Assembly: GCA_965222615.1 (NCBI GenBank)
Contig: CBDCUI010000007.1
Span: forward strand, 758,885 to 822,884
Length of the DNA stretch: 64,000 nucleotides
From: Gammaproteobacteria bacterium
GTDB taxonomy: Bacteria > Pseudomonadota > Gammaproteobacteria > UBA4575
Direction: 5' to 3'
The notes below the pieces were generated by a model. It was not told where the DNA came from and ran no database searches. It saw only the letters and a list, made by a program, of their open reading frames with translations. The first letter of the stretch is position 1; the number at the start of each line of letters is the position of its first letter. Shown here one piece after another: positions 1 through 64,000 of this stretch. The position numbers were made by a program, and so were the translations under genes.

Positions 1-73
1 TATGGTCTAACTAGGAATTAATGGCGTCACAATGCGGCGCTAATCCTAACATCAAATATAACGATAGAATGCT

Positions 74-1432
74 ATGCAAGTAAGAAAAATTATTCCGCTT
101 TTTATTTTTTTGGTGGTTTCGCTATCAGTTTATAGCAAAACAATCAGTACGCATGAAAAAATATTTGATAATGGCATGAAAGTGATTGTTAAGGAGGATC
201 ATCGAGCGCCAGTGGTAATTTCACAAATATGGTATCGAGTAGGTTCGGCACAAGAGCATAGTGGAATTACTGGTGTATCTCATGTGCTTGAGCACATGAT
301 GTTTAAAGGCACAGAAAAATATCCATCTGGAACCTTTTCTTCTACGGTAGCGGGAATCGGCGCACGGGATAACGCCTTTACGGGTCGCGACTACACCGCC
401 TATTATCAGCTTATGGAGAAGAGTAAGTTGGAAATAAGTTTTGAATTAGAATCAGATCGAATGTTGAATTTAATATTGTCACCGAATGATTTTGCCAGTG
501 AGCTTGAAGTAGTAAAAGAAGAAAGACGTCTTCGAACTGATGACAATCCTAATGCCTTGATCTATGAACAACTTTATGCAACAGCATTTAATAATAGTCC
601 TTATCATCATCCCATTATTGGCTGGATGAATGATTTAGATAATCTTCAAGTAGAAGATTTACAAACATGGTATGAGCGTTGGTATACCCCCAATAACGCC
701 ACCTTGGTTGTAGTGGGGGATGTGAATCCACAAGAAGTGTTTGCACTAGCTGAAAAATATTTCGCTGGGCTCGACTCGCGGAAAGTCACTGACAGCAAAC
801 CTCGAAAAGAGCATCCGCAAACCGGTATACGTAGGGTTACCGTTAAAAAAATAGCTAAGCTACCCTATATTATGCTTGGCTATAAAGTGCCATCACTGGC
901 CACAGCAGAACATGATTGGGAGCCTTATGCACTGTCAGTTTTAGCCGGTATACTCGATGGTGGTCGCAGTGCACGATTAAGCAAACATTTAGTGCGTGAA
1001 AAAGAATTGGTTGCTAGTGCCGGTGCCGGGTACAACCTCTATGCACGTTATCCAACTTTGTTTTTGTTTGACGGTACACCCGCTGCAGCACACACTATTG
1101 AGGAAATCGAAGCAGCACTGTATGAAGAAATTAAACAACTGCAAGAAACTTTAGTAGATGAAAAAGAGCTGGAACGTGTTAAGGCACAAGTGATTGCCAG
1201 CGAAGTGTACCAACAAGATTCTATTCAGAGACAAGCTACAGTCATCGGTAGCTTAGAAACCATAGGTTTGGGCTGGCAACTAATGAATGAATACAGCACG
1301 CGCATTAATCAAGTTACTGCCGAACAAATACAACAAGTTGCAGTTAAGTATTTAGTTGAGCAAGGCCTAACTGTTGCAATGCTTGAGCCATTGGAAAATG
1401 ATACTCAGACGCAGCAAGAATCCACACAATAA
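74..1432 (+). CDS. M16 family zinc peptidase, catalytic subunit
   Basis: Signal peptide, HxxEH motif (HVLEH), NAFT motif. Confidence 0.9.
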   Translation: MQVRKIIPLFIFLVVSLSVYSKTISTHEKIFDNGMKVIVKEDHRAPVVISQIWYRVGSAQEHSGITGVSHVLEHMMFKGTEKYPSGTFSSTVAGIGARDNAFTGRDYTAYYQLMEKSKLEISFELESDRMLNLILSPNDFASELEVVKEERRLRTDDNPNALIYEQLYATAFNNSPYHHPIIGWMNDLDNLQVEDLQTWYERWYTPNNATLVVVGDVNPQEVFALAEKYFAGLDSRKVTDSKPRKEHPQTGIRRVTVKKIAKLPYIMLGYKVPSLATAEHDWEPYALSVLAGILDGGRSARLSKHLVREKELVASAGAGYNLYARYPTLFLFDGTPAAAHTIEEIEAALYEEIKQLQETLVDEKELERVKAQVIASEVYQQDSIQRQATVIGSLETIGLGWQLMNEYSTRINQVTAEQIQQVAVKYLVEQGLTVAMLEPLENDTQTQQESTQ

Positions 1433-1467
1433 TTTATTTTCTAGAATTACTTTACAAGAATAATTTT

Positions 1468-2775
1468 ATGGAGCTTAAGCTATATACTTTTCTAATAGGC
1501 CTATGTCTGACTAACATTGTCAGTGCTGCACCGGATATTCAGCAATGGCAATCTGAAAACGGTGTGAAAACATTATTTGTGTCGGCACTTGAATTGCCGA
1601 TGGTTGATATCGCTATCACTTTTGATGCCGGTAGTGGACGGGATGGGGAACTTGCCGGTTTATCACAGCTTACCCATAGCTTGTTAAATTCTGGTTCGGG
1701 TCAGTTAGATGCCGATGCCATCGCTGAAAAATTTGAAGACGTTGGCGCTCAGTTTAGTGCCAGCGTAAATCTAGACCGCTCTAGTGTTGCATTACGTAGC
1801 TTGACCGATGAAAAACTATTTAATCAAGCCCTAACTACTTTTATCGCAATACTTACCCAACCTAGTTTTCCAAAAAAAGATTTTCAACGCTTAAAGAAAC
1901 AAGCGCTTATTGCAATTAAAGATGAGGAACAGCGCCCCGGTGATATTGCCACTAAAGCATTTTATAAAGCAATTTACAACGAGCATCCCTATGCACAACC
2001 GACCTTAGGTAATCAAAACAGCATCAATACGATTCAATTAAAAGATATTGAAAATTTTCATCAGCAATACCTAGTTGCTGAAAATGCACTGATTGCTATC
2101 GTCGGTGGTATCGATACAAACAAAGCCAAACAAATTGCTAATCAAATTGCATCGAGTCTAGCGCGTGGGCAAAAACCTGCACCCATCGCTAAACCTAGCC
2201 CTCAATTATCCGCGCAAGACATTTTTATTCCTTATCCGTCTCAACAAGCGCATGTGTATTTAGGACAATTAGGCATTCCACGTGGTGATCCCGATTATTT
2301 TACTTTGTATACAGGAAATCATGTGCTTGGAGGTGGCGGTTTTACCTCGCGTTTAGTAAAACAAGTGCGCGTTGAACGTGGGTTATCTTATAGCGTATAC
2401 AGCTACTTTTTCCCCATGCAATTAAATGGTCCATTTGTGTTGGGCTTACAGACACGCAGTGATCAAGCACAACTTGCTGCCAAGGTTTCATTAGATACAG
2501 TAAAAAAGTTTATTGAAAAAGGTCCTACGGTAGAAGAATTGCAATTAGCAAAAAATAATATTATTGGTGGGTTTCCCTTACGTATTGATAATAATCGTGA
2601 CATCTTGGGCTATCTATCTTTGATTGGTTATTACGATTTGCCACTCGATTATTTAGAAACCTTTACAAAAAATATTGAAAAAGTTACTCAAAAAGATATT
2701 CGAGAAACCTTCAACCGCCGATTGCAATTAAATAATATGATAAAGATTATTGTTGGTGGTTCAGAAGAAGAATAG
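1468..2775 (+). CDS. M16 family peptidase, non-catalytic partner subunit
   Basis: M16-like sequence lacking HxxEH; R...GLSYSV motif; tandem with the catalytic subunit. Confidence 0.85.
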   Translation: MELKLYTFLIGLCLTNIVSAAPDIQQWQSENGVKTLFVSALELPMVDIAITFDAGSGRDGELAGLSQLTHSLLNSGSGQLDADAIAEKFEDVGAQFSASVNLDRSSVALRSLTDEKLFNQALTTFIAILTQPSFPKKDFQRLKKQALIAIKDEEQRPGDIATKAFYKAIYNEHPYAQPTLGNQNSINTIQLKDIENFHQQYLVAENALIAIVGGIDTNKAKQIANQIASSLARGQKPAPIAKPSPQLSAQDIFIPYPSQQAHVYLGQLGIPRGDPDYFTLYTGNHVLGGGGFTSRLVKQVRVERGLSYSVYSYFFPMQLNGPFVLGLQTRSDQAQLAAKVSLDTVKKFIEKGPTVEELQLAKNNIIGGFPLRIDNNRDILGYLSLIGYYDLPLDYLETFTKNIEKVTQKDIRETFNRRLQLNNMIKIIVGGSEEE

Positions 2776-3319
2776 TTTACGTATTATTGGCGGCACTTGG
2801 CGCAGTCGTCGTATTCAATTTGTCGATCATCCTGAAATTCGTCCCACGCCTGACCGTGTGCGCGAAACCTTATTTAATTGGTTGTCTAATTCGATCAATG
2901 GTGCCAAGTGTCTAGATGTATTTGCCGGAAGTGGTGCGTTAGGATTTGAAGCTGCATCACGAGGCGCCAGTCAAGTGGTGTTGGTGGATAAGGACAAATC
3001 CTGTATTGAAATGTTGCTTAAACAGAAACAGTTACTCGATGCACAACAGCTTGAAATTGTACATCAAGACGGCTTGCAATATTTGCAACAAACCACACAG
3101 CAGTTTGATTTGGTGTTTTTAGATCCGCCCTTTAACAGCGGACTACTTCGGCAAGCCTTACGGTTCTTGAGCGAAGGTTCGATCATGGCGCCTAAGGGGT
3201 TTGTATATATTGAAAGCAGTGTACAAGAAACAGCCTCTACTAGTTTGCAGAAGTTACATTGTCTACGTGATAAAGTAGCTGGAGAAGTGCATTATGGGTT
3301 ATACGAAATTTCAAAATAA
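2750..3319 (+). CDS. rsmD: 16S rRNA m2G966 methyltransferase
   Basis: LRIIGG..R, RPTPDRVRETLFNWL, FAGSGALG and DPPF motifs; start uncertain. Confidence 0.92.
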   Translation: MLVVQKKNSLRIIGGTWRSRRIQFVDHPEIRPTPDRVRETLFNWLSNSINGAKCLDVFAGSGALGFEAASRGASQVVLVDKDKSCIEMLLKQKQLLDAQQLEIVHQDGLQYLQQTTQQFDLVFLDPPFNSGLLRQALRFLSEGSIMAPKGFVYIESSVQETASTSLQKLHCLRDKVAGEVHYGLYEISK

Positions 3320-3368
3320 TTTCAATAATTGTAAATAATTTCACCACTAACAAAGCGCTTCATATTAG

Positions 3369-3875
<507 letters not shown>

Positions 3876-3888
3876 GTGCTATCGGCTG

Positions 3889-5592
3889 ATGTATCGAGCA
3901 GTTGTATTTACCTCACTACTTTTTTTAAGCGCCTGTGGATTTAAAGGCGAATTAGTAAATGAAACCCCTCTTCCACCTAACTTTGCCGTGGCTAGCGCCC
4001 ATCCACTTGCGACCCAGGCCGGGATCGAGATTTTGCAGCAAGGCGGCAATGCCTTTGATGCAGCAGTTGCTGTAACTGCGACATTAGCTGTGGTGGAGCC
4101 TTATGCCTCTGGTTTAGGCGGCGGTGGGTTTTGGTTGTTGCATCGTGGCGATACCCAACAAGACATCATGATTGATGGACGCGAAATGGCACCAAGTAAA
4201 GCCACACAAGATATGTATCTAGGTGCGGATGGAAAGCCAACGGATCAGTCGGTGGAAGGGCCTCTAGCGGCAGGTATTCCCGGTGTGCCGGCAGGCATTG
4301 TACATATCTCCAAGCACTATGGTCGTTTACCATTGAGTACCAGCTTGGATTTTGCTATCCGGGTCGCACATGAGGGATTTGCGATCGACCAACGTTATCA
4401 TCGCTTAGCTACTGCACGTTTAAAATCGCTGCAGCAATCTGCACAGACCGCGGCAATTTTTCTTACTCAAGGCGAAGTTCCAAGCGTAGGTTATAACCTT
4501 AAGCAGCCACAATTGGCACATGTCTTAGAACAGATTCGTGACCTAGGTGCAAACGGCTTTTATCGCGGTGCTGTAGCACAAAAATTGGTGAGGGGGGTGC
4601 AACAAGCCGGAGGCATCTGGCAATTAAAAGATTTGCAGCAATATCAAATTAAAGAACGCCAACCTATCTTTGGTCAATATGGAGATATCAACCTTGTAAG
4701 TGCTGCACTACCGTCTTCAGGTGGCATCGTGTTGATACAAATGCTGAATATGTTGGCAACGCAGGAGCTTGAAAATTTACATGGCGCACAACGTATTCAT
4801 ACACTGGTAGAAGTCATGCGGCGTGCCTATTCCGAGCGTGCCAAACACCTAGGTGATATGGATTTTATAGAAGTTCCCATTGAAAAATTGTTATCCGAAG
4901 ACTACGCCCAACAACTTATAGCCGATTTTAATGTGCACACCGCTACTCCCAGTCAAAACTTTTTAACCGACCCGGTATTATTGGATGGGGATGTGCAGCA
5001 GGAAGGGCAAAATACCACGCACTTTTCTATTATCGATCAACATGGTAACTATGTCGCGGCAACATTATCGATTAATTATCCCTTTGGCTCTGGTTTTGTG
5101 CCTGCGGGTACCGGTGTGTTGTTAAACAATGAAATGGATGATTTTGCTGTTCAGCCGGGCCATCCAAACTTATGGGGCTTAATCGGTAGTGAGGCCAATG
5201 CCATTGCACCGGGCAAGCGAATGTTATCCAGTATGTCGCCGACTTTTTTATATGACGACAATCGAATAGCTATTTTAGGTACGCCGGGAGGGAGTAGGAT
5301 TATTACCATGGTGTTGTTAGCAGCATTGGAATTTGCAAAAGGTGCCAATGTACAAACTATGGTTGAATTGCCACGCTTTCATCATCAGTTTTTACCAGAT
5401 CAAATACAGTTTGAAAGCAACGCACTGGATACGGCTACGCAAACGGTGCTGATTAATATGGGGCATCAGCTACATGAGATGCAACGCAGCTATGGCAATA
5501 TGCATGCAATCATGTGGGATAAAAAAACTAAGCAAGTAACTGCTGCAAGTGACCCACGCGGCATTGGTCATGCACAAGTTGGTCCACATTAA
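3889..5592 (+). CDS. ggt: Gamma-glutamyltransferase (lipoprotein signal)
   Basis: GGNAFDAAVA, TTHFS nucleophile, LNNEMDDF, SSMSPT, GTPGG. Confidence 0.95.
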   Translation: MYRAVVFTSLLFLSACGFKGELVNETPLPPNFAVASAHPLATQAGIEILQQGGNAFDAAVAVTATLAVVEPYASGLGGGGFWLLHRGDTQQDIMIDGREMAPSKATQDMYLGADGKPTDQSVEGPLAAGIPGVPAGIVHISKHYGRLPLSTSLDFAIRVAHEGFAIDQRYHRLATARLKSLQQSAQTAAIFLTQGEVPSVGYNLKQPQLAHVLEQIRDLGANGFYRGAVAQKLVRGVQQAGGIWQLKDLQQYQIKERQPIFGQYGDINLVSAALPSSGGIVLIQMLNMLATQELENLHGAQRIHTLVEVMRRAYSERAKHLGDMDFIEVPIEKLLSEDYAQQLIADFNVHTATPSQNFLTDPVLLDGDVQQEGQNTTHFSIIDQHGNYVAATLSINYPFGSGFVPAGTGVLLNNEMDDFAVQPGHPNLWGLIGSEANAIAPGKRMLSSMSPTFLYDDNRIAILGTPGGSRIITMVLLAALEFAKGANVQTMVELPRFHHQFLPDQIQFESNALDTATQTVLINMGHQLHEMQRSYGNMHAIMWDKKTKQVTAASDPRGIGHAQVGPH

Positions 5593-6244
5593 TCCACTAA
5601 TATCTCAGAATAAATCAGAGTTTCCTCAAGTGAAGGTTGTTTATTTTGCCAGTCCCATGTGTTCTTGGTGTTGGGGATTTGCCCCAGTAATGCAAAAAAT
5701 CAAGACTATCTTTGCAAAACAAATTAAATTGCGCTTGGTACTGACACCGTTTCGAATCGATAACACCACACCTATGGATAAGAGCTTACGCGATTATGTA
5801 TTACAACAGTGGTACAAAGTTCATCACACTACAGGACAGTCATTTGATTTTAATTTTGCTATGAGCGCTGATTTTATTTATAACACCAAGTCAACCTGTC
5901 TTGCCATTAAGGCATTTTCTCAACAACGACCCGAACTTGAACTTGAATTTCTAAACTCTATACAAGCGGCTTTTTATACTGAAAACTTAAATGTAACCAA
6001 TGAGGAAATATTAGTTGATTTGTTACGTCCTTATTCTGTAGATATCGATCAATTTATCCAGGACCTACATGCGAAAGCCGTGCACAATCTTCTTGAAGAA
6101 GACTTTAATTTCTGTAAACAACTAAAAGTTGATGCTTATCCGACCTTGGTGGGGATGAAAGAAGACTCAATAACAGTGTTGACGCATGGCTATATGCCCT
6201 GTGCAGATCTGGAAATAAAACTGAAAAGTTGGATAAGGGATTAG
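5549..6244 (+). CDS. DsbA/FrnE-like thioredoxin-fold protein
   Basis: PMCSWCWGF (CxxC) and YPTL motifs; start uncertain. Confidence 0.8.
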   Translation: MTHAALVMHKLVHINPLISQNKSEFPQVKVVYFASPMCSWCWGFAPVMQKIKTIFAKQIKLRLVLTPFRIDNTTPMDKSLRDYVLQQWYKVHHTTGQSFDFNFAMSADFIYNTKSTCLAIKAFSQQRPELELEFLNSIQAAFYTENLNVTNEEILVDLLRPYSVDIDQFIQDLHAKAVHNLLEEDFNFCKQLKVDAYPTLVGMKEDSITVLTHGYMPCADLEIKLKSWIRD

Positions 6245-6649
6245 CTAAACAACAAGCTGCCAAGAGTGTTCAAATTACGATTTACAATCACTACTATCAG
6301 ATTTTAAAGAGCTACTTAGGTTATTGCGAAGAATCTCAATTTGCCAAGTTTGTAAAGTATTCGTATCCGTCAGCATCAAGGTATTGTCATCGATCACTTC
6401 GATCGAATAGCGATCAAGATCGGTAGCTTCCAATGTCGGGGTTTTTGTTGTCATGACTATAATCCAAGTGCCGCATTTTAAAAGGGTTTTATCTGTGGTA
6501 CTCAGGGTTTAGGACGTATGGACAGAACCAAAATATGAATGACTTGTACCTGGGACAACTGGTATATATTGACTACTGAATGGTAACCCTATGATTAGCA
6601 GTATTATTAATTGGAGTTATTTTGAAATTTAGGGCAACTGATTTTTTAT

Positions 6650-7462
6650 TTAATGCTGACAATGTGAGCAAAAAAAACTACTGCGTTGACCTAGCACCCG
6701 TGCTTGAATTGGACTGCCACATTGTGGACAGGGCTGACCTTTTTTATTGTAAACATTGAGCTGATTTGCAAAGTAACCAGGGTTGCCGTCTTCGCGCACA
6801 AAATCACGCAAGCTGGTACCTCCCATATCGATGGCATTTTGTAAAACTTCTTTTATTTTAGTTGCGAGAATTGCATAACGTTGACTAGATATTCTACCGG
6901 CAGCACGCTGTGGATGTATGCCACTTAAAAAAAGTGCTTCACTGGCATAGATGTTACCGACACCTACCACGACATGACTATTCATAATAAAGTTTTTAAC
7001 ACTTACTTTTCTTTCTTTGGCACGTAAATGTAAATATTTACCATCGAAGTCTTCATTAAGTGGTTCGGGTCCTAGCTGACTCAATAATTTGTGTCGCAAT
7101 GGGTCTTTACGCGTCCACAGAATGGTGCCAAAGCGGCGTGGATCGTGAAATCTTAAAGTTTGATCACCGAATACAAAATCTACATGGTCATGTTTTCTTG
7201 GATTGGTATTACTCGCAACAATGCGCAGACTACCTGACATACCTAAATGTAAAATAATATGGCCGGCGTCAGTTGCAAACAGCAGATATTTAGCACGACG
7301 TGAAATGCTATTAATGTGCTGATTTTTAACTAGCGCATTCAGGTTCCTGGGGATAGGCCAACGGAGTTGTCGTTGACGGAGGATAACTTTATTTATTTGT
7401 TTGCCATGTATATGGGGGGTAATGCCGCGTCGTGTGGTTTCAACTTCGGGTAATTCTGGCAT
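6650..7462 (-). CDS. mutM: Formamidopyrimidine-DNA glycosylase
   Basis: MPELPEVET N-terminus, HLGMSG, GNIYA, C-terminal zinc finger. Confidence 0.97.
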   Translation of the reverse strand: MPELPEVETTRRGITPHIHGKQINKVILRQRQLRWPIPRNLNALVKNQHINSISRRAKYLLFATDAGHIILHLGMSGSLRIVASNTNPRKHDHVDFVFGDQTLRFHDPRRFGTILWTRKDPLRHKLLSQLGPEPLNEDFDGKYLHLRAKERKVSVKNFIMNSHVVVGVGNIYASEALFLSGIHPQRAAGRISSQRYAILATKIKEVLQNAIDMGGTSLRDFVREDGNPGYFANQLNVYNKKGQPCPQCGSPIQARVLGQRSSFFCSHCQH

Positions 7463-7476
7463 AACACTTAAAAGTG

Positions 7477-8502
7477 CTAGGCTTGATAAAAGGCTTCAAT
7501 TTCGACTAACAAATCTTCTCTACACATATCGCCGAGTAATAAAATTCGTGGTGTAGTGCCAGAAAGGCGTGCTGCTAATATTTTTTTAATATGTGCAACA
7601 TCTTTGCGATGTCGAATGTATACCTTCATGTAGAGTAAATCGTCTTGTGCATTGAGCTGGGTCTGATGTTGATCGTTAGCATGTGCAACTAAAGTTTCTA
7701 CATTGTTGATGGACTCGTTGAGTTGTTCACAGACATCATCGACATGTTGGGTTTGATGTCCAACAATACTTGCCGTACCGGAGACATAAAAATGGGTGCG
7801 GTTGCCCCAGACCTTAAGTATGCCGCGTGAGAATAATGGTCGTTTTAGTATGTCGTTAACGGGATAATGATAAGCACTGGTTTGCCGCGGGTTTTCTACC
7901 GCAATGCCAGGTGTATCACTGGCTAAAAAGTAAACTTGCAGCACTTGCTGTTGATTGCCGATTACGGTAGCGGCTGGGTAGATTGCATTATCGATATTAC
8001 ACTTCTGCATGGCATTGAGACGAGCACGGCAAAATAATTCATAACGATTTGTGTGTGCATAACCTTGCACAATACTCGTTATGCCAGGAAAGTAATTCCA
8101 AGTACGTAATAAATGTTTACAACCTGCTTTAGCTAAACATTCAAATATTTCTTGATATGCCTGTTCGCTACCATAAATAAAACTTTCATCATCTGTACAG
8201 GGCAACTGAACATGACCAAAAAGCATTTGCGCATTACCTGCATAGTGCACGTTTTTATAAGTGCTGCGGTTGACTTCTTTATCGGTAAACCAATATTGGG
8301 AAAATAAATTCGATCCCAGCACATTTAAGCTGGTTTGAATCGATAAATGATGGTCATGGATGTGATTGTCCTCGTCACTCTGACCGAAATATAAATACGT
8401 CAATAATGGTTGATCGGTTTGCATCGGTGTAGGATCTTCACTGACAGCAATGTTTAAATTTGCTGTTGCCGAAGTCAGCTCATTAATGGAAAGAGAAGTC
8501 AT
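7477..8502 (-). CDS. FkbO/Hyg5/XanB2-like chorismate-transforming enzyme
   Basis: LLRTWNY, ENPRQ.SAY.YP, FSR, SGTASIVGH and CREDLLVEIEA motifs. Confidence 0.8.
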   Translation of the reverse strand: MTSLSINELTSATANLNIAVSEDPTPMQTDQPLLTYLYFGQSDEDNHIHDHHLSIQTSLNVLGSNLFSQYWFTDKEVNRSTYKNVHYAGNAQMLFGHVQLPCTDDESFIYGSEQAYQEIFECLAKAGCKHLLRTWNYFPGITSIVQGYAHTNRYELFCRARLNAMQKCNIDNAIYPAATVIGNQQQVLQVYFLASDTPGIAVENPRQTSAYHYPVNDILKRPLFSRGILKVWGNRTHFYVSGTASIVGHQTQHVDDVCEQLNESINNVETLVAHANDQHQTQLNAQDDLLYMKVYIRHRKDVAHIKKILAARLSGTTPRILLLGDMCREDLLVEIEAFYQA

Positions 8503-8576
8503 AGTTTTTACTGTAGCGTGCTTTGCTGAGAGTCGCTAGCTAGTAGTATCATTAATTCATGGATTAGTTTTATTTT

Positions 8577-8712
8577 TAAGGGAGCCCTCATTTATAGTAA
8601 CAGCGACTGAGACGAGGCAAAAAATGTCAAGAAAGCGGAGTTTGCACATTACGTAAATGAGCATTTTGAGGCATTTTTTAACAAAGCATCAGAATAAATC
8701 AGGGCTTCCTTA
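8577..8712. repeat. MITE-like element with ~19-bp terminal inverted repeats
   Basis: TAAGGGAGCCCTCATTTAT ... ATAAATCAGGGCTTCCTTA (2 mismatches), ~136 bp, non-coding. Confidence 0.6.
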
Positions 8713-10053
8713 GGCTTTACGTCTGCGTATGCCAATGAACACACCCGCTAACAATACGCCAAGTGGCACGATCAATAAATAAGTACTGGCTAAACTGGCA
8801 ATAGCAACATTACTAAATTCTATCGAACTATCCGGAGCTCGATACGGGAGTAGAGATATGCGTTGGTCATCATGTACTAACCACTGTAATACACTTACAC
8901 TTAGTGTTAGATTTTCACCGTTACCGATATAACCATTCGCCATAAAATCACTGTCACCAATAATGACAATGCGTTGTGCTTCGTTGTTGGCAATTTTGCG
9001 CGTCAGTGCTGCTGCCATTAATAATGGACCTGCAGTATCACCATCCTCGGTATTAAATACTGCATCAGCGTTTGATAGTGGTTTGGTTTCTGACCAGGCA
9101 CGTGGTAGCGAATAAAATAATGGCTGCATTTGAAACTTAGACTGTGTGGCGAACTCAAGCCCTACGGCAAAGGGGTAAAGAGTTTGATTGGTTAAGGCTT
9201 CAGTAATCGTGTGTGGTTGATATTCTATTACCGGTACTACAGCAGGGTGTTGAATGCCAAGGATAGAACGCAGTTGCTGATTGGCATCAATAATAGTGCC
9301 TTTGACCCATTGAACACCAAGTTCTTGTGCGAGAGCATCTAATAGATCACGGTTGTTTGGTTCGTGCAACCAAAGTAAATTCCCCCCATTTTCTACGTAT
9401 TCAATGATTACTTCTTCTTCGCCTTGCAATAAATCCGCTTGTGGCGCGGCGATAACGAGTACGGATATATTGTTTGGTAGGGTAGTAGTTTGCAGTAAAT
9501 TAATATCTTGTGTTTGTATGCCGCTGGTATCCAGAGTTTTCATTAAAGTACTGTAACCCTGGTTGTCTTCGTTAAAGATATCACGTTCACCATGTCCGGA
9601 TAAAAAAATCACCCAAGGTTTAGAGGTGCGCGTTAGTCTTTGTAGTGAATTGGTGATTTCACGTTCCGAGATGAGATCAACGATTTCAAAACGATCCTGA
9701 TAATCCAGACGTAGCTGACCATGATTATTAAGATGTAGCTCTTTTGCCTGTGGTAATTGTTTATCGGTGTCTAAAAAAATGACTTCGATATCTGCTTTGT
9801 GGCGTTGATATTTTTCAATAGTATTACGTAGTTTACGCCGTTCACTTGCCGCTTTGTTTGCCAGCACAGTTATGCGCAACGGTTCGTTAACTTGTCTTAA
9901 AATTTCACGGCTAGTGTTACTAAGGGTATTGCGATTATCTCGGGACCAATCAAATACTAAGTGATACTTCTGGGTTAACCAGGCAGCCATGGCGATTAGT
10001 GAAATAAACGCCAATATGCTTATCCATTTCATTAGTTGCGGTTTGCTACGCAT
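8710..10053 (-). CDS. GldG-like ABC transporter auxiliary protein
   Basis: DWS...RNTLS, FLSGHGE, GG.LL, GDSDF motifs; N- and C-terminal TM helices; operon context. Confidence 0.8.
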   Translation of the reverse strand: MRSKPQLMKWISILAFISLIAMAAWLTQKYHLVFDWSRDNRNTLSNTSREILRQVNEPLRITVLANKAASERRKLRNTIEKYQRHKADIEVIFLDTDKQLPQAKELHLNNHGQLRLDYQDRFEIVDLISEREITNSLQRLTRTSKPWVIFLSGHGERDIFNEDNQGYSTLMKTLDTSGIQTQDINLLQTTTLPNNISVLVIAAPQADLLQGEEEVIIEYVENGGNLLWLHEPNNRDLLDALAQELGVQWVKGTIIDANQQLRSILGIQHPAVVPVIEYQPHTITEALTNQTLYPFAVGLEFATQSKFQMQPLFYSLPRAWSETKPLSNADAVFNTEDGDTAGPLLMAAALTRKIANNEAQRIVIIGDSDFMANGYIGNGENLTLSVSVLQWLVHDDQRISLLPYRAPDSSIEFSNVAIASLASTYLLIVPLGVLLAGVFIGIRRRKA

Positions 10054-10074
10054 TCTGTAAACAATTTTAATAAG

Positions 10075-10827
10075 TTAAAGTGAACGTCTATAAGTAAGGT
10101 TCCAGATAGATAGGCCTAAAAACAAAATCGTGAACAAAATGAAATAACTGATATGAGTTGTATCGATTGAGCCTGATAAACTACTAAATAAATGAGTATA
10201 GCTAGATAGGTACAAAAATAATTCGCTACTGCTAGCAGTAGCAGAACCTGACATGTAAAGTAAAAAAAGACCTAACAATAAAGCTAGAATTGTACTAGTA
10301 GCAATAATAGGTGTGCGCGTTAAATTCGCGAGAAATAATGCGGCCGCGCACAATGAACTCAAGAATAAGAAAACCCCTACACAAGCAGCAGCAATTTTAC
10401 CGTAATCTATGGGAGTAAAATAACCGAGTACGAGTACATAACTGCTGCAAACCAAAATAAATATCAATGCCAGAATGGCTAATACCGAAAATTTGCTCAA
10501 TACAATTTGCACTATGCTTAATGGTGCACTGGTTAATAGTAAATTCGCACCTTGTTGACGTTCTTCTGTACAACTGCGCACAGCAAATAGTGGAATGATT
10601 AAGCTACCGACGATTGCCACCCAAAACAAATAGGGTGCGATAACTAAATCAGTTAAACCGGGTGCTTGTTCTAATCCAACTAGCTTGGTTTGAATTTCGC
10701 TATAAAAATTACTTAGTAAAAATAGTAGTAATAAGCCCAGTACAAATAATGCCAAACCAAACAATATCCAGGCAATGGGCGAATACCATACGCGCTTGAG
10801 CTCATTGTGTATGATAGCAAGACTCAT
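10075..10827 (-). CDS. ABC-2 type permease (GldF-like)
   Basis: Six hydrophobic segments, EERQQG..LL motif, between ATPase and GldG-like gene. Confidence 0.8.
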   Translation of the reverse strand: MSLAIIHNELKRVWYSPIAWILFGLALFVLGLLLLFLLSNFYSEIQTKLVGLEQAPGLTDLVIAPYLFWVAIVGSLIIPLFAVRSCTEERQQGANLLLTSAPLSIVQIVLSKFSVLAILALIFILVCSSYVLVLGYFTPIDYGKIAAACVGVFLFLSSLCAAALFLANLTRTPIIATSTILALLLGLFLLYMSGSATASSSELFLYLSSYTHLFSSLSGSIDTTHISYFILFTILFLGLSIWNLTYRRSL

Positions 10828-10833
10828 TGTTAG

Positions 10834-11766
10834 TTATTGCATCGTTGCATCACGTACCACAAGATCTAAAAACACATTTTCTAAAGAACTGGCAATAGGC
10901 GAAATTTCATAAAGTTGCCAGTTGTTTTGCAAGGCCAATGATTGTACTTGTTGAATAAAGTCAGCATCGTTATAACGACATATGTAATTACCGTATTGTG
11001 AACAACTCACGGATTCACAACCGGCAATAGCATTCAACTCTTCTATACTGGGGTTAGCGTTAAAGCGTAATTTAATGCGTTTACCGGAGCTTTTGTTTAG
11101 CTCTTGCAAACTTTGATCGAGTAGCAATGTTCCTTGGTCAATAATCATCACACGATCGCAAGTTGACTCCGCCTCTGCCAACATATGAGTGGATAATAAA
11201 ACACTGTGATTACTGGACAGTTCACTAAGCAAAGCACGAATATCTTGCATCTGCACTGGATCAAGACCAATGGTGGGCTCATCTAAAATTACTAATGCAG
11301 GCTTATGAATGATGGCTTGTGCAATGCCGACACGTTGTTTAAAACCTTTTGATAAATCAGCAATAAGCTTATTGCGCACGGCAGTTAAACTGCAAACTGC
11401 TATGCTATGGTCAACAGTTTGCTTGACTTGGCTAGCGGTAATACCATGGATACGAGCTGCGAACTGTATATATTCTTGTACAGTTAATTCACGATACAGT
11501 GGCGGGATATCTGGTAAATAGCCTAGATTAAATTTTGCTTGTTTAGGTCGAATAGAAATATCTTGATCGCAGATTTTTACTGTGCCAGTGTCAGGTTTTA
11601 TGTTGCCGCTGATAGCGTTTAAAGTTGTTGATTTACCTGCTCCATTGGTGCCTAACAATGCGACTACTTCACCGCGGTGAATTTCAAAATTAACATCATG
11701 AATAGCCTTTTTGCCATCATAGCCATAGCTGAGATTTTGTACCGATAACAATGTTTCTTGAGTCAT
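10834..11766 (-). CDS. ABC transporter ATP-binding protein (GldA-like)
   Basis: Walker A GTNGAGKST, LSKG signature, ILDEPT. Confidence 0.92.
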   Translation of the reverse strand: MTQETLLSVQNLSYGYDGKKAIHDVNFEIHRGEVVALLGTNGAGKSTTLNAISGNIKPDTGTVKICDQDISIRPKQAKFNLGYLPDIPPLYRELTVQEYIQFAARIHGITASQVKQTVDHSIAVCSLTAVRNKLIADLSKGFKQRVGIAQAIIHKPALVILDEPTIGLDPVQMQDIRALLSELSSNHSVLLSTHMLAEAESTCDRVMIIDQGTLLLDQSLQELNKSSGKRIKLRFNANPSIEELNAIAGCESVSCSQYGNYICRYNDADFIQQVQSLALQNNWQLYEISPIASSLENVFLDLVVRDATMQ

Positions 11767-11794
11767 AAACTAAATCATTTCGCTAGTACATAGT

Positions 11795-13756
11795 ATGCAT
11801 ATTCTAGGTGTAGATACTGGAGGAACTTTTACCGATCTCGTCTATTTTGACGGACAACACTTGTTGACACATAAAGAATTATCAACGCCTGATGCACCAG
11901 AGCGTGCCATTCTTAAAGGCATTACGGCGTTGGGTGTGAATACTAAAGATTTGCATATTGTACATGGTACTACAGTAGCTACGAATGCTCTGCTTGAAGG
12001 CAAAGGGGCACGTACAGTATTTATTACCAATCATGGTTTTAAAGATCTATTGTTAATCGGTCGACAAACGCGCCGAGAATTATACAACCTTACTCCTAAA
12101 AAACAGCGCTCATTGATTGAGCCGCAGCTATGCTTGGAAACCGGAGGCAGGATCAATCCACAAGGCGATACGATTCAACCACTGTTACCCGAAGAATGTA
12201 AACAACTGATCGCAAAAATTGACCAACTACAACCTGAAGCAATTGCTATTTGCTTGTTGTTTGCCTTTGTTGATGCCAGTTATGAACAAGCAATTAGAAA
12301 ATTATTTTCCGAGCAATACTTTGTATCTATTTCATCAGAAGTATTGGCTGAACATCGTGAATATGAACGCGGTTTGGCTACTTGGTTAAACAGTTATCTT
12401 GGTCCGGTAATGCACAACTATCTTTCTAGCTTAGGTAAACAACTACCAAATTCAAGTATTTCAGTGATGCAGAGTCATGGCCTAACACTGAATGCGGCTG
12501 CGGCGCAACGCAATGCGGTGCGTCTGTTGTTATCGGGTCCCGCAGGAGGGTTGTGGGCGAGTCTACATGCAGGTGAGGCGATCGATCACACACAATTGCT
12601 TACTTTTGATATGGGCGGGACTTCTACAGATGTATCTATTATTAATCATGGCTTTAATTTAACCAATCAAGGCGAAGTGGCAGCCTTACCGATTGCCGTA
12701 CCGATGTTAGATATTCATACCATCGGTGCGGGTGGTGGTTCAATTGCCTGGATAGATGAAGGTGGCTTACTGCAAGTTGGGCCTGATTCTGCGGGCGCAG
12801 CACCTGGTCCTGCATGTTATGGACAAGGTGGTGAACAAGCCACGGTAACCGATGCGCATGTGGTGTTAGGGCGATTGCCTGCAACTAGCAAATTGGCAGG
12901 GAATTTGTCACTCGATCGCGATGCGGCCTATGCGGCGATCGCTAAACTTGCCAAACGTCTGCAACTAGATGTACATGCTTGTGTACAGGGTATTGTGCGC
13001 GTAGCCAATGAACAAATGGCACAAGCATTGCGCGTAATGTCGGTACATCGTGGTTACGACCCAAACCAGTTCACCTTGGTGAGTTTCGGTGGTGCAGGTG
13101 GATTACATGTATGTGATTTAGCCGATGCACTTAATATTAAATACGCGTTAGTTCCAGCCTATGCAGGCGTATTATCTGCTTTTGGCTTGTTGATCGCACC
13201 GCCAGGAAAAGAAATATCACAAAGCCACATCAAATTAGTTAGTGAATGTAGTGATGCAGAAATAAATAAATTATTTTTGCAACTTGAAGAAAAAATTTCT
13301 CGCGATTTACATTCAGAAAAAAATGTAAGTTTCTCCATCAAACGAGAAATTGAATTGCGTTATCAAGGTCAAGCCGCAACATTAAAATTATTATGGCAGG
13401 ATCTGCATCAAGCCACCCAAAAATTTCATACTAAACATGAAAGCCGTTTTGGTCATCATTTACGTATACCAGTCGAAGTCGTAAATTTACGTCTGACCGC
13501 TAGTGGCGAAAGCCATAAAATTTCACTTAGTCAAGAATCATCGACGGCACCTTCGTTACCACATGAACACACTTGGTTAGCCGAATTAAATACCGAAGTG
13601 CCGGTGTATGAACGTGAAAATATTGAACAAAAACAAGAACTTTTAGGGCCATCAATCATTATTGAGCGGCAGGCTACAGTTTATGTAAGTCCTCATTGGC
13701 GAGTAACCGCCCAGGCTTCAGGAGGCCTATTATTGGAGCGAATGGATAAAAAGTGA
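11795..13756 (+). CDS. Hydantoinase/oxoprolinase family protein (HyuA-like)
   Basis: GVDTGGTFTD, HGTTVATNA, SGPAGG, DMGGTSTD, GAGGGS, FGGAGGLH. Confidence 0.92.
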   Translation: MHILGVDTGGTFTDLVYFDGQHLLTHKELSTPDAPERAILKGITALGVNTKDLHIVHGTTVATNALLEGKGARTVFITNHGFKDLLLIGRQTRRELYNLTPKKQRSLIEPQLCLETGGRINPQGDTIQPLLPEECKQLIAKIDQLQPEAIAICLLFAFVDASYEQAIRKLFSEQYFVSISSEVLAEHREYERGLATWLNSYLGPVMHNYLSSLGKQLPNSSISVMQSHGLTLNAAAAQRNAVRLLLSGPAGGLWASLHAGEAIDHTQLLTFDMGGTSTDVSIINHGFNLTNQGEVAALPIAVPMLDIHTIGAGGGSIAWIDEGGLLQVGPDSAGAAPGPACYGQGGEQATVTDAHVVLGRLPATSKLAGNLSLDRDAAYAAIAKLAKRLQLDVHACVQGIVRVANEQMAQALRVMSVHRGYDPNQFTLVSFGGAGGLHVCDLADALNIKYALVPAYAGVLSAFGLLIAPPGKEISQSHIKLVSECSDAEINKLFLQLEEKISRDLHSEKNVSFSIKREIELRYQGQAATLKLLWQDLHQATQKFHTKHESRFGHHLRIPVEVVNLRLTASGESHKISLSQESSTAPSLPHEHTWLAELNTEVPVYERENIEQKQELLGPSIIIERQATVYVSPHWRVTAQASGGLLLERMDKK

Positions 13757-13890
13757 GCAGGTGTCTATAAGAGCACGCCGGTTATCATTACTAGCTTGCT
13801 TACACCCACTAGCAACACGTATGATTTACCTGCTTATGGATTAAGCAGTTTTTCATAAAAAAATAATAATAATTAACTAGGATCAACTAT

Positions 13891-15075
13891 ATGCTTAATG
13901 GATTAATTACTCTTCCTTGGTGGGGCTACCTTGTAATCACATTAATTCTCACCCACATAACGATCATATCCGTAACCCTATATTTACACCGCTGTCAGGC
14001 ACACTGTGCCTTAGACCTGCATCCAATCGTGGCACATTTTTTTCGTTTTTGGTTATGGTTAACTACGGGCATGGTGACCAAAGAGTGGGTTGCTATTCAT
14101 CGTAAACATCATGCAAAAACTGAAACTGCAGATGATCCACATAGTCCATATACCAAAGGAATTAGCAAGGTATTTTGGCAGGGTGCTGAACTATATCGCG
14201 AGGAAGCCAAAAATCAACAAACTCTAGATAACTATGGTCACGGTACACCGAATGATTGGATTGAGCGTAACTTTTACTCACGTTTTAGTAATAACGGTAT
14301 CGCATTAATTTTTGTTATCAATTTAATTGTATTCGGACCACTTGGCTTAACTATTTGGGCGGTGCAAATGATGTGGATTCCATTATTTGCAGCGGGGGTG
14401 GTTAATGGCATCGGTCATTACTGGGGTTACCGTAATTTTGAAAGTGAAGATGGTTCAACCAATATTGTAAATCTTGGCATAATTATTGGCGGTGAAGAAT
14501 TACATAATAATCATCATGCCTATCCAAGCTCGGCCAAGTTTTCCAGCAAATGGTGGGAGTTTGATTTAGGTTGGTTGTATATCCAATTACTTGCTTATTT
14601 GCATTTGGCAAAAGTACGCCGACGTGCACCTCAGCCAACTCGGCTACTTAATAAAGATATGGTAGATCTTGAAACCGCTAAGGCAATTATCTCAAGTAAA
14701 TTGCACGTAATGGCAGATTACGCACAGCGAGTCACGCTACCGACATTTAAAACTGAATTTCCTACTATCAATGATGGCCGCTATCAAAAAATTATGCACC
14801 AAATGCGCAAAGCATTGGTGTGTGAAGATAGCCGTCTTAAACCTTTACATCGAGAGTATTTGCAAGAACTTTTGCAAAATAATGAAACGATGCACACGGT
14901 CTATGAGTTTCGCCGTAAATTGCAAGAACTATGGAGTGAGACTTATGCTAGTCACGAACGCTTAATTCAAGCGATTATTCAATGGTGTAAAGAAGCAGAA
15001 GAAACTGGTATTAAAGTGTTGCAAGATTTTGCGCAGAGTTTACGTGGTTACGCATTACAACCTGCCACGGTCTAA
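13891..15075 (+). CDS. Membrane fatty acid (delta-9-type) desaturase, DesA-like
   Basis: His boxes HR..AH, HRKHH, HNNHH; C-terminal helical extension. Confidence 0.88.
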   Translation: MLNGLITLPWWGYLVITLILTHITIISVTLYLHRCQAHCALDLHPIVAHFFRFWLWLTTGMVTKEWVAIHRKHHAKTETADDPHSPYTKGISKVFWQGAELYREEAKNQQTLDNYGHGTPNDWIERNFYSRFSNNGIALIFVINLIVFGPLGLTIWAVQMMWIPLFAAGVVNGIGHYWGYRNFESEDGSTNIVNLGIIIGGEELHNNHHAYPSSAKFSSKWWEFDLGWLYIQLLAYLHLAKVRRRAPQPTRLLNKDMVDLETAKAIISSKLHVMADYAQRVTLPTFKTEFPTINDGRYQKIMHQMRKALVCEDSRLKPLHREYLQELLQNNETMHTVYEFRRKLQELWSETYASHERLIQAIIQWCKEAEETGIKVLQDFAQSLRGYALQPATV

Positions 15076-15140
15076 ATAATTTTTTTAACTAAGGCAAGAA
15101 ATGAACGTTCAGTTCGTTCATTAATTTTCATCAGATTTAC

Positions 15141-15343
15141 TTGTTCATTTTCTTTGCTTGTCCAAAGAAAACGAACCAAAAGAAAAGACACCCTACCAAC
15201 TTGTCCTGCGGATTCGTTCACGACATCGAGTAACGTTGGCCGGCATGATGACGCCATCCAGGCGCAACATGCCTAAAGCAGCCATCCTTGGCTGTTTTAC
15301 CTTCCGTTTCTTTCGATGTCGCTCACCAAGTTGGATGGGAATT
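15141..15343 (+). repeat. Dispersed ~200-250 bp structured repeat, copy 1
   Basis: Begins TTCATTTTCTTTGCTTGTCCAAAG...AACCAAAAGAAAAG, ends ATGGGAATT; related copies at 29714 and 31757. Confidence 0.75.
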
Positions 15344-15468
15344 ATCCGAAAGGCATTATTAATAAACCCTCTGTAAAAACTTAGTGATCAAAAACCTGCT
15401 TAAACTTGATGACCTTCGAGAAGATAAAGTGTAAATAGAAAAACTATTTAAAGAAGTTAAACCCTACA

Positions 15469-15532
15469 AACTAACGCTATAATTAACAAAGCACGTTACT
15501 TTTGCGCGTCTGGATTTAGCGTCGTGTTAGGT
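15469..15532 (-). other. Degenerate attC-like integron cassette site
   Basis: Minus strand ACCTAAC...GCGTTAG, 64 bp, directly after the stop of 15537..15974, partial internal symmetry. Confidence 0.5.
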
Positions 15533-15536
15533 GCTG

Positions 15537-15974
15537 TTATTTCCATCCTAGTTTTGTTTTTAGTCTATTAAGTAAATTTACTGGTGTATTACTGAGAATA
15601 TAGAAAATATCTTCCATATCGTATTTTAAAAGTTGGATCTCGTTTGTTATATTCACAAAACCCAAAAAATTATACGAGTATATTTCGTTATTATAAAGAT
15701 AGAAACGTTCCCGTTCTTTGTTAAATTTCAAGTAGTATTTGTTTATCAATCTTACATTATGATTCCATCTTCTTACACTTTCAGCACTCTCATAGCCTTT
15801 TGTCTCAAGTACTTTTCCAGGAGCTATTTTTTCAATGAATTTTAGAATTTCATTTATAAATACTTCATCACGAAAGTAACAATATGTTTCCTGATCTACT
15901 ATGAAATCAGTTCCCTCAAGCTCATCTAAAATAAGTTCTACCTTTTCTGGTTCTACCTGTACTACAATTTTCAT
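15537..15974 (-). CDS. Hypothetical protein (cassette-like, AT-rich)
   Basis: 145-aa ORF followed by an attC-like site. Confidence 0.6.
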   Translation of the reverse strand: MKIVVQVEPEKVELILDELEGTDFIVDQETYCYFRDEVFINEILKFIEKIAPGKVLETKGYESAESVRRWNHNVRLINKYYLKFNKERERFYLYNNEIYSYNFLGFVNITNEIQLLKYDMEDIFYILSNTPVNLLNRLKTKLGWK

Positions 15975-16001
15975 ATACTAAAAACGTTCATCCATAGTCT
16001 G

Positions 16002-16286
16002 TTAACAAACTCCTGACCGAAATACGATGGCATACCATGCCGCAAAAGCAGAAATTACCGAGGCCAATCCAGAGAGTAAGGCGATCCACCACAGACGGAA
16101 TTCTCGAATGCTTCGTGCCGCCTCCTGAATTCTTCGGATGAGTTCATCTTCTAAGTGTTTGTTTCCATCACCACTATAGGTCGAGAATAAACTACATCCC
16201 AATTCTTGCGCGAGCTTGCGTAATGCAACTTCACGTTCACTTTTATCTTTGGACATTATTCGCTTAATTTTTCGTTGCACGTTCAT
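16002..16286 (-). CDS. Hypothetical protein with C-terminal TM helix (cassette-like)
   Basis: 94-aa ORF with hydrophobic C-terminus; stop lies within a TAAC motif. Confidence 0.6.
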   Translation of the reverse strand: MNVQRKIKRIMSKDKSEREVALRKLAQELGCSLFSTYSGDGNKHLEDELIRRIQEAARSIREFRLWWIALLSGLASVISAFAAWYAIVFRSGVC

Positions 16287-16307
16287 TTCTCATATCTCAC
16301 TGATAAC

Positions 16308-16379
16308 GTTTAATGCCTAAATTCACTGGCGGAGTTGAAGCGCAGCATAATTTGCGTTCAATGTAGCACCTTGTCAACT
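16308..16379 (-). other. Degenerate attC-like site
   Basis: Minus strand AGTTGAC-AAGGTGCTACATTGAACGC...CGCCAGTGAATTTAGGC-ATTAAAC; both core motifs deviate from consensus. Confidence 0.4.
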
Positions 16380-16889
16380 TACATCCCGTTCCCTAATCCT
16401 GGCTTGCGTCTTTTCCCACTCGTCCCGCATAAATGCTTCATCCACACCATGATTTTCCCAGAGTGGTAAATAGATTTCTTCCAGCTTCGGATCGACTGTT
16501 CTGAACAGATCGATCAACTCAGCAAGCTCGTCGACCATGCTCCGCCGGCCAGACTGCGATATTGCATCCTCAGAGTGGTAATGAAAAAAGCTGTGGACCA
16601 GATAATTCCGCTTATCAAGAACTTTTTGCAACAATTCATCTAGGTTTTCAGGGATAATTGTAGTTTTTCGTGCTGCCTCAAGAAGTTGACCAAGCGTTTT
16701 TTTGTCGAACTCGTAGAAAATCTTCTCAAATGTGTCTCTAGTGAGAACGTTAACCGAAGGTAGCTGAAGCACTACGCCGAGATTAATCAAGCTTTGCTCA
16801 ATCAAATTAGCCGAGTAGGCGGCAAGCCCGTAAAAAGCCCATACCTCTTTAGGGTCGTCATAGTTCGGTGTCGGTACTTCTATTGCCAT
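16374..16889 (-). CDS. Hypothetical protein (cassette-like)
   Basis: 171-aa ORF; stop overlaps the attC-like site. Confidence 0.65.
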   Translation of the reverse strand: MAIEVPTPNYDDPKEVWAFYGLAAYSANLIEQSLINLGVVLQLPSVNVLTRDTFEKIFYEFDKKTLGQLLEAARKTTIIPENLDELLQKVLDKRNYLVHSFFHYHSEDAISQSGRRSMVDELAELIDLFRTVDPKLEEIYLPLWENHGVDEAFMRDEWEKTQARIRERDVS

Positions 16890-17235
16890 TGTCTAAGTTC
16901 CAAAACAGAAACCAGCTCGACAGCAAGCTAACATCTTAGTACATAGTAATTTTGCATTGTTATCACAACTTATGAGATAAAATTGCCATGATCGTCTAAA
17001 TTTCGCTTCATAGTGTGATATTCGCGCATTAGTACACTTTTATCACAACATCGAACTTTTAGGTAAAAAAACCCCTCTTAGGAATCACTCATCTGCCTTA
17101 CTGAGAGGAAGACTTGGTTTACAAGCAAGGGTGTTTGCAGAGCTTCGATAAACGGGATGTAGATTTAGCATCCCATAACCTGATGAAAATTAATAAATGA
17201 ACTGAACGTTTACTTCTTGTGGTAATTGGGAAGAG

Positions 17236-17403
17236 CTACTTGATTTTGGCTTCTTTGTAGATCACGTGTTTACGCACAACCGGATCGTATTTTTTCATCT
17301 CTAATTTTTCGGTCATGGTGCGTTTATTTTTACTGGTGGTGTAATAATGTCCAGTACCGGCACTGGAAACTAATTTGATTTTTTCGCGAACTGACTTTGC
17401 CAT
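17236..17403 (-). CDS. rpmG: 50S ribosomal protein L33 (absent from ORF track)
   Basis: Manual translation [55 protein letters not shown]. Confidence 0.96.
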
Positions 17404-17406
17404 TTG

Positions 17407-17652
17407 TTATGTTCTCTTAGATTTTGATTCGCGTTTGCGGATATCAGCCAAAACCTCGTCAATGCCTTTTTTGTCGATGATGCGCATGCCTTTGCTAGAA
17501 ACCCGTAATTTTACCCATCTGTTCTCACTTTCCACCCAAAAACGGTGAGTGTGGAGATTAGGCATAAAACGACGCCGTGTTTTATTATGGGCATGTGATA
17601 CGTTATTGCCAGAAGCAGGGCGTTTTCCGGTAACTTGGCAGACGCGAGACAT
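17407..17652 (-). CDS. rpmB: 50S ribosomal protein L28
   Basis: [29 protein letters not shown]; real start 17652, not 17922. Confidence 0.97.
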
Positions 17653-17782
17653 GGTTATTACCTCATAATCCGTTGAAACAGGGCGCGTGAAGATAGCAGA
17701 ATCGCAAAATTGGCACAAGCGTAGGCTAAGATAAGCGGCTAAATGGTCGGCAGTTTTCAAAATAACAGTAGAAATCACAAAA

Positions 17783-18139
17783 ATGGACACAATTTTTCTG
17801 CGTGATCTAGAGGTTGATGCCACGATTGGTATCTTTGAGTGGGAAAAGCGTATTAAGCAAAAAGTGCGCATCGACCTGGAAATGGGGGCGGATATTGCTA
17901 AGGCCGCTGCCACAGACGCCATTGAGGATACGCTGGATTACAAGGCTATTGCTAAGCGCGTGGTGCAATTTGTCGAAGACAGCCGTTATGAGCTAATCGA
18001 AACCCTGATCGAAAAAATAGCCGAGATTTTGTTGCAAGAATTCGATATCCCCTGGGTACGCGTCACAGTAAGTAAGCCTGGTGCAGTACGTGGTTCTCGA
18101 GATGTCGGCATTACTATCGAACGAGGGGTTCGCACATAG
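17783..18139 (+). CDS. folB: Dihydroneopterin aldolase
   Basis: IG...WE, LDYK, LIE, KPGA motifs. Confidence 0.95.
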
Positions 18140-18141
18140 TC

Positions 18142-18627
18142 ATGGCAAGGGTTTACATTAGTATTGGGAGCAACATCGATAAAGAGAAAAATATCCCTTC
18201 TTCAATCAGGGCTCTGCAAGAGCATTTTGGTGAAATGGAAATTTCTAACGTGTACGAAACTAAAGCGGTTGGCTTCGAAGGTGAAGATTTTCACAACTTA
18301 GTTGTTGGGTTCGATACTATTCAATCTCCCTTAGAAATTGCCCAAATATTAAAGCAGATCGAAGCCGATCATAATCGTATACGCGGCAAGGAACAGTTTG
18401 AATCGCGCACCCTCGATCTAGATCAGTTGTTATATGGTGATCTCGTAATGCAAATGGAGGGGGTTAATGTGCCACATCCTGATATTTTGCGTTACAACTT
18501 TGTTTTAAAGCCACTTGCAGAACTTGCGGGTGAAACTATGCATCCTGAGGAAGAAAAAAGCATAGAAGAACTTTGGAAATCACATCTAGAAAATGGGGAA
18601 TTAACATTGGTACGTTATGAATTTTGA
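18142..18627 (+). CDS. folK: HPPK (dihydropteridine pyrophosphokinase)
   Basis: IGSN, RTLDLD, PHP, FVLKPL; follows folB. Confidence 0.93.
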   Translation: MARVYISIGSNIDKEKNIPSSIRALQEHFGEMEISNVYETKAVGFEGEDFHNLVVGFDTIQSPLEIAQILKQIEADHNRIRGKEQFESRTLDLDQLLYGDLVMQMEGVNVPHPDILRYNFVLKPLAELAGETMHPEEEKSIEELWKSHLENGELTLVRYEF

Positions 18628-19013
18628 TGTACTGTTTTAGTGATAAGTAGATTAGCCTGATCACTTGCCCCTAAAAGTAGATGTTCAGTAACTACATTTA
18701 CTGAGATAAATTTTTGAGTACCACATCAAAATAGATAGAAAAGCTTTGAACAATTCATCCATGAATTTTCAGCACACGTAAAGTAAAAGATGTGATTTTT
18801 ACTTTGCATACAAAATCAATGACTACAAGTCATTGATTTTGTTGGTATATTCTTGTGCCACAGGAATCTCTGAATGAGTCAGAGGTTCCACAGGCTTGTT
18901 TAGCAGAATTATAAGGCTCTTCATCGTTCTTTGATGTCAGCGCTTATATTTACAAGTAAAATTTCAAGCATTTCCAGTAACAAATTCCAAATTATATTTA
19001 TAATCGTCCTTGC

Positions 19014-19292
19014 ATGTATAAATATGTGCTAGAAAAAAATGTGAAAGCAGACCTTAAAAAATATAAAAACTATACGATCCTGTTTAATGCACGCGAAACA
19101 AAAGATGGATTGTACAATCCTGTTGCTACGCTTTTTAAATCCGGTGAAACCTCCATTACATTAGATATTAACCGATCGTTTAAGGTAAGGGATGAGGCAC
19201 TTTCTTTCGCGCTAGGTGCTGCAGAAGCTGCAGTAGATGCAAAAATTAAAGGCAATAAACCAGACTTTGGGTTATTAGTGAGCGACTTATAA
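19014..19292 (+). CDS. Hypothetical protein
   Basis: 92-aa ORF, no motif recognised. Confidence 0.55.
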   Translation: MYKYVLEKNVKADLKKYKNYTILFNARETKDGLYNPVATLFKSGETSITLDINRSFKVRDEALSFALGAAEAAVDAKIKGNKPDFGLLVSDL

Positions 19293-19306
19293 TAAATAAT
19301 TACTAA

Positions 19307-20044
19307 TTAATTACTAAGAGTGCGTCCGCCATCAACTGCAATAATTTGCCCAGTTATGTAATTTGCATGATCGATTAAAAATAAGGCGGTATCAGCAATA
19401 TCGGAAGGAGCCCCTTTACGTTTTAATGCAGTCCGAGAAATGATTTTTTCGTGCATGCTTTCATAGTGTTCTATTTCTGGCCACATGATGGCCCCGGGCG
19501 CAATACCATTTACACGTACGTTTGGCGCAAGTTCCCGGGCCATGGATTTAGTCAGCATGACTAAACCGGCTTTGGCAATACAATACACCGGATAATCCTT
19601 TAAAGGTCGATCTGCGTGGATATCGACAATATTGATAATGCAACCTTTTGTTTTGTTTAAATGAGGCGCGATGGATTGAGTCAAAAACAATGGGGCCTTC
19701 AGATTGACCCCAATTAAATCTTCCCATAGGCCTTCATCAATTTCATCCAGACTAGTGGGATAAAATGAAGAGGCATTATTGATCAATACATCGATGTGCC
19801 CATACAGCGACATTGCTTGTTCGATTAGGTTTGGAATTTTTTTGTATTCTTTCAAATCACCTTGTAGTAATTTTACAGATTCAGCGCGTTGTGCATTAAG
19901 ATTTTTGGCCAGATCAGTAGCATCTTTTTCTGAGCTACGATAATGTAGAATAATATTCATGTCGGCTTGGTGTAAATGTTGCACAAGTGCAGCACCTACC
20001 CGACGTGCCGCCCCCGTAATCATGACTACTTTTTTGTTACTCAT
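19307..20044 (-). CDS. Pteridine reductase (FolM/PTR1-like SDR)
   Basis: TGAARRVG, NNAS, YxxxK; beside folBK. Confidence 0.9.
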   Translation of the reverse strand: MSNKKVVMITGAARRVGAALVQHLHQADMNIILHYRSSEKDATDLAKNLNAQRAESVKLLQGDLKEYKKIPNLIEQAMSLYGHIDVLINNASSFYPTSLDEIDEGLWEDLIGVNLKAPLFLTQSIAPHLNKTKGCIINIVDIHADRPLKDYPVYCIAKAGLVMLTKSMARELAPNVRVNGIAPGAIMWPEIEHYESMHEKIISRTALKRKGAPSDIADTALFLIDHANYITGQIIAVDGGRTLSN

Positions 20045-20105
20045 ACTTATTTCTTAACAGATATTTACTGCATAAACTCTAACATACCTTGCCTGGATAG
20101 ACGGC

Positions 20106-21278
20106 ATGTCTAATATAACTTCTATTATGCTTACCGATGTACAATCGGCTGCAACAGAACGATGTGCACAATGCATTAAAGATATAATCATCAAACAAGG
20201 TGGGAATATTGGCTTTGATGAATATATGCAACTGGCATTGCATGATGAAACCGTAGGCTATTATCACTCCAAAGCTGAAATTTTTGCAGGGCAGGGAGAT
20301 TTTACTACGGTGCCAGAAATCTCAGTACATCTTGCCTATTGTCTAGCGCATGCTTGTGCGAAGCTAATTTACGATGATTCCAAACGTGCCATTTTAGAAA
20401 TTGGGGCAGGCAGTGGTAAAATGGCACTTGATATTATTCAGTGTTTACACACTTGGGGACAATTACCACATCGATATTACATTTATGAACCAAGTGCAGT
20501 CCTACGGGCTAAGCAAAAGGATTTGCTACAGTGCGAAATACCTGACCACTTTTCACTTATTGAATGGTTGCCAGATCTATCTTGCAAGTTAGAAACTGTC
20601 ATTATTATCGCCAATGAAGTTTTAGATGCTCTACCAGTAAAGTGTTTTGAAATTCACGAACATGAAATAAAGGAAAGATTTGTAAGCTTAAATCAGCACG
20701 AAGAATTTTGTTGGCAGTTGCAAAAGCCTTCCGAGGCGTTAAATTCGGTATTGGACTACTTAACTGTTATGTTAGAACAACCTCTTGCACGAAACTATCA
20801 GAGTGAAATTAATGTTGATTTAGAATCAGCTTTATCAGTTTGGGCGCAAAGTTGTGAACAGTGCATCATGTTTCTTATCGACTACGGTTATCCACGTAGT
20901 GAGTACTACCATCCGCAACGTAATATGGGAACGTTACGTTGTTATTTTAAGCACCAGTTATCGGAAAATCCATTTAGTTATCCTGGCTTACAGGATATTA
21001 CAGCGGATGTGGATTTTTCTGCAGTGGCAAAAATTGCCAGTTATTTACAACTTGGTGTACTTGCATTTAGCTCACAACGAAATTTTATGTTAGCGAATCA
21101 TTTACTTGAATGGCGACCATCGGGAGATGATATGGAACATATTGCTCAGATTGCGCAGCTAAAACAGCTTACACTGGGTTCAGCAATGAGCGAGCGGTTT
21201 CAAGTTATGGTATTGGGTAAAGGCATCGACTATGGAGCAGATCGATTTACATTGCGTGATATGCGTGCACGACTATAA
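20106..21278 (+). CDS. SAM-dependent methyltransferase, MidA/NDUFAF7 family
   Basis: GDF.T.PEIS, EIGAGSG, ANEVLDALP, IDYG, QDITA.VDF. Confidence 0.9.
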   Translation: MSNITSIMLTDVQSAATERCAQCIKDIIIKQGGNIGFDEYMQLALHDETVGYYHSKAEIFAGQGDFTTVPEISVHLAYCLAHACAKLIYDDSKRAILEIGAGSGKMALDIIQCLHTWGQLPHRYYIYEPSAVLRAKQKDLLQCEIPDHFSLIEWLPDLSCKLETVIIIANEVLDALPVKCFEIHEHEIKERFVSLNQHEEFCWQLQKPSEALNSVLDYLTVMLEQPLARNYQSEINVDLESALSVWAQSCEQCIMFLIDYGYPRSEYYHPQRNMGTLRCYFKHQLSENPFSYPGLQDITADVDFSAVAKIASYLQLGVLAFSSQRNFMLANHLLEWRPSGDDMEHIAQIAQLKQLTLGSAMSERFQVMVLGKGIDYGADRFTLRDMRARL

Positions 21279-21294
21279 AGGATGATGATAAAAA

Positions 21295-22095
21295 ATGAGC
21301 TCACTACATGCATTTTTGTTAGCAATTGTACAAGGTATTACAGAATTTCTGCCGATATCCAGTTCTGCTCATTTAGTGTTGTTGCCAATCATCATGCAGT
21401 GGCAAGATCAAGGTGTTGTGTTAGATATAGCTGCACACTTGGGTAGTTTATTGGCGGTAGTTTTTTATTTTCGCGAAGATCTACGCAAGCTGATCAGTAG
21501 CTGGTGTGGCTCATTTTTTCCTTCTAATAAGAATAATGAGGACGCAAAACTTGCCTGGTTACTATTTTGGGCTACGTTACCGATAATGATCATTGCGTTA
21601 CTTTTGCAAAGTTACTTGATTGAATATGTACGCAATGCCATCGTAATTGCTGTTGCCTCAATATTTTTTGGATTATTGTTGTGGTTGGCAGATTGGCGTG
21701 GTCAACAAACGCGTACTACAAAGCAATTAACAATTTTTGATGCAATGTTTATCGGGTTCGCGCAGGCCGTTGCCTTAATTCCAGGCACGTCACGTTCCGG
21801 AATCACCATGACGGCTGCGTTATGGTTAGGGCTTACGCGTGTCGAAGCGGCACGTTTTTCATTTCTGTTAGCAATACCTACTATTCTTGCAGCTTCTTTA
21901 TACGGGATTTATCGCGCTGTACTTCAGGATGAAGTTTTTCAATGGAGTTTGGCTTTAGTTGTAATTGCTTGCTCGGCAGTTGTTGCTTGGTTGTGTATAC
22001 ACTGGTTTATTAAGTTTGTGAGTAAGATCGGCATGATGCCATTTGTGCTATATAGAGTATTACTAGGGATAGTTTTACTTTATTTTTACTTGTAA
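21295..22095 (+). CDS. uppP: Undecaprenyl-diphosphate phosphatase
   Basis: QGITEFLPISSSAHL and PGTSRSG motifs. Confidence 0.96.
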   Translation: MSSLHAFLLAIVQGITEFLPISSSAHLVLLPIIMQWQDQGVVLDIAAHLGSLLAVVFYFREDLRKLISSWCGSFFPSNKNNEDAKLAWLLFWATLPIMIIALLLQSYLIEYVRNAIVIAVASIFFGLLLWLADWRGQQTRTTKQLTIFDAMFIGFAQAVALIPGTSRSGITMTAALWLGLTRVEAARFSFLLAIPTILAASLYGIYRAVLQDEVFQWSLALVVIACSAVVAWLCIHWFIKFVSKIGMMPFVLYRVLLGIVLLYFYL

Positions 22096-22110
22096 CGCGC
22101 TACTACTTTT

Positions 22111-23274
22111 CTACTTAGAATGTCTTTCTTCTATTAATTGTTTTAACAATTTAAGTTGTGCACTTTCTAGGTTATCTGCGAGCTCTTGACTGGTTACACC
22201 ACGTTTAATCCAAGGTCCGACATCGATACTATCGATTGTTTTTGATGCCAGAGTAAGCCAATCTGCTTGAGGGTAAGTTTTTTCATTCGTCGCCATCATA
22301 TAAATGGTTGCAAAGATCTTCAATAAAGAAGAAAAGCGTTCCGGTTTCCTTCTAGCGTCTAGTTTATGCAGCAAACTTAAAAGTTGCTTTTCATTTAATT
22401 CTAAAGCTTGATGACATAGGTGTTGTAGATTAGCAGTATGGTTAAGCAATTCTTTACAAGGATTTGGAATAGGCAATTGTTTGCATAATTTTTGCACATC
22501 AGGGTAAGCGTCGTCTTGAAAATCGTAATAAAGTCCACCGATCATGGTTGCAAAGCGTACGCACGGTTGTGTTTCTTGAAGAGAAATTTTATTTAGTGAG
22601 CTAAATCCAAGTTCCCGTGCAGTTGTATTTTTAAATTGACTACTAATACTTGAATGAGTTTGTGCTAATGCATCTACTTCTTGCAATACTGAAAAAAATA
22701 TTGAGGGAGATTGTGTAGCTAGTGCAGTATAGGTTTCGCTCCATACACGTTCTCGTACTAGATCAGCCAACTCTCCCGTTTTTACAATACGCCGCATAAG
22801 CTGTAGTGTTTCATTGGCAATAGTAAAACCAAGATGATGAAATGTTGCTGCAAAGCGTGCGACACGTAGCACACGTAAAGGATCTTCTGTAAATGCAGAA
22901 GATACGTGACGTAATAGTTTGGCAGCTAAGTCTCGTTGTCCACCATAAGGATCAATGAGTTCACCACTCTTGCTTTTTGCTATGGCATTGATGGTTAAAT
23001 CTCTGCGGAGTAAATCCTCTTCAAGCGTCACGCTTGGGGATGCGTGTATCTCAAATCCATAATAGCCACGCCCTTTCTTCCGTTCCGTACGGGCTAAGGC
23101 ATATTCTTCTTTATTTTGTGGATGTAAAAATACCGGAAAGTCTCTGCCAACGGGTTTAAAGCCTTGTGTTAGCATTTCTTCGGGAGTAGAACCAACAACT
23201 ACCCAATCGCGTTCTTTTATTGACAAACCTAGCAGTTCATCTCGTACTGCTCCGCCAACTAAGTAAACTTCCAT
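22111..23274 (-). CDS. cca: CCA tRNA nucleotidyltransferase (HD motif not evident)
   Basis: VGGAVRD, DFPVFLHP, RRDLTINA, EDPLRVLR. Confidence 0.9.
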   Translation of the reverse strand: MEVYLVGGAVRDELLGLSIKERDWVVVGSTPEEMLTQGFKPVGRDFPVFLHPQNKEEYALARTERKKGRGYYGFEIHASPSVTLEEDLLRRDLTINAIAKSKSGELIDPYGGQRDLAAKLLRHVSSAFTEDPLRVLRVARFAATFHHLGFTIANETLQLMRRIVKTGELADLVRERVWSETYTALATQSPSIFFSVLQEVDALAQTHSSISSQFKNTTARELGFSSLNKISLQETQPCVRFATMIGGLYYDFQDDAYPDVQKLCKQLPIPNPCKELLNHTANLQHLCHQALELNEKQLLSLLHKLDARRKPERFSSLLKIFATIYMMATNEKTYPQADWLTLASKTIDSIDVGPWIKRGVTSQELADNLESAQLKLLKQLIEERHSK

Positions 23275-23307
23275 TGTTAGATTTTGTAAATGTGATAACG
23301 TAAATGC

Positions 23308-24360
23308 ATGGTTAAAATATATCGTCTAGTTTTGCTTGGCTCATTAGTTTTTAGCTGTATAGGATGTACGACGATAAGCTACTATCATCAATCTATTAGT
23401 GGCCATTTTGCATTAATCTCAAAGCGTGAACGAATTGAGGATATCGTAAGCGATTCTACACGCGACGAAAGACTAGTCGAGCAATTAATGCTTGCACAAC
23501 AGATTAGATCATTCGCGAGTGCCACGCTTAAATTACCAGAAAACGATAGTTACCGTAGTTATGTTCAGTTAGATCGGCCGTATGTTACATGGAATGTGTT
23601 TGCGGCGCCGGAATTCTCCACCAATTTGCAACAATGGTGTTTTCTTGTCATTGGATGCGTTTCTTATCGTGGCTATTTTGATGAGATGGCCGCACGGAAT
23701 TACGCAGCAAATTTAGCTAAGCAAGGCCTGGATGTCTATGTTGCAGGGGTCCCTGCTTATTCCACCTTGGGCTGGTTTGATGATCCCTTACTGAGCACGA
23801 TGATTGATCGAGGTGAAATTGTAACTGCATCATACGTTATTCATGAGCTCGCTCACCAGCAGTTTTATATAAAAGGTGATTCTGCCTTTAATGAAGCCTT
23901 TGCTACTGCAGTAGAAGAGATTGGTGTACGTAAATGGTTGCAGCAACAGCAACGCCGACAAGATCTTGAAAAATATGAGAAATGGTTGCAGCAGAAGACG
24001 CTTTTTTTTAATTTTATTAAGACAGTTCAACAAGAATATAAACAGCTTTATGCTCAAGATCTTAATGATGAGATCATGCGAACAAAGAAAAAAAATAAAA
24101 TTGCCGACGTTCGCAAAAGATTTACAGTACTTACACAACAACACCGTCAATTATCTAGATATTCAAACTGGATGTCAGGGCCATTGAATAATGCACAATT
24201 TGGTGCGATTGCACTATATCGAGATTTAGTGCCAGATTTTGTTCAGCTTTTTAAAGTGTGTGGAAATAATTTTGAACGTTTTTATAAACGTGCTGAAGAA
24301 ATTTCACATCTTGCCAAAGAGCAACGTCTGCAAACACTCGCTACTGGCAGTGATTGTTAA
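23308..24360 (+). CDS. Putative aminopeptidase lipoprotein
   Basis: Lipoprotein-like N-terminus, AYSTLGWFDDP, HELAH, FNEAFA. Confidence 0.8.
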   Translation: MVKIYRLVLLGSLVFSCIGCTTISYYHQSISGHFALISKRERIEDIVSDSTRDERLVEQLMLAQQIRSFASATLKLPENDSYRSYVQLDRPYVTWNVFAAPEFSTNLQQWCFLVIGCVSYRGYFDEMAARNYAANLAKQGLDVYVAGVPAYSTLGWFDDPLLSTMIDRGEIVTASYVIHELAHQQFYIKGDSAFNEAFATAVEEIGVRKWLQQQQRRQDLEKYEKWLQQKTLFFNFIKTVQQEYKQLYAQDLNDEIMRTKKKNKIADVRKRFTVLTQQHRQLSRYSNWMSGPLNNAQFGAIALYRDLVPDFVQLFKVCGNNFERFYKRAEEISHLAKEQRLQTLATGSDC

Positions 24361-25325
24361 GTATTTTTTCTAGCACGAAAATCTTGGTATTTAGCGTATC
24401 TGGATTTACTTAGCAAATAGTTGGGAGCAATAGCTTCTATAGGTGTGAGGCAATTATAAGCTTCACTGCATATGCTATCTGTTTGTAAAGAATTATAGTT
24501 GTCTATAGAAAAAGGTTTGCCTGGTGCAAACTCTAAAATTTGTGCCTGCAATCTAGATAACCAGTTTGGTAGTCCAATTACTTTTCTTTTGTACCCACAA
24601 ACAATCGCTATATATTGAACGAGCTGTTTTAGTGAATATTGTTTTGGCCCACATAAATCGGATCTCTTACCATATGTCTTTGGGTCATCGATTGCATCTA
24701 CCATCACATTCACTACGTCACCAACATATACGGGTGCAAATTTAGTGTTGGCGCATGCCAAAGGGAATACCCATGGTGTTATTTTTAATATCGATGCAAA
24801 TCGATTTAAAAAGTCATCATCTGGACCAAAGATTACTGAAGGTCGAAAACTCGTGATAGCCATTTTATTTGCTGCAAAGGTGTGAACGTAATTTTCGGCT
24901 TCGCCTTTGGTGCGCAAGTAAAAACTAGTGCCATCTGGATTTGCGTTGAGTGCGCTCATATGTAATAACCGTGTAACTTTACAGCTGGAACAGGTTGCAA
25001 CGACTTTTCGCGCTAGTTCTACATGTGCAATGTGAAAGCCTTTTCCACTATGGCCTTTTTCGTTAAGAATTCCGACTAGATTTACAACTACATCGCAATC
25101 CTGAAAATGCATAGTAAGTTGTGACTCGTCATGGATATCGGATTCAACCATCTGCAAACTAGGTAAAACCAGCAGTTCTCGATGCTTTTCGCGACGACGT
25201 GTCAATATTTTCACGTTATGCCCACGTTTTACCAATTCCGTGCATAAATGACTGCCGACAAAGCCAGTTCCACCCAACACACAAATGGATAGTTTTTTCA
25301 TTTTATTTACTGCTTTTTTATCCAC
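24357..25325 (-). CDS. NDUFA9-like NAD-dependent epimerase/SDR
   Basis: GGTGFVG, VNLVGIL, RPSVIFG. Confidence 0.88.
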   Translation of the reverse strand: MDKKAVNKMKKLSICVLGGTGFVGSHLCTELVKRGHNVKILTRRREKHRELLVLPSLQMVESDIHDESQLTMHFQDCDVVVNLVGILNEKGHSGKGFHIAHVELARKVVATCSSCKVTRLLHMSALNANPDGTSFYLRTKGEAENYVHTFAANKMAITSFRPSVIFGPDDDFLNRFASILKITPWVFPLACANTKFAPVYVGDVVNVMVDAIDDPKTYGKRSDLCGPKQYSLKQLVQYIAIVCGYKRKVIGLPNWLSRLQAQILEFAPGKPFSIDNYNSLQTDSICSEAYNCLTPIEAIAPNYLLSKSRYAKYQDFRARKNT

Positions 25326-25656
25326 ATAGTACTAAATTCAGTTTTATGGTGTGTGAGTGCCTATTGTACGAGCGATCTGGGCCAACTGTTATATACATAA
25401 ATTTGACGCCTTATTTGGAACTGAAGGTACTATCCGCGGCTAAAAAATAACCTATTGTTCGTCGATTAGTCGTGAAATACGCGCCCCTATCGGCAAAAAC
25501 TGCCGAATTTATCATCCAGACTTGTAATCGATTTAAGAATGCATAAAAATATACGTTGCAGAAATTAGCTGCAGAGATCCCCTTAAATTCGCCATTCCAG
25601 GCGTGAAATTTCACGAATAACGCTTTTAGCTTTTATAACAGTGGAGTATTAGTTGA

Positions 25657-25983
25657 GTGAGTGAAGATATTAGTCATATAACGGATGACAGCTTTGACAA
25701 AGAAGTATTACAGTCAGACCAACCCGTATTAGTGGATTATTGGGCAGAGTGGTGTGGTCCATGCAAAATGATTGCACCCTTACTTGATGAAATTGCGGGT
25801 GAATACAAAGGTAAACTCAAAATCACTAAGCTAAATATTGATGACAATCCAAGCACTCCGCCGAAATATGGAGTACGGGGTATCCCGACATTAATGATTT
25901 TCAAAAATGGTAATGCCGAAGCTACAAAAGTTGGAGCATTATCTAAATCGCAATTAACTGCATTTATTGATCAAAGTATATAG
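25657..25983 (+). CDS. trxA: Thioredoxin
   Basis: WCGPC; upstream of rho. Confidence 0.97.
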
Positions 25984-26205
25984 ACCAGTTTTTTATAAAA
26001 ATTCCTATTCAATTATCAAAATTTATTAACCAATAATATTAAATAGCGCATAAGCAACACTTACCAACCACGCTGAGAAATTCTGGATAAATAAGACGCT
26101 TTTCGCAGCGTTAACCGAGTTCTACACAAAGTATGCAAGGCATATCTTTTTGTGTGGCCGATTATATAAACCCATAACTTTTAATCACAAAATACTTGTA
26201 GTGTC

Positions 26206-27462
26206 ATGAACTTAACCGAATTGAAGAAAAAACCTGCCTCAGAATTGATCGATACGGCCGCGGATATGGGCATCGATAATTTAGCTCGCTCGCGAAAACA
26301 AGACATCATCTTTTCAATTCTCAAAGCACATGCAAAAAATGGCGAGGATATTTTTGGCGATGGTGTGCTTGAAATTTTGCAAGACGGTTTTGGCTTTTTG
26401 CGTTCCGCTGATTGCTCTTATCTCGCGGGTCCAGATGACATCTATGTTTCTCCTAGTCAAATTAGAAGGTTTGGTCTACGTACTGGAGACACTGTTTCAG
26501 GAAAAATTCGTCCTCCAAAAGATAGTGAACGTTATTTCGCTATGCTTAAAGTGGACGAAATTAATTTTGACAAGCCTGAAAATGCAAAACGCAAAGTCTT
26601 ATTTGAGAACTTAACCCCACTGCATCCAGATGAACGCTTAAAACTAGAACGTGGTAACGGCAGTACTGAAGATATCACTGCACGGATAATCGATATTTGT
26701 GCGCCGATTGGAAAAGGTCAACGTGGCTTAATTATTTCGCCTCCAAAAGCTGGTAAGACATTAATGCTGCAGAACATTGCGCAAAGCATTACCTCTAATC
26801 ATCCTGAATGTTACCTGATCGTTTTACTTATCGATGAGCGCCCTGAGGAAGTCACAGAGATGGAACGCATGGTACAAGGTGAGGTGGTATCGAGTACCTT
26901 TGATGAACCCGCAAGTCGTCATGTACAAGTAGCCGAGATGGTAATCGAAAAGGCTAAGCGCTTGGTAGAGCATAAGCGTGATGTAGTTATCCTACTTGAC
27001 TCGATCACCCGATTGGCACGCGCCTATAACACTGTAGTACCCGCATCTGGAAAAGTACTTACCGGAGGCGTAGATGCCAATGCCCTACAACGTCCAAAAC
27101 GATTTTTTGGAGCCGCTAGAAATATTGAAGAGGGTGGTAGCCTTACAATCATTGCTACAGCCTTAATCGATACTGGTTCGAAGATGGATGAAGTCATTTA
27201 CGAAGAATTTAAAGGTACCGGTAATATGGAAATCCATATGGATCGTCGTATTGCTGAAAAACGTGTATTCCCTGCAGTAAACATTAATCGTTCCGGTACA
27301 CGACGTGAAGAGTTGATTACCGATCAAGAAGAATTACAAAAGATATGGGTATTACGTAAGTTCTTACATCCCATGGATGAAATCGAAGCTATGGACTTCA
27401 TGCTTGGGCGCATGCAAACCACTAAAACGAATGAAGGATTTTTTGAGGCGATGAAGCGTTAG
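26206..27462 (+). CDS. rho: Transcription termination factor Rho
   Basis: [22 protein letters not shown]. Confidence 0.99.
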
Positions 27463-28739
27463 ATAGTGCTTAAAGCACGATAGCCAATGTCAGTACGATA
27501 AAACATTTTTGGCCAAGAAATTTGTTTGACTAAGGTGTAGGCATGTTGTTGAGCCGTGGCCAAATCATCGCCTAATGCAGTTGCACACAACACGCGACCA
27601 CCATTAGTAATTACTTGACCATCAGTTAGTTTTGTACCGGCATGAAACACCTTTTGTGTTTCGAGTTCATGTTGTGGTAGTCCTTGTATTACATCGCCTT
27701 TGTTGTAGTTTTCCGGATACCCACCTGCAGCGAGCACAACCCCTAACGCACAACGCGGGTCCCATTCGATTGCATACTGATCCAATTGTTGTGAAAGCGC
27801 GGCCATACATAGTGTAGTTAAGTCAGACTGCATGCGTAAAAGGATGGGTTGTGTTTCTGGATCACCAAAGCGGCAATTAAATTCCAGTACATAGGGATTA
27901 TTATGTGCATCTATCATGATTCCGGCATATAAAAATCCTGTATAGGGTGCGCCTTGGTTAGCAAATCCCTGCACGGTTGGATAAATAATCTCATCAAGAA
28001 TGCGTTGATGCATAGAGGGAGTCACAATCGGCGCAGGGGAGTAGGCACCCATGCCACCAGTATTGGGTCCTAGATCTCCTTCATCTCGGGCTTTATGATC
28101 TTGTGAACTAGCGAGAGGAAGTACATGTTTGCCATCGACCATACAAATAAAACTGGCTTCTTCACCTTGGATAAACTCTTCTACGACAATACGATGCCCT
28201 GCTTCACCAAAACTAGCACCACTTAGCATGCGCTCGACACATTGCAGAGCTTCAGCATGTGTTTGCGCAATTACCACGCCTTTACCGGCCGCTAATCCGT
28301 CGGCCTTGATTACAATGGGGACAGGTTTAGATTTGATATAAGTAGTCGCGTCTTCAGTATTCGTAAAGACTGCATATTCACCTGTCGGGATGTTGTGTTC
28401 ATGCATAAACTTTTTTGCAAAGGCCTTGGAGCCTTCTAGTTGTGCAGTTATCGCACTGGGCCCAAAGATGGGCAATTGCTGTTGTTGGAATTGATCGACA
28501 ATTCCTGCCACTAAAGGTGCCTCAGGTCCAACTACGGTTAAATCAATAGCATGTTGTTTGGCAAACTCTAGCAATGCTTCAATATCTTCTGCGTCGATAG
28601 CAATGTTGTGTGTTTTGGGCTCGGCGGCAGTGCCGGCATTACCCGGTGCAACATAAATTTCAGAAACCTGTGGGGATTGACCTAATTTCCATGCCAAGGC
28701 GTGTTCACGTCCACCACCACCGACAACGAGTATTTTCAT
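27459..28739 (-). CDS. purD: Phosphoribosylamine-glycine ligase
   Basis: [30 protein letters not shown]. Confidence 0.98.
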
Positions 28740-28769
28740 TTGAGTTCGACTTTCCGTGATTAGTTATTG

Positions 28770-29657
28770 TTAATATGAAGTCAGTACGAATGCCAATGCG
28801 AGTGGCAATGTAATGATAGCGAAAAGATTGCCAAACAACACAATTGAAGCCACAGCTTTGGGTTGTTGACCGAAGCGTTCAGCAAATAAAAAATTCATCA
28901 CGGCAGGAGGCAATGCTCCAAATAACAGTAATGAACCAGCTTGAATGGTTGAAAAATCAAAATATATGACCAAGACGTATGCTGAACAAAAGCCCACCAA
29001 TGGGATCAACAGAGCAAACAACACTCCCATTTTCCACTCTTGAAAATCAATGCTGGCTAGGCGTACCCCTAGAGAAAACAGCATTAATGGAATAGCGATT
29101 TGCCCCAACATATCAATCGGTAACATGATACTTTTGGGGAGAGAAGTCGATGTGGCATTGAATAGCAATGCTGCTACTGCGGCCCAAATCACCGTCTGTT
29201 TAAGCGCAATAAATGGATTAGTGCCACGACTTAATATCATACTTCCAAGTCCATAATGGGTGACATTGCCGATTAAGAACAAAACTAATCCAGTAACTAA
29301 GCCAGGTTTTCCAAATGCTAGCGTCATTAAGGGTAAGCCGACATTGCCTGCATTGTGAAACATCATAGGCGGTGCAATGGTTCGAAATGGGTAGGAACTG
29401 AACTTAGAAATACACCAAGCAATAACTGCTGCAATTAACACAATTGCCAAACCCGCTATTGCAAGGGAGAGATGTTCATTAAGCGCAAAAGATTGATCGC
29501 TTAGTGACGCGAATACCAAAGCCGGCACAAACACATCTAAATTTACGCGATTCGCGGTATCCATATTTAAATGCCAGACTCGACCAAGTACCGTACCCAA
29601 GGCAACAATTGCAATAATCGGAAACATAATCCCAAGAATTTGTATAAAAAGATCCAT
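28770..29657 (-). CDS. AEC (auxin efflux carrier) family transporter
   Basis: About 10 TM segments, N.GNVGLP, IPLMLFSLG, PPAV. Confidence 0.85.
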   Translation of the reverse strand: MDLFIQILGIMFPIIAIVALGTVLGRVWHLNMDTANRVNLDVFVPALVFASLSDQSFALNEHLSLAIAGLAIVLIAAVIAWCISKFSSYPFRTIAPPMMFHNAGNVGLPLMTLAFGKPGLVTGLVLFLIGNVTHYGLGSMILSRGTNPFIALKQTVIWAAVAALLFNATSTSLPKSIMLPIDMLGQIAIPLMLFSLGVRLASIDFQEWKMGVLFALLIPLVGFCSAYVLVIYFDFSTIQAGSLLLFGALPPAVMNFLFAERFGQQPKAVASIVLFGNLFAIITLPLALAFVLTSY

Positions 29658-29713
29658 TTCTCTATTTTGTTCTTTTATTAGTAATGAATATAAATTGAGC
29701 GTTCTAAAATGTA

Positions 29714-29931
29714 TTGTTCATTTTCTTTGCTTGTCCAAAGCCTTAATTAAATAGACTAGGGGAACCAAAAGAAAAGACCCCCGAATTTACTTGCCCTTCG
29801 GGTTCACTCGCTACACAGAATGACTTTACTGTCGGCATGATTCGCATCCTGCTCAGCATGCCTCAAATGAACATCCCTGTTCATTTGTCAGCAGTCTTAT
29901 CTGCTTGCTCGTCAAGCAAATAATGGGAATT
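29714..29931 (+). repeat. Dispersed structured repeat, copy 2 (diverged)
   Basis: Same ends as the copy at 15141. Confidence 0.7.
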
Positions 29932-30060
29932 TAAGCAGCATCAAAAATGATTGCTTTCGTCCAATAGCAATGGTATGGCCTCCCTCAACTTTAAACGGCA
30001 TCGTAATGTGCCCATACTGGAAGCGATAGAACCAGTTACTTTGAATAAAGGAGACCATAC

Positions 30061-31095
30061 ATGAACAAGATTACACGCATGGGTGTGGATTTGGCAAAGC
30101 ATGTTTTTCAACTACACGGGGTGGATCGCACGGGAAAGTGCGTATTCAAACGACGCTTATCTCGAAGCAAGTGGCTTAAGGTATTAGTGGAGCATGTTGA
30201 ACCGGGTGGTGAGATTGGCATGGAGGCCTGTTCGGGTGCACACCACTGGGCTCGTGTATTACAACAACGAGGCTATGTGGTGAAATTGATTGCACCCCAG
30301 TTTGTAAAGCCTTATGTAAAGAGCAACAAGAATGATGCCAACGATGCCGAAGCCATTTGCGAAGCCATGAGTCGCCCCAACATGCGCTTTGTCACGATCA
30401 AAAGTATTGAACAGCAAGACATTCAGGCCCTGCATCGTGTGCGTAATACTTTGGTGCAACAACGCACCGCTAAAGCCAATCAGATTCGAGGCTTAGTGAG
30501 TGAATATGGCTTAGTCGCACCCCAACAGTTACATCGATTACGCGCTGCAATACCGACTTGGTTAGAAGACGGAGAGAATGGCTTAACGCCACACTTTCGT
30601 TCTTTACTACAGGGACTTCAACATGACGTACTAACATTAGATGCGCGTGTAAAAGAACTTGATCAAACGATTGAACAACAGGCCAAACAAAACGAAGTCA
30701 CCAAGCGTCTACAACAGCTACGAGGGGTCGGGCCGATGGTGGCCACAGCATTGATTGCCACGGTAGGCGATGCCAAACAATACAAGAGCAGTCGCCAGAT
30801 GGCGGCAGCCTTAGGCTTAACCCCCAGACAACACAGTTCAGGCAATAAAGAGCGTTTACTGGAAATCAGTAAACGCGGCGATGCCTATCTGCGCACCTTA
30901 CTCATTCACGGAGCAAGGGCTGTCGTCTCGCAAGCGAAACATAAAGAGGATCGATTGAGTCAGTGGGTCACGCATCTTTCTAAAACCAAACATACGAATG
31001 TGGCCGCTGTCGCACTGGCGAATAAAACCGTGCGTATGGCATTTGCAATGTTGCGAGATGAAAGTGAATATGATCCGAACTTTGCGCTTATGTGA
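30061..31095 (+). CDS. IS110-family transposase/recombinase (A)
   Basis: DEDD RuvC-like motifs GVDLAK, MEAC, KNDANDA; HSSG serine loop; AVALANK. Confidence 0.95.
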   Translation: MNKITRMGVDLAKHVFQLHGVDRTGKCVFKRRLSRSKWLKVLVEHVEPGGEIGMEACSGAHHWARVLQQRGYVVKLIAPQFVKPYVKSNKNDANDAEAICEAMSRPNMRFVTIKSIEQQDIQALHRVRNTLVQQRTAKANQIRGLVSEYGLVAPQQLHRLRAAIPTWLEDGENGLTPHFRSLLQGLQHDVLTLDARVKELDQTIEQQAKQNEVTKRLQQLRGVGPMVATALIATVGDAKQYKSSRQMAAALGLTPRQHSSGNKERLLEISKRGDAYLRTLLIHGARAVVSQAKHKEDRLSQWVTHLSKTKHTNVAAVALANKTVRMAFAMLRDESEYDPNFALM

Positions 31096-31139
31096 AATAA
31101 AACAATTAACGAAATTACATGTACTTACACTTAAGAGGA

Positions 31140-31350
31140 TTATCTACCACGATTGCAAAGTAATTTATTAGATGGCAAACCGGTCGAACCGACCTAAGCG
31201 TAACCCGTGAATGTCCAGGTACTTCGAGTACGTAATAGCGATTGGGTGCTTAGGTGCGAATACACCATCCTGGCCCAGCATCAACGCTTGCTATCAATAG
31301 AGGCCGAATATACGTGTGCAGTCGACTCTACTTTGTCATTGAATATTTTG
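31140..31350 (+). ncRNA. Predicted bridge/seekRNA of element A
   Basis: Stem ACCTAAGC/GCTTAGGT enclosing GAATGTCC and AATAGCG (target matches); second loop with ACCAT and ATATAC (circle-junction matches); ends approximate. Confidence 0.8.
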
Positions 31351-31391
31351 CTTGCAAACGGAGGGAGGCCATATACGGACATTTTATAAAT

Positions 31392-31697
31392 TCAGCAACA
31401 TGGAATGCCTGAAATAATCATACCGGATAAAATCCAAATAAATAATCCGAGGAATAATAAATAAATTGAAATATCATTTTTAAAAATAGTGGGTAGCATA
31501 ATCAAAGGCAAACTAAAAATTGCGAATATCCCTGCAAATAATATATCTGACTTATCTATGCCAAACCTAAAGATTAAGAAAGGACCAAATAAAGCATCAT
31601 AGTCTGATGGCGGGGATCCATAAAGAGAGAAATAGCTTACAAGACCAAATACTAAAAACGCTATTGAAAGTAGAATAAAGTATTTAAATTTTTTCAC
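31392..31697 (-). CDS. Small membrane protein (28-bp-site cassette)
   Basis: 101 aa, about 3 TM segments, AT-rich, between two 28-bp sites. Confidence 0.7.
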   Translation of the reverse strand: MKKFKYFILLSIAFLVFGLVSYFSLYGSPPSDYDALFGPFLIFRFGIDKSDILFAGIFAIFSLPLIMLPTIFKNDISIYLLFLGLFIWILSGMIISGIPCC

Positions 31698-31712
31698 TAA
31701 TATATTTTTAGA

Positions 31713-31740
31713 ATGGTTACTTTAGATTGTTAACGGACAT
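31713..31740 (-). repeat. Degenerate 28-bp cassette site (upstream type)
   Basis: Minus strand ATGTCCGTTAA-CAATCT-AAAGTAACCAT versus intact ACGACTGCTAA-CGACCC-AAAGCGGACAT. Confidence 0.55.
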
Positions 31741-31756
31741 ACTAGCACCTCTTAAT

Positions 31757-32005
31757 AATTCCCATCCAACTTGGTGAGTAATATCGAAAGCAAGTGAAGG
31801 TAAAACATCCATGGATGGGTGTTTTAGGCATGTTGCGCCTGGACGGCGTCATCATGCCGGCCAAACTTGCTTGATATTACGAACGTACTCGAAGAGCAAG
31901 TTGGTGGGGAAAGGCATGTAATTAATGTTTAAGCGCTAGTAATTTAAGTCTAGCAAGGGCACTTTTCTTTTGGTTCGTTTTCTTTGGGCAAGCAAAGAAA
32001 ATGAA
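31757..32005 (-). repeat. Dispersed structured repeat, copy 3 (inverted)
   Basis: Reverse complement closely matches the 15141 copy, with an internal insertion. Confidence 0.75.
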
Positions 32006-32075
32006 TGAAACATTTTAAATGTTTTTATTTAGTGAATCGTACGTTCACTTCTTGCCTAATGTAAAGAGTAGCAAA

Positions 32076-33650
32076 TCAATGCCTAAAATGTCTCATCCCT
32101 GTGAAAACCATTGCCATCTCATGTTCATCCACTGCTTTAATAACTTCATCATCGTTGACCGATCCACCTGGCTGAATAATCGCTGCAATGCCGATTTCAT
32201 GCGCGGCATCTATCGCATCTCGAAATGGGAAGAATGCATCTGAAGCCATTACTGATCCTGCAACTGGTAAATTCTCATCCTGAGCTTTTAGAGCGGCGAC
32301 TTTTGCAGAGTATACTCGGCTCATTTGCCCTGCACCTACACCAATAGTTTGCTGATTGTGCGCATAGACAATGGCATTCGACTTGATGAATTTAACTACC
32401 TTCCAGGCAAATAATAGGTCGCGTATCTCGTCATCCGTAGGAGTACGTTTTGATACAACTTTTAAATCGTCTTTTTCGACCACGCCAAGGTCACGATCCT
32501 GAACTAGTAATCCCCCTAGCACACGTTTGTAATCAAAAGATGAAATGGTGTTTAACCAGGTGCCACATTCCAGTACACGAACGTTTTTCTTGCCTGCTAA
32601 TACTTCACGTGCAGCAAAGGAAATAATTGGAGCAACTAGCACTTCAACAAATTGACGATCAGTAATAGATTTAGCAGTTTGCTCGTCGAGTTCTTTATTA
32701 AAGGCGATTATGCCACCAAAGGCGGAGGTTGGATCGGTTTGATAGGCTAGTTCGTAAGCTTGCAATATATCGTTGCCTACAGCTACTCCACATGGGTTGG
32801 CATGCTTTACGATTACGCAGGCCGGAGAAGTAAATTGCCTTACACATTCCAATGCAGCATCGGTGTCTGCAACGTTATTAAATGATAGCTCTTTACCTTG
32901 CAGTACTTTCGAGGTCGCAACACTAGCTTCTAGCGCCCCTTCCTCTACATAAAACGCACCACGTTGATGAGGATTTTCGCCATAACGTAAAATTTGAGCT
33001 TGATGGAATTGAAGATTTAAGGTTCGAGGAAATGTCTCATTACTACTGGGTAGTTTTTTGCCAAGATAATTGGCAACCATGCCATCATATTGTGCAGTGT
33101 ATTCAAAGGCTTTAACAGCAAGATTGAATCTTAACTCATCATCAACTGCACCATCATTACTACGCAGCATATCTAAAATATTGGCATAATCAGTTGGGTC
33201 TACGACAACGGCGACATGCGTATGATTTTTGGCGGCGGCACGCAACATTGCAGGACCACCAATATCAATATTTTCAATTGCATCTTCCAAAGTGCAATTA
33301 GGTTTTGCAATAGTTGCTGCAAATGGGTAAAGATTGATTACTACTAAATCGATGGGATCAATGTCATGTTGTTGCATGACTTTTGCATCGACATCTCGAC
33401 GACCAAGTATTCCACCATGAATTTTTGGATGTAAGGTTTTGACACGTCCATCCATAATTTCTGGAAAGCCCGTATGCTCGGAAACTTGTGTGATTTTTAG
33501 ACCATTTTCATTAAGTAATTTAGCAGTGCCTCCTGTCGATAAGATTTCAATGTCGAATTTACTCAACTCTTGAGCGAACTCGACGATGCCGGTTTTGTCG
33601 GAAACACTGATTAGTGCACGACGAATCGTCTGCCTACTGGAACTAGCCAA
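32076..33650 (-). CDS. purH: Bifunctional AICAR transformylase/IMP cyclohydrolase
   Basis: [34 protein letters not shown]. Confidence 0.98.
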
Positions 33651-33679
33651 AGAGCTAATCTAGAAAGAGGAAAAGGCTA

Positions 33680-33961
33680 TTAATTTAGCCCATACATTTT
33701 AAGCTTTTTTCGAAGAGTGCCGCGATTTAGGCCTAAATACCGTGCTGCCTTGGTCTGATTACCGTTGCAATATTGCATAACTGACTCAAGCAAGGGGCGC
33801 TCTACTTCCTCTATGAACATTTTATAGAGGTCTTCAGGCTCATGACCGCTTAATTGGTTTAAATAAAGACGTAAAGAATTTGTAACCGTATCACGTAATG
33901 GTTGTTTGCGGCGTTCGCTATGTAAGTTGGTTACTTGTGCGGTAGAAAACGATGCAATCAT
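33680..33961 (-). CDS. fis: DNA-binding protein Fis
   Basis: GNQTKAA..LGLNRGTLRKKLK HTH, downstream of dusB. Confidence 0.92.
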   Translation of the reverse strand: MIASFSTAQVTNLHSERRKQPLRDTVTNSLRLYLNQLSGHEPEDLYKMFIEEVERPLLESVMQYCNGNQTKAARYLGLNRGTLRKKLKMYGLN

Positions 33962-34947
33962 GCGGCTAACTCCATGTTGTATGCTTGCGGATACTTAAAG
34001 AAAGACGATAACAATTGTTTTTGTTGCAACGCATTGTCAGTTCGTAACAACTTATCTTTAAATATCGCATAGCTTGTAAATTTTTTTAAGTACCAGGCGA
34101 TATGTTTTCGAGCAACACGAACTCCCACTTCTTTTCCATAATGTGAATACAAACCATCAAGGTGTACTTGTATTACGTTTTCGATTTCTTCCAATGAGGG
34201 TGTGGGCAACGTCTTGTTATTTTTTAAATAGTAATTTACTTGGTTAAAGATCCAAGGATTACCTTGCGCTGCTCTTCCTATCATAATCGCATTTGCTTCA
34301 GTAAAAGCCAAGACCTTTTTTGCAATTTCTGGTGAATTAATATCACCATTTGCAATTATTGGAATCCCGACCACACTTTTGACTTGTTTAATGGTTTCAT
34401 ATTCAACTTTACCTTTATATAGGCATTGACGTGTGCGGCCATGTATGGCAAGCGCTTGTATGCCGATAGATTCAGCAATTATTGCAATGTTTTTAGCATT
34501 GCGACGTTGTGGAGAGATACCTGTACGAATTTTTAAAGTAACTGGTACGTCAACTGCATTCACTACAGCTTTTAAAATTGCAGCGACAGTAGTTTCGTTT
34601 TCTAATAAAGCCGAACCCGCCTTTTTTTTGCAAACTTTCTTAGCGGGGCAACCCATATTGATGTCAATAATTTGCGCACCTTTGTTCACACACACTTGAG
34701 CTGCGGTTGCCATCCTTTTTGGATCAGTGCCTGCAATTTGCACAATACGCGGTTCAGGGTCTGTAGCTTTGATAAGACGCGTATAACTTTTAGGGTTTTG
34801 CCATAAAGATATATCAGAGGTCAGCATTTCGGCAACGGTTGCTCCTGCGCCGTGTTGCATACAGATTTTGCGAAATATTGAATCTGTTATCCCAGCCATA
34901 GGGGCTAGTAAAATGTTACTTTTTAATTTATAGGGTCCAATTTTCAT
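33958..34947 (-). CDS. dusB: tRNA-dihydrouridine synthase B
   Basis: LAPMAGITD, DINMGCP, HGRTR, GRAAQGNPW. Confidence 0.95.
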   Translation of the reverse strand: MKIGPYKLKSNILLAPMAGITDSIFRKICMQHGAGATVAEMLTSDISLWQNPKSYTRLIKATDPEPRIVQIAGTDPKRMATAAQVCVNKGAQIIDINMGCPAKKVCKKKAGSALLENETTVAAILKAVVNAVDVPVTLKIRTGISPQRRNAKNIAIIAESIGIQALAIHGRTRQCLYKGKVEYETIKQVKSVVGIPIIANGDINSPEIAKKVLAFTEANAIMIGRAAQGNPWIFNQVNYYLKNNKTLPTPSLEEIENVIQVHLDGLYSHYGKEVGVRVARKHIAWYLKKFTSYAIFKDKLLRTDNALQQKQLLSSFFKYPQAYNMELAA

Positions 34948-34972
34948 TGAATTTAGAACCAGTCTAAATTAT

Positions 34973-35764
34973 TTAGTAAAACTCGATTTCATAGGCGATC
35001 ACCGTACTCCCCGGATCAAATACTTCCAAGCGTGCACCAACTGGTTGGTTGGGTTGCATCCTTGCTTCAATTAAGTCTTTGTTTACTAAGTAATCAGCTG
35101 GTGAAAAGCGCCGTATTGCAACAATTTCTCCATGTGTATTGAGTAAAGCAATTTGTAGAAATGGAAAATGCTGCACATGATCACTTTCATTAACAAAAGA
35201 GGTTGTAATCATTAGTGCATTTTTTACATTTGGGTGAGTAAAAATATTTCGGTTTAATATGCGAACGGTGGATAGGTCACGCTCAGCATTTGAATCACAT
35301 CCAACTATTGCACAAAAGTTATTTACCCATGATTGTGGCAGTACACTTACATTTTGCCAGTAAGTAATTTGGCCTAGGAAAAAAAGTGCAAGTGCGATAG
35401 AGCCTAACGTCCACATTATAATTTGCAAAGGGCTGTTTGCTTTGGCTAATACGTTGCCACCAAAGTCATCTCTAATTACTGTTGGGATTGAGTCTGAATC
35501 AATTAAGGTATCTTCATCGTCTTGGTGATCGTCATCAATTTCTACATAAGTTTCATTATCAAGCTCTGAATCGACTTCAAACTCATGCTTATACTCAATC
35601 TTACTTTCATCTTCAGATAACGGTTCCTTATCGTCTTCATGCAGGTGATCAGTACCGTTAAAAATTTCATCACAGATGCCACAACGTACTAAGCCATCGG
35701 CCATTTCAAGTAGTTCCGTGCTGATGCGAAATACGGAGTTACATTCAGGGCATTTGGTATACAT
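34973..35764 (-). CDS. Zinc-ribbon/DUF3426-like membrane protein
   Basis: CPEC...VRCGIC ribbon, acidic linker, TM helix; usual position between prmA and dusB. Confidence 0.8.
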   Translation of the reverse strand: MYTKCPECNSVFRISTELLEMADGLVRCGICDEIFNGTDHLHEDDKEPLSEDESKIEYKHEFEVDSELDNETYVEIDDDHQDDEDTLIDSDSIPTVIRDDFGGNVLAKANSPLQIIMWTLGSIALALFFLGQITYWQNVSVLPQSWVNNFCAIVGCDSNAERDLSTVRILNRNIFTHPNVKNALMITTSFVNESDHVQHFPFLQIALLNTHGEIVAIRRFSPADYLVNKDLIEARMQPNQPVGARLEVFDPGSTVIAYEIEFY

Positions 35765-35781
35765 GCATGAATTTTTTTATA

Positions 35782-36651
35782 TTAACGCCGAGATACTTCG
35801 ACTAATAACCATTCTTTTTTTACGTAAACCTGATCGATACTAAAATGGCTTAAGTAGTGTTGCTTTAACTCTGCTAATTGGGTCTGAAGTATACCGGATA
35901 ATATTATTTTTCCATCGGTTGCTAAAGATTTTGCAAATTGCTGCTCAAGATGAATAAGAGGTCGCAGCAAAATATTAGCCATCACCAAATGATAGCCTGT
36001 GCCATCCACATCGTCAGCGTTTATAACGTTGATGGTTTGAAGTGGAACGCGATTGTGTTTGATATTAGTGTAACAAGCTTGTGTTGCTTGAGGGTCATGG
36101 TCTATTGCTACAATTGATTTGGCGCCTAGATAGTAGGCCGCAATCGCTAAAATACCACTACCACATCCAAAATCCATAACCTGCAAATTGTGCGGTGGAT
36201 GCTTTGCTAGCCATTCAAGACATAGAGCGGTGCTTGGATGAGTGCCTGTACCAAATGCAATTCCTGAGTCGAGTCGAATATTGATCGCAAACGGATCGGG
36301 CGTAATACACCAGCTCGGGCAAACCCAAAGGCGCTTGCCAAAGTGCATAGGCTGGAAGTCTTGTTTGTAAGTGTTTTGCCAATCGTGATCGTGAACAGTT
36401 TGTTGCGAAATCTCAATTGAGCAAGCCAGAACTTGTTCAAGTGTATCCTGAATTAATTGCAGTTCTATATATTTATCAAAGAGTGCAGTAACTAATATAT
36501 GTTTCCACAACGGTGTTTTGTTTAGCTCCTGTACGAAAACGGATTCGTTTTTTGCATCGTGTAAGCTGATTGATGATGCGCCGAGTTCTTCTAAAACCGC
36601 TTCCACGGCGATATGTTGTGTCGTGGTAACGCATAGGTTAATTTCAAACAC
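35782..36651 (-). CDS. prmA: Ribosomal protein L11 methyltransferase
   Basis: AFGTGTHPST, DFGCGSGILAI, ANIL, LSGIL. Confidence 0.95.
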   Translation of the reverse strand: MFEINLCVTTTQHIAVEAVLEELGASSISLHDAKNESVFVQELNKTPLWKHILVTALFDKYIELQLIQDTLEQVLACSIEISQQTVHDHDWQNTYKQDFQPMHFGKRLWVCPSWCITPDPFAINIRLDSGIAFGTGTHPSTALCLEWLAKHPPHNLQVMDFGCGSGILAIAAYYLGAKSIVAIDHDPQATQACYTNIKHNRVPLQTINVINADDVDGTGYHLVMANILLRPLIHLEQQFAKSLATDGKIILSGILQTQLAELKQHYLSHFSIDQVYVKKEWLLVEVSRR

Positions 36652-36668
36652 AAGTATGTGAGAAGAAG

Positions 36669-38009
36669 CTATTCTTTAAGCTTATTTTCAAGGTAGTGAA
36701 TGTTATGGTTGGCGTCCGCAAATACGGGATCACGCATTAAGTCTTGCAATAAAGGGATGTTGGTCGTAATGCCATCAATTACAATTTCATGTAAAGCACC
36801 TGTCATGCGTGTAATAGCTCCATCACGACTATGTCCTGCGGCAAGTAATTTTCCAATCATTGAATCATAATGCGGTGGTACGGTGTACCCATTATATAGA
36901 TGTGTATCCACACGAATGCCTGGTCCACCTGGGCAGTGAAAATGCGTAATCTTCCCTGGGCATGGGATAAATTTATAAGGGTCCTCGGCATTAATTCGAC
37001 ACTCAATTGCATGGCCACGAATCTTGATGTCGTCTTGGGTAAAAGAGAGTTTATCTCCTGAAGCTATTAAGAGCTGTTGTTTTACAATATCAATTCCTGT
37101 GATCATTTCCGTTACAGGGTGTTCAACCTGCACACGAGTGTTCATTTCGATGAAATAAAATTCACCATTTGCATATAAAAACTCAAAAGTTCCGGCGCCG
37201 CAATAACCAATCTGTCGACAAGCTTCGGTAATTCGCTCACCAATTTGATTTCGTTGTTCAACAGTAACGCCAAAGGCAGGGGCTTCCTCAATAACTTTTT
37301 GATTACGGCGTTGCATCGAGCAATCCCGTTCACAAAGATGTATGGCATTACCGTATGTATCAGCTAGTACTTGGAACTCCACGTGTCGAGGTGCCTGTAA
37401 AAATTTTTCCATAAACAGGCGGTCGTCATTAAATGCGGCTCCGGCTTCTGTTCGGGTTAACGAAATTGCCTCTTCTAATTCGCTTTCACTCTCCACTACC
37501 CGCATACCGCGTCCACCACCACCACCGGCTGCTTTGACCATAACCGGAAAGCCAATTTCCAATGCAATTTCTCTGGCCCTGCTCATGTCATCACCAATCG
37601 GTTCAATAGTGCCTGGCACACAAGGCACTCCTGCTGCCTCCATTGCTTTTTTCGCAGCAATTTTGTCACCCATCATGCGAATGGTTTCTGACTTGGGCCC
37701 TATAAAAGTGAAACCACTGGATTCAACAATTTCAGCAAATTCTGCGTTTTCAGATAGAAAACCATAGCCTGGATGAATGGCCGTTGCATCGGTTACTTCT
37801 GCCGCGCTAATGATGGCAGGAATATTTAAATAGCTATCTGTCGCGGGAGCTGGGCCTACACAGACTGATTCATCTGCCATACCGATATGCATTAAGTCTC
37901 GGTCAGCTTCAGAGTGAATGGCTACGGTTTTAATTCCCATATCGCGACATGCGCGTAAGATACGCAAAGCGATTTCACCACGATTAGCAATGACTACTTT
38001 TTTTAACAC
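36669..38009 (-). CDS. accC: Biotin carboxylase
   Basis: [29 protein letters not shown]. Confidence 0.98.
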
Positions 38010-38030
38010 AGGGCTTGATTTAGTCAGTAA

Positions 38031-38483
38031 TTAGTCAATTACAAACAGTGCCTGTCCATATTCAACAGGCTGTCCATTCTCAACCAACACAGTTTTGACA
38101 ACACCGGTTTTATCGGCTTCAATTTGGTTTAACATTTTCATCGCTTCAATTATGCATAGGGTGTCACCAACCTCTACTGATTGCCCTACTTCAACAAAAG
38201 GTTTTTGTCCTGGTGCAGGAGCTTCGTAAAACGTGCCTACCATGGGGGAATTTACCGTGTGTTCCGTTGACATGACAACGGTTTCATCAGTTACTGGTGT
38301 TTCTATAGGTGAAGGAGTTGAAACTAGTGGTGCAGGGTTAGTTTGCGGCACAATAATTTGGCTGCTACTAGAAGTATTACCACGACTGATGCGTACAGAT
38401 TCTTCACCTTCTTTGATTTCAATTTCGGCCATGCCGGATTCTTCTAGCAACTCGATTAATTTTTTTACTTTACGAATATCCAT
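38031..38483 (-). CDS. accB: Biotin carboxyl carrier protein
   Basis: [13 protein letters not shown]. Confidence 0.98.
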
Positions 38484-38485
38484 GC

Positions 38486-38929
38486 TTAATTCTCAGATAA
38501 TTTATAGTCGGCAGCTGTGACTGCAAGTTCGTATCCAAGTGCTCCCATACCCGATATCACGCCAACGGCGATATCGGATAAAAACGAATGTTGGCGAAAT
38601 TCTTCACGTGCAAACACATTAGAAAGGTGTAGTTCAATGAATGGAATATCGACACCTAGCAGCGCATCACGTAAGGCAATACTAGTATGCGTAAAAGCAC
38701 CTGGATTAAAAATAATCATCTGCACACCATCTTGTTTGGCTTGATGAATGCGATTTACTAATTCATGTTCAGCATTGCTTTGGAAGTCTTCTAGTTGATG
38801 CCCCAATTGCGTCGCAGCCTGGTATGCACGCTGAATCACATCAGACAAGGATTCGTAGCCATAGACCTCGGGCTCACGCTGACCCAATAGGTTTAGATTT
38901 GGGCCATTTAATAGTAGAAGTTTGAGCAT
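38486..38929 (-). CDS. aroQ: Type II 3-dehydroquinate dehydratase
   Basis: [18 protein letters not shown]. Confidence 0.97.
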
Positions 38930-39221
38930 ATTTGTGGCTATTTCGCTGCGATTTGTTGTTAATTTGCAGGTTTATTAGATTATTTCTAAGTTTACATGAA
39001 ATTTATGAGAGTGACAGTCTATTTTTATAAAATAGGCGATTTCTCAGAAATTCAAAGAAGTTAGTAGCAAGATAGCGAAATTTTAATAACACTCGACCAA
39101 ATACTTGAATTGTCATACAAAAAATAATAACTATGTAACTCAATTAGTGCAGGAACTCACTGTTTTAAAAAAACTCTAAAAAGAGCAAAGCCTCATTTAA
39201 ATCTTTAAATATCAATTACTT

Positions 39222-39896
39222 ATGCAATCCAAAATAATCGCCATCGTTACAACTGTGATTTGTATTGCCTTGTTAGCCAATTGGGCTTGGTCTGAGAAAT
39301 CTGACGGAGAAGTCGAAGTCGACAGTCAGCATGCTAAGGCCATTTTTGCTGGGGGTTGTTTTTGGTGTATGGAACCACCATTCGACAAATTGGATGGGGT
39401 CTTGTCAACGGTATCAGGCTATACCGGGGGCCACACTGAAAATCCTACTTATAAACAGGTGTCATCTGATATTACGGGTCATTATGAAGTCGTCGAGGTT
39501 ACCTACGACCCCAATAAAATTGATTATGCAACGTTGCTAAATGTTTTTTGGCATAACGTTGACCCATTAAATGATCGGGGGCAGTTTTGTGATAATGGAA
39601 ATAGTTATCGCACAGCGATATTTTATTTAAATGATGAGCAAAAAAAACTCGCCGAAAATTCAAAACAAGAACTCATGGAATCAAACTATTTCAAAGATGA
39701 GATTGTAACGGTGATAGAAGCTGCAAAAACATTTTATCCAGCCGAGGATTATCATCAGAATTATTACCAAGTGAACCCTATTCGTTACAAATACTACCGT
39801 TTTGCATGTGGCCGTGATAAACGCCTTAAAGAGTTATGGGGGGGATCTGCTGGAAAAGCTGGTCCATTGATACCATCTTTAGATCTCGCACACTAG
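39222..39896 (+). CDS. msrA: Exported peptide-methionine (S)-S-oxide reductase
   Basis: Signal peptide, FAGGCFWC, AEDYHQ; last 16 aa come from the repeat unit. Confidence 0.95.
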   Translation: MQSKIIAIVTTVICIALLANWAWSEKSDGEVEVDSQHAKAIFAGGCFWCMEPPFDKLDGVLSTVSGYTGGHTENPTYKQVSSDITGHYEVVEVTYDPNKIDYATLLNVFWHNVDPLNDRGQFCDNGNSYRTAIFYLNDEQKKLAENSKQELMESNYFKDEIVTVIEAAKTFYPAEDYHQNYYQVNPIRYKYYRFACGRDKRLKELWGGSAGKAGPLIPSLDLAH

Positions 39897-40228
39897 CCGC
39901 TGCAACTAAGGCTGGTCCGTTAATACCAACCACTGGTCTCGCACGTTAATCACTGCTGGAAAAGCTGGTCCATTAATACCATCTTTAGAACTCGCACACT
40001 AACCGCTGCAACCAAGGCGGGGCCATTAGTCCCAACAACAGGTCTTGCACGTTAATTGCTGCTACGAAAGCGGGACCACTTGTACCAACCATTGACCCGG
40101 CACATTAATCGCTGCAACCAAGGCGGGGCTATTAGTCCCAACAACAGGTCTTGCACGTTAATTGCTGCTACGAAAGTAGGACCACTTGTACTAACCACCG
40201 ACCACGCACACTAACCGCTGCAACCAGG
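39846..40228 (+). repeat. Tandem array of 7 full plus 1 partial diverged 53-bp units
   Basis: Units start at 39846, 39899, 39952, 40005, 40058, 40111, 40164, 40217. Confidence 0.9.
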
Positions 40229-40349
40229 GGGGTCGCCTGTGCCGCACTTAAGCCTAGTAAATTAATTGCCACAACTTATCGACAAACGTGTGAAATCGAT
40301 CGCTATTCTTGCTAGACATTTCCCATAAAATTAATTAATCTACCTACTA

Positions 40350-40402
40350 GCGCTGATTTGAGCATCAGCTTGCGGGCGCATTACAAGTACGGCTAAAGCG
40401 GG
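40350..40402 (+). ncRNA. SAM-II-type riboswitch aptamer 1
   Basis: GCGCT-GATTTGA..CTTGC-GGCGC..CAAG..GCTAAAG pattern upstream of metF-metH. Confidence 0.8.
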
Positions 40403-40412
40403 AAGAAATTAT

Positions 40413-40449
40413 AAAACCCACATAAGGCTGTGCCGATGTGGGTTTTTTT
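40413..40449 (+). terminator. Intrinsic terminator in the metF leader
   Basis: ACCCACAT/ATGTGGGT stem followed by a T tract. Confidence 0.8.
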
Positions 40450-40452
40450 ATG

Positions 40453-40505
40453 ATCGCCGGTTTAATAAACAACTTGCAGGGCGATACAAAAATACTGCTA
40501 AAGCG
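40453..40505 (+). ncRNA. SAM-II/SAM-V-like aptamer 2
   Basis: ATCGCC-GGTTTAA..CTTGC-GGCGAT..GCTAAAG, same architecture as aptamer 1. Confidence 0.6.
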
Positions 40506-40749
40506 TTGCCGTTTTTGGGCCCAATAAACGTACCAACGTAATCATCCATTGGGCTGGGAGACGGTGTCATGTTAGAAATAATTGACCAAAACTTTCAAAT
40601 CAAGACGACAAACTCTACTTTGTCATTAGTATTTCTACACTTGTGCAGTATCTCTACTGTAAGAGCAGATTTTTCACTTTTGGTTAGTAGCAGATATTGC
40701 CATATTGATGACTTTCGCAATTTTGTTGCGCACATAGTGTATGGAGTAA

Positions 40750-41652
<903 letters not shown>

Positions 41653-41656
41653 CTCT

Positions 41657-44600
41657 ATGGATCGATTACAACGAATTGCCGCATTGCAGCAAATGCTGCA
41701 ACAGAGGATAGTACTGCTTGATGGCGCGATGGGCACTATGATACAAGCGCAGCGTCTCGACGAAGATGATTTTCGTGGCAATCGGTTTTGCGAATGGGAA
41801 AAAGATTTGAAGGGTAACAATGATCTATTGACCCTGACGCGCCCAGATATCATTCAAAATATACACCATCAGTTTCTTGAGGCTGGTGCTGACATCATCG
41901 AAACCAACACCTTTAACTCGAATCATCCCTCGATGAGAGACTATGGTATGGAGTTTGTGGTTGGTGAACTTAATCTAGCTGCGGCACGACTTGCGCGTAA
42001 AACCGCTGATGCATATGCAGCACAATGTGGTCAGCCACGATTCGTTGCAGGGGTATTAGGCCCCAGTAATCGTACCGCATCCATCTCGCCCGATGTCAAT
42101 AATCCGGGCTATCGCAACATTACCTTTACCGACCTGGTGACAACTTATCAACAAGCCACATTGGCGCTAATCGAAGGTGGAGTTGATTTCATCTTGATTG
42201 AAACCATATTCGATACCTTGAATGCGAAAGCAGCAATTTTTGCAATTCGACGTAGCTTCGAAATTTCGCAAACTACTTTACCCATTATGATTTCCGGGAC
42301 CATCACCGATGCGTCGGGTCGGACCCTGTCGGGTCAGACCATGGAAGCATTTTGGCATTCGGTAAGGCATGCTCATCCATTTATAGTTGGTTTAAATTGT
42401 GCGCTCGGTGCTGCGGAGTTAAGGCCTTATGTTGCAGAGCTCTCGCGCATTGCTGATACCTGCGTTAGCGTACATCCGAATGCCGGTTTGCCGAATGAAT
42501 TTGGTGAATACGAACAGACGGCTGAGGAAATGACGGAACTCATTGGCGAATTTGCGCAAAGTGGTTTAGTTAATGTGGTCGGAGGTTGTTGTGGCACCAC
42601 TCCAGAACATATTTGTATGTTACGTGAAATTATGGCGAACGCTTCTCCTCGAGCCATACCCACAGTAAGTTCATGTTGCCGACTCGCTGGGCTTGAGCCA
42701 CTAACTATTGGGTCCGATGATCTTTTCGTTAATGTTGGCGAGCGCACCAACGTAACCGGTTCAGCCCATTTCCGCCAACTGATTGAAACCAATGACTATC
42801 AATCAGCAGTTCAAGTAGCGCGACAGCAAGTAGAAAACGGTGCACAAATCATCGATGTCAACATGGATGAAGGTATGCTTGACTCAGAACAGGCAATGAT
42901 CATGTTTCAGAATCTCATTGCGTCGGAGCCCGACATTGCCCGTGTCCCAGTGATGATTGATTCATCAAAGTGGTCGGTGCTTGAAGCCGGCTTGCAGTGT
43001 ATACAAGGTAAGGCTGTAGTCAATTCGATTAGTCTAAAAGAGGGTGAAGACGCTTTTATACAGCAGGCACGTCTAATAATGGATTATGGGGCTGCTGTCA
43101 TTGTCATGGCTTTCGATGAAACAGGACAGGCCGACTCGATAGAACGCAAAGTTGAAATTTGTTTGCGCTCGTATGACATCTTAACGAAAACCGTTGGCTT
43201 CGATCCTAGTAACATCATTTTTGATCCAAACATATTTGCCATAGCAACCGGTATCGAAGAACACAATAGTTATGGGCTTGACTATATTGAGGCGACTCAA
43301 CGTATTAAAAAAATATTGCCGAATGTACTGGTGAGCGGTGGAGTCAGTAACGTGTCATTTTCATTTCGTGGCAACAATATTGTCAGGGAGGCCATTCACA
43401 GTGTCTTTCTCTATCATGCAATTGCGGCAGGTATGGATATGGGAATTGTCAACGCAGGCCAGCTTGCGATCTATGAGGATTTGCCGGCCGAGTTGCGCGA
43501 TGCTGTTGAAGATGTAGTACTGAATCGATCTAGTGATGCGACTGAGCGTTTATTAACTGTAGCAGAGTCTTATAGAGGCCAGGGCACTACAAGGCAACAA
43601 AATATCCAAGATCTGAGCTGGCGTGAGTTGTCGGTGGAGAAACGTCTTGAACATGCCCTTGTGCACGGCATTGACGAATACATCATCGAAGATACTGAGC
43701 AAGCCCGTCTTAACACGGACAGACCACTTGCCGTTATTGAGGGACCACTGATGGCGGGTATGAATGTCGTTGGCGATCTGTTTGGCGAAGGTAAAATGTT
43801 TTTACCGCAAGTTGTAAAGTCGGCTCGCGTAATGAAAAAAGCAGTGGGTCACTTGGTCCCGTTTATTGAGCAAGAGAAAGACGGAGCCATACAATCGAAT
43901 GGTAAAATTGTTATGGCAACAGTAAAAGGTGACGTACACGATATTGGCAAGAACATTGTCAGTGTTGTTCTGCAATGCAATAACTTCGAAGTCATCGATC
44001 TTGGCGTTATGGTGCCTTGCGAGAAAATCCTGCAAACGGCACGGCAGGAAAATGCACAAATAATTGGGTTATCCGGGCTTATTACTCCGTCTCTTGATGA
44101 GATGGTGAACGTTGCTTCGGAAATGCAGCGACAGAGATTTGAATTGCCATTATTAATCGGTGGTGCTACTACATCGCCATCGCACACTGCAGTTAAAATT
44201 GAACCCAACTACAATGGGCCAGTGATTTACGTTAAAGACGCATCGCGTTCGGTCGGAATCGCTCAAGCACTCATTGATGACAAAAGCCGTGATGTGTTGG
44301 TGGAAAAAACCAGACTCGATAATGCCAGGAGGCGGGAACAGCATGCCGGCAAGAAACGCCTCGCACCGCAGTTATCACTAAAGCAGGCGAGGAACAAGAA
44401 GCATCAATGTGACTGGCGAGATTATTTGCCACCAGTACCTGTATTCACCGGCACGCGGGTTTTTGATGATATCGATCTTGCCAAGTTGCGTGATTATATC
44501 GATTGGATGCCTTTTTTTAATGCCTGGGAATTACATGGAAAATATCCAGATATATTGAATGATGCAGTTGTTGGCGAAGCTGCACGATCTTTGTTTAAAG

Positions 44601-45379
44601 ATGCTGAAACCATGCTTGACACAATCATTAAACAACACTGGTTACAGGCAAAAGCTGTAATTGGATTTTTTGCAGCAAATTCCATCGATGATGACGATCT
44701 AAATGTGTTTAGTGACAATACACGTCAGGACGTCCTAACTCGCCTGTGTCACTTACGCCAGCAATACAAAAAGCCAGCAGGAAAGAGTCAGAACTGTCTC
44801 GCTGATTTTGTGGCTCCTGTCAATAGTGGTGTGGAAGACTATATCGGCGCGTTTGCAGTAAGCGCTGGATTCGGAGTCGATACGTACATTAAACAATTTG
44901 AGAATAACCACGATGATTACAGCAGCATTGTTCTTAAGGCATTGGCGGACCGGTTTGCCGAAGCATTAGCAGAATACATGCACGAGCAAGTACGTAAAAA
45001 GTACTGGGCCTATGATCCTGATGAGAATTTGTCCAATCAAGAGTTGATCGCCGAAAAATACCGTGGCATACGACCGGCACCCGGTTACCCAGCCTGTCCT
45101 GACCACACCGAGAAAGATAAGCTTTGGAAATTACTTAATGTTGAAACGAATATTGGTTTACGCCTCACTGATGCATACGCAATGTATCCAACTGCTGCAG
45201 TAAGTGGATTCTATTTTTCACATCCGGATGCACATTATTTTTCCGTTGGTAAAATCGATCGTGATCAGGTCGAGTCATTGGCTCAACGCAAAGAGATGTC
45301 TGTTAATGAAACCGAACGTTGGTTAACACCGAATCTAGGATACGATACGTCTGGATTTTCAAAGGTGAGTTCACTCTAA
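41657..45379 (+). CDS. metH: B12-dependent methionine synthase
   Basis: [32 protein letters not shown]. Confidence 0.99.
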
Positions 45380-45493
45380 CTGCATTAAACTGAGACAGTG
45401 GGTGTTGGGGTCATGGGATTGGGGTTTTATTAAGACGACACAATACCTTTTCAATTACTAAAAGTTATTGATTACTTGTGTTGGTATAAAAAA

Positions 45494-48220
45494 TTATGCC
45501 ACTTGCTCTTGCCCTACTACAGTTGTCGTATACTCTTCTGATTGATTTTCATCCTGTGCATCTATTGTAAAAAAGCTTACTAAATTACTTAGTTTATTAC
45601 TTTGTTCACTCATCGATTTCGCTGCTGTTGAGGCTTCTTCTACTAAAACTGCATTTTTTTGTGTGTTTTCATCCATATGGATAATTTCCTTGTTCACTTG
45701 CTTTATACCTGCAGCCTGTTCCTGGCTAGCTTCTGAGATGTTTCCTACTATATCCGTCACTTGCATTACACTCTCAATAATTCCTTCCAGCATTTCGCCT
45801 GACTGATTTACTAACCGAGATCCTTCTTCTACCTTTTCCACACTGTTTTCGATTAGCTCTTTGATCTCCTTCGCCGCGGTCGCACTACGACCAGCTAAAT
45901 TGCGTACTTCAGAGGCCACTACTGCAAATCCGCGTCCTTGTTCCCCGGCACGAGCCGCCTCAACGGACGCATTCAGTGCCAGTAAATTCGTTTGGAACGC
46001 AATATCATTAATTACCCCAATGATGTTAGAAATCTCGGTGCTGGCTTTATTGATGTCACACATTGCTAAAACCGTATCCTTCACCACTTCACTTCCTTGC
46101 TGTGCTTGATTACGTGCACCGATGGCTAATTTGTTAGCTTGTTTAGCATTCTCTGCATTTTCTTGCACAATATTGGTCATTCTTTCCATATTCGAGGAAG
46201 TTTTTTCAAGACCTAAAGCTTGCAATTTGGTACGTTGACGTAAACTATCATTCCCTAAGGAAATCTCATTAGAATCATTTAGCACCTTGGACGATGTCTG
46301 TTTGACTTCGCTAATAACATTGGTGAGCTTAGCGATTGTGGAGTTGGCATCGGCCATAAGTTGACCGAATGAACCCTGGTAATTGGCTTCAATGTGTTCG
46401 TTCAGATCCCCGCGCGCCATTGCACCCATAATTCGAACCATATCGTTAACAACTTGCTCAGATACGTCAACCAACTCGTTAATGCCTTGTCCCAGGGTTT
46501 TGAAGAAACCCTGCTTGTTGTCGAGTGTAATGCGTTGAGTTAAATTTCCCGATAAAGCTGAGGTCACGATACTTTGCACTTCTTCCTCTACAGCTACTTC
46601 TTGAGTACGGTCGTTCCACTCGACTATGGTACCAATACGGTTGCCTAACTTATCTATAATCGGGTGAGCCTTTAGTTTTGCAACCCGGCTACCGAGGTTA
46701 ATTTCGGTAATGAAAGTGTCTGAAAGTTTCTCTAGTAAAGAACGCTGATGGGAAGGGTTCTTGTGGAAATTGTCGATGTTGGTTCCGATGAGCTTCGTGC
46801 TATCAAAATCGGGAAACTCTGTTTTAAAATCAGCCTCAAAGTTTTCGAACAATTCCTTTGACGCGTTGTTAATGTAGACAATATTGTAATCGGTATCGGT
46901 AACCATGATGTTAGTGCTAACGTTATCGAGAGCTTGCTTGACGCGACCAAGCTCAATGGTTGCTTGGCGTTCATTATTGAGACGTTCTTTTATCTTAGAT
47001 TGCATAATGTCTAGTGAAAGCAGCAACTGACCCATTTCATCTTTTGCTGTTGTATCAATTACATTTGTTAGATCATCCTCGGCAATATTGTTAGCAATGG
47101 TTACAGATTTACGGATAGCGGCTGTAGTTTTATGTGTTATAAAAGTGGTGAGTAGTAAACCAATAGCGATTGACAGTAATGTGCCTACTATGATGACTTG
47201 TTTAACTGTAGTTGCTGTTTTCTGTTGTTCTTCGTTACGTATTTCGATCAATATATTTTCTGTTTCAACAAATTGATTTAGCACTTCTCTCATCTCATCC
47301 ATATATTTTTTGCCGATACCTTGCTCGATAAAATTAGAAATGTCATCTTGCGTTCGAGTCACATTGTTCATTCTTCTTCGAGCTTCGATTTCTGGTTGTG
47401 CGACCTCACTCACCCATTCATTAGACAAGTCAACAATGGCATCAATTAATGTGGTAATTTTTTGGATATAATTGCCGGATGGAGAGCTATTTGTTGTTAC
47501 ACCATGAGCATAAGTGTTTTTCACCAAATTGCGCAGATCCTCAATGTGTTTATTGAATTCTGTTAAACCAGTATTGAAAGATTCAAGAGATGCTTCTTGA
47601 CCTGATAATAAAAAGCCACGTTCACCAGTTTCCTGATTGATCATATCTATCAGAATCGTCTGGATCTGGTCATGCGCTTTATGGTCATTAAGTTGAATGA
47701 AAAGCTGATCAAGCTCAGCAATCTTAGTTCTTAACGCGTCAAATTTTTCTTTCCCAATGGTGCGCGCTGAAAGCTCTATAAAATTACGTGTCGCATCTGC
47801 GCTGCTATTGAGTTCTTTACGATATTGCATCGCAACTTTAATGTGTTGAGAGAACCATTTTTCTTGTAGAGAATTGACTTGGTTTAGCCGAGCCACTTGA
47901 GCGGGGTTATCTGCAACCTTCTTCTTAGCTCTGGACATCAATTCTTGATATTCTTGTTTTCCCTGGTTAAAAGGTTCCAGAAACACTTCTTCACCTGCAA
48001 TTAGATAGCCACGTAAGCCGGTCTCCATATTTACCAAGGAGGCTGTAATTGAATCACCAAGTTCTATGGCCTCGTAGGTGTGGGCTACCCACTTACTACT
48101 TTGTAGTAGACGTTCCAAACTGTAGTACGCCATTGCAGCAACACTTACCGTTAGAACCAATGGTATTCCAAACCCGATCAACAGTTTCCATTTCAACGAT
48201 ATATTTGCAAAATGAATCAT
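45494..48220 (-). CDS. Methyl-accepting chemotaxis protein (CHASE3-like x2, HAMP, PAS-like)
   Basis: Two [15 protein letters not shown] motifs, 2 TM helices, [30 protein letters not shown]. Confidence 0.93.
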
Positions 48221-48479
48221 TGTTTTTTTGCACCTTGACGCTTAACTTTACGATATATGTTCATATCCCAACGTCCCCGCAAAAAATATCTTTACGCTAC
48301 TCTTTGTGCCATTAGTCCACATTAGATTGTTCTAATTCAACAGCGGTATAGGTAAGCTAGTAAATCTGATATTTATCTTCATCGGCCGTTACACGAAAAA
48401 CTTTTGTTTTGAAGATAGTTTTTACAATTGCATGTTGTTAACAATAATTGGATAGAACATTTTTTGATAAATATCAAGA

Positions 48480-48720
48480 ATGAGTGATAAGAGATGAAAA
48501 CAAGAACCGGTTGTAACATCAAAATCTAAATTAGCATGATGCACTCGATGTAACTTCCACAATAAAGAAACTGTGTGTATCAACACATGTTGATTATAGA
48601 TTACTGTACCCATAATGAGCACAGAAACAATAACGTCAAACCAATAGGGAAGTTGTAAAGCAAGAGTGATAAATAGCGAAAGAGCAAATCGTCTATTCGA
48701 TGACGTTTTTAATTGGAAGC
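48480..48720 (-). pseudogene. Sterol desaturase/fatty acid hydroxylase remnant
   Basis: LWKLHRVHHANLDFDVTTG..FH motif in a truncated frame; boundaries approximate. Confidence 0.6.
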
Positions 48721-49293
48721 AGATGCTTTGTTGTCAACTAGGAGTTTGTGTCAAGACTATTTCTTTTTCGGGTATGTTGTCGGCGATACTATTGGCTGGA
48801 GAGGTAATTAGATAACTATTGAATCTTGTTGTCAGTGCGAACGCGAGTCCAAACACAAACAAAGCAATTGCAATTTTGTCAGTGATACTAAGTGTTTCCA
48901 TACTCCAACCCCGTAACTTTATTTAAATGACTGAATAATCCCTGGACAAGTCATAGGGATAATTTAACCACAAGCGCTAATAATAAAAAAATCCAATATT
49001 TTTATGGGCTTATAGTGATTCCATCACAAGAAATAAAGCTCAAAAACGTTTAGCTCACAGATAGAACACTGTTTATTAGTGAGATAATTGCAAGACGCTT
49101 TTATGGTGCTCGTTATGAGAGCCGACTTATTCTAATAATTCGCTATTGAAAAAATTAATCGAGCAGAAGTATTTTCGAGACTTTCTGTGTGGTAAGAATG
49201 ATCGAATCACCCCTACTACAATTTCGCATAAAGAAATGCATGCAGTTGGGAGAAAAGCCAAATAGCTACCCTAAGATAGTTGAACAAACTTAA

Positions 49294-51183
49294 TTAATCG
49301 TTTAGGGCAATCGTTTCCGATTGTTTAAAGCTCTCGATATGTGATGCAAACTTTGGTGCATCCATAAAGCCTACGACACGATAATTACGCAGCTCATTAC
49401 CATTAGGATCATAGAATAAGATTGCAGGAGGGCCGAACAGACCAAGTTCTTTTAATAAAGCTTGATCGAGTTCGTCATTATCGGTTACATCTGATTGAAG
49501 AATTACAAAGTTGTTTAAAGAAGCTTGTACCTTTGCATTGCTAAAGGTAAACGATTCCATTTCTTTACATGAAATACACCAATCAGCATAAAAATCCAGC
49601 ATCACAGGTTTCCCTGCATTTGCGGCTTGTCGAATTGCTGCGTTGAGTTCATCTAAGCCTTTTACTTGTTGAAATGCGAGTGCGTGATCGCCATGCGATT
49701 CATTAGTTGAAGTTGAAGCAATTTGCGGAGCAGACAAACCTTGTAGTGGTTGCAATAGACTATGACTACCACCTGCTGCGCCAATCACTAATATTGCACC
49801 ATAGACTAATGAAATAAGGCCAAGTCCTTTCCACAATCTAAACCATCCAGAAGCGCCTTCTTTTATCGTCTCTAAGGCACCCATATAAATTGCCGACACG
49901 ATTAACAGTGCTCCGGTAAGCAATAGAATTATTGGTGCAGGCAAGATGCGTTCTAGCATCCAAATGGCAAGCCCTAGCAATAACACGCCAAATACAGCTT
50001 TGATGGCGTCCATCCAGGGACCCGCTTTGGGTAATAACTTTCCAGCCGAGGTACCGATGGCTAGCAACGGTGCACCCATCCCCATGCTGAGTGCAAATAA
50101 TGCAATACCGCCAATTAATGCATCGCCGGTATTGGCAATATAGATTAGCGCACCAATTAATGGTGCCGTTACACAAGGGCCTACAATGAGTGCCGACAAG
50201 AATCCCATGATTGCAGCACCCGCATAGGAACCTTGTTGCTGACTGGAACTAATCGTGTTTAATTTTGACTGTACTGCATTAGGCATTTGCAGCTCATAAA
50301 AACCAAACATAGCCAAAGAAAGCAATACAAAAATTCCAGCAAACACACTTAATACCCATGGGTTTTGAAACCAGATTTGAATATTTTCACCCGATAGCCC
50401 GACGATCACCCCGGCTACGGTATAGGTAATAGCCATCGCCAATACATATACAAGTGAAAGTGTAAAGGCTTTAGATGTTGAAAGACTATCGCCTTGCCCA
50501 ACAATAATGCTGGACAGAATGGGGATCATGGGGAACACGCAAGGGGTAAAGGCGAGTAGTAAACCTAAACCAAAAAAACTTAAAACTGTTAGCCAAAGTT
50601 TTCCTGATGCCAGTGTGTTAGCGATGCGATCTTGCTCAGATTGAAAACTAGCGCCGCCATTTGAAGAGCTAGACGACGTGTTATTCGTAGTGGTAGCTGC
50701 TGCACTCGACCCAGCAGAATTATCTAGAGCTACCTTCAGCGTTTTAGTGATGGGTGGATAACATAGACCTGCTTTAGCACAACCTTGGTACTTAACAATT
50801 AAATCTACGGCGTCTGTATTACTTGCTAATTGTTGAATTAGAATAGTTGCTTGGAAACTATGATCAATACTTACAATTTTTCCAAAGTATTCGTCATGTT
50901 TTTCCTCACCTTTCGGTAGTTCCATCGCACCAAGAGAAACTTTTGATTCATCACCTGGAGTTACACTTATTTTATCTTTATAAAGATAATAGCCTTCTTC
51001 AACATGCCAATTGGTAATGATGTTGTTTGCATCACCTTGTTCGGCACTGACCTGAAAGGCTACATCTGGATCTAAAAATTCATCTTCATTTTCGCCAACA
51101 AGTGTAGATAGTTGATTTTCAGCCCAAGTGTTTGCGCTCAGTACGATGAAAATTAATATGAATATGCAGCGCAAGGAATTCAT
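49294..51183 (-). CDS. dsbD: Thiol:disulfide interchange protein DsbD
   Basis: QGC...GLCYPP, TPCVFPM, GPCVTAP, WCISC; likely start at ATG 51183 overlapping the cutA stop. Confidence 0.95.
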   Translation of the reverse strand: MNSLRCIFILIFIVLSANTWAENQLSTLVGENEDEFLDPDVAFQVSAEQGDANNIITNWHVEEGYYLYKDKISVTPGDESKVSLGAMELPKGEEKHDEYFGKIVSIDHSFQATILIQQLASNTDAVDLIVKYQGCAKAGLCYPPITKTLKVALDNSAGSSAAATTTNNTSSSSSNGGASFQSEQDRIANTLASGKLWLTVLSFFGLGLLLAFTPCVFPMIPILSSIIVGQGDSLSTSKAFTLSLVYVLAMAITYTVAGVIVGLSGENIQIWFQNPWVLSVFAGIFVLLSLAMFGFYELQMPNAVQSKLNTISSSQQQGSYAGAAIMGFLSALIVGPCVTAPLIGALIYIANTGDALIGGIALFALSMGMGAPLLAIGTSAGKLLPKAGPWMDAIKAVFGVLLLGLAIWMLERILPAPIILLLTGALLIVSAIYMGALETIKEGASGWFRLWKGLGLISLVYGAILVIGAAGGSHSLLQPLQGLSAPQIASTSTNESHGDHALAFQQVKGLDELNAAIRQAANAGKPVMLDFYADWCISCKEMESFTFSNAKVQASLNNFVILQSDVTDNDELDQALLKELGLFGPPAILFYDPNGNELRNYRVVGFMDAPKFASHIESFKQSETIALND

Positions 51184-51500
51184 GATTTTGTATTTGTGGT
51201 CAGCCATGTTAAATATTTTTCTGATCCATTAGTTATTGGAGTCGCAATAATCTCTGGAAGTTCGTAAGGATGATGGCTTTGTATAAAGGATTCTAGCTCC
51301 TGGTAAGCCTGTTCGGTTGTTTTTATTAGTGCGATGCACTCTAATTCATTGCATTCCTCGCCTTGCCATATATATATCGATTGCGCCTGAGGGATAATAT
51401 TTACACATGCCGCAAGTTTTGCCTGCACCATTTGCTTGGCGAGCCGCTGAGCGGTGTCGATATCTGGAAAAGTGGTTAGTGCGATTAGGGACTGGGTCAT
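51180..51500 (-). CDS. cutA: Divalent-cation tolerance protein
   Basis: LAACVN, HPYELPE. Confidence 0.95.
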   Translation of the reverse strand: MTQSLIALTTFPDIDTAQRLAKQMVQAKLAACVNIIPQAQSIYIWQGEECNELECIALIKTTEQAYQELESFIQSHHPYELPEIIATPITNGSEKYLTWLTTNTKS

Positions 51501-51554
51501 GAGGCGTGCAACGCTCAGTAATGGCTAAGGGTTAGAATTATTGTTTTCATCGCT

Positions 51555-51583
51555 ATTGAAGATTTCATTGGTTGCCCTCATAT
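51555..51583 (+). promoter_or_regulatory. Putative sigma32 promoter of fxsA
   Basis: TTGAA-N14-CCCTCATAT resembles CTTGAA/CCCCAT. Confidence 0.55.
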
Positions 51584-51606
51584 TGTCATTATAGTAAGGA
51601 GCCCTA

Positions 51607-52077
51607 ATGAGCACACCAATTCGAGCCAGATTGTTCCCCATTTTGATGGCAATATTCTTAATAGTACCCATTATTGAGATCTATCTGCTTATCCAGGTAG
51701 GCGGCATGATTGGTGTTTTACCCACAATTGGCTTAGTTATATTGACCGCGGTAATGGGTGCTGCCTTACTGCGGGCACAAGGGCTGCAGACCTATTTACG
51801 CTTTAATCAGGCTTTAGCGGAAGGGCGTATGCCGGCAACAGAGATTTTAGAGGGCGTGGCTTTGTTGCTCGGAGGAGCGCTATTGCTTACTCCGGGGTTT
51901 TTTACCGACGCTATAGGCTTTGTGTGTTTGCTACCGTTCACTAGAAAAGAACTGGTGGCATGGTTGATTGCGCGTTTTAACCCTATCGCTCATATCGATA
52001 TACAGGGTGTGAGCCGCCGAAATGGACCCGGTAACATCTATGAAGGTGAAGTTAGGCACCACTCTGAAGACCAATAA
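51607..52077 (+). CDS. fxsA: FxsA membrane protein
   Basis: PIIEIYLLI, LLLTPGFFTD; located between cutA and groES. Confidence 0.92.
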   Translation: MSTPIRARLFPILMAIFLIVPIIEIYLLIQVGGMIGVLPTIGLVILTAVMGAALLRAQGLQTYLRFNQALAEGRMPATEILEGVALLLGGALLLTPGFFTDAIGFVCLLPFTRKELVAWLIARFNPIAHIDIQGVSRRNGPGNIYEGEVRHHSEDQ

Positions 52078-52128
52078 GTCCTAAGTGGATATAGAAATTA
52101 CTTGACTTAATAAGCCGCGTTCGTATGA

Positions 52129-52155
52129 TTAGCACTCATTAACTGAGAGTGCTAA
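52129..52155 (+). promoter_or_regulatory. CIRCE (HrcA operator)
   Basis: Perfect TTAGCACTC-N9-GAGTGCTAA, directly after TTGACT-N16-TATGAT. Confidence 0.95.
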
Positions 52156-52218
52156 CAATGAAGCGCTCTAAATTTACTACTAAAAATTATTAACTTAACC
52201 CTTATTGAGGAGGCGTCA

Positions 52219-52509
52219 ATGAAGATACGTCCATTACATGACCGAGTGGTCGTCAAGCGAATGGAAGAAGAACGTACCAGCCCAGGAGGTATTGTGATTC
52301 CTGATTCGGCCACTGAAAAACCCATCAAAGGCGAAGTCATTGCCGTCGGCAATGGCAAGATTACTGACAGTGGCGATGTTCGTGCGCTGGATTTGAAAGC
52401 TGGAGACAAGGTGTTATTTGGTAAGTATTCCGGCACCGAAGTGAAGGTGGATGGCGACGAACTACTGGTGATGCGCGAAGACGACATCATGGCCGTAATC
52501 GAAGGCTAA
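52219..52509 (+). CDS. groES: Co-chaperonin GroES
   Basis: [16 protein letters not shown]. Confidence 0.99.
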
Positions 52510-52540
52510 TTATTAATACAAAAATTTTTAACGCATTTAG

Positions 52541-54205
<1,665 letters not shown>

Positions 54206-54230
54206 TTTCGTTCTATACTCTCTCGTTACG

Positions 54231-54259
54231 AAAAGGCCTCGCAATGCGAGGCCTTTTTT
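54231..54259 (+). terminator. Intrinsic terminator after groEL
   Basis: AAAAGGCCTCGC-AAT-GCGAGGCCTTTTTT. Confidence 0.9.
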
Positions 54260-54499
54260 ATATCTACTTTATTTATTTCGGCAAGAAGGAAACGTTCAGT
54301 TCATTTTTATAATCTTGTCGCTGGGTTCTCGGACCCAACGGAGTGCACTTTGATAAATTAGTTCTACGTAACCAAGTCCTCATGACTGACTACAGGGAAC
54401 TTTTGTTACGGTAATAGCGAGTGCAAGGAAGTACGAGTGAGAGTTCGCATCATGGATGTTGCTTTCAGTTAAAATTAGCTGTTTCTTGCAAAACCATTT

Positions 54500-54625
54500 G
54501 CGCTGAACATCACGTAATTCTTCGAATGCTCGTACTTTTCGGCGGCTCGTGAACTCGCTTCGCTCAAACAGGCACTCGCCTTCTTTCCGAAAAGAACTGC
54601 GCTTCTCAGCGTGATGTAATGCGCG
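54500..54625. repeat. REP/MITE-like structured intergenic element
   Basis: Nested inverted repeats (TTTTCGG/CCGAAAA, CATCACG) around AACTCGCTTCGCTCAAAC; single copy in window. Confidence 0.4.
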
Positions 54626-54770
54626 AATAAGAGGCTTTGAATTTAGATTATAATGAATGTCTGCATTCGGCCAATAGCAATGGTATGGCCTCCCTCTACT
54701 TTAAACGGCATCGCAATGTGCCCAAACTGGAAGCGATTATAACCAGTCAGTAAAAGAAGGAGACCATACA

Positions 54771-55805
54771 ATGAACAAGGTTACACGCATGGGTGTCGAT
54801 TTGGCAAAGAATGTTTTTCAATTACACGGCGTAGATCGCACGGGAAAGTGTGTTTTTAAACGACGCTTGAGTCGAAGTAAGTGGATCGATACGTTGTGTG
54901 CTGCAGCCGAATCGGATTGTGAGATTGGGATGGAAGCCTGTAGCGGTGCGCATCACTGGGCACGGATATTAAAACAACGTGGCTATGTCGTAAAACTCAT
55001 TGCTCCCCAGTTTGTAAAGCCCTATGTAAAAAGCAACAAGAATGATGCCAAGGATGCTGAAGCGATCTGTGAAGCCATGAGTCGTCCTAACATGCGATTT
55101 GTAACCATGAAGAGCATTGAACAACAAGACCTTCAAGCCATGCATCGTGTTCGCAGTACTTTAGTGCAACAACGTACCGCCAAAGCCAATCAAATACGCG
55201 GCTTGGTGAGTGAATACGGCCTGGTCGCACCACAACAACTGCATACCTTACGCAAAACAATTCCCACTTGGTTGGAAGATGCTGAGAATGGTTTAACGGA
55301 TTGTTTTCGGTCTTTATTGCAAGGGCTGTGGAATGATTTCATCGGATTACATCAGCGTGTACAAGAATTAGATCAAGCGATCGAACACTTCGCGAAACAA
55401 AACGAAGTAACAACCCGGTTACAGCAATTACGTGGCGTAGGACCAATGGTAGCCACCGCTTTGATTGCAACTGTCGGGGATGCAAAACAATATAGAAATA
55501 GTCGTCAGATGGCCGCATCTTTAGGGTTAACGCCCAGACAACATAGCTCAGGCAACAAAGAACATTTACTCGGCATCAGTAAACGTGGCGATGCCTATCT
55601 ACGCACCTTACTCATCCATGGAGCACGTGCTGTGGTCTCGCAAGCCAAACATAAAGAGGATCGTTTAAGTCGCTGGGGGACTAATCTTGCAGAGCAAAAA
55701 CATACGAATGTGGCCGCGGTGGCACTGGCGAATAAAACTGTACGCATGGCATTTGCCATGCTACGTAATGGAACCGATTATGATCCTGCGTTGGCAGTAA
55801 CCTAA
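54771..55805 (+). CDS. IS110-family transposase (A')
   Basis: GVDLAK, MEAC, KNDAKDA, HSSG, GISKRG. Confidence 0.95.
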   Translation: MNKVTRMGVDLAKNVFQLHGVDRTGKCVFKRRLSRSKWIDTLCAAAESDCEIGMEACSGAHHWARILKQRGYVVKLIAPQFVKPYVKSNKNDAKDAEAICEAMSRPNMRFVTMKSIEQQDLQAMHRVRSTLVQQRTAKANQIRGLVSEYGLVAPQQLHTLRKTIPTWLEDAENGLTDCFRSLLQGLWNDFIGLHQRVQELDQAIEHFAKQNEVTTRLQQLRGVGPMVATALIATVGDAKQYRNSRQMAASLGLTPRQHSSGNKEHLLGISKRGDAYLRTLLIHGARAVVSQAKHKEDRLSRWGTNLAEQKHTNVAAVALANKTVRMAFAMLRNGTDYDPALAVT

Positions 55806-55834
55806 AAACAAAATAACGATACTTAAGGAAATTC

Positions 55835-56040
55835 ACATCACGATTGCGAAGTAATCTATTAGATGGTAAACCGGTCGAACCGGTGCAAGTGAAACTCGAG
55901 AATGTCCGTGTACGGTACAGTACGTAATAGCGATTGAGAGCTTGCGCGCGAATACACCATCATGGCCCAGCATCAACGTATGCTAACCATTGAGGCCGAA
56001 TATACGTGTGCAGTCGACCTTGCTTTGCCAAACAATATTT
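55835..56040 (+). ncRNA. Predicted bridge/seekRNA of A'
   Basis: Guides GAATGTCCG (55900-55908) and AATAGCG (55926-55932); stems covary with element A; ends approximate. Confidence 0.8.
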
Positions 56041-56092
56041 TACTTGCATTATGAGGGAGGCCATATACGGTCATTCAAAATAAGATAGTAAT

Positions 56093-56500
56093 TTATCTAA
56101 CTCTCCAGTATCGCTCAATAAAAGCGTATTTAGCTACCCCTATCCAATAAGGTACAAAGCATAATATTGGTGCAACTATGTACCACAAATCTGATGATTT
56201 CCATTCCTGAAATTTTATTCCTTCAATTGCTGCAATAACCACATATCCAATTCCAAATACAACTTCATTACCTATAATTATTAAAGCAATTATTATCCAA
56301 AACCATTGTTTAAAAATATAACGCTCATACGCATATCCATACAAAGCTACAATTCCAAACGGAAGCGTTGCCCACATTACGTAGTCCTGTATCTCGTTAG
56401 GCCCAAGACTAGCCTCTGGAATGAAAATTTCAAATACAATTAAGAGAATATTTATTAATATAAATAAATAAAAATAACTTTTACGCAGTAGCTTTAACAT
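56093..56500 (-). CDS. Small membrane protein (inverted cassette)
   Basis: 135 aa, about 4 TM segments, AT-rich. Confidence 0.75.
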   Translation of the reverse strand: MLKLLRKSYFYLFILINILLIVFEIFIPEASLGPNEIQDYVMWATLPFGIVALYGYAYERYIFKQWFWIIIALIIIGNEVVFGIGYVVIAAIEGIKFQEWKSSDLWYIVAPILCFVPYWIGVAKYAFIERYWRVR

Positions 56501-56554
56501 TTATTAAATAAAGAATAATTCTTTATAACGAAAAATCGGATGTCTGCTTTGGGT

Positions 56555-57785
56555 TGCCGATTCAATTGATCATCGCAACACATTGGCTAAATCGTTCTGC
56601 CGGTGTTTCAAATTCTAATGTTTTCCTAGGTCGCTCATTAAGTTGGCGAGCAACCGCATTGAGTTTGTGTTGAGAGTGTACCGATAAATCTGTGCCTTTG
56701 GGGAAATACTGACGAAGTAGTAGATTTGTATTTTCATTGGAGCCTCGTTGCCACGGACTTTGTGGATCACAGAAGTATACTTTGATGTCTGTCGCTAAGG
56801 TAAAGCGTTGGTGATCTGCCATCTCTTTGCCGCGATCCCAGGTTAAGGATTGATACAGTTCACTTGGTAGTTTTTTTGATTGTTTGATGAGTGCATTGAT
56901 GACGCTCTTGGTATCTTTGTTTTTGACTTTCACCAACATCACATAGCGTGTATGTCGCTCAACCAAGGTAGCAATGTAACTGTTGTTTGAGCCTGCAATG
57001 AGATCCCCTTCCCAATGCCCTGGCACGGCGCGATCCTCCACCGATGCCGGACGTTGTCGAATGGATACGGCATTCGTAATTTGACCTAAACCTTCATTTT
57101 TCAAACTGGCTTGCTTTGACTGTCGTAAGGTACGTTGCGTGCGCAGATACACAAGTAACTCCTTTTTCAGGGCGCCACGCGCTTGAATAAACAGACTGCG
57201 ATAAATCGTTTCGTGTGACACGGTCTTACTCTCATCATGGGGATGGGTACGTTTTAGCCAACCCGCAATTTGTTCTGGGGACCAGTGTAATTGCAGTTTG
57301 GTTACCACGACATAACACAAGTAGGGATTCGTAGCGAGTTTACACGCTTTCGGGCGACGCGCTCGATTCCACGCAGCTTGCTCCGCTTCGCTCGCACGAT
57401 ACGTCACAACGCCGCCATTGCGCTGAATCTCGCGGCTAATCGTGGAAGGTGAACGCTTCAATTGTTTGGCAATCTGTCGCATGGATAAGTCACAAGCGAG
57501 TCCACGAGAAATTTCTTCGCGTTCCGATAACGTCAGACTGAGTCGTGATCGTGTTCGTTGAGGAGGACGAATGCCACCTGTTTGTGCAAGTATCCGTCGT
57601 ATCGATGAGTGCCCACGGTCAAAAAGTCGAGCAATAGCGTGTAGAGAGTCGCCTTGCTGCCAGCGATCCCACATCACCTGTTTCTGTGCTTCGCTATAAT
57701 AAATGCGTGTTCGATATTTCATCGTTTTCACCCCATCTTCTTTGTGTTTTAAGATAAAGTGTTGCGATGATCAATTGAATCGGCA
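56555..57785 (-). mobile_element. IS30-family element (1231 bp)
   Basis: Perfect 26-bp terminal IR TGCCGATTCAATTGATCATCGCAACA; 2-bp flanks GT/GC. Confidence 0.92.
56562..57731 (-). CDS. IS30-family DDE transposase
   Basis: RSPSTISREI, WSPEQI, GHWEGDL, TWDRGKE, PWQRGSNENTN. Confidence 0.96.
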   Translation of the reverse strand: MKTMKYRTRIYYSEAQKQVMWDRWQQGDSLHAIARLFDRGHSSIRRILAQTGGIRPPQRTRSRLSLTLSEREEISRGLACDLSMRQIAKQLKRSPSTISREIQRNGGVVTYRASEAEQAAWNRARRPKACKLATNPYLCYVVVTKLQLHWSPEQIAGWLKRTHPHDESKTVSHETIYRSLFIQARGALKKELLVYLRTQRTLRQSKQASLKNEGLGQITNAVSIRQRPASVEDRAVPGHWEGDLIAGSNNSYIATLVERHTRYVMLVKVKNKDTKSVINALIKQSKKLPSELYQSLTWDRGKEMADHQRFTLATDIKVYFCDPQSPWQRGSNENTNLLLRQYFPKGTDLSVHSQHKLNAVARQLNERPRKTLEFETPAERFSQCVAMIN

Positions 57786-57828
57786 GCCGTTAGCAGACAC
57801 AATTCAAACTAAATAACGGGAATCTAGG

Positions 57829-57857
57829 TTGGAAACTCTAAATAACAATTCTAAAAT
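57829..57857 (+). promoter_or_regulatory. Linker promoter 1
   Basis: TTGGAA-N17-TAAAAT. Confidence 0.6.
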
Positions 57858-57943
57858 GACTGCTTACGACCCAATGTATGGACACCTCCAAGCTAAGCAA
57901 TTAGTTTGTGTGGTGTTAGAAACACAAAAGAAGGAGTCCATAC

Positions 57944-58987
57944 ATGAAACATCTAAACATAGTTGGCGTTGATTTAGCAAAAAACGTAATCCAAGTTTGC
58001 GTGATGCGCGCGCAGCGACAAGAAGTAATCAATCGTTCCTATAGTCGTACTAAATTTGCAGTATTTCTCGTTAAACAACAGCGCAGTGTCATCGCCTTTG
58101 AAGCATGTGCCAGTAGTCATTATTGGGCACGAAAAGCCAAAGCATTGGGGCATACCATCAAAATCATTCCGGCAAAAGCGATCACACCGTATCGTCAAGG
58201 CCATAAAACCGATATCAATGATGCCCGCGCGATCGCTGAAGCGGCGAGCCGTCCCCACCTACTTGAAGCCCCATTAAAGAGTGTTGAACAACAAGGCTTG
58301 CAAGCCGTACAACGTTCAAGAGAGCTTTTGGTACAAGAGCGAACCGGTCTATCCAACCACATCCGTGGCATATTGATGGAATTTGGCATCGTCATTCCTA
58401 AAGGCTTTGCCGCCTTGCATCAACAGATACCCGAGGTACTAGAAGATGGGGAGAACGAGCTACCCGATCTATATCGCCCGACGTTACAGATATTGTACGA
58501 ACGCTTAGTGCAACTCAAAACAACCATCACGATACTTGATCAACAAATTGCCGCCCTCATCAAACAACATCCAGGTTGCGAAACGCTCATGAAGATAGAA
58601 GGTGTGGGCCCAATCAGTGCGATATTACTGTATGCCAGCCTTGGTAGTGGCGATGCGTTTAGCCAAGGTAGACAATATGCGGCGTACTTAGGGTTAACGC
58701 CCAAGCAATACAGCAGTGGCGGGAAAACGAATCTTATTGGGATAAGTAAAAAGGTTGCGAATAAACGTTTGCGCTCCGTACTCATTCAAGGAGCACGTGC
58801 TTATGTGCACAAGCTCAAAGAACCGAAAAGCCAAAAAGATCGCTGGCTGCTGGCACTGATTGAACGTGCCGGCTATGGCAAGGCGGCGGTAGCGTTAGCC
58901 AACAAAAATGTGCGCACCGCATGGGCCATGCTGACCCGGGGGACAACGTACAATAAACAACATACAACCACGATGCACATTGCATAA
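57944..58987 (+). CDS. IS110-family transposase (B)
   Basis: GVDLAK, FEAC, KTDINDA, YSSGGK, GISK, AVALANK. Confidence 0.95.
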   Translation: MKHLNIVGVDLAKNVIQVCVMRAQRQEVINRSYSRTKFAVFLVKQQRSVIAFEACASSHYWARKAKALGHTIKIIPAKAITPYRQGHKTDINDARAIAEAASRPHLLEAPLKSVEQQGLQAVQRSRELLVQERTGLSNHIRGILMEFGIVIPKGFAALHQQIPEVLEDGENELPDLYRPTLQILYERLVQLKTTITILDQQIAALIKQHPGCETLMKIEGVGPISAILLYASLGSGDAFSQGRQYAAYLGLTPKQYSSGGKTNLIGISKKVANKRLRSVLIQGARAYVHKLKEPKSQKDRWLLALIERAGYGKAAVALANKNVRTAWAMLTRGTTYNKQHTTTMHIA

Positions 58988-59009
58988 AAACAAAACCAAG
59001 ACACTACGT

Positions 59010-59205
59010 TACATAAAAGTGTAGAAGAGGTTAGGCAAGTAGACCTAGGTAAAGAATAAAGAGATTCGCTTCGATGAAACCTGCTCCGCTTTGAGGATAA
59101 ATAGAATCCATCGACCCAATGAGGCATCGAAGTGCGCATACATACAGGGCTAGAAGATCGCAACTTCACGAAAAAGCCGAATATACATCTGCGTCTTTTT
59201 CTTTA
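59010..59205 (+). ncRNA. Predicted bridge/seekRNA of element B
   Basis: Stem CTTCGATG/CATCGAAG enclosing TCCGCTTTG and ATCGACCCAA; donor loop CATACAT/ATATACA; ends approximate. Confidence 0.85.
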
Positions 59206-59309
59206 TCAATTTCTGTTTGCTAAACTGGCGGTGTCCATATACAAAGCGGACATTTCAGAGTTTAAACAAACGCAGTGATATCCACGTAAAAATACATGGT
59301 ATTTCAGTT

Positions 59310-60017
59310 ATGTTTAATAAATTAATAGTTTCAATCCTGGTTTTGTTGCTTTGCGCTTGTGGCAACGAAGTTGACTCTGAGGTTAGCTCTGAAGTTGATT
59401 ACTATGAATTTGATTTCACAAACAAAGAAAAGACAGAAAAGATTACTTTACGATTTAGTAATGCTAACGTTTCTAGATTTCCAGGATGGGAGCATGATCG
59501 CAATAGACGCGTGTCTGTTTCATTGTGGTATCCATCATTATTAGATGCGGCTTCTCCAAATGTTTGGATGTCAAAAAGTGAAGAGCAAGAAAAGCTGAGT
59601 ACCAAGCCAAATCCTGAAGATAGAAAAATCAATTTAAGAGTTGGCGCTTCCAGTAGTAATACTATCCTAGACCCTAGTATGACTCTTGAAGAGAAAACGA
59701 CATTTCATTGTCATATTGATGGCAGACTTAAAAAATTCTCGGAAGACGGACAAGCCGGTAATTTTTATCGTTATAAGTTTACTGAAGAGACTAAACCCCC
59801 AAGAATTCATTACCTATACCACCCAATCGAAAAAATAAAAGGGATATATTGTATAAAGTGTAATGGAACAACTTGCCAGCTAATTGGAATAACTGATTTT
59901 GGTGTAAGTTATACAGCTCTTGAAAGTTATGTTGAAGGGAGAATGGTAGATGAAGCAATAGAAATTCATGGGGGTATTAATGAATATCTACAAAATAAGG
60001 TTGTTACGAGCAAATAA
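59310..60017 (+). CDS. Hypothetical lipoprotein (cassette)
   Basis: MFNKLIVSILVLLLCA-C lipobox; the ORF-track start at 59217 lies inside the IS end. Confidence 0.75.
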   Translation: MFNKLIVSILVLLLCACGNEVDSEVSSEVDYYEFDFTNKEKTEKITLRFSNANVSRFPGWEHDRNRRVSVSLWYPSLLDAASPNVWMSKSEEQEKLSTKPNPEDRKINLRVGASSSNTILDPSMTLEEKTTFHCHIDGRLKKFSEDGQAGNFYRYKFTEETKPPRIHYLYHPIEKIKGIYCIKCNGTTCQLIGITDFGVSYTALESYVEGRMVDEAIEIHGGINEYLQNKVVTSK

Positions 60018-60058
60018 TTATTAAATTGATAATAGAAGGAAAGACTGCTTTGGATGTC

Positions 60059-60086
60059 ATGTCCGCTAATGGCCGAAAGCGGTCAT
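60059..60086 (+). repeat. Intact 28-bp site (downstream type)
   Basis: ATGTCCGCTAA-TGGCCG-AAAGCGGTCAT. Confidence 0.85.
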
Positions 60087-60114
60087 AATTTAAATCTTTA
60101 TAAGGGAAAATTGG

Positions 60115-60143
60115 TTGGAAACTCAAATATCAAGTTCTAAAAC
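60115..60143 (+). promoter_or_regulatory. Linker promoter 2
   Basis: TTGGAA-N17-TAAAAC. Confidence 0.5.
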
Positions 60144-60169
60144 GACTGCTAACGACCCAAAGCGGACAT
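60142..60169 (+). repeat. Intact 28-bp site (upstream type; empty target for element B)
   Basis: ACGACTGCTAA-CGACCC-AAAGCGGACAT. Confidence 0.85.
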
Positions 60170-60184
60170 TTTAAATTTAATGAA

Positions 60185-60406
60185 ATGGCAACTGAACAAC
60201 TAACTTTTATTCTATTCAGTTTAGTTTGGTTCTTGATAGGTATTGGTCTCATATTTGTAAAAATAGATGCTGATAATCTGAAATCCAAATCTCATGCTAT
60301 GCCAGGACTTGCATTGTTTCGATTTTCTTTGTTCAGATGGGGAGCAGTATTAGTTTGTATTATTGGTAGCACAATATTTTTGTTATTGGGCCTTCGTTGG
60401 TTATAA
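60185..60406 (+). CDS. Small 2-TM membrane protein (cassette)
   Basis: 73 aa, fills the space between two sites. Confidence 0.7.
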   Translation: MATEQLTFILFSLVWFLIGIGLIFVKIDADNLKSKSHAMPGLALFRFSLFRWGAVLVCIIGSTIFLLLGLRWL

Positions 60407-60445
60407 AATCGAATGACCGTATATGGCCTCCCTCCGTTTGCAAGC

Positions 60446-60656
60446 AAAATATTCAATGACAAAGTAGAGTCGACTGCACACGTATATTCGGCCTCTATTG
60501 ATAGCAAGCGTTGATGCTGGGCCAGGATGGTGTATTCGCACCTAAGCACCCAATCGCTATTACGTACTCGAAGTACCTGGACATTCACGGGTTACGCTTA
60601 GGTCGGTTCGACCGGTTTGCCATCTAATAAATTACTTTGCAATCGTGGTAGATAAT
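60446..60656 (-). ncRNA. Predicted bridge/seekRNA of element A, copy 2
   Basis: Reverse complement of 31140-31350. Confidence 0.8.
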
Positions 60657-60699
60657 CCTCTTAAGTGTAAGTACATGTAATTTCGTTAATTGTTTTATT

Positions 60700-61734
60700 T
60701 CACATAAGCGCAAAGTTCGGATCATATTCACTTTCATCTCGCAACATTGCAAATGCCATACGCACGGTTTTATTCGCCAGTGCGACAGCGGCCACATTCG
60801 TATGTTTGGTTTTAGAAAGATGCGTGACCCACTGACTCAATCGATCCTCTTTATGTTTCGCTTGCGAGACGACAGCCCTTGCTCCGTGAATGAGTAAGGT
60901 GCGCAGATAGGCATCGCCGCGTTTACTGATTTCCAGTAAACGCTCTTTATTGCCTGAACTGTGTTGTCTGGGGGTTAAGCCTAAGGCTGCCGCCATCTGG
61001 CGACTGCTCTTGTATTGTTTGGCATCGCCTACCGTGGCAATCAATGCTGTGGCCACCATCGGCCCGACCCCTCGTAGCTGTTGTAGACGCTTGGTGACTT
61101 CGTTTTGTTTGGCCTGTTGTTCAATCGTTTGATCAAGTTCTTTTACACGCGCATCTAATGTTAGTACGTCATGTTGAAGTCCCTGTAGTAAAGAACGAAA
61201 GTGTGGCGTTAAGCCATTCTCTCCGTCTTCTAACCAAGTCGGTATTGCAGCGCGTAATCGATGTAACTGTTGGGGTGCGACTAAGCCATATTCACTCACT
61301 AAGCCTCGAATCTGATTGGCTTTAGCGGTGCGTTGTTGCACCAAAGTATTACGCACACGATGCAGGGCCTGAATGTCTTGCTGTTCAATACTTTTGATCG
61401 TGACAAAGCGCATGTTGGGGCGACTCATGGCTTCGCAAATGGCTTCGGCATCGTTGGCATCATTCTTGTTGCTCTTTACATAAGGCTTTACAAACTGGGG
61501 TGCAATCAATTTCACCACATAGCCTCGTTGTTGTAATACACGAGCCCAGTGGTGTGCACCCGAACAGGCCTCCATGCCAATCTCACCACCCGGTTCAACA
61601 TGCTCCACTAATACCTTAAGCCACTTGCTTCGAGATAAGCGTCGTTTGAATACGCACTTTCCCGTGCGATCCACCCCGTGTAGTTGAAAAACATGCTTTG
61701 CCAAATCCACACCCATGCGTGTAATCTTGTTCAT
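60700..61734 (-). CDS. IS110-family transposase (A)
   Basis: Translation identical to 30061..31095. Confidence 0.95.
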   Translation of the reverse strand: MNKITRMGVDLAKHVFQLHGVDRTGKCVFKRRLSRSKWLKVLVEHVEPGGEIGMEACSGAHHWARVLQQRGYVVKLIAPQFVKPYVKSNKNDANDAEAICEAMSRPNMRFVTIKSIEQQDIQALHRVRNTLVQQRTAKANQIRGLVSEYGLVAPQQLHRLRAAIPTWLEDGENGLTPHFRSLLQGLQHDVLTLDARVKELDQTIEQQAKQNEVTKRLQQLRGVGPMVATALIATVGDAKQYKSSRQMAAALGLTPRQHSSGNKERLLEISKRGDAYLRTLLIHGARAVVSQAKHKEDRLSQWVTHLSKTKHTNVAAVALANKTVRMAFAMLRDESEYDPNFALM

Positions 61735-61866
61735 GTATGGTCTCCTTTATTCAAAGTAACTGGTTCTATCGCTTCCAGTATGGGCACATTACGATGCCGT
61801 TTAAAGTTGAGGGAGGCCATACCATTGCTATTGGCCGAAAGCGGACAAAATCTAAAGGGAAACTGG

Positions 61867-61895
61867 TTGGATTCAATGAAATACAAACTTAAAAT
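61867..61895 (+). promoter_or_regulatory. Linker promoter 3
   Basis: TTGGAT-N17-TAAAAT. Confidence 0.6.
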
Positions 61896-61981
61896 GTCTC
61901 CTTACGACCCAATGTATGGACACCTCCAAGCTAAGCAATTAGTTTGTGTGGTGTTAGAAACACAAAAGAAGGAGTCCATAC

Positions 61982-63025
61982 ATGAAACATCTAAACATAG
62001 TTGGCGTTGATTTAGCAAAAAACGTAATCCAAGTTTGCGTGATGCGCGCGCAGCGACAAGAAGTAATCAATCGTTCCTATAGTCGTACTAAATTTGCAGT
62101 ATTTCTCGTTAAACAACAGCGCAGTGTCATCGCCTTTGAAGCATGTGCCAGTAGTCATTATTGGGCACGAAAAGCCAAAGCATTGGGGCATACCATCAAA
62201 ATCATTCCGGCAAAAGCGATCACACCGTATCGTCAAGGCCATAAAACCGATATCAATGATGCCCGCGCGATCGCTGAAGCGGCGAGCCGTCCCCACCTAC
62301 TTGAAGCCCCATTAAAGAGTGTTGAACAACAAGGCTTGCAAGCCGTACAACGTTCAAGAGAGCTTTTGGTACAAGAGCGAACCGGTCTATCCAACCACAT
62401 CCGTGGCATATTGATGGAATTTGGCATCGTCATTCCTAAAGGCTTTGCCGCCTTGCATCAACAGATACCCGAGGTACTAGAAGATGGGGAGAACGAGCTA
62501 CCCGATCTATATCGCCCGACGTTACAGATATTGTACGAACGCTTAGTGCAACTCAAAACAACCATCACGATACTTGATCAACAAATTGCCGCCCTCATCA
62601 AACAACATCCAGGTTGCGAAACGCTCATGAAGATAGAAGGTGTGGGCCCAATCAGTGCGATATTACTGTATGCCAGCCTTGGTAGTGGCGATGCGTTTAG
62701 CCAAGGTAGACAATATGCGGCGTACTTAGGGTTAACGCCCAAGCAATACAGCAGTGGCGGGAAAACGAATCTTATTGGGATAAGTAAAAAGGTTGCGAAT
62801 AAACGTTTGCGCTCCGTACTCATTCAAGGAGCACGTGCTTATGTGCACAAGCTCAAAGAACCGAAAAGCCAAAAAGATCGCTGGCTGCTGGCACTGATTG
62901 AACGTGCCGGCTATGGCAAGGCGGCGGTAGCGTTAGCCAACAAAAATGTGCGCACCGCATGGGCCATGCTGACCCGGGGGACAACGTACAATAAACAACA
63001 TACAACCACGATGCACATTGCATAA
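61982..63025 (+). CDS. IS110-family transposase (B)
   Basis: Translation identical to 57944..58987. Confidence 0.95.
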   Translation: MKHLNIVGVDLAKNVIQVCVMRAQRQEVINRSYSRTKFAVFLVKQQRSVIAFEACASSHYWARKAKALGHTIKIIPAKAITPYRQGHKTDINDARAIAEAASRPHLLEAPLKSVEQQGLQAVQRSRELLVQERTGLSNHIRGILMEFGIVIPKGFAALHQQIPEVLEDGENELPDLYRPTLQILYERLVQLKTTITILDQQIAALIKQHPGCETLMKIEGVGPISAILLYASLGSGDAFSQGRQYAAYLGLTPKQYSSGGKTNLIGISKKVANKRLRSVLIQGARAYVHKLKEPKSQKDRWLLALIERAGYGKAAVALANKNVRTAWAMLTRGTTYNKQHTTTMHIA

Positions 63026-63047
63026 AAACAAAACCAAGACACTACGT

Positions 63048-63243
63048 TACATAAAAGTGTAGAAGAGGTTAGGCAAGTAGACCTAGGTAAAGAATAAAGA
63101 GATTCGCTTCGATGAAACCTGCTCCGCTTTGAGGATAAATAGAATCCATCGACCCAATGAGGCATCGAAGTGCGCATACATACAGGGCTAGAAGATCGCA
63201 ACTTCACGAAAAAGCCGAATATACATCTGCGTCTTTTTCTTTA
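63048..63243 (+). ncRNA. Predicted bridge/seekRNA of element B, copy 2
   Basis: Same sequence as 59010-59205. Confidence 0.85.
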
Positions 63244-63302
63244 TCAATTTCTGTTTGCTAAACTGGCGGTGTCCATATACAAAGCGGACATTTATAAAAT
63301 AA

Positions 63303-63650
63303 ATGAGTAAATTGAATTTAAACGGCAGCTGGCTAATGCCTATGCTTTATTTGTTAGCATTAATAATCGCTATTTATTTTATATGGCTTTACCAAATTGA
63401 TGATTTTACGAATGATAATGTAGAGGGAATAAGACAGTTTTATTGGGTTGTAGCTATCGCCCTTGCTGGCTGCCAAGCCTTTTTAATAGTTTTATATTTC
63501 ATCAATAACTTCCTTGTTAAGCCAGCATCACTCTACATATTTGCAATATTATTAGTTGTGCCATTTGTTTGCATACTTACTTGGGTGAATTTCATAAAGA
63601 CGGGTGAAATTGATTTTTTAGAAACAATAACAAAGCTTATTGGAATTTAA
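63303..63650 (+). CDS. Small 3-TM membrane protein (cassette)
   Basis: 115 aa; starts 11 bp after one site and stops 3 bp before the next. Confidence 0.75.
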   Translation: MSKLNLNGSWLMPMLYLLALIIAIYFIWLYQIDDFTNDNVEGIRQFYWVVAIALAGCQAFLIVLYFINNFLVKPASLYIFAILLVVPFVCILTWVNFIKTGEIDFLETITKLIGI

Positions 63651-63653
63651 TAA

Positions 63654-63681
63654 ATGACAGCTATTGGCCGAAAGGAAACAT
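63654..63681 (+). repeat. 28-bp site (downstream type, somewhat diverged)
   Basis: ATGACAGCTAT-TGGCCG-AAAGGAAACAT. Confidence 0.8.
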
Positions 63682-63699
63682 AAAATGGGACGCAGTTGG

Positions 63700-63728
63700 T
63701 TGGAATCAATTACATACAAGTGCAAAAT
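63700..63728 (+). promoter_or_regulatory. Linker promoter 4
   Basis: TTGGAA-N17-CAAAAT. Confidence 0.5.
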
Positions 63729-63745
63729 GACTGCTATCGACCCAA

Positions 63746-64000
63746 TGTATGGACACCTCCAAGCTAAGCAATTAGTTTGTGTGGTGTTAGAAACACAAAA
63801 GAAGGAGTCCATACATGAAACATCTAAACATAGTTGGCGTTGATTTAGCAAAAAACGTAATCCAAGTTTGCGTGATGCGCGCGCAGCGACAAGAAGTAAT
63901 CAATCGTTCCTATAGTCGTACTAAATTTGCAGTATTTCTCGTTAAACAACAGCGCAGTGTCATCGCCTTTGAAGCATGTGCCAGTAGTCATTATTGGGCA
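63746..64000 (+). mobile_element. IS1111-type element B, copy 3 (cut by window end; transposase starts 63815)
   Basis: Left end and 5' coding sequence match copies 1 and 2. Confidence 0.9.

Follow-up and report, generated by a model that had tools for sequence, protein, structure and literature searches.

Elements A and A' of a gammaproteobacterial genome, probable IS1111-group insertion sequences with a predicted bridge RNA (seekRNA) in the 3' non-coding end

Elements A and A' are very probably related insertion sequences of the IS1111 group, within the IS110 family, and their 3' non-coding end is predicted to specify a bridge RNA / seekRNA. Both elements lie in the window, the whole 64,000-nt stretch of DNA that was analysed (C7:758885-822884 in genome coordinates). 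The anatomy of the elements, the protein family of their transposases, an RNA structure conserved with compensatory changes and guides that track the flanks across homologs were each observed for A and A'. The RNA-guided mechanism is already known, having been published in 2024, and A and A' are a rediscovery of the IS1111 bridge RNA / seekRNA; the first-pass annotation of this DNA had left the system unnamed. The downstream non-coding region of IS1111 elements is described as the source of the seekRNA, with its top-strand match placed 5' of the bottom-strand one and the matched stretches overlapping in the target (PMC11187229). In PMC11208160, 93.0% of IS1111 elements are predicted to have a bridge RNA, with target and donor loops, in their right end.

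Element A copy 1 spans 29968-31376 (+) and is flanked by CCAATAG (29961-29967) and GGACATTT (31377-31384). The crossover base is shared, standing as C at both 29968 and 31376, and only one of these two belongs to the element. The transposase gene (30061-31095, +) encodes a 344-aa DEDD / IS110-family RNA-guided transposase with PF01548 (2e-20) and PF02371 (3.2e-24), which scored 347 bits compared to a cut-off of 140 on the NCBIfam model NF033542 "IS110 family RNA-guided transposase". The N-terminal DEDD/RuvC-like domain (PF01548) and the C-terminal domain (PF02371) that mark the IS110 family were both detected in A and in A'. Alignment of the two transposases, which share 84% aa identity, revealed the word GLTPRQHSSG in each, in agreement with the C-terminal-domain motif GL-P----S(t)G described for IS1111 transposases (PMC11187229). 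Non-coding DNA of A amounts to 93 nt before the start codon (29968-30060) and 281 nt after the stop codon (31096-31376), the downstream part being the longer as in IS1111 elements. Subterminal inverted repeats of 13 bp, TATGGCCTCCCTC / GAGGGAGGCCATA, were found in A and A' (in A, the left repeat at 29974-29986, +, with its partner at 31361-31373). The extensions outside these repeats in A are CAATGG (6) and TAC (3), with the shared C counted on each side, similarly to the repeats of about 11-13 bp and asymmetric extensions of 6-7 bp on the left and 3 bp on the right that are described for IS1111 (PMC11187229). The word GGCCTCCCTC occurred 7 times compared to 0.81 expected, and the 6 exact occurrences are the six ends of the three A/A' copies in the window.

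A second copy of element A, at 60419-61827 (-), shows 100% identity to copy 1; its right flank is GGTCATTC. Element A' occupies 54678-56068 (+), with its transposase gene, likewise encoding 344 aa, at 54771-55805. Across the whole genome six copies were detected: four of A, three of them 100% identical and one with a 16-bp tandem duplication, and two of A', which differ from each other at 2 bases. The duplication (CGCTTGCTATCAATAG), in the A copy at C9:255311-256739, is located in the apical part of the donor loop at the equivalent of window position 31284, and this variant of A recurs in contigs of runs X3 and X4. Contigs of other sequencing runs (X1, X3, X4 and X5) were compared with window positions 54300-62000. 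The two A' SNPs were present in these runs, and the contigs break at the element ends with no clean empty-site joint. No end-to-end (circle) joint of the ends was seen in the assembled contigs of the same four runs, contigs being a form of data that drops rare forms. A search of element A against a plasmid collection gave no match.

All six genomic copies of A and A' were found at ...TTCG(G/T)CCAATAG-C-GG(A/T)(C/T)AT, where hyphens set off the crossover C. The first-pass annotation had placed the three insertions of the window at CCAATAG-C-GG(A/T)CATT, which our reading bears out, and the three further genomic copies occupy the same guide-matched target. This target is a hairpin, ATGTCCGCT-TTCGGCCAAT-AGCGGTCAT, with the insertion at the loop-stem boundary. 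Matches to the loop-A motif of the hairpin numbered 10 in the genome, of which 6 are occupied by A or A'. That target hairpins are few and clustered is what would be expected if hairpins had multiplied with the element already inside, rather than by repeated site-specific insertion. We hold this to be extremely improbable, since the six sites are unrelated in sequence beyond about 30 nt on either side and since three copies of the element are 100% identical while their flanks differ, even inside the target.

The hairpins form a low-copy intergenic family with members at window positions 60065-60094, 60148-60177, 61827-61856 and 63660-63689 and at L082:1010-1045, 2590-2700 and 3170-3200. Family members have a stem of ATG(A/T)C(C/T)GC / GCGG(A/T)CAT, mismatched at its centre (A·A or T·T), and one of two loop types, TTTCGGCCAATA (in either orientation) or TAACGACCCAAA. 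They sit just past stop codons, often with a GGTTGGAWWC word about 30 nt upstream, and the family had no match in Rfam. A high-copy REP as the target was rejected for this genome, which has only the 10 loop-A matches, and was unsupported in four other hosts. An integron attC as the target was likewise rejected. An integron integrase is encoded at C9:397324-398262 (TIGR02249, 490.5 bits), none of the listed hairpin-motif matches is nearby, and the repeats beside the integrase are unlike the hairpin, so the attC association described for some IS1111 elements was not found here. These repeats (L081:10100-17300) form an array ending ...CTTGTTAGG / TTGTTAT at a spacing of 580-2460 nt, and they end in what we take to be the attC-type GTTRRRY word. 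The integrase with its repeat array looks like a chromosomal integron, unrelated to the targets of the insertion sequences.

Two other repeats were noted in the window. A 51-nt inverted repeat (56541-56591 and 57749-57799; 84% complementary) surrounds a 389-aa reading frame, and its arms are longer composite hairpins with the same terminal ...GC(A/G)GACA arm as the insertion-sequence targets. A tandem array with a 53-nt unit lies at 39847-40232, where 5 overlapping 174-nt copies at 53-nt spacing are 64-82% identical to the reference copy.

The bridge RNA, or long seekRNA core, of element A is predicted to span 31150-31324 (+), closed by a helix of CGAUUGC (31150-31156) with GCAGUCG (31318-31324). 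Within it, the predicted target-binding stem-loop (31192-31255, +) consists of an outer stem in which ACCTAAGC (31192-31199) pairs with GCTTAGGT (31248-31255), a second stem CCC/GGG (31204-31206/31244-31246) and an apical hairpin GUACU-UCG-AGUAC (31219-31231). Both guides occupy a symmetric internal loop. The putative right-target guide GAAUGUCC (DNA GAATGTCC; 31209-31216, +) complements the top strand directly right of the crossover (GGACATTC). The putative left-target guide AAUAGCG (31234-31240, +) reads as the top strand does from left-flank position -5 through the crossover C to right-flank position +1, and would thus pair with the bottom strand. These guides match the DNA right and left of the insertion point in 6/6 genomic copies. 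In element A' the guides are GAATGTCCG (55900-55908) and AATAGCG (55926-55932), with stems GTGCAAGT/GCTTGCGC and CTC/GAG. All of the motifs named by the first-pass annotation were found where it had put them in A and A', and its claim that the stems differ between the two elements and still pair also held. In the target stem-loop, 10 of the 22 stem columns differ between A and A' and every pair is kept (4 double changes, 2 changes of C-G to U·G). None of the 15 guide columns differs, compared to 83 of the 282 columns of the whole 3' end.

Local folds of A, A' and a third element, B (see below), were alike in having an outer stem, a short second stem, a 9+9-nt internal loop that bears the guides and an apical hairpin. 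Among the folds tried, only this local target stem-loop folded consistently; folds of the whole 3' end were unremarkable compared to shuffles (z -1.13 and -0.12). Rfam searched over 29800-31600 returned no family at threshold and only weak, unrelated matches, and a promoter scan found no sigma-70-like promoter on the + strand inside element A. Among the sequencing runs listed, none was of RNA. Just upstream of A copy 1, at 29833-29887 (-), two adjoining hairpins with GGAU loops were observed that resemble the TwoAYGGAY RNA motif below threshold (31.3 bits compared to a gathering score of 43; E = 0.018).

For comparison with homologs, one genome per species was scanned. By this approach 585 matched stretches were obtained, 527 of which encode relatives of the transposase, and the best 80 (66-83% aa identity) were used. 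Element ends in these relatives were placed by conserved terminal words. The resulting 3'-end alignment has 69 rows (67 loci plus A and A'), 13 loci having been dropped: L006 and L041 were mis-anchored, the 3' ends of L046, L064 and L066 were identical to another row, and the right end of L027, L031, L033, L037, L042, L052, L054 and L068 was absent from the stored DNA.

RNAalifold applied to the 69 rows recovered the stems proposed by the first-pass annotation. Over the 15 pairs of the target stem-loop, 97.2% of 1035 cells pair, compared to 26.5-51.0% in controls with the partner shifted by 1-3 columns, and no shuffle out of 500 equalled the observed value on any of five measures. Changes on both sides were found in 12 of the 15 pairs, so that the covariation anticipated between A and A' holds in the larger alignment, and the alignment displays the conserved secondary structure that is looked for in a seekRNA / bridge RNA. 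The replacement of CCC/GGG by CUC/GAG is unique to A' among the 69 rows (column 148/190: C-G 68, U-A 1). The closing helix (columns 91-97 with 269-275) is invariant in sequence and covariation is therefore uninformative on it either way; the small hairpin at columns 125-133 has no informative variation, and covariation says nothing on it.

The guides were then compared with the flanks of each homolog in a register with the crossover C as origin. In this register the 3' guide (columns 179-185) equals left-flank positions -5 to -1, the C and right-flank position +1, and the 5' guide (columns 152-159) is the reverse complement of right-flank positions +1 to +8. Over left-flank positions -1 to -5 (n = 62 rows), guides matched their own flanks at 284 of 310 positions compared to 198.8 +/- 6.0 after permutation. 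Over right-flank positions +1 to +8 (n = 64 rows), own matches numbered 381 of 512 compared to 316.4 +/- 6.5. Neither value was attained in 10000 permutations; the rows are related and non-independent, and these counts overstate significance and are not true probabilities. Outside the guide no signal was detected, with 12 matches (of 186) against 12.9 permuted at left-flank positions -6 to -8 and 29 against 32.1 permuted at right-flank positions +9 to +10. Retargeted homologs, whose guides spell their own different flanks, are L019, L023, L032, L071, L074, L077 and L079. For example, L023 has flanks GCGAA-C-GGACTTAATC and guides GCGAACG and GAUUAAGUCC; L077 has flanks ATAAA-C-GCGTGTATC and guides AUAAACG and GAUACAC; and L032 and L079 have the right flank GCCAGTT and the guide AACUGGCG. 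A poor fit between guide and flank on at least one side was judged by eye in 5 of the 69 rows (L014, L021, L044, L048 and L060). The arrangement described for a seekRNA was thus found here: the complement to the top strand lies 5' of that to the bottom strand, they overlap at the insertion point, and among relatives each follows the target. The proposal that structure and guides are under selection is supported by the conserved structure and by guide columns that follow the flanks of each homolog.

Guide matches in a single sequence are by themselves weak evidence, and the family-level tests are decisive. When any 7-mer shared with the 33-nt target window on both strands was counted, 160 of 1000 shuffles did as well, a non-significant result; two junction-anchored 7-mers together were reproduced in 18 of 50000 shuffles. 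The loose test would suit a reading in which the 3' end is a relic of DNA, having captured the left half of a palindromic target, and the protein alone chooses the site. The resemblance of GAATGTCC...AATAGCG to the left arm plus the loop end of the target also suits it, as does the fact that, in the window, the right guide equals or nearly equals the left arm of the hairpin targeted. We regard this reading as very improbable: homologs with non-palindromic targets, such as L023, still have a guide complementary to the right flank, and the guides of L025, L030 and L053 go with the right flank rather than with the left arm, for which reason mimicry of the left arm by the right guide was also rejected as a general rule. 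Compensatory changes in the stems around the guides point to RNA. Protein coding in the 3' end was rejected as well, and this too speaks against a DNA relic, as no reading frame is conserved and the 60-aa frame at 31207-31389 is absent from A'.

At right-flank position 3, the six genomic sites have A in 2 and T in 4, the T being a mismatch to the guide U, as the first-pass annotation had noted for one base of the right guide; one of the four sites with T also has T at position 4, a G·T wobble. Three A copies that are 100% identical over 1413 nt lie one at GGACAT and two at GGTCAT, and insertion at the mismatched site is therefore recent and real. In the family, rows with guide U at position 3 (48 rows) have target A in 35, T in 10 and C in 3 (13/48 non-A), compared to mismatches in 5 of 61 rows at position 2 and 4 of 60 at position 4; most non-matches at position 5 are U·G wobbles (18/51). 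The identical copies and the family counts together support the tolerance that had been proposed at the GG(A/T) position, and right-flank position 3 is relatively tolerant of mismatch across the family. The target stem carries its T·T or A·A mismatch exactly at this position, and in the orientation demanded by the left guide of A the common position-3 base is T, opposite guide U.

Beyond the guides, a CGGCC(A) block lies 6-10 nt left of the crossover, where positions -6 to -10 are C in 53, C in 49, G in 40, G in 44 and C in 39 of 62 rows. CGGCC is kept in the left flanks of most of the relatives L001-L080, whose hosts span several orders. No guide column tracks it, as seen in the matches at left-flank positions -6 to -8 given above. 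Guiding of CGGCC by a GGCCG word in the RNA was rejected, since the RNA of 22 rows has GACC, and CGGCC is retained in those of their flanks that were inspected (L034, L038, L043, L048, L057, L072 and L076 among others). In 4 host genomes the full motif was no commoner than a reversed control, and in one of these genomes full-motif matches cluster a few hundred bases apart. It is doubtful, in our estimate, that CGGCC is a second, guide-independent determinant, read by the recombinase or through a DNA hairpin. If it were, its geometry would be unlike the stem-loop gate of ISPpu10, the stem being formed with the right target and the crossover placed at the loop-stem boundary.

The donor-binding loop is predicted at 31257-31317 (+), with ACCAU at 31264-31268, a stem of GGCC (31273-31276) with GGCC (31302-31305) and AUAUAC at 31308-31313. 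ACCAU complements the left end AATGGT and AUAUAC is the same as the right end, so the match of this loop to the junction CATATA-C-AATGGT, claimed by the first-pass annotation, stands at the level of motifs. It is further backed by left-end position 7 (G/T), which is complementary to RNA column 209 (C/A) in 63/66 rows. In the donor-loop stem, 46 rows have C-G and 22 have U-A at the pair 220/254. What weakens the claim is that ACCAU/CCCAU (CCAUY) can also pair in cis with GAUGG (31171-31175; columns 114-118). In L059 and L069 the left end ATGAG is paired with RNA CUCAU, and this change is three-way, so that it does not tell pairing with the donor end from cis pairing with GAUGG. The donor-guide reading is therefore likely, though less secure than the target-guide reading. 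AUAUAC is almost invariant: 5 of the 69 rows deviate and only one is matched in both places (L014, where right end and RNA alike read ACAC; in L002, L024, L039 and L074 the deviation is confined to one place). Due to this near-invariance, covariation cannot test AUAUAC as a donor guide.

The same observations allow for a short seekRNA in which the target loop is the sole guide, ACCAU and AUAUAC are scaffold, and the ends are recognised by protein via the subterminal repeats. RNAalifold pairs columns 114-118 with 210-214, where 98.0% of cells pair, AUAUAC hardly varies, and an 82-nt seekRNA with target matches only is reported to have sufficed for movement of ISEc11 (PMC11187229). We nonetheless think this unlikely, as column 209, which lies outside the cis helix, complements left-end position 7, L014 has altered its right end and RNA alike to ACAC, and donor-complementary loops are reported in IS1111 elements (Durrant et al., PMC11208160).

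By the two-loop reading, which we prefer, the 3' non-coding end would be transcribed into the bridge RNA (alias seekRNA). Its 5' guide GAAUGUCC(G) would pair with the top strand right of the crossover C, and its 3' guide AAUAGCG would pair with the bottom strand left of and across the crossover C. The donor loop, through ACCAU and AUAUAC, may match both element ends as joined in the excised circle (CATATA-C-AATGGT), and the RNA-bound DEDD recombinase would then join circle and target with strand exchange at C. The target would be the low-copy palindromic hairpin ATGTCCGCT-loop-AGCGGTCAT, with insertion at the loop-stem boundary. Production of the RNA, its binding by the recombinase and movement via a circle are presumed for A and A' by analogy with published work on IS1111/IS110.

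Element B, a third IS1111-type element (57872-59242, +), served as an internal control. Its transposase gene lies at 57944-58987, the aa identity to the transposase of A is 41%, and its predicted guides are UCCGCUUUG (59085-59093) and CGACCCAA (59112-59119). Two further copies occur in the window, one at 61910-63280 and one that begins at 63743 and is truncated by the window end (64000); in the genome 5 full copies and 1 cut copy were found, all 100% identical. The site of B, ...ACGACC-C-AAAGCGGACAT, is a loop variant of the hairpin used by A and is located 4 nt left (upstream) of the crossover of A, and an uninterrupted copy of the target of B is present at 60148-60177. The guides of B are in the same loop, fold and register as those of A and are shifted to fit the site of B.

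Among known systems, ISEc11, ISPa11 and ISKpn4 as described by Siddiquee et al. 2024 (PMC11187229) resemble A and A' in having a DEDD transposase of about 340 aa, subterminal inverted repeats and a long 3' non-coding end, and in an RNA internal loop whose top-strand match lies 5' of the bottom-strand match with an overlap at the insertion point. Retargeting is seen both among their relatives and among those of A and A'; the same source describes natural retargeting among IS1111 relatives and targets that include REP and attC hairpins. ISPa11 is further like A and A' in its palindromic-repeat target, a likeness drawn from the description in PMC11187229. Unlike these three elements, as they are described there, A and A' have another target sequence and are known here from sequence alone. 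The closest transposase among the best 80 of the 527 relatives has 83% aa identity, and no close relative was found among them.

IS621 and the IS110 group (Durrant et al. 2024, PMC11208160; Hiraizumi et al. 2024, PMC11208158) are similarly described with a two-loop RNA for target and donor, in which each loop reads the sides flanking a shared core, one on either strand. By contrast to IS621, whose RNA is encoded in the left end and whose core is the dinucleotide CT, A has its RNA in the right end, a single C common to donor and target, and long subterminal repeats. ISPpu10, as presented in a preprint (10.64898/2026.03.19.712850), is like A in its palindromic intergenic repeat target and in conservation of the flanks beyond the guided bases. 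In that account a 5' extension together with the left target makes the ISPpu10 stem, and ISPpu10 has a CT core, whereas in A it is the right target that takes part in the stem and the crossover falls where loop meets stem. The right guide of ISPpu10 is described in the preprint as stringent save at its position 3; the tolerated change is a G·T wobble in ISPpu10 and U·T in A, and the two position-3 numberings may differ.

In annotating A, A' and B, the 3' ends are best entered as RNA genes, with the shared C taken as the boundary of each element. Co-resident and with one hairpin family in common, the three elements provide a clean natural example of IS1111 bridge RNAs, with little that is new for the field. 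The guides of A and A' are identical while their scaffold stems have drifted through compensatory changes, and B reads the same hairpin 4 nt further left. A, A' and B thus make a natural set for guide register, for U·T tolerance at position 3 and for the part of flank and hairpin features beyond the guides in the choice of site.

Follow-up and report, generated by a model that had tools for sequence, protein, structure and literature searches.

According to PMC6449649, PMC10132070 and PMC13141974, pdif sites are 28-bp sites of 11-6-11 geometry that surround mobile accessory modules with no dedicated recombinase gene inside, and they attract site-specialised insertion sequences (IS). In the Gammaproteobacteria bacterium analyzed here (genome G000), the interval between groEL and ampD is filled by a row of small foreign genes lying between 28-bp sites, which appear to form a gene-cassette system other than an integron. 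Our main reading, to which we give a probability of about 0.5, is that these sites, named U and D, serve such a cassette system as recombination sites of 11-6-11 layout (about 13-6-13 in relatives), that they fall into two classes, and that they are defined by their sequence and act as double-stranded DNA.

The array in the groEL-ampD gap

The window, i.e. the whole stretch of 64,000 nucleotides that was analyzed, contains nine 28-bp sites which we checked against the sequence: three are intact and six are split by an IS, and the coordinates and letters given by the first-pass annotation match for 9/9. Two centres of 6 bp occur, CGACCC in U and TGGCCG in D. The sites, the cassette ORFs and the linkers, together with one lone site upstream, are as follows.

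29947-31382, minus strand: lone D site with one more ISB copy inside (core match at 29953)
54657-56074, minus strand: D site with an ISB variant inside (IS at about 54678-56067), reading on the minus strand ATGACCG, then the IS, then CTATTGGCCGAATGCAGACAT
56093-56500, minus strand: cassette ORF, 135 aa, membrane-like, 31.9% G+C
56540-57800, minus strand: U site, centre split by the IS30-like ISC (about 56552-57790)
57801-57855, plus strand: linker, 55 nt, with the conserved GGTTGGAA
57856-59253, plus strand: U site interrupted between CCCAA and AAGCGGACAT by ISA (IS110 family; about 57875-59243)
59310-60017, plus strand: cassette ORF, 235 aa, putative lipoprotein, 35.3% G+C
60059-60086, plus strand: D site, intact, ATGTCCGCTAA-TGGCCG-AAAGCGGTCAT
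60087-60141, plus strand: linker, 55 nt, with GGTTGGAA
60142-60169, plus strand: U site, intact, ACGACTGCTAA-CGACCC-AAAGCGGACAT
60185-60406, plus strand: cassette ORF, 73 aa, membrane-like
60413-61848, plus strand: D site interrupted after ATGACCG by ISB (IS110 family; about 60420-61827)
61849-61893, plus strand: linker, 45 nt, with GGTTGGAT
61894-63291, plus strand: U site with the second ISA copy inside (about 61913-63281)
63303-63650, plus strand: cassette ORF, 115 aa, membrane-like, 31.6% G+C
63654-63681, plus strand: D site, intact, right arm degenerate, ATGACAGCTAT-TGGCCG-AAAGGAAACAT
63682-63726, plus strand: linker, 45 nt, with GGTTGGAA
63727-64000, plus strand: U site with the third ISA copy inside, truncated by the contig end

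The linker leading from D to U is itself conserved, with GGTTGGAA located 22-23 nt ahead of U, and the linker at 57801-57855 includes a promoter-like TTGGAA-17-TAAAAT that runs into the following U site. The four ORFs have 31.6-35.3% G+C, compared to 41.6% for the window, in agreement with the AT-rich content noticed at first pass, and a Pfam search of all four matched no family. The window ends where the contig ends, and the array resumes on contig C8 (G000:C8:1-4700), whose start, up to ampD, carries three further sites, partly degenerate. In G000, no less than 14.5 kb separate groEL from ampD, and at least 12 sites lie in between.

The lone D site follows a 101-aa ORF inserted between purH and the transporter gene adjoining purD. 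When the window and 100 shuffles of it were searched for a degenerate 16-nt core, tolerating as many as 2 mismatches, we observed 11 matches against 2.28 expected, and 11 or more were reached in 0/100 shuffles. Nine of these matches are in the array (eight places, one being matched on both strands) and one is the lone site at 29953; the last, at 13052, carries 2 mismatches and probably reflects chance. Over the whole genome, about 22 site matches form four clusters plus singles.

Insertion sequences within the sites

ISA and ISB each occupy a single position and orientation, ISA in U (all complete copies, 5/5) and ISB in D (all copies, 6/6), and ISC interrupts the U centre (2/2 copies). The sites of G000 are now mainly landing pads for these two IS110-family elements and one IS30-like element, which recognize them. 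ISA and ISB, each with its fixed position and orientation in U and D, respectively, resemble the IS110/IS1111 elements that target attC, REP or dif. They are guests in the sites rather than a cause of the arrays. A search for the IS110 family found it in only a minority of the site-rich relatives.

Distribution of the sites

Of the 56 family genomes searched, 30 contain a strict core pattern, the richest with 152 matches, whereas the reversed pattern used as a control gave no match in 41 genomes and a single match in all 56. The exact 20-nt U core was found in more than 117 stretches from other classes and phyla (alpha-, beta- and gammaproteobacteria, Nitrospirota, Nitrospinaceae and one Cyclobacteriaceae MAG), ranging from 35 to 71% G+C. 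Site arrays are present in one Caulobacter and one Lysobacter genome, the latter with the same 59-nt D-to-U spacing as the relative G006. The sites are therefore no peculiarity of one organism, a spread of which the first-pass annotation was unaware.

Site structure

The 28-bp length and the 6-bp centre proposed at first pass hold, but the 11-nt inverted arms do so only in part, since arm complementarity in G000 is limited to the outer 9 nt, the inner AA..AA being non-complementary. In relatives, the conserved block is about 13-6-13. Watson-Crick counts at the arm positions equal the independent-column expectation in 77 and in 176 distinct sites, 53 of the 77 distinct sites in G006 show a mismatch for positions 4-25, and the intact U of the window has a predicted fold of only -1.5 kcal/mol (z -0.4). 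Because the arms do not covary, U and D are probably read as double-stranded sequence and not as hairpins.

Folded as single-stranded DNA, the 111-nt D-linker-U unit pairs its D with its U in an extended, imperfect hairpin (-17 kcal/mol, z -3.9), and G000 encodes, outside the window, an integron integrase (490 bits, cut-off 265). Both features would fit D-linker-U units being unusual attC sites used by this integrase, which we nevertheless judge extremely improbable. The integron of G000 has its own array with ordinary attC at C9:385.4-397.2 kb, where U and D sites are absent, the RYYYAAC/GTTRRRY cores are absent from the unit ends, and in 26 composites the arms of D do not covary with those of U. 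Moreover, no integron integrase exceeds the cut-off in the G006, G019, Caulobacter and Lysobacter genomes, and the sites are present in Alphaproteobacteria, in which integrons are not known. The distinction that the first-pass annotation drew from attC and from dif is supported by this canonical integron and by a canonical dif of G000 at C9:261038.

Module ends, variable content and cargo

In G006, four duplicated modules of 460-884 bp, with 99.6-100% identity, have both ends inside a site or at most 4 nt away from it; one end is exactly at the junction between left arm and centre, and several are at the outer edge of the site. Twice, an unusual site moved as a whole with the module, at the right end of pair 3 and at the left end of pair 5, which is not predicted by a crossover inside the site. 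A DUF7684 gene common to G000 and G006 has a D site after it in two contexts and a U site after it in a third, and the homology ends at the left arm. Public contigs yielded no excision joint, excised circle or empty-site allele, and G000 has no duplicated cassette.

The arrays at the groEL-ampD locus differ between related genomes. The gap, measured in 11 relatives, spans 0.03-3.1 kb: 0.03 kb in G006, 1.5 kb in G001, and 0.4-3.1 kb in the nine genus g7 genomes whose gap was retrieved, where it contains 0-4 sites. The genes bracketed by sites are diverse and accessory: 74 site-flanked ORFs of G006 match 82 Pfam families, with at most three members each among the 25 families listed, and a G000 homologue exists for 12 of 51 site-bracketed genes, compared to 76 of 138 genes located more than 2.5 kb from a site. 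Adjacent sites share the same orientation in 122 of 134 pairs.

Module ends at sites could also arise if U and D were the ends of non-autonomous U-gene-D transposable modules, cut at the outer site edges by a distant transposase and inserted preferentially beside existing modules. Shared segments mostly span both complete flanking sites, with most right ends at site positions 24-32 and left ends at -1/0 or 7/8; the units are U-gene-D, in arrays that begin with U and finish with D; and the arms start with TG and finish with CA, as many transposon ends do. However, no target-site duplication is seen at the four module pairs, one end lies inside a site at the arm/centre junction, U-gene-U (36) and D-gene-D (9) intervals are common among the 134 neighbouring pairs, and none of the families tested (Y1, IS110, serine recombinase) tracks the sites. 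We consider this explanation quite unlikely.

The sites might instead be regulatory and travel with the genes without causing their movement, with U as an operator or 5' element placed just after a promoter in the linker and D as a 3' end element, both bound by a conserved regulator or insulating acquired genes. Consistent with this, U lies 3-56 nt ahead of the ORFs in the window and D just past them, the linker motif TTGGAA-17-YAAAAT reaches into U by its last two letters (a linker of this kind passed the promoter scan in one case), and moron-like prophage genes are flanked by related palindromes. Yet the gene runs opposite to the sites in 32 of 94 intervals, the region has 13 promoter-like sites where 22 are expected, i.e. 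no enrichment, and a T run after D is absent. A regulatory role, which would leave both the module ends and the varying arrays at one locus unexplained, seems highly unlikely to us.

Search for a recombinase

Tyrosine and serine recombinase searches gave zero matches in the window, as stated at first pass. We identified a small tyrosine-recombinase family (379 aa, 15 proteins), which we name IntX, and of which two paralogues flank one G006 array. IntX is present in 9 of 56 family genomes, all nine site-bearing, and in 0 of 26 site-less genomes, an association weaker than these counts suggest because kin are not independent; among metagenomic IntX loci, 4/7 have a site. It is missing in 21 of the 30 site-bearing family genomes, including G000 and G046, the latter having 69 strict matches and only XerC, XerD and one other integrase as recombinases. 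IntX was not found in the Caulobacter and Sphingomonadales genomes searched, no recombinase was present among the ten ORFs scanned within about 10 kb of the Caulobacter array, and no recombinase gene recurs near 80 distant sites. IntX is restricted to site-bearing relatives, but it is absent from G000 and is no general partner. RAYT, serine recombinase and IS110 genes were also considered as site partners and do not track the sites.

That no recombinase is consistently linked to the sites would be expected of REP/BIME-like intergenic palindromes, i.e. host-protein binding sites or structural elements that accompany accessory genes; gene shuffling would then follow incidentally from homologous or illegitimate recombination among these short repeats, with no dedicated enzyme. 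We regard this reading as unlikely. It would account for sites that are single or paired at discrete start-to-start distances (59/60 or 82-84 nt), as in mosaic REP elements, for their targeting by IS110- and IS30-family elements, which is typical of REPs, and for the many module ends at outer site edges, as expected when the whole repeat is a homology anchor. However, the sites are few and clustered rather than scattered, and a search of G006, G007, G009, G019, G022 and G038, which are rich in sites (20-127 strict matches), found no Y1/RAYT genes. They bracket accessory genes and not every intergenic region, and their arms show no covariation and form weak hairpins. In addition, REPs are species-specific, whereas U and D are near-identical across phyla over the G+C range given above, and 28 bp is close to the lower limit for RecA-dependent exchange.

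Proposed cassette mechanism

We hypothesize that U and D are recombination sites, and that a cassette would be a gene or small gene group lying between two of them. DNA would be exchanged inside the sites by a site-specific enzyme, most likely a tyrosine recombinase; cassettes would leave as circles and enter any other site, and hot spots such as the groEL-ampD gap would accumulate arrays. The junction of adjacent cassettes would consist of D, the conserved linker and U, in which the linker may supply a promoter for the next gene. The differing centres of U and D would hinder a complete tyrosine-recombinase exchange between the two classes. The system is probably no longer active in G000, which has no IntX-type candidate and in which six of the nine window sites are broken. 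From the capture and shuffling system distinct from integrons put forward at first pass, we retain the distinctness from attC and dif and the variable, site-bracketed arrays; no recombinase could be linked with the sites in G000 or between phyla.

Comparison with known systems

With REP, BIME and REPIN elements and their RAYTs, U and D have in common that they are short intergenic palindromes, single or in fixed-linker pairs, and are IS110/IS30 targets. They differ in being low-copy, clustered, tied to accessory genes and conserved across phyla, in lacking hairpin covariation, and in the absence of a Y1/RAYT gene from the richest genomes searched.

The likeness to integrons concerns the arrays of unrelated small accessory genes, mostly promoterless-looking, with composite repeats of 87-111 bp, each built from two simple sites, in between. 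Cassette sizes are similar (225-3638 bp for U/D intervals), arrays also occur with no integrase nearby, as in CALINs, and the sites are targeted by IS110/IS1111-type elements. Unlike attC, U and D are defined by sequence rather than by fold, with arms that do not covary and no RYYYAAC/GTTRRRY cores. They form many arrays per genome instead of one platform, they occur in Alphaproteobacteria, the site-rich genomes searched yielded no IntI, and G000 has a separate true integron.

The Acinetobacter pdif/dif modules (XerC-XerD) share with U and D the 28-bp 11-6-11 sites, modules devoid of their own recombinase, and specialised IS. U and D bear no resemblance to dif, and their two classes differ in the centre. 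In pdif modules the sites alternate in inverted orientation, whereas neighbouring U and D sites are mostly in direct orientation. Finally, adjacent U/D modules are parted by two sites and a conserved linker, and U and D are chromosomal and spread across several phyla.

Two classes of sites bracket genes in the window

All nine 28-bp sites listed in the first-pass annotation are present, with the letters reported there and with its 11-6-11 geometry. Those of class U, located before the cassette ORFs, have the window consensus ATGWCYGCTWW-CGACCC-AAAGCRGACAT, and those of class D, located after them, ATGWCYGCTWW-TGGCCG-AAAGCRGACAT. Two inverted arms around an overlap region of 6-8 bp make up the core-type layout of tyrosine recombinases, and both classes have it. 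A degenerate core pattern gives 11 matches in the window versus 2.28 expected. The four bracketed ORFs are AT-rich, as had been noted (31.6-35.3% G+C, the window as a whole having 41.6%), and match no family in a Pfam search. No tyrosine recombinase match occurs in the window, also in line with the earlier reading.

Sites of the window (window positions)
60059, 60142, 63654: intact sites (three of nine; the other six are interrupted by insertion sequences)
29947-31382: lone D site with a copy of the insertion sequence ISB, after a 101-aa membrane ORF

The membrane ORF before the lone D site is inserted between purH and the transporter gene adjoining purD.

The linker, the segment from a D site to the next U, measures 45-55 nt and contains a conserved GGTTGGAA that stands 22-23 nt ahead of U. 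From its sequence, the linker might be a promoter of the next gene, which we regard as a lead only; in a simple promoter scan one linker passed, and promoter-like sites are not enriched across the region. We consider it very improbable that the sites serve to regulate or insulate acquired genes. A second linker class of 31 nt, without GGTTGGAA and with the consensus CACTTGCTATGATTCA..., is seen in the related genome G006 (L017, L018, and L024), where it accompanies D sites with a GACAC end. U sites of G006 that follow a D have the left arm ATGTCY, and lone U sites mostly have ATGACC with YGA in front.

A role as a hairpin would require covariation between the arms. Watson-Crick counts equal the independent-column expectation in 77 distinct G006 sites, and covariation is likewise absent from 176 distinct distant sites and, between D and U arms, from 26 composites. 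The left arm in this family, ATGACCGCTAA, is consistently different from the mirror image of the right arm, ATGTCCGCTTT; as a result, positions 4-25 are mismatched in 53 of the 77 distinct sites. For the intact U in the window, the folding energy is -1.5 kcal/mol (z -0.4). The absence of covariation points to a protein that would read the sites as double-stranded sequence, perhaps with a different subunit on each arm.

Insertion sequences occupy fixed positions in the sites

Three elements interrupt the sites. ISA, of the IS110 family, is inserted in U between CCCAA and AAGCGGACAT; ISB, of the same family and with two variants 79% alike, in D after ATGWCCG; and the IS30-like ISC in the centre of U. 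Genome-wide, insertion position and orientation are constant in 5/5 complete ISA, 6/6 ISB, and 2/2 ISC copies. Short non-coding remnants with IS30-like ends interrupt the sites closest to ampD in members of two genera, at C8:4380-4651 in the genome under study (C8 being a second contig of it) and at L215:900-1000 and 2680-2775 in the relative G014.

The array fills a variable gap between groEL and ampD

The window stops at the end of its contig, C7, within an ISA copy. In relatives, ampD is the gene next after groEL; here it is found at C8:4701, and on C8:1-4700 a further three sites, partly degenerate, are accompanied by two ISA copies and a short remnant of IS30 origin. Since ampD adjoins groEL in the relatives and the sites continue on C8 as far as ampD, the array occupies the groEL-ampD gap, over at least 14.5 kb and with at least 12 sites. 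In the 11 relatives in which this gap was measured, it amounts to 0.03 kb in G006 and 1.5 kb in G001, both with 0 sites, and to 0.4-3.1 kb with 0 to 4 sites in nine genomes of genus g7. Site number and gap length thus vary between genomes; at groEL or ampD, the relatives are 68-83% identical. A degenerate D adjoining ampD is common to G000 (the genome under study), G014, and G007; together with the varying gap, this indicates a long-standing hot spot with variable content. For G000 itself the result means less, namely that this hot spot holds an old array riddled with IS copies, and the best reading is that its cassette system is a decayed, IS-colonised relic.

Site-bracketed modules in a complete relative

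We surveyed 18 loci of G006, whose complete genome measures 2.76 Mb, and find 152 sites in them (93 U and 59 D). Neighbouring sites have the same orientation in 122 of 134 pairs, as they also do within each half of the window array. Closely spaced D and U sites are 59/60 or 82-84 nt apart, and gene-sized intervals span 225-3638 bp. Of 94 intervals, 62 have their longest ORF in the site direction and 32 in the opposite one. The 74 site-flanked ORFs match 82 Pfam families; the 25 families listed have at most three members each and include no recombinase. A homologue in G000 exists for 12 of 51 site-bracketed genes; of the 138 genes in these loci that are over 2.5 kb away from every site, 76 have one. 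One cassette position (L017:11531-11628) holds a tRNA-Gly(CCC) gene, the 3' end of which adjoins a U lacking the outer half of its left arm.

Four modules of 460-884 bp are duplicated in G006 at 99.6-100% identity in unrelated contexts, and all eight of their ends fall within a site or at most 4 nt from a site edge. One end lies exactly at the junction of left arm and centre, another at position 7/8 of the left arm, and two cases share an unusual whole site, which places the break at its outer edge. G000 and G006 have a DUF7684 gene in common (86-88% identity); the site after it is D in two contexts and U in a third, and the homology stops at the left arm. Other duplicates have their ends away from sites, and the wider breakpoint profile comprises only 28 HSP ends, about 14 of them independent. 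Four sequencing runs, in the form of contigs, contain no excision joint, and a second sample has the same arrangement; the loose ends at U and D edges in these runs stem from identical sites at other loci.

We read the sites and the genes between them as a gene-cassette system with sequence-defined recombination sites, comparable to integron cassettes and dif modules and belonging to neither, with a probability of about 0.5.

Distribution of the sites

At up to one mismatch, G000 contains 13 matches to the D core and 9 to the U core, about 22 in total, which form four clusters in addition to singles.

Clusters of sites in the genome under study
Cluster 1: end of C7 (the window)
Cluster 2: start of C8
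Cluster 3: C9:80.5-82.7 kb, inside a prophage-like region
Cluster 4: C9:253.7-260.1 kb

The third (C9:80500-82700; L001:4513-6697) is an IS-free mini-array about 3 kb from the integrase of the surrounding prophage-like region, in the order U, RRM protein and small ORFs, DUF7684, D-linker-U, CBS-domain protein, D. At C9:253700-262700 (L002, L182), a further U/D array, likewise riddled with IS copies, stops at a distance of 0.9 kb from the canonical dif (C9:261038), and about 1 kb past dif lies a short tyrosine-recombinase ORF of 216 aa, which may be the remnant of an element integrated at dif.

The scan of this genome and related gammaproteobacteria that had been suggested finds the strict pattern in 30 of 56 family genomes, with up to 152 matches each, against one match in total for the reversed control. 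Beyond the family, the exact 20-nt U core is found in upwards of 117 stretches of a species-representative collection. Among the matches listed, G+C ranges from 35 to 71% and the hosts include Xanthomonadales, Burkholderiales, Sphingomonadales, Caulobacterales, and marine gammaproteobacteria, as well as Nitrospinaceae, Nitrospirota, and a 925-kb Cyclobacteriaceae contig. Distant U sites are an almost perfect palindrome, ATGTCCGCTTT-CGACCC-AAAGCGGACAT. A Caulobacter genome has an array of about 35 sites spaced 250-600 bp, a Lysobacter genome has D-to-U distances of 59 nt from start to start, the same as in G006, and a Sphingomonadales MAG array has a centre variant of its own.

A plasmid search with the window unit gave no match, and one with the Lysobacter unit gave short matches (29-50% of the query), most of them over the U-site part. 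Palindromes related to the sites are present on plasmids of Pantoea and Klebsiella and in a prophage of E. coli. On the Pantoea vagans plasmid pPV989-508 (L192:4005-4680), a fosfomycin-resistance-like glutathione transferase gene lies between GTCCGC...GCGGAC palindromes, single upstream and paired downstream. In an E. coli O157:H7 prophage (L244, about 5010-5045), a related shorter palindrome stands ahead of a dGTPase-family gene, with a helix-turn-helix gene on one side and the prophage integrase on the other; matches of this kind are found in 944 of 5426 E. coli genomes, at 1-3 places each.

Search for the enzyme

Y1/RAYT transposases (PF01797) were not found in six site-rich genomes (G006, G007, G009, G019, G022, and G038), and G000 has one copy. 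Serine recombinases (PF00239) were not found in seven site-bearing genomes, G000 included. Within the family, IS110 is found only in G000, G001, and G017, and among the genomes searched only G000 has an integron integrase above the cut-off. None of these four families tracks the sites. With the module ends at sites on one side and this lack of tracking on the other, it appears quite improbable that the sites are the ends of modules moved by a transposase. XerC and XerD are present in 10/10 genomes searched with PF00589. Near 80 distant sites we find only generic families (ABC ATPase, SDR, LysR, histidine kinases), and the ten ORFs around the Caulobacter array include no recombinase. In an integrase gene at C7:367002, 15 nt that match the left arm of D encode the catalytic GH motif; this match was dismissed as chance.

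A small family of tyrosine recombinases, which we call IntX (379 aa; 15 proteins), is a lead for the enzyme. In G006, two IntX paralogues, 47% identical, lie on either side of an array. Intact or decayed, IntX occurs in nine of 56 family genomes, all site-bearing (eight with 14-152 strict matches, one with 4), and in 0/26 site-less ones; these genomes are related and hence not independent samples. Four of seven metagenomic IntX loci have a site. A search for a co-occurring tyrosine recombinase had been proposed in the first-pass annotation. Within the family, IntX is restricted to site-bearing genomes; speaking against it as the general enzyme, 21 of the 30 site-bearing family genomes lack it, including G000 and G046, the latter having 69 matches yet only XerC, XerD, and one other integrase. 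IntX was not found in the Caulobacter and Sphingomonadales genomes either.

Possible significance

If these are true recombination sites, a cassette mechanism exchanges accessory genes in many environmental Proteobacteria and goes unreported by current tools. Integron finders rely on attC and dif-module finders on dif-like sites, and would thus both pass over U and D. The Alphaproteobacteria, in which integrons are not known to occur, would be included in this exchange. The related site pair around the fosfomycin-resistance-like gene of the Pantoea plasmid suggests that the system may touch the flow of resistance genes. The sites are short, exact, and easily scanned, so that the protein reading them, the position of the cut, and the share of the flexible gene pool that moves by this route are directly testable. 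A compact recombinase acting on a short site defined by sequence could also be a useful tool.

Comparison with known systems

The genome under study also has a canonical chromosomal integron.

Integron of the genome under study
C9:385400-398262 (L233:458-13293): canonical chromosomal integron, separate from the U/D arrays
C9:397324-398262: integron integrase gene (490 bits; TIGR02249 cut-off 265)

Its array consists of about 20 small minus-strand ORFs with ordinary attC sites between them, divergent from the integrase gene. Whereas an integron integrase adjoins its array, the U/D array has none, IntI being on another contig with its own array. An attC has the inverse core RYYYAAC and the core GTTRRRY, and the true attC sites of G000 end in ..TAAC and GTTAGG; the D-linker-U unit ends in ATGWCYGC... 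and ...GCRGACAT instead. Integron sites act as a folded single strand, with compensatory changes and a drifting sequence, whereas U and D have a conserved sequence and chance-level pairing. The missing cores, the chance-level pairing, and the separate true integron bear out the earlier statement that these are not attC. That they are odd attC sites of the resident integron, which shares their genome, is scarcely credible.

The 28-bp 11-6-11 site is common to U/D and pdif/dif. The host dif candidate at C9:261038, ACTTCGCATAA-TATATA-TTATGTTAAGA, is canonical, and by eye about 5/11 letters of the left arms and none of the right arms are like those of U/D, which upholds the distinction from dif drawn earlier. 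pdif modules are flanked by sites in inverted orientation, whereas the neighbouring sites of G006 are mostly direct.

REP-like repeats serving as anchors for general recombination would also be palindromic and recur at module ends; we consider this unlikely. REP/REPIN repeats are expected to coexist with a RAYT gene, missing from the six site-rich genomes; they are dispersed as many intergenic copies, whereas the sites are few and clustered in G000 and form arrays in G006, contrary to the scatter that would have spoken against cassettes; and they form a stable hairpin under selection, whereas U and D show no covariation and a weak fold.

Further candidates were set aside on inspection. DNA uptake sequences are lineage-specific and far more numerous, CRISPR spacers would here be genes, intrinsic terminators would need the missing T run, and ribozymes found nothing in Rfam, where a scan of 54000-64000 with E up to 1 gave two sub-threshold chance matches only. 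The crossover sites of serine recombinases have a similar-looking arm layout and were set aside, the seven site-bearing genomes searched giving no PF00239 match. In full-text searches, neither orientation of the site letters retrieved anything but unrelated primer matches, and keyword queries on non-integron cassettes and on dif modules beyond Acinetobacter turned up no description of U or D.

Tentatively, and with some doubt, we suggest that these sites could represent a third general bacterial cassette system beside integrons and Xer-dependent dif modules, with a sequence-defined site of 28-32 bp, two site classes, and a conserved linker. Such a system would have spread horizontally through Alpha-, Beta-, and Gammaproteobacteria and beyond, in many small chromosomal arrays and also on plasmids and in prophages, with recombinases not yet recognised, of which IntX would be the version of this gammaproteobacterial family.

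Follow-up and report, generated by a model that had tools for sequence, protein, structure and literature searches.

Downstream of groES-groEL, in the 64,000-nt stretch of gammaproteobacterial DNA analysed here (the window), small ORFs are separated by 28-bp palindromes that come in two classes, site 1 (centre TGGCCG) and site 2 (centre CGACCC), and by short linkers without an ORF. The question that this locus raises is what these linkers are. A sequence-only reading had proposed that each is a promoter serving the cassette that follows it. The features of the array are collected in Table 1.

Table 1. Array features in the window; linker coordinates come from a re-reading of the letters.
Feature	Position	Strand	Details
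groES-groEL	52219..54205	+	housekeeping operon; array begins after it
IS30-family element	56552..57788	-	NF033563, 292.5 bits
Linker 1	57801..57855	+	55 bp; GGGA at 57818; GGTTGGA at 57827
Linker 1 hexamers	57829-57834; 57852-57857	+	TTGGAA; TAAAAT
Site 2, left 18 bp	57856..57873	+	split by IS-A; remainder resumes at 59243
IS-A, IS110 family	57874..59242	+	subterminal inverted repeats; transposase 57944-58987; NF033542, 312 bits
Cassette ORF	59217..60017	+	266 aa as listed; likely start ATG at 59310; between site 2 and site 1
Site 1, intact	60059..60086	+	imperfect 28-bp palindrome, centre TGGCCG
Linker 2	60087..60141	+	55 bp; GGTTGGA at 60113
Linker 2 hexamers	60115-60120; 60138-60143	+	TTGGAA; TAAAAC
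Site 2, intact	60142..60169	+	imperfect 28-bp palindrome, centre CGACCC
Cassette ORF	60185..60406	+	73 aa; downstream of linker 2 and intact site 2
IS-B, second IS110-family element	60419..61826	-	transposase 60700-61734
Linker 3	61849..61893	+	45 bp; GGTTGGA at 61865
Linker 3 hexamers	61867-61872; 61890-61895	+	TTGGAT; TAAAAT
Cassette ORF	63303..63650	+	115 aa; ends just ahead of site 1 at 63654
Site 1, intact	63654..63681	+	right arm diverged
Linker 4	63682..63726	+	45 bp; GGTTGGA at 63698
Linker 4 hexamers	63700-63705; 63723-63728	+	TTGGAA; CAAAAT

Re-reading the letters reproduced exactly what had been reported of the four linkers, i.e., their lengths, their shared motifs, their hexamer pairs and the way they meet the next site. 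Every linker has its GGTTGGA start exactly 29 bp ahead of the following 28-bp palindrome and its GGGA 9-11 bp upstream of GGTTGGA; the two hexamers are separated by 17 bp, and the final two bases of the second hexamer are the opening two of the downstream site. The motif GGTTGGAW occurs nine times in the window against 3.62 +/- 1.87 in shuffled sequences, with nine or more reached in 1 of 100 shuffles.

Insertion elements have struck many of these sites. Downstream of the linkers, only the site that follows linker 2 is intact; each of the remaining three is interrupted after GACCCA by a copy of one IS110-family element, IS-A, with left ends at 57874, 61912 and 63745; its further copies span 61912-63280 and 63745 to the window end, and every copy lies in a site 2 and is oriented as the cassettes are. 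Upstream of the linkers, two sites are intact, one site 1 is split by IS-B into 60413-60418 and 61827-61848, and a site-like palindrome directly left of linker 1 is split by the IS30-family element into 56540-56551 and 57789-57800. A further IS-B copy (54679-56068; transposase copy 54771-55805, NF033542, 350 bits) splits a reversed site 1. Linker 2 is the sole linker of the four with an intact site on either side. A Pfam family was found for none of the three cassette ORFs in Table 1.

The linker pattern recurs in relatives far above chance: of the 56 genomes of the order, 19 contain such composites, 102 in all, and a reversed-pattern control gave 0 matches. The length classes of the window hold across homologous arrays, where lengths are discrete rather than continuous (55 bp in 64 composites, 45 bp in 22 and 46 to 52 bp in none), the length to site 1 being kept tightly at 45 or 55 bp, +/-1, with a variant linker of 31 bp also present. 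The earlier suggestion that the 10-bp difference reflects a phasing constraint between neighbouring sites survives in part: that two classes differ by 10 bp is confirmed, but the difference falls left of the 29-bp core, between site 1 and a GGGGA box, follows two sequence subfamilies and is joined by the 31-bp variant.

The conserved unit of the linker is its right-hand 29 bp, made up of GGTTGGAW and 21 AT-rich bp. GGTTGGA lies 29 bp ahead of 89 of 132 site 2 copies and of 1 of 139 site 1 copies; this arm is lacking from 39 of the 132. In the 89 distinct composites drawn from G000 and 20 relatives (21 genomes in six genera), GGTTGGA is fixed at positions -29 to -23 (79-88 of 89 per base), and both the TTG of the first hexamer and the 17-bp spacing are kept in about 95% of copies. 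Among first hexamers there are 63 TTGGAA and 17 TTGGAT, and among second hexamers 26 TAAAAT and 24 CAAAAT; A stands at position 2 of the second hexamer in 75 copies and is accompanied by T at position 6 in 71. Positions -3 and -2 are A-rich in 75 and 67 of the 89 copies with a linker versus 14 and 17 of 43 linker-less site 2 copies, while the A at -1 is part of site 2 itself. The best-conserved bases are GG at -29/-28, G at -24, A at -23, C at -20, A at -15 and ACA at -11 to -9; seven positions are more than 94% identical over the 89 copies, adjacent linker positions are nearly free, and the linkers as a whole sort into sequence subfamilies.

The composites face ORFs. Behind 98 of 116 site 2 copies, an ORF of 50 aa or more begins on the same strand within 200 nt, most commonly at 10-30 nt, and cassettes stop in site 1 or within 15 nt of it. 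The arrays are chromosomal, occupy many loci per genome, hold up to about 25 single-ORF modules and follow co-oriented housekeeping genes (groEL here; nuoN-like, Glu-synthase and FAD monooxygenase genes in relatives). Perfect 28-bp palindromes number 0-122 per genome and occur in 32 of 56 genomes, with up to 180 composite BLAST candidates per genome; in a genus with genomes of about 2 Mb, each genome has 0-2 perfect sites. The interval between the two palindromes in Alpha- and Betaproteobacteria is 17 bp or a third palindrome with the same arms, and has no promoter-like motif.

Comparison of related cassettes indicates how these parts move. An orthologous cassette shared by two genomes (G013 and G014) at 88% identity has a 55-bp linker ahead of it in one and a 45-bp linker in the other, and its homology starts inside site 2, past the left arm. 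In two further cassette pairs homology is lost exactly at the site 1 end, and in a fourth the linker subfamilies are unrelated. From the different linker classes ahead of orthologous cassettes, and from homology breaks that fall in site 2 or where site 1 ends, we conclude that the linker is a module of its own, bounded by sites, as the sequence-only reading had held.

What such a module does is a harder question. We favor, tentatively and at a probability of about 0.35, the reading that the 29-bp core, together with the opening bases of site 2, forms a sigma-70-type promoter of weak to moderate strength facing the next module. Its -35 would be TTGGAW and, after a 17-bp spacer, its -10 would be YAAAAT, completed by site 2's own A-AT; the remainder of the linker on its left (2, 16 or 26 bp) would be a spacer toward site 1, outside the promoter. 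The proposal that each cassette has its own promoter is helped by the 17-bp spacing, the TTG and the linker-specific A at position 2, but is weakened by poor hexamers and by conserved bases unlike those that sigma-70 needs. TTGGAA matches the consensus at four of six positions and TTGGAT at three, and a lenient standard consensus test is passed by 22 of 89 copies and, in a scan of the window, by linker 1 alone among the four (57829-57857); consensus matches in this AT-rich region number 13, fewer than in shuffles (19.5 +/- 4.7). By hand count, the key A at -10 position 2 is missing in about 30 of 102 copies, 25 of which have TTTAAT, and in four of the five copies of genome G005, where GGTTGGA is intact. 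The best-conserved linker bases, including the G and A at positions 4 and 5 of the first hexamer, are not accounted for by sigma-70, and both the distance to site 1, kept more tightly than a promoter alone needs, and the promoter-less interval in Alpha- and Betaproteobacteria count against a promoter.

Two array heads without an upstream site 1 keep TTGGGA, 17 bp and TAAAAT ahead of their first site 2. One of these two heads follows a divergently oriented gene, and therefore read-through cannot serve it. Precedents, as described in the portions of the sources consulted, are ORF-less integron cassettes with promoter activity (PMC6557892, PMC11014356) and, in a member of the same bacterial family, a repeat element supplying a -10 (PMC5896051).

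The right-hand 29 bp could instead extend site 2 as an accessory stretch to which a protein binds and which serves the module exchange machinery in architecture or directionality, comparable to the accessory sequences beside a recombination core site; its promoter look would come from AT-rich sequence and the palindrome's ATG end. We regard this as rather unlikely. In its favor, the arm is tied to site 2 and not to site 1 at an invariant distance, its conservation peaks on bases irrelevant to sigma-70, GGTTGGA is kept where the -10 is poor (G005), and the spacing to site 1 falls into discrete classes of 31, 45 and 55 bp. Within a site, the variable arm positions 4:25 and 6:23 show no covariation (Fisher p = 1.0, 0.45, 1.0, 0.18), and their associations between site 1 and site 2 run in the non-pairing direction (p = 0.006 and 0.037), a pattern better suited to double-stranded half-sites that a protein recognizes than to hairpins. 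The third same-armed palindrome in other Proteobacteria makes three protein-sized sites in about 120 bp. The res sites of Tn3-family serine resolvases likewise have three subsites, and the Alpha- and Betaproteobacterial element resembles them in consisting of three dimer-sized palindromes; the outer hexamer of each palindrome arm is also similar to the conserved outer part of resolvase half-sites. Unlike in res sites, the linker replaces the middle palindrome in the family studied here, and resolvase-family genes are confined to 14 of 56 genomes, with several complete, site-rich ones lacking them. Cassette homology breaks in or at the sites, as site-specific exchange predicts, but homologous recombination could also yield breakpoints in repeats. 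No recombinase was found adjoining the arrays, nor does any track the presence of the sites across the 56 genomes, in which a Y1 transposase homologue is present in 10, IS110-type genes in 8 and resolvase-type genes in 14; all three are missing from complete, site-rich genomes such as G020, and G018 has a Y1 homologue without the other two. The recombinases of G007, a genome with 72 perfect sites, are limited to XerC, XerD and one other of the tyrosine type, and the sites bear no likeness to the dif-like site of the window's genome. The site 2 copies without the arm also speak against an accessory function.

An improbable reading makes the linker a translational leader, in which a short frame running through site 2 and ending just ahead of the cassette ORF loads ribosomes and opens the palindrome in read-through mRNA from the upstream operon, behind which the arrays do sit co-oriented. 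A Shine-Dalgarno-like GGGGA box lies 7-9 nt ahead of the TTG in GGTTGGA, and in many 45-bp linkers the right arm of site 1 has an AGGAG variant ahead of an in-frame ATG. Through the final 30 nt of the linker and the whole of site 2, the site 2 ATG frame is stop-free in 89 of 90 copies (26 and 9 of 90 for the other frames), i.e., 98.9% against 66% expected under independent alignment columns, a null that disregards subfamily ancestry and overstates the excess. This stop-free frame through the right arm and site 2 suggests another constraint than a promoter. In 84 of 89 copies it ends 9-26 codons past the ATG of site 2, and in 57 of 65 no later than the main start, versus 39 and 42 for the other frames, and synonymous TAC/TAT and AAA/AAG changes are visible in its peptides. 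The short ORF at class 1 attI, which has been reported to aid cassette translation, also counts in favor of a leader. However, stop-start overlaps with the main ORF number 6 in this frame versus 5 and 7 in the others, an upstream in-frame ATG is present in only 22 of 89 linkers, and site 2 variation is mostly non-synonymous. The Leu and Glu codons within GGTTGGAA show no synonymous variation and G is never found at -22, which argues for a DNA-level constraint.

Least probable of all is a linker without its own function, the decayed middle of a two- or three-palindrome repeat of REP/BIME or MITE type that spreads or persists for other reasons, its motifs inherited from a founder copy: REP-like copy numbers, three IS types targeting the sites as with REPs, linker subfamilies and the presence in a related family member of QMITE2, an IS1111 target with look-alikes in Alphaproteobacteria (PMC5896051, as excerpted), suit it, but near-fixed positions among nearly free neighbours, length held to +/-1, strict co-orientation with ORFs and tight packing between stops and starts do not. 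QMITE2 of Coxiella burnetii, compared by description only, and REP/BIME elements share with the present family tens to hundreds of copies, a position 3' of genes, insertion by IS1111/IS110-type elements, full and short versions, and look-alikes in Alphaproteobacteria; one QMITE2 copy is reported to supply a -10. The present sites differ in their strict co-orientation with ORFs and in showing neither a GTAG motif nor hairpin covariation, and a RAYT-like gene does not co-occur with them in the 56 genomes.

Among known cassette systems, the integron (intI, attI, attC, Pc) is the obvious comparison: its long arrays likewise consist of small ORFs that share one orientation, mostly defy annotation and each have a repeated site behind them, and the cargo is similar, e.g., a Cass2-domain protein. 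In contrast to integrons, the arrays here have no adjoining intI (G007 has none at all), their sites have no RYYYAAC/GTTRRRY cores, and there are many loci per genome. The contention that this array is unlike an integron was borne out: the same genome has a canonical one elsewhere, with intI (TIGR02249, 490.9 bits) and attC-type repeats of quite different sequence. ORF-less integron cassettes, in the portions of PMC6557892 and PMC11014356 consulted, are also short gene-less modules between recombination sites, proposed or shown to drive downstream cassettes; those are occasional and diverse and flanked by attC, whereas here one conserved family with putative promoter activity stands at most junctions, between 28-bp palindromes of two classes with no adjoining integrase. 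The plasmid dif modules of Acinetobacter, with their pdif XerC/XerD sites, are alike, from what extracts of PMC6449649 and PMC13141974 describe, in 28-bp 11-6-11 sites, two alternating module types and an array without a dedicated recombinase gene, and in being home to site-targeting IS (PMC10132070, likewise in extract). The present sites are direct and alternate in central sequence rather than orientation, are unlike the genome's dif-like site, and form chromosomal arrays of single-ORF modules behind housekeeping operons.

The linkers are copies of a conserved ORF-less module that alternates with ORF modules in a cassette-like, integron-independent array. If they are promoters, transcription would begin within site 2 and continue into the module that follows; in the window, the transcripts from three of the four would enter an IS110-family element inserted in site 2. 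A protein on site 2 would then cover the -10/+1 region, and expression of the next module may be regulated by such a site-binding protein.

An array of small ORFs fills the window from the groES-groEL operon to the end of its contig. Between the ORFs lies a composite repeat in which site 1, a 28-bp imperfect palindrome with the centre TGGCCG, is followed by a linker and then by site 2, a 28-bp palindrome with the centre CGACCC; the small ORF between a site 2 and the next site 1 is what we call a cassette. The sequence-only reading had described four linkers of 55, 55, 45 and 45 bp, each holding a promoter-like pair of hexamers, and these intervals proved exact on re-reading. The motif GGTTGGA lies 29 bp before site 2 in all four linkers, with GGGA 9-11 bp further left, and the gap between the first hexamer (TTGGAW, a candidate -35) and the second (NAAAAY, a candidate -10) is 17 bp in every copy, the last two bases of the second hexamer being the first two of site 2. 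The window has 9 copies of GGTTGGAW, where shuffled sequence has 3.6 +/- 1.9. The linker observation is confirmed here and holds for relatives as well. Rfam searches of 54000-64000, of eight array loci and of two others gave no match at threshold.

Features of the array in the window
Feature	Position	Strand or orientation	Remark
groES-groEL	52219-54205		housekeeping operon; the array starts after it
Cassette ORF	56093-56500	minus	without Pfam family
Cassette ORF	59217-60017	plus	without Pfam family
Cassette ORF	60185-60406	plus	without Pfam family
Cassette ORF	63303-63650	plus	without Pfam family
Linker 1	57801-57855		
Linker 2	60087-60141		
Linker 3	61849-61893		
Linker 4	63682-63726		
IS-A (IS110-family)	57874-59242, 61912-63280, 63745-64000	cassette orientation	in site 2, after GACCCA
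IS-B (IS110-family)	54679-56068, 60419-61826, near 30061-31095		in site 1, after ATGACC
IS30-family element	56552-57788		splits a site 1-like palindrome left of linker 1

The sites of the window are heavily interrupted by insertion sequences. The two IS110-family elements both have subterminal inverted repeats and each homes to one site class: IS-A, inserted each time behind the same six bases and in the direction of the cassettes, occupies three of the four site 2 copies, and IS-B occupies two site 1 copies of the array. A third type, an IS30-family element, also targets the sites, as it is found in the window and again inside site 2 after ACGAC at C9:256816 (locus L191 of the source genome). 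As a result of these insertions, only linker 2 keeps both neighbouring sites intact, and three of the four putative promoters of the window now point at a transposase gene. IS110-type genes gave 11 matches in the source genome and none in the site-rich relatives, and are present in 8 of the 56 genomes of the order that we compared; their absence from the site-rich relatives makes these elements late invaders rather than machinery of the arrays.

We tabulated linker lengths in the 56 genomes, all of a single family, with a search that required 50-80 bp between the centres of site 1 and site 2 and left the linker sequence unconstrained, thus admitting linkers of 33-63 bp. It retrieved 102 composites in 19 of the 56 genomes, and a reversed-pattern control retrieved none. 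As the sequence-only reading had proposed, linker lengths form two discrete classes: 55 bp in 64 composites, 54 in 8, 56 in 2, and 53 and 57 in one each, and then 45 bp in 22, 44 in 3 and 43 in one, with 46-52 bp empty. The 10-bp difference is located between site 1 and a GGGGA box, and the right-hand 29 bp of the linker, starting at GGTTGGA (the right arm), are constant in length; one 31-bp linker has just 2 bp to the left of GGTTGGA. Two classes one helical turn apart fit the phasing constraint that had been suggested, but the constraint concerns the spacing between site 1 and the right arm. Such a constrained spacing is an argument for a nucleoprotein complex rather than a promoter.

Conservation was read from 89-90 distinct composites of the source genome and 20 relatives, at loci picked around composite matches. 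GGTTGGA is the most conserved part of the linker (79-88 of 89 per base) and keeps its register in about 95% of the 89; the other conserved positions, counted leftward from site 2, are C at -20, A at -15 and ACA at -11 to -9. The motif, with at least six of its seven bases, stands at -29 in 89 of 132 distinct site 2 copies, an upper estimate in a sample enriched for composites, against 1 of 139 site 1 copies, and by our reading four further site 2 copies have it shifted by one base. Judged by this sequence association, the right arm belongs to site 2. Of two array heads without an upstream site 1, one follows a nuoN-like gene and the other a divergent DnaJ/PilZ gene, and in both the first site 2 is still preceded by TTGGGA, 17 bp and TAAAAT. 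The A at -1 belongs to the palindrome: 33 of the 43 site 2 copies that lack a linker have it, and T at +1 mirrors it. In contrast, A at -3 and at -2 is specific to linkers (75/89 and 67/89, against 14/43 and 17/43 in linker-less site 2 copies).

Another repeat, about 50-70 nt long with two short hairpins and no match in Rfam, is present as a diverged copy in the window at about 54400-54480 and in at least 18 copies in the source genome, including C9:675192, C9:787455 (-), C9:927062 (-) and C7:373250; relatives also carry copies. In three copies of the source genome and at the array head after nuoN in relative G008, it takes the place of site 1 directly before the right arm and site 2, and it may mark array heads.

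Arrays in the relatives reach about 25 modules in 16 kb, all co-oriented, and start directly after housekeeping genes, namely those for an FAD monooxygenase, a nuoN-like protein and Glu-synthase, as the array of the window does after groEL. For 98 of 116 site 2 copies, an ORF on the same strand starts no more than 200 nt downstream, most often at 10-30 nt, and for 109 of 126 site 1 copies one ends no more than 120 nt upstream. The stop of the upstream ORF overlaps the start of site 1 in 21 of these 126, often as the TGA within the ATGA that opens it (e.g., L174:3621-3648 and 4196-4223). The ATG of site 1 itself opens a frame of nine codons, and its TAA stop is completed by the two conserved bases with which the linker begins. 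Counts of perfect 28-bp palindromes range from 0 (as in relative G015) to 122 per genome, with palindromes in 32 of the 56 genomes and none in the control, and BLAST candidates of the composite number up to 180 per genome, the source genome being poor in them. An initial genome-wide palindrome regex allowing three mismatches was dropped, as its 68 matches were no improvement on the 36-62 in shuffles. At L154:720-890 (minus strand, relative G014), the DNA beyond the final site 1 of an array resembles, by our reading of alignment A3, the 3' half of a tRNA gene, as would be expected if arrays end at tRNA loci.

In Alphaproteobacteria and Betaproteobacteria, these arms and centres stand between small co-oriented ORFs as well, either as doublets 17 bp apart or as triplets whose middle palindrome has the centre GGGGGT. 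In the triplets (for instance loci L060 and L063, from a betaproteobacterial MAG contig, and L031 and L073, from Pseudolabrys MAGs), palindromes of 28-29 bp have identical arms, the centres TGGCAC, GGGGGT and TGACCC, and a spacing of exactly 17 bp. The same system appears to exist beyond the family of the host, with a third palindrome in place of the linker. In the collection scan, the complementary left arm was present in 102 of 149 pattern matches; the 47 without it, which include archaeal, actinobacterial and planctomycete records, are probably due to chance. By our own arithmetic, about 1,100 chance matches are expected for the 16-mer of the scan across the whole collection. Given this expectation and the matches without a left arm, we claim the distribution for Proteobacteria only.

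The proposal that each linker is a separate, site-bounded module is borne out by five cassette pairs drawn from 44 cross-locus matches (alignments A1, A3-A6), in which the same module stands in differing contexts and homology ends at or inside the sites. For instance, the linker before a cassette of 88% identity is 55 bp long in one of the relatives G013 and G014 and 45 bp long in the other, with homology beginning inside site 2 past its left arm and an unusual right arm common to both. In two pairs homology stops exactly at the end of site 1, after which one member has a linker and the other unrelated DNA. The linkers of a further pair, of 83% identity, belong to unrelated subfamilies, and those of another are about 70% identical before cassettes of about 90% identity. 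With differing linkers before orthologous cassettes and breakpoints in or at the sites, ORF and linker modules have been exchanged independently, although homologous recombination between repeats could also have produced these breakpoints.

That the linker was selected as a promoter, as the sequence-only reading held, is a plausible candidate to which we give a probability of about 0.35, and it faces two serious rivals. Its case consists of a constant 17 bp between the hexamers, a TTG conserved in the first of them, a linker-specific A at position 2 of the -10, the orientation toward, and closeness to, an ORF start, and the retention of the arm at array heads, one of them beyond the reach of read-through. 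There are precedents in integron cassettes that lack an ORF and bear promoters (PMC6557892, PMC11014356) and, in the same bacterial family, in a -10 carried by a repeat element (PMC5896051). The hexamers themselves, however, are weak: a lenient consensus rule is passed by one of the four window copies and by 22 of 89 overall, and this AT-rich region shows no excess of consensus matches. Among sequencing runs recorded as RNA, none contains the stretch 59262-60420 of the window. Of 89 copies, 71 have both A2 and T6 in the -10; A5 and T6 come from the palindrome itself. By hand count, the A at position 2 is missing in about 30 of 102 composites, 25 of which read TTTAAT, and in relative G005 four of five copies lack it with GGTTGGA intact. 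Heat-shock, envelope-stress and nitrogen-type sigma factors do not fit in spacing or motifs, and an IHF site in the linker does not fit either, both judged by eye against consensus sequences.

Other properties of the linker would be better expected if the right arm were an accessory protein-binding arm of site 2. The highest conservation falls on bases that sigma-70 does not read, and the distance to site 1 is constrained, both of which speak against a promoter. This protein-binding role is, on the sequences compared, unlikely but a serious competitor.

An improbable further reading is that the linker forms part of a short leader reading frame running through site 2. Read in the frame of the site 2 ATG, the stretch from -30 to +27 has no stop codon in 89 of 90 copies, against 26/90 and 9/90 in the other frames, and 66% would be expected to be stop-free with independent alignment columns, a null that ignores shared ancestry. 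The in-frame TTG of GGTTGGA has the GGGGA box 7-9 nt upstream, and many 45-bp linkers have an in-frame ATG after an AGGAG variant of the right arm of site 1. However, an in-frame upstream ATG is found in only 22 of 89 linkers, and the codons within GGTTGGAA have no synonymous change. Overlaps of stop and start with the main ORF number 6 in this frame against 5 and 7 in the others, and as they are not enriched in the frame of the site, translational coupling was rejected. No reading so far accounts in full for the stop-free frame.

We found no recombinase gene adjoining the arrays at the array loci. A tblastn search with ten recombinases and transposases of the source genome against 142 site-bearing loci of other taxa gave five locus matches in total, and no protein family recurs beside the sites in those taxa, the largest cluster covering eight loci that partly overlap on one contig. 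As movers, we rejected IS110-type elements, whose presence in the 56 genomes shows no co-occurrence with the sites, and a serine resolvase with a res site, since PF00239 is found in 14 of the 56 genomes and is missing from the site-holding source genome (G000), G001, G006, G018, G020, G023 and others. A Y1-transposase/RAYT-like gene, present in 10 of 56 genomes, is missing from those with the most sites.

The suggested departure from integrons holds in that the arrays adjoin groEL, nuoN-like, Glu-synthase and FAD-monooxygenase genes and have neither intI beside them nor attC sites with RYYYAAC/GTTRRRY cores. In relative G007, a complete genome with 72 perfect sites, the tyrosine recombinases are XerC, XerD and one other, with no intI-type match. 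The source genome does have a canonical integron in locus L247 (C9:393000-399000), with intI at 4310-5290 (TIGR02249, 490.9 bits) and, upstream, minus-strand cassettes with attC-type repeats unrelated to the 28-bp sites. Similar to Xer dif modules, our sites are 28 bp long with an 11-6-11 layout; unlike them, they differ in sequence from the dif-like site of the source genome and are all in direct orientation within an array. XerCD was rejected as mover on site sequence only. The best dif-like site of the source genome, L189:1539-1566 (C9:261038-261065), lies 0.9 kb past the last site 1 of another array, flanked by two inverted near-identical ORFs of 135-138 aa and adjoining the gene of a 216-aa tyrosine recombinase.

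With RAYT-mobilised REP/BIME repeats the sites share a high extragenic copy number (at most 122 perfect sites per genome) and targeting by IS110/IS1111-type elements. They differ from them in that the RAYT-like gene does not co-occur and in the lack of covariation between arm positions; no more than 25 of 139 site 1 and 30 of 132 site 2 copies have complementary bases at all nine arm pairs. In the predicted fold of the composite, site 1 and site 2 pair with each other (-17 kcal/mol, compared with -7.9 +/- 2.3; z -3.9). Hairpin or attC-like folding was nevertheless rejected, as the variable arm positions do not covary within sites and the association between sites is non-pairing. Without compensatory covariation, we read the sites as duplex half-sites for a protein, not hairpins. 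QMITE2 of Coxiella burnetii, as PMC5896051 describes it, is the one possible relative in print, likened by its description. Literature searches (sequence words; IS1111 with palindromes; Aquicella with repeats or cassettes) yielded no description of such arrays, and the sequence-word matches listed were unrelated primers and the like.

We tentatively propose, while thinking it somewhat doubtful, that the arrays are a third kind of gene cassette beside integrons and dif modules, in which two heterospecific classes of 28-bp palindrome bound alternating ORF modules and promoter-like linker modules. Such arrays would build up downstream of highly expressed housekeeping operons, at many loci in each genome, and their modules would be moved by an enzyme acting in trans from outside the recombinase families tested. 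The palindromes, as doublets or triplets between small ORFs, are found in Alpha-, Beta- and Gammaproteobacteria. Such a system would be nature's counterpart of cassette exchange between incompatible sites. Should the linkers be promoters, an array would be a string of separately driven and separately exchangeable genes rather than an operon read from one end, and the switch, site 2, would sit on the -10/+1 region of each gene, an expression logic unlike that of integrons. Whatever the role of the linker, the architecture is widespread and cassette-like, with precise module boundaries and no recognisable recombinase, and the comparative data make the question of how these arrays are assembled directly testable.

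Follow-up and report, generated by a model that had tools for sequence, protein, structure and literature searches.

An IS1111-type element with a predicted bispecific guide RNA matching its palindromic insertion site

We consider it likely, with a probability of about 0.88, that Element B, the insertion sequence described here, is an IS1111-type element which is active or was so until recently, and that its recombinase is aimed by a predicted RNA from the 254-nt region downstream of its gene. This reading is built on sequence complementarity, a conserved architecture, covariation of helices and of guides with flanking DNA, and identical copies that are specific for site and orientation, all of which were established in this analysis. 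Element B is a fresh example of the known RNA-guided IS1111 mechanism that was described in 2024, and the knowledge of the mechanism itself is unchanged. It is at the same time a cleanly resolved natural example, with all four predicted guides legible and three empty targets in the same genome.

Results

Element B and its transposase

Copy 1 of Element B is complete and occupies 1367 bp at positions 57875..59241 (+) of the window, by which we mean the whole stretch of 64,000 nucleotides that was analysed. Its ends were placed by comparison of occupied and empty sites, and direct reading of the sequence gives TGTATGG at the left (57875) and CCATATA at the right (59241). The transposase gene (57944..58987, +) encodes a DEDD/IS110-family recombinase of 347 aa, as judged from Pfam, NCBIfam and the translation. 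Pfam recognised an N-terminal DEDD (RuvC-like) domain (PF01548, E = 6.8e-18, residues 7-146) and the C-terminal domain PF02371 (E = 4e-18), the protein scored 312 bits against NCBIfam NF033542 'IS110 family RNA-guided transposase' (cut-off 140), and standard annotation would already name it an RNA-guided IS110-family enzyme. The GL-P----SG motif was found in the translation as GLTPKQYSSG.

The left subterminal inverted repeat ATGGACACCTCC (57878..57889, +) lies 3 nt inside the left end and agrees with the reverse complement of 59227-59238 at 11/12 positions, the first nine of them consecutive. Its right counterpart, 59227-59238, is followed by the 3-nt terminal extension ATA (together 59227..59241, +). 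The repeats ATGGACACC and GGTGTCCAT are accordingly perfect over 9 bp, match at 11/12 positions over the longer repeat and stand 3 nt from each end, which is within the 7-17 bp with short terminal extensions expected of IS1111 subterminal repeats. The non-coding sequence measures 254 nt downstream of the gene (58988-59241) versus 69 nt upstream (57875-57943). The IS1111 group has been defined in PMC11187229 by PF02371 with a GL-P----S(t)G motif in a protein of 330-350 aa, and we place Element B in this group because its motif, subterminal inverted repeats and long downstream non-coding region agree with the definition given there. The IS110/IS1111 assignment, made earlier by a reader from the sequence alone, is thus borne out by both Pfam domains, by the NF033542 score and by the IS1111 hallmarks.

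Copies and insertion sites

In the genome, which comprises 9 contigs and 3.10 Mb, Element B is present in five full copies and one that is cut by a contig end. They are 100% identical wherever sequence is present, and their open reading frames are all intact and identical. Copy 2 (61913..63279, +) is identical to copy 1 and has the same site and orientation; copy 3 (63746..64000, +) is truncated where the window and the contig stop and has ATCGACCCAA as its left flank. Both target and orientation were the same in 6/6 copies. At copy 1 the left half of the target, TACGACCCAA (57865..57874, +), belongs to the loop of a 28-bp palindrome that we call M2, and the right half, CAAAGCGGA (59242..59250, +), consists of a shared C/CAA and the 3' arm of M2, so that this copy stands between ...TACGACCCAA and CAAAGCGGACAT.... 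Over the genome the left flanks were ACGACCCAA three times and TCGACCCAA, ATGACCCAA and GCTACCCAA once each. All six left junctions end in ACCCAA and four carry CGACCCAA, the left half being imperfect at two sites (ATGACCCAA and GCTACCCAA). On the right side CAAAGCGGACA was found at four copies and CAAAGTGGACA at one, the sixth flank being lost at the contig end; the readable right junctions (5/5) start with CAAAG[C/T]GGACA, and the C-to-T change in CAAAGTGGACA still permits a G:T wobble with the guide described below.

An unoccupied target with an intact M2 palindrome, ACGACTGCTAACGACCCAAAGCGGACAT, is present at 60142..60169 (+), as the 3'-terminal part of a bipartite repeat that spans 60058-60169. 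CAA, or at least C, is found on both sides of the occupied site and once in the empty one, and therefore represents a shared core with no true duplication, a point also made by Siddiquee et al. about IS entries that record 'adjacent duplications' (PMC11187229). From the sequence this core may be C, CA or CAA, and one flanking C/CAA unit was counted to Element B. Three perfect unoccupied targets were identified, one in the window (60153-60168) and two elsewhere in the genome (C9:80512-80539 and C9:82172-82199); the empty target at 60142-60169, which the sequence-only reading had pointed out, is therefore real and has company.

The flanks of the copies are unrelated beyond about 20 nt, which identifies the copies as separate insertions. 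Spread of dead passengers by segmental duplication, with the site-specificity as an artefact, would be in line with the clustering of several copies at contig ends in an IS-rich region, but we find it hardly credible: the copies differ at more than about 20 nt from the junctions and involve three contigs, their flanks were checked and are not identical over hundreds of bases, and every open reading frame among them has stayed intact and the same. In addition, the depth of the Element B contig was about 4 to 6x that of its flanks in one metagenome run, as dispersed copies would give. The suggestion of recent activity, which had been based on matching copies, holds for the five full copies and the cut one with their differing flanks.

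The non-coding region of Element B was not found in any of 55/55 other genomes of the same family. The closest transposases, 58-71% identical, occur in other gammaproteobacterial lineages, and the best plasmid-borne match is 47.6% identical, with no close named relative on plasmids. Based on this absence and on these identities, Element B looks recently acquired and subsequently amplified. A search of the genome for a stand-alone copy of the non-coding region returned none, only the five full copies and two short fragments. The fragments (L007 and L008) form a remnant at C9:258242-258332, made up of 30 nt of early non-coding sequence and the terminal 36 nt on the right; with CTAAAACG... as its right flank it lies outside the usual target, and its surroundings are IS-rich. 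A related but different IS1111-type non-coding region was seen in metagenome run X1 (contig record 4, loose end ...CCTTAGAGTCCATCGACCCGAAGAGG...), from which it appears that relatives of Element B co-occur in that sample.

The target-binding module of the predicted RNA

The predicted bridge/seekRNA structural domain spans 59051..59206 (+) according to an RNAalifold consensus of 11 sequences, in which a basal helix (about 59051-59063 with 59193-59206) closes two guide modules. The minimum-energy fold of the window sequence likewise consists of two stem/internal-loop/hairpin modules within a long-range helix and reproduces the stems proposed from the sequence alone; every string and coordinate in that proposal was found base for base. 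The fold does not stand out by its energy, with z = -2.0 over 257 nt and z = -0.3 over the 141-nt core.

The first, target-binding module (59068..59133, +) is predicted to be closed by a stem of 59068-75 with 59126-33, where 5/8 pairs show compensatory changes, followed by CCU/AGG (59080-82/59122-24) and an apical hairpin (59095-59109); the stem strings noted earlier are CTTCGATG (59069-76) and CATCGAAG (59125-32). On one side of the internal loop lies the 5' target guide TCCGCTTTG (59085..59093, +), which complements the top strand directly right of the insertion point: it is the exact reverse complement, 9/9, of CAAAGCGGA at 59242-50, just as had been claimed. On the other side lies the 3' target guide ATCGACCCAA(TG) (59110..59121, +), a sense copy of the left flank that accordingly complements the bottom strand. 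It matches the left flanks of the three window copies over 8 to 10 nt, and here too the earlier count of 10/10 could be repeated at the third insertion (63736-63745, ATCGACCCAA); at the other two (TACGACCCAA) the match is 8/8. The matches of TCCGCTTTG (59085-93) and ATCGACCCAA (59110-19) overlap on CAA.

In a region of 254 nt, TCCGCTTTG would be expected 3.0e-4 times and CGACCCAA 3.5e-3 times by chance; in a looser test, a word of at least 9 nt shared with either strand of the 28-bp site was obtained in 122/5000 shuffles (2.4%). The two matches go far beyond chance, since there are two of them, in opposite senses, both bordering directly on the insertion point and placed opposite one another in a single internal loop. 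A separate observation is that the 3' target guide including its TG (59110-59121) agrees at 12/12 positions with the left junction 63736-63747, that is target plus two element bases, and at 10/12 with the empty site. This is reminiscent of the handshake guides of IS621, which favour the post-exchange state (PMC13626964), and the pattern is inconsistent among the homologues.

The target of Element B is the junction of loop and 3' arm in M2 (ATGACTGCT-AACGACCCAA-AGCGGACAT). A sister palindrome, M1 (ATGACCGCT-ATTGGCCGAA-AGCGGACAT), has the right half (AAAGCGGACAT) in common with M2 and differs in the left half. None of the insertions of Element B (0/6) is in M1, which argues that both halves of the target are read.

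The donor-binding module

The second module (59134..59192, +) has a closing stem (59134-36/59190-92), an inner stem (59148-51/59175-78) and an apical hairpin (59153-59167), the latter two showing compensatory changes. It carries the predicted 5' donor guide CATACAT (59137..59143, +), complementary to the left end (ATGTATG), and the predicted 3' donor guide ATATACA (59181..59187, +), a sense copy of the right end. Both words are at the places given in the sequence-only reading, which had matched them to a circle junction; as evidence the 7-mers alone are at chance level, as a word of at least 7 nt shared with the junction was obtained in 1910/5000 shuffles.

The window was compared with 10 loci from genomes and 3, more distant, from plasmids. 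In 14/14 loci the longest stretch matching the right end in sense was located 60-69 nt from that end, and the right-end guide follows the end sequence from locus to locus (ATATACA, ATATACG, ATATAAGG, ATATAAG and ACATAAGT). An antisense match to the left end was located 102-107 nt from the right end in 7/9 loci and was not at the expected place in the other two (L021 and L040). The left-end donor guide matches 9/9 in L012 and L019 (CATACATTG) and also in L013, where the left junction is CTATGTATG and the guide CATACATAG. Based on the conserved position and the covariation in relatives, and not on the window's own 7-mers, we accept the second loop as a predicted donor-binding loop.

Covariation in homologues

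Relatives of the transposase were collected from genome contigs, mostly of uncultured gammaproteobacteria, and comprised 17 loci with 34-74% identity over the best matching segment. The alignment consisted of the window and the 10/17 relatives with a recognisable non-coding region; L014, L015, L021, L022 and L024 had no anchor and L020 and L025 gave short matches, and these were left out. On the consensus structure 94.5% of the cells in the 11 sequences were able to pair. Compensatory changes were found in 18/40 pairs as compared to 6.2 +/- 1.7 in shuffles, 0/500 of which reached 18, a significance that is overstated by the small and related set of homologues; controls in which the partner was slid by 1-3 columns are free of this problem and gave 2-6 compensatory pairs.

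Nine loci have a right flank that can be read, and in these the 9-nt 5' guide was also compared with the flanking DNA. It paired with its own right flank at a mean of 7.78/9 positions versus 5.68/9 for the flanks of other loci (permutation p ~0.0003). Guide and flank were exactly complementary (9/9) in the window (TCCGCTTTG/CAAAGCGGA), L011 (TCTGCTATG/CATAGCAGA), L012 (TCCGAAACG/CGTTTCGGA) and L013 (ACCGCTTTG/CAAAGCGGT). In the remaining 5/9 loci the 5' guide had 6-7/9 Watson-Crick pairs, or 7-8/9 with G:U: L016, L017, L019 and L023 had 7/9, rising with G:U to 8/9 in all but L016, which stayed at 7, and L009 had 6/9, which G:U raises to 8/9. Most loci have kept both the 3' guide and the left flank (CGACCCAA), and both become TGACCCT in L013. 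The homologues thus form a natural reprogramming series, with a constant left guide and a right guide that varies in step with the right flank; the term 'natural reprogramming' has been used for ISEc11/ISXne4 (PMC11187229). The site of the L017 homologue reads CTAACGACCCAAAGCGGTCAT, one base off M2, so the target family reaches at least one further genome.

It could be argued that the transposase alone recognises the target, for instance by the hairpin shape of the palindrome, and that the complementary words are incidental or relics of a captured target. The target is indeed a structured palindrome, and mismatches in its left half are tolerated at 2/6 sites. However, the target halves are swapped and stand in opposite senses around the hairpin, unlike a copied site, guide and flank covary in the homologues, as do the helices, and the RNA has been found by experiment to be required in relatives (PMC11187229); we regard recognition by protein only as very unlikely.

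The conserved structure starts directly after the stop codon, and an own promoter was not found in the region, both of which would suit a structured 3' untranslated region, a terminator or a regulatory RNA that controls expression and has no part in targeting. Such a role leaves unexplained why the loop nucleotides track the flanking DNA of each homologue and the element's own ends, and no plus-strand terminator-like site was called in the region either. We give this explanation very little weight. RNA guidance, as originally proposed for this region, is in our view the reading favoured by the covariation of the helices, by that of guide and flank, and by an order of the guides that is the same as in published IS1111 seekRNAs.

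A scan of 57700-59400 against Rfam at E <= 1 returned no family, and inside the non-coding region we found no plus-strand promoter-like or terminator-like sites, with counts at the level of shuffles. No RNA run was among the public runs listed as carrying the element, and in the contigs of four DNA runs neither a circle junction nor an empty-site joint was listed, a result which, coming from contigs, does not count as absence. Just upstream of the left end of Element B, within the repeat, there is a sigma-70-like match, TTGGAA-17-TAAAAT (57829-57857), which judging by its sequence could drive both the transposase gene and the RNA.

Discussion

Taken with the published work, these features suggest how Element B would be directed to its site. 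A structured RNA domain (about 59051-59206) would consist of a basal helix carrying two stem/internal-loop/hairpin modules. In the target module the 5' strand TCCGCTTTG would pair with the top strand directly right of the crossover and the 3' strand ATCGACCCAA with the bottom strand directly left of it, with an overlap on the shared C(AA), and the donor strands CATACAT and ATATACA would read the joined ends of the excised circle likewise. A DEDD/serine recombinase complex would then exchange strands at the shared core, and Element B would thereby be inserted, always in the same orientation, where the loop of the 28-bp palindrome meets its 3' arm. Production of the RNA and its binding by the transposase are inferred from published work on IS1111 elements and IS621, and by the same analogy the element would pass through a circular intermediate with the strand-exchange chemistry of those systems.

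In IS1111 elements the seekRNA is encoded on the downstream side of the transposase gene and co-purifies with the enzyme, and in its guide order the complement of the top strand stands 5' of the complement of the bottom strand, the two overlapping in the target (PMC11187229); the predicted RNA of Element B has the same order and overlap. For 93.0% of the IS1111 elements in ISfinder a bridge RNA was predicted in the right end by Durrant et al., who also reported that donor-binding nucleotides are often located in a multi-loop (PMC11208160). ISPa11, an IS1111-family element of Pseudomonas aeruginosa, targets REP palindromes and its seekRNA was co-purified (Siddiquee et al. 2024, PMC11187229). 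Compared by features, ISPa11 is like Element B in its DEDD transposase of 330-350 aa, subterminal inverted repeats, long downstream non-coding region, guide order and fixed insertion point in a repeated palindrome; it has another target and other guides, and the RNA of Element B is a predicted one. ISPpu9 of Pseudomonas putida, whose transposase gene is followed by that for the small RNA Ssr9 (PMC12288879), is likewise an IS110-family element inserted in a palindrome, REP in its case. The predicted RNA of Element B has the corresponding place after the gene; unlike Element B, ISPpu9 has extra stand-alone copies of its RNA gene.

The bridge RNA of IS621 resembles the predicted RNA in having target and donor internal loops, one guide per strand and a short shared core (PMC11208160), and structures of IS621 excision have been reported (PMC13626964). 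In contrast to IS621, where the RNA is in the left end, the RNA of Element B would come from the right end downstream of the gene; moreover, its guides have the opposite strand order, its subterminal repeats are long, its core is other than CT and the basal helix closes both modules.

The target palindrome is part of a larger repeat. M2 is the 3' module of a bipartite repeat of about 110 bp, made up of M1, about 25 nt, GGTTGGA, about 25 nt and M2, which follows small ORFs in the window (60058-60169, and interrupted upstream of each window copy). In its core the repeat also fits a sigma-70 promoter pattern. The bipartite repeat was present in 9/31 related genomes, the genome of Element B included. 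In its own genome the M2 palindrome pattern is rare, with 11 matches, about 8 of them clearly of the family; in five related genomes the target repeat had at least 28 matches each, often in arrays with a spacing of 0.4-1 kb. One related array that was read through consists of ORF-repeat-ORF-repeat, with M2 conserved to the base. Arrays of the repeat with small unrelated ORFs were seen at L052 (G007:C1:233829-236940), and many sites occur in G001, G002, G006, G007, G009 and G014; the arrays span several genera and their layout is cassette-like.

The sequence-only reading had called the target a cassette site. Small ORFs do alternate with a conserved repeat, and this part of the description stands, whereas the repeat is not a canonical integron attC. 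The attC core consensus is RYYYAAC...GTTRRRY. The genome does have an integron of its own outside the window (G000:C9:391600-398262), with at least four canonical attC sites upstream of intI (C9:397324-398262, 490 bits, above the TIGR02249 cut-off) that are unrelated to the palindromic repeat. These own attC sites read CCTAAC...GTTAGG and the target has no such cores, and for this reason attC was rejected as its identity. It is also countered by the relatives: only 1/5 with the target repeat had an integron integrase above the cut-off, and none was found in the other 4/5 tested repeat-bearing relatives (three single-contig genomes and one in two contigs). The genome of Element B also contains one Y1-transposase gene. 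Pfam scans of the ORFs next to two other sites revealed no transposon genes, and in a search for a Tn7-like context PF08722 and PF09299 had no match in this genome, nor in the control genomes, so that nothing follows from their silence.

A group of IS1111-attC elements (ISKpn4, ISPst6 and ISPa25) is reportedly known from Tetu & Holmes 2008 and Post & Hall 2009. For all three a seekRNA was shown (PMC11187229), and like Element B with its predicted RNA they are of IS1111 type with a seekRNA for one end of a recombination-site-like repeat between gene cassettes; the target of Element B differs from theirs in lacking attC cores.

The bipartite repeat might mark a gene-cassette system that is not an integron, in which a bridge-RNA recombinase shuffles cassettes as composite circles, a speculation that we consider improbable. 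Equally doubtful is the corollary that Elements A and B, programmed for M1 and M2, are more than parasites. Directly repeated copies of Element B bracket whole cassettes (for example 57875-63279) and, if such a system existed, pairs of Element B could excise and move the cassettes between them.

Element A, mentioned above, is a second IS1111-type element, present at 54678-56067 (+), 60420-61827 (-) and, as a variant 84-91% identical, at 29968-31375 (+). Its transposase has 344 aa and scores 350 bits against NF033542, and its ends, CAATGGTATGGCC...GGCCATATA, resemble those of Element B. Its target is M1 on the opposite strand (TTCGGCCAATAG^CGGTCAT). Downstream of its gene, the right flank CGGACATT recurs as its reverse complement AATGTCCG (55901) and the left flank recurs in sense as AATAGC (55926), a guide layout as in Element B.

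An IS30-family element (56555-57785, -; 389 aa, NF033563 292 bits, 27-bp terminal repeats) sits within the loop of an inverted M2-type palindrome, and at five places in the genome its end is found directly next to similar palindromes, reading ACCCAAAGC[A/G]GACA or a close variant, by which a third, unrelated IS family is seen to use the palindromic repeat. Two related IS1111-type elements, A and B, and one IS30 element thus converge on different points of one palindromic repeat, and this convergence explains the pile-up of insertion sequences at the locus. Elsewhere in the window, a tandem array of about seven units with a 53-nt period, 64-82% identical to the reference unit, was observed at 39847-40232.
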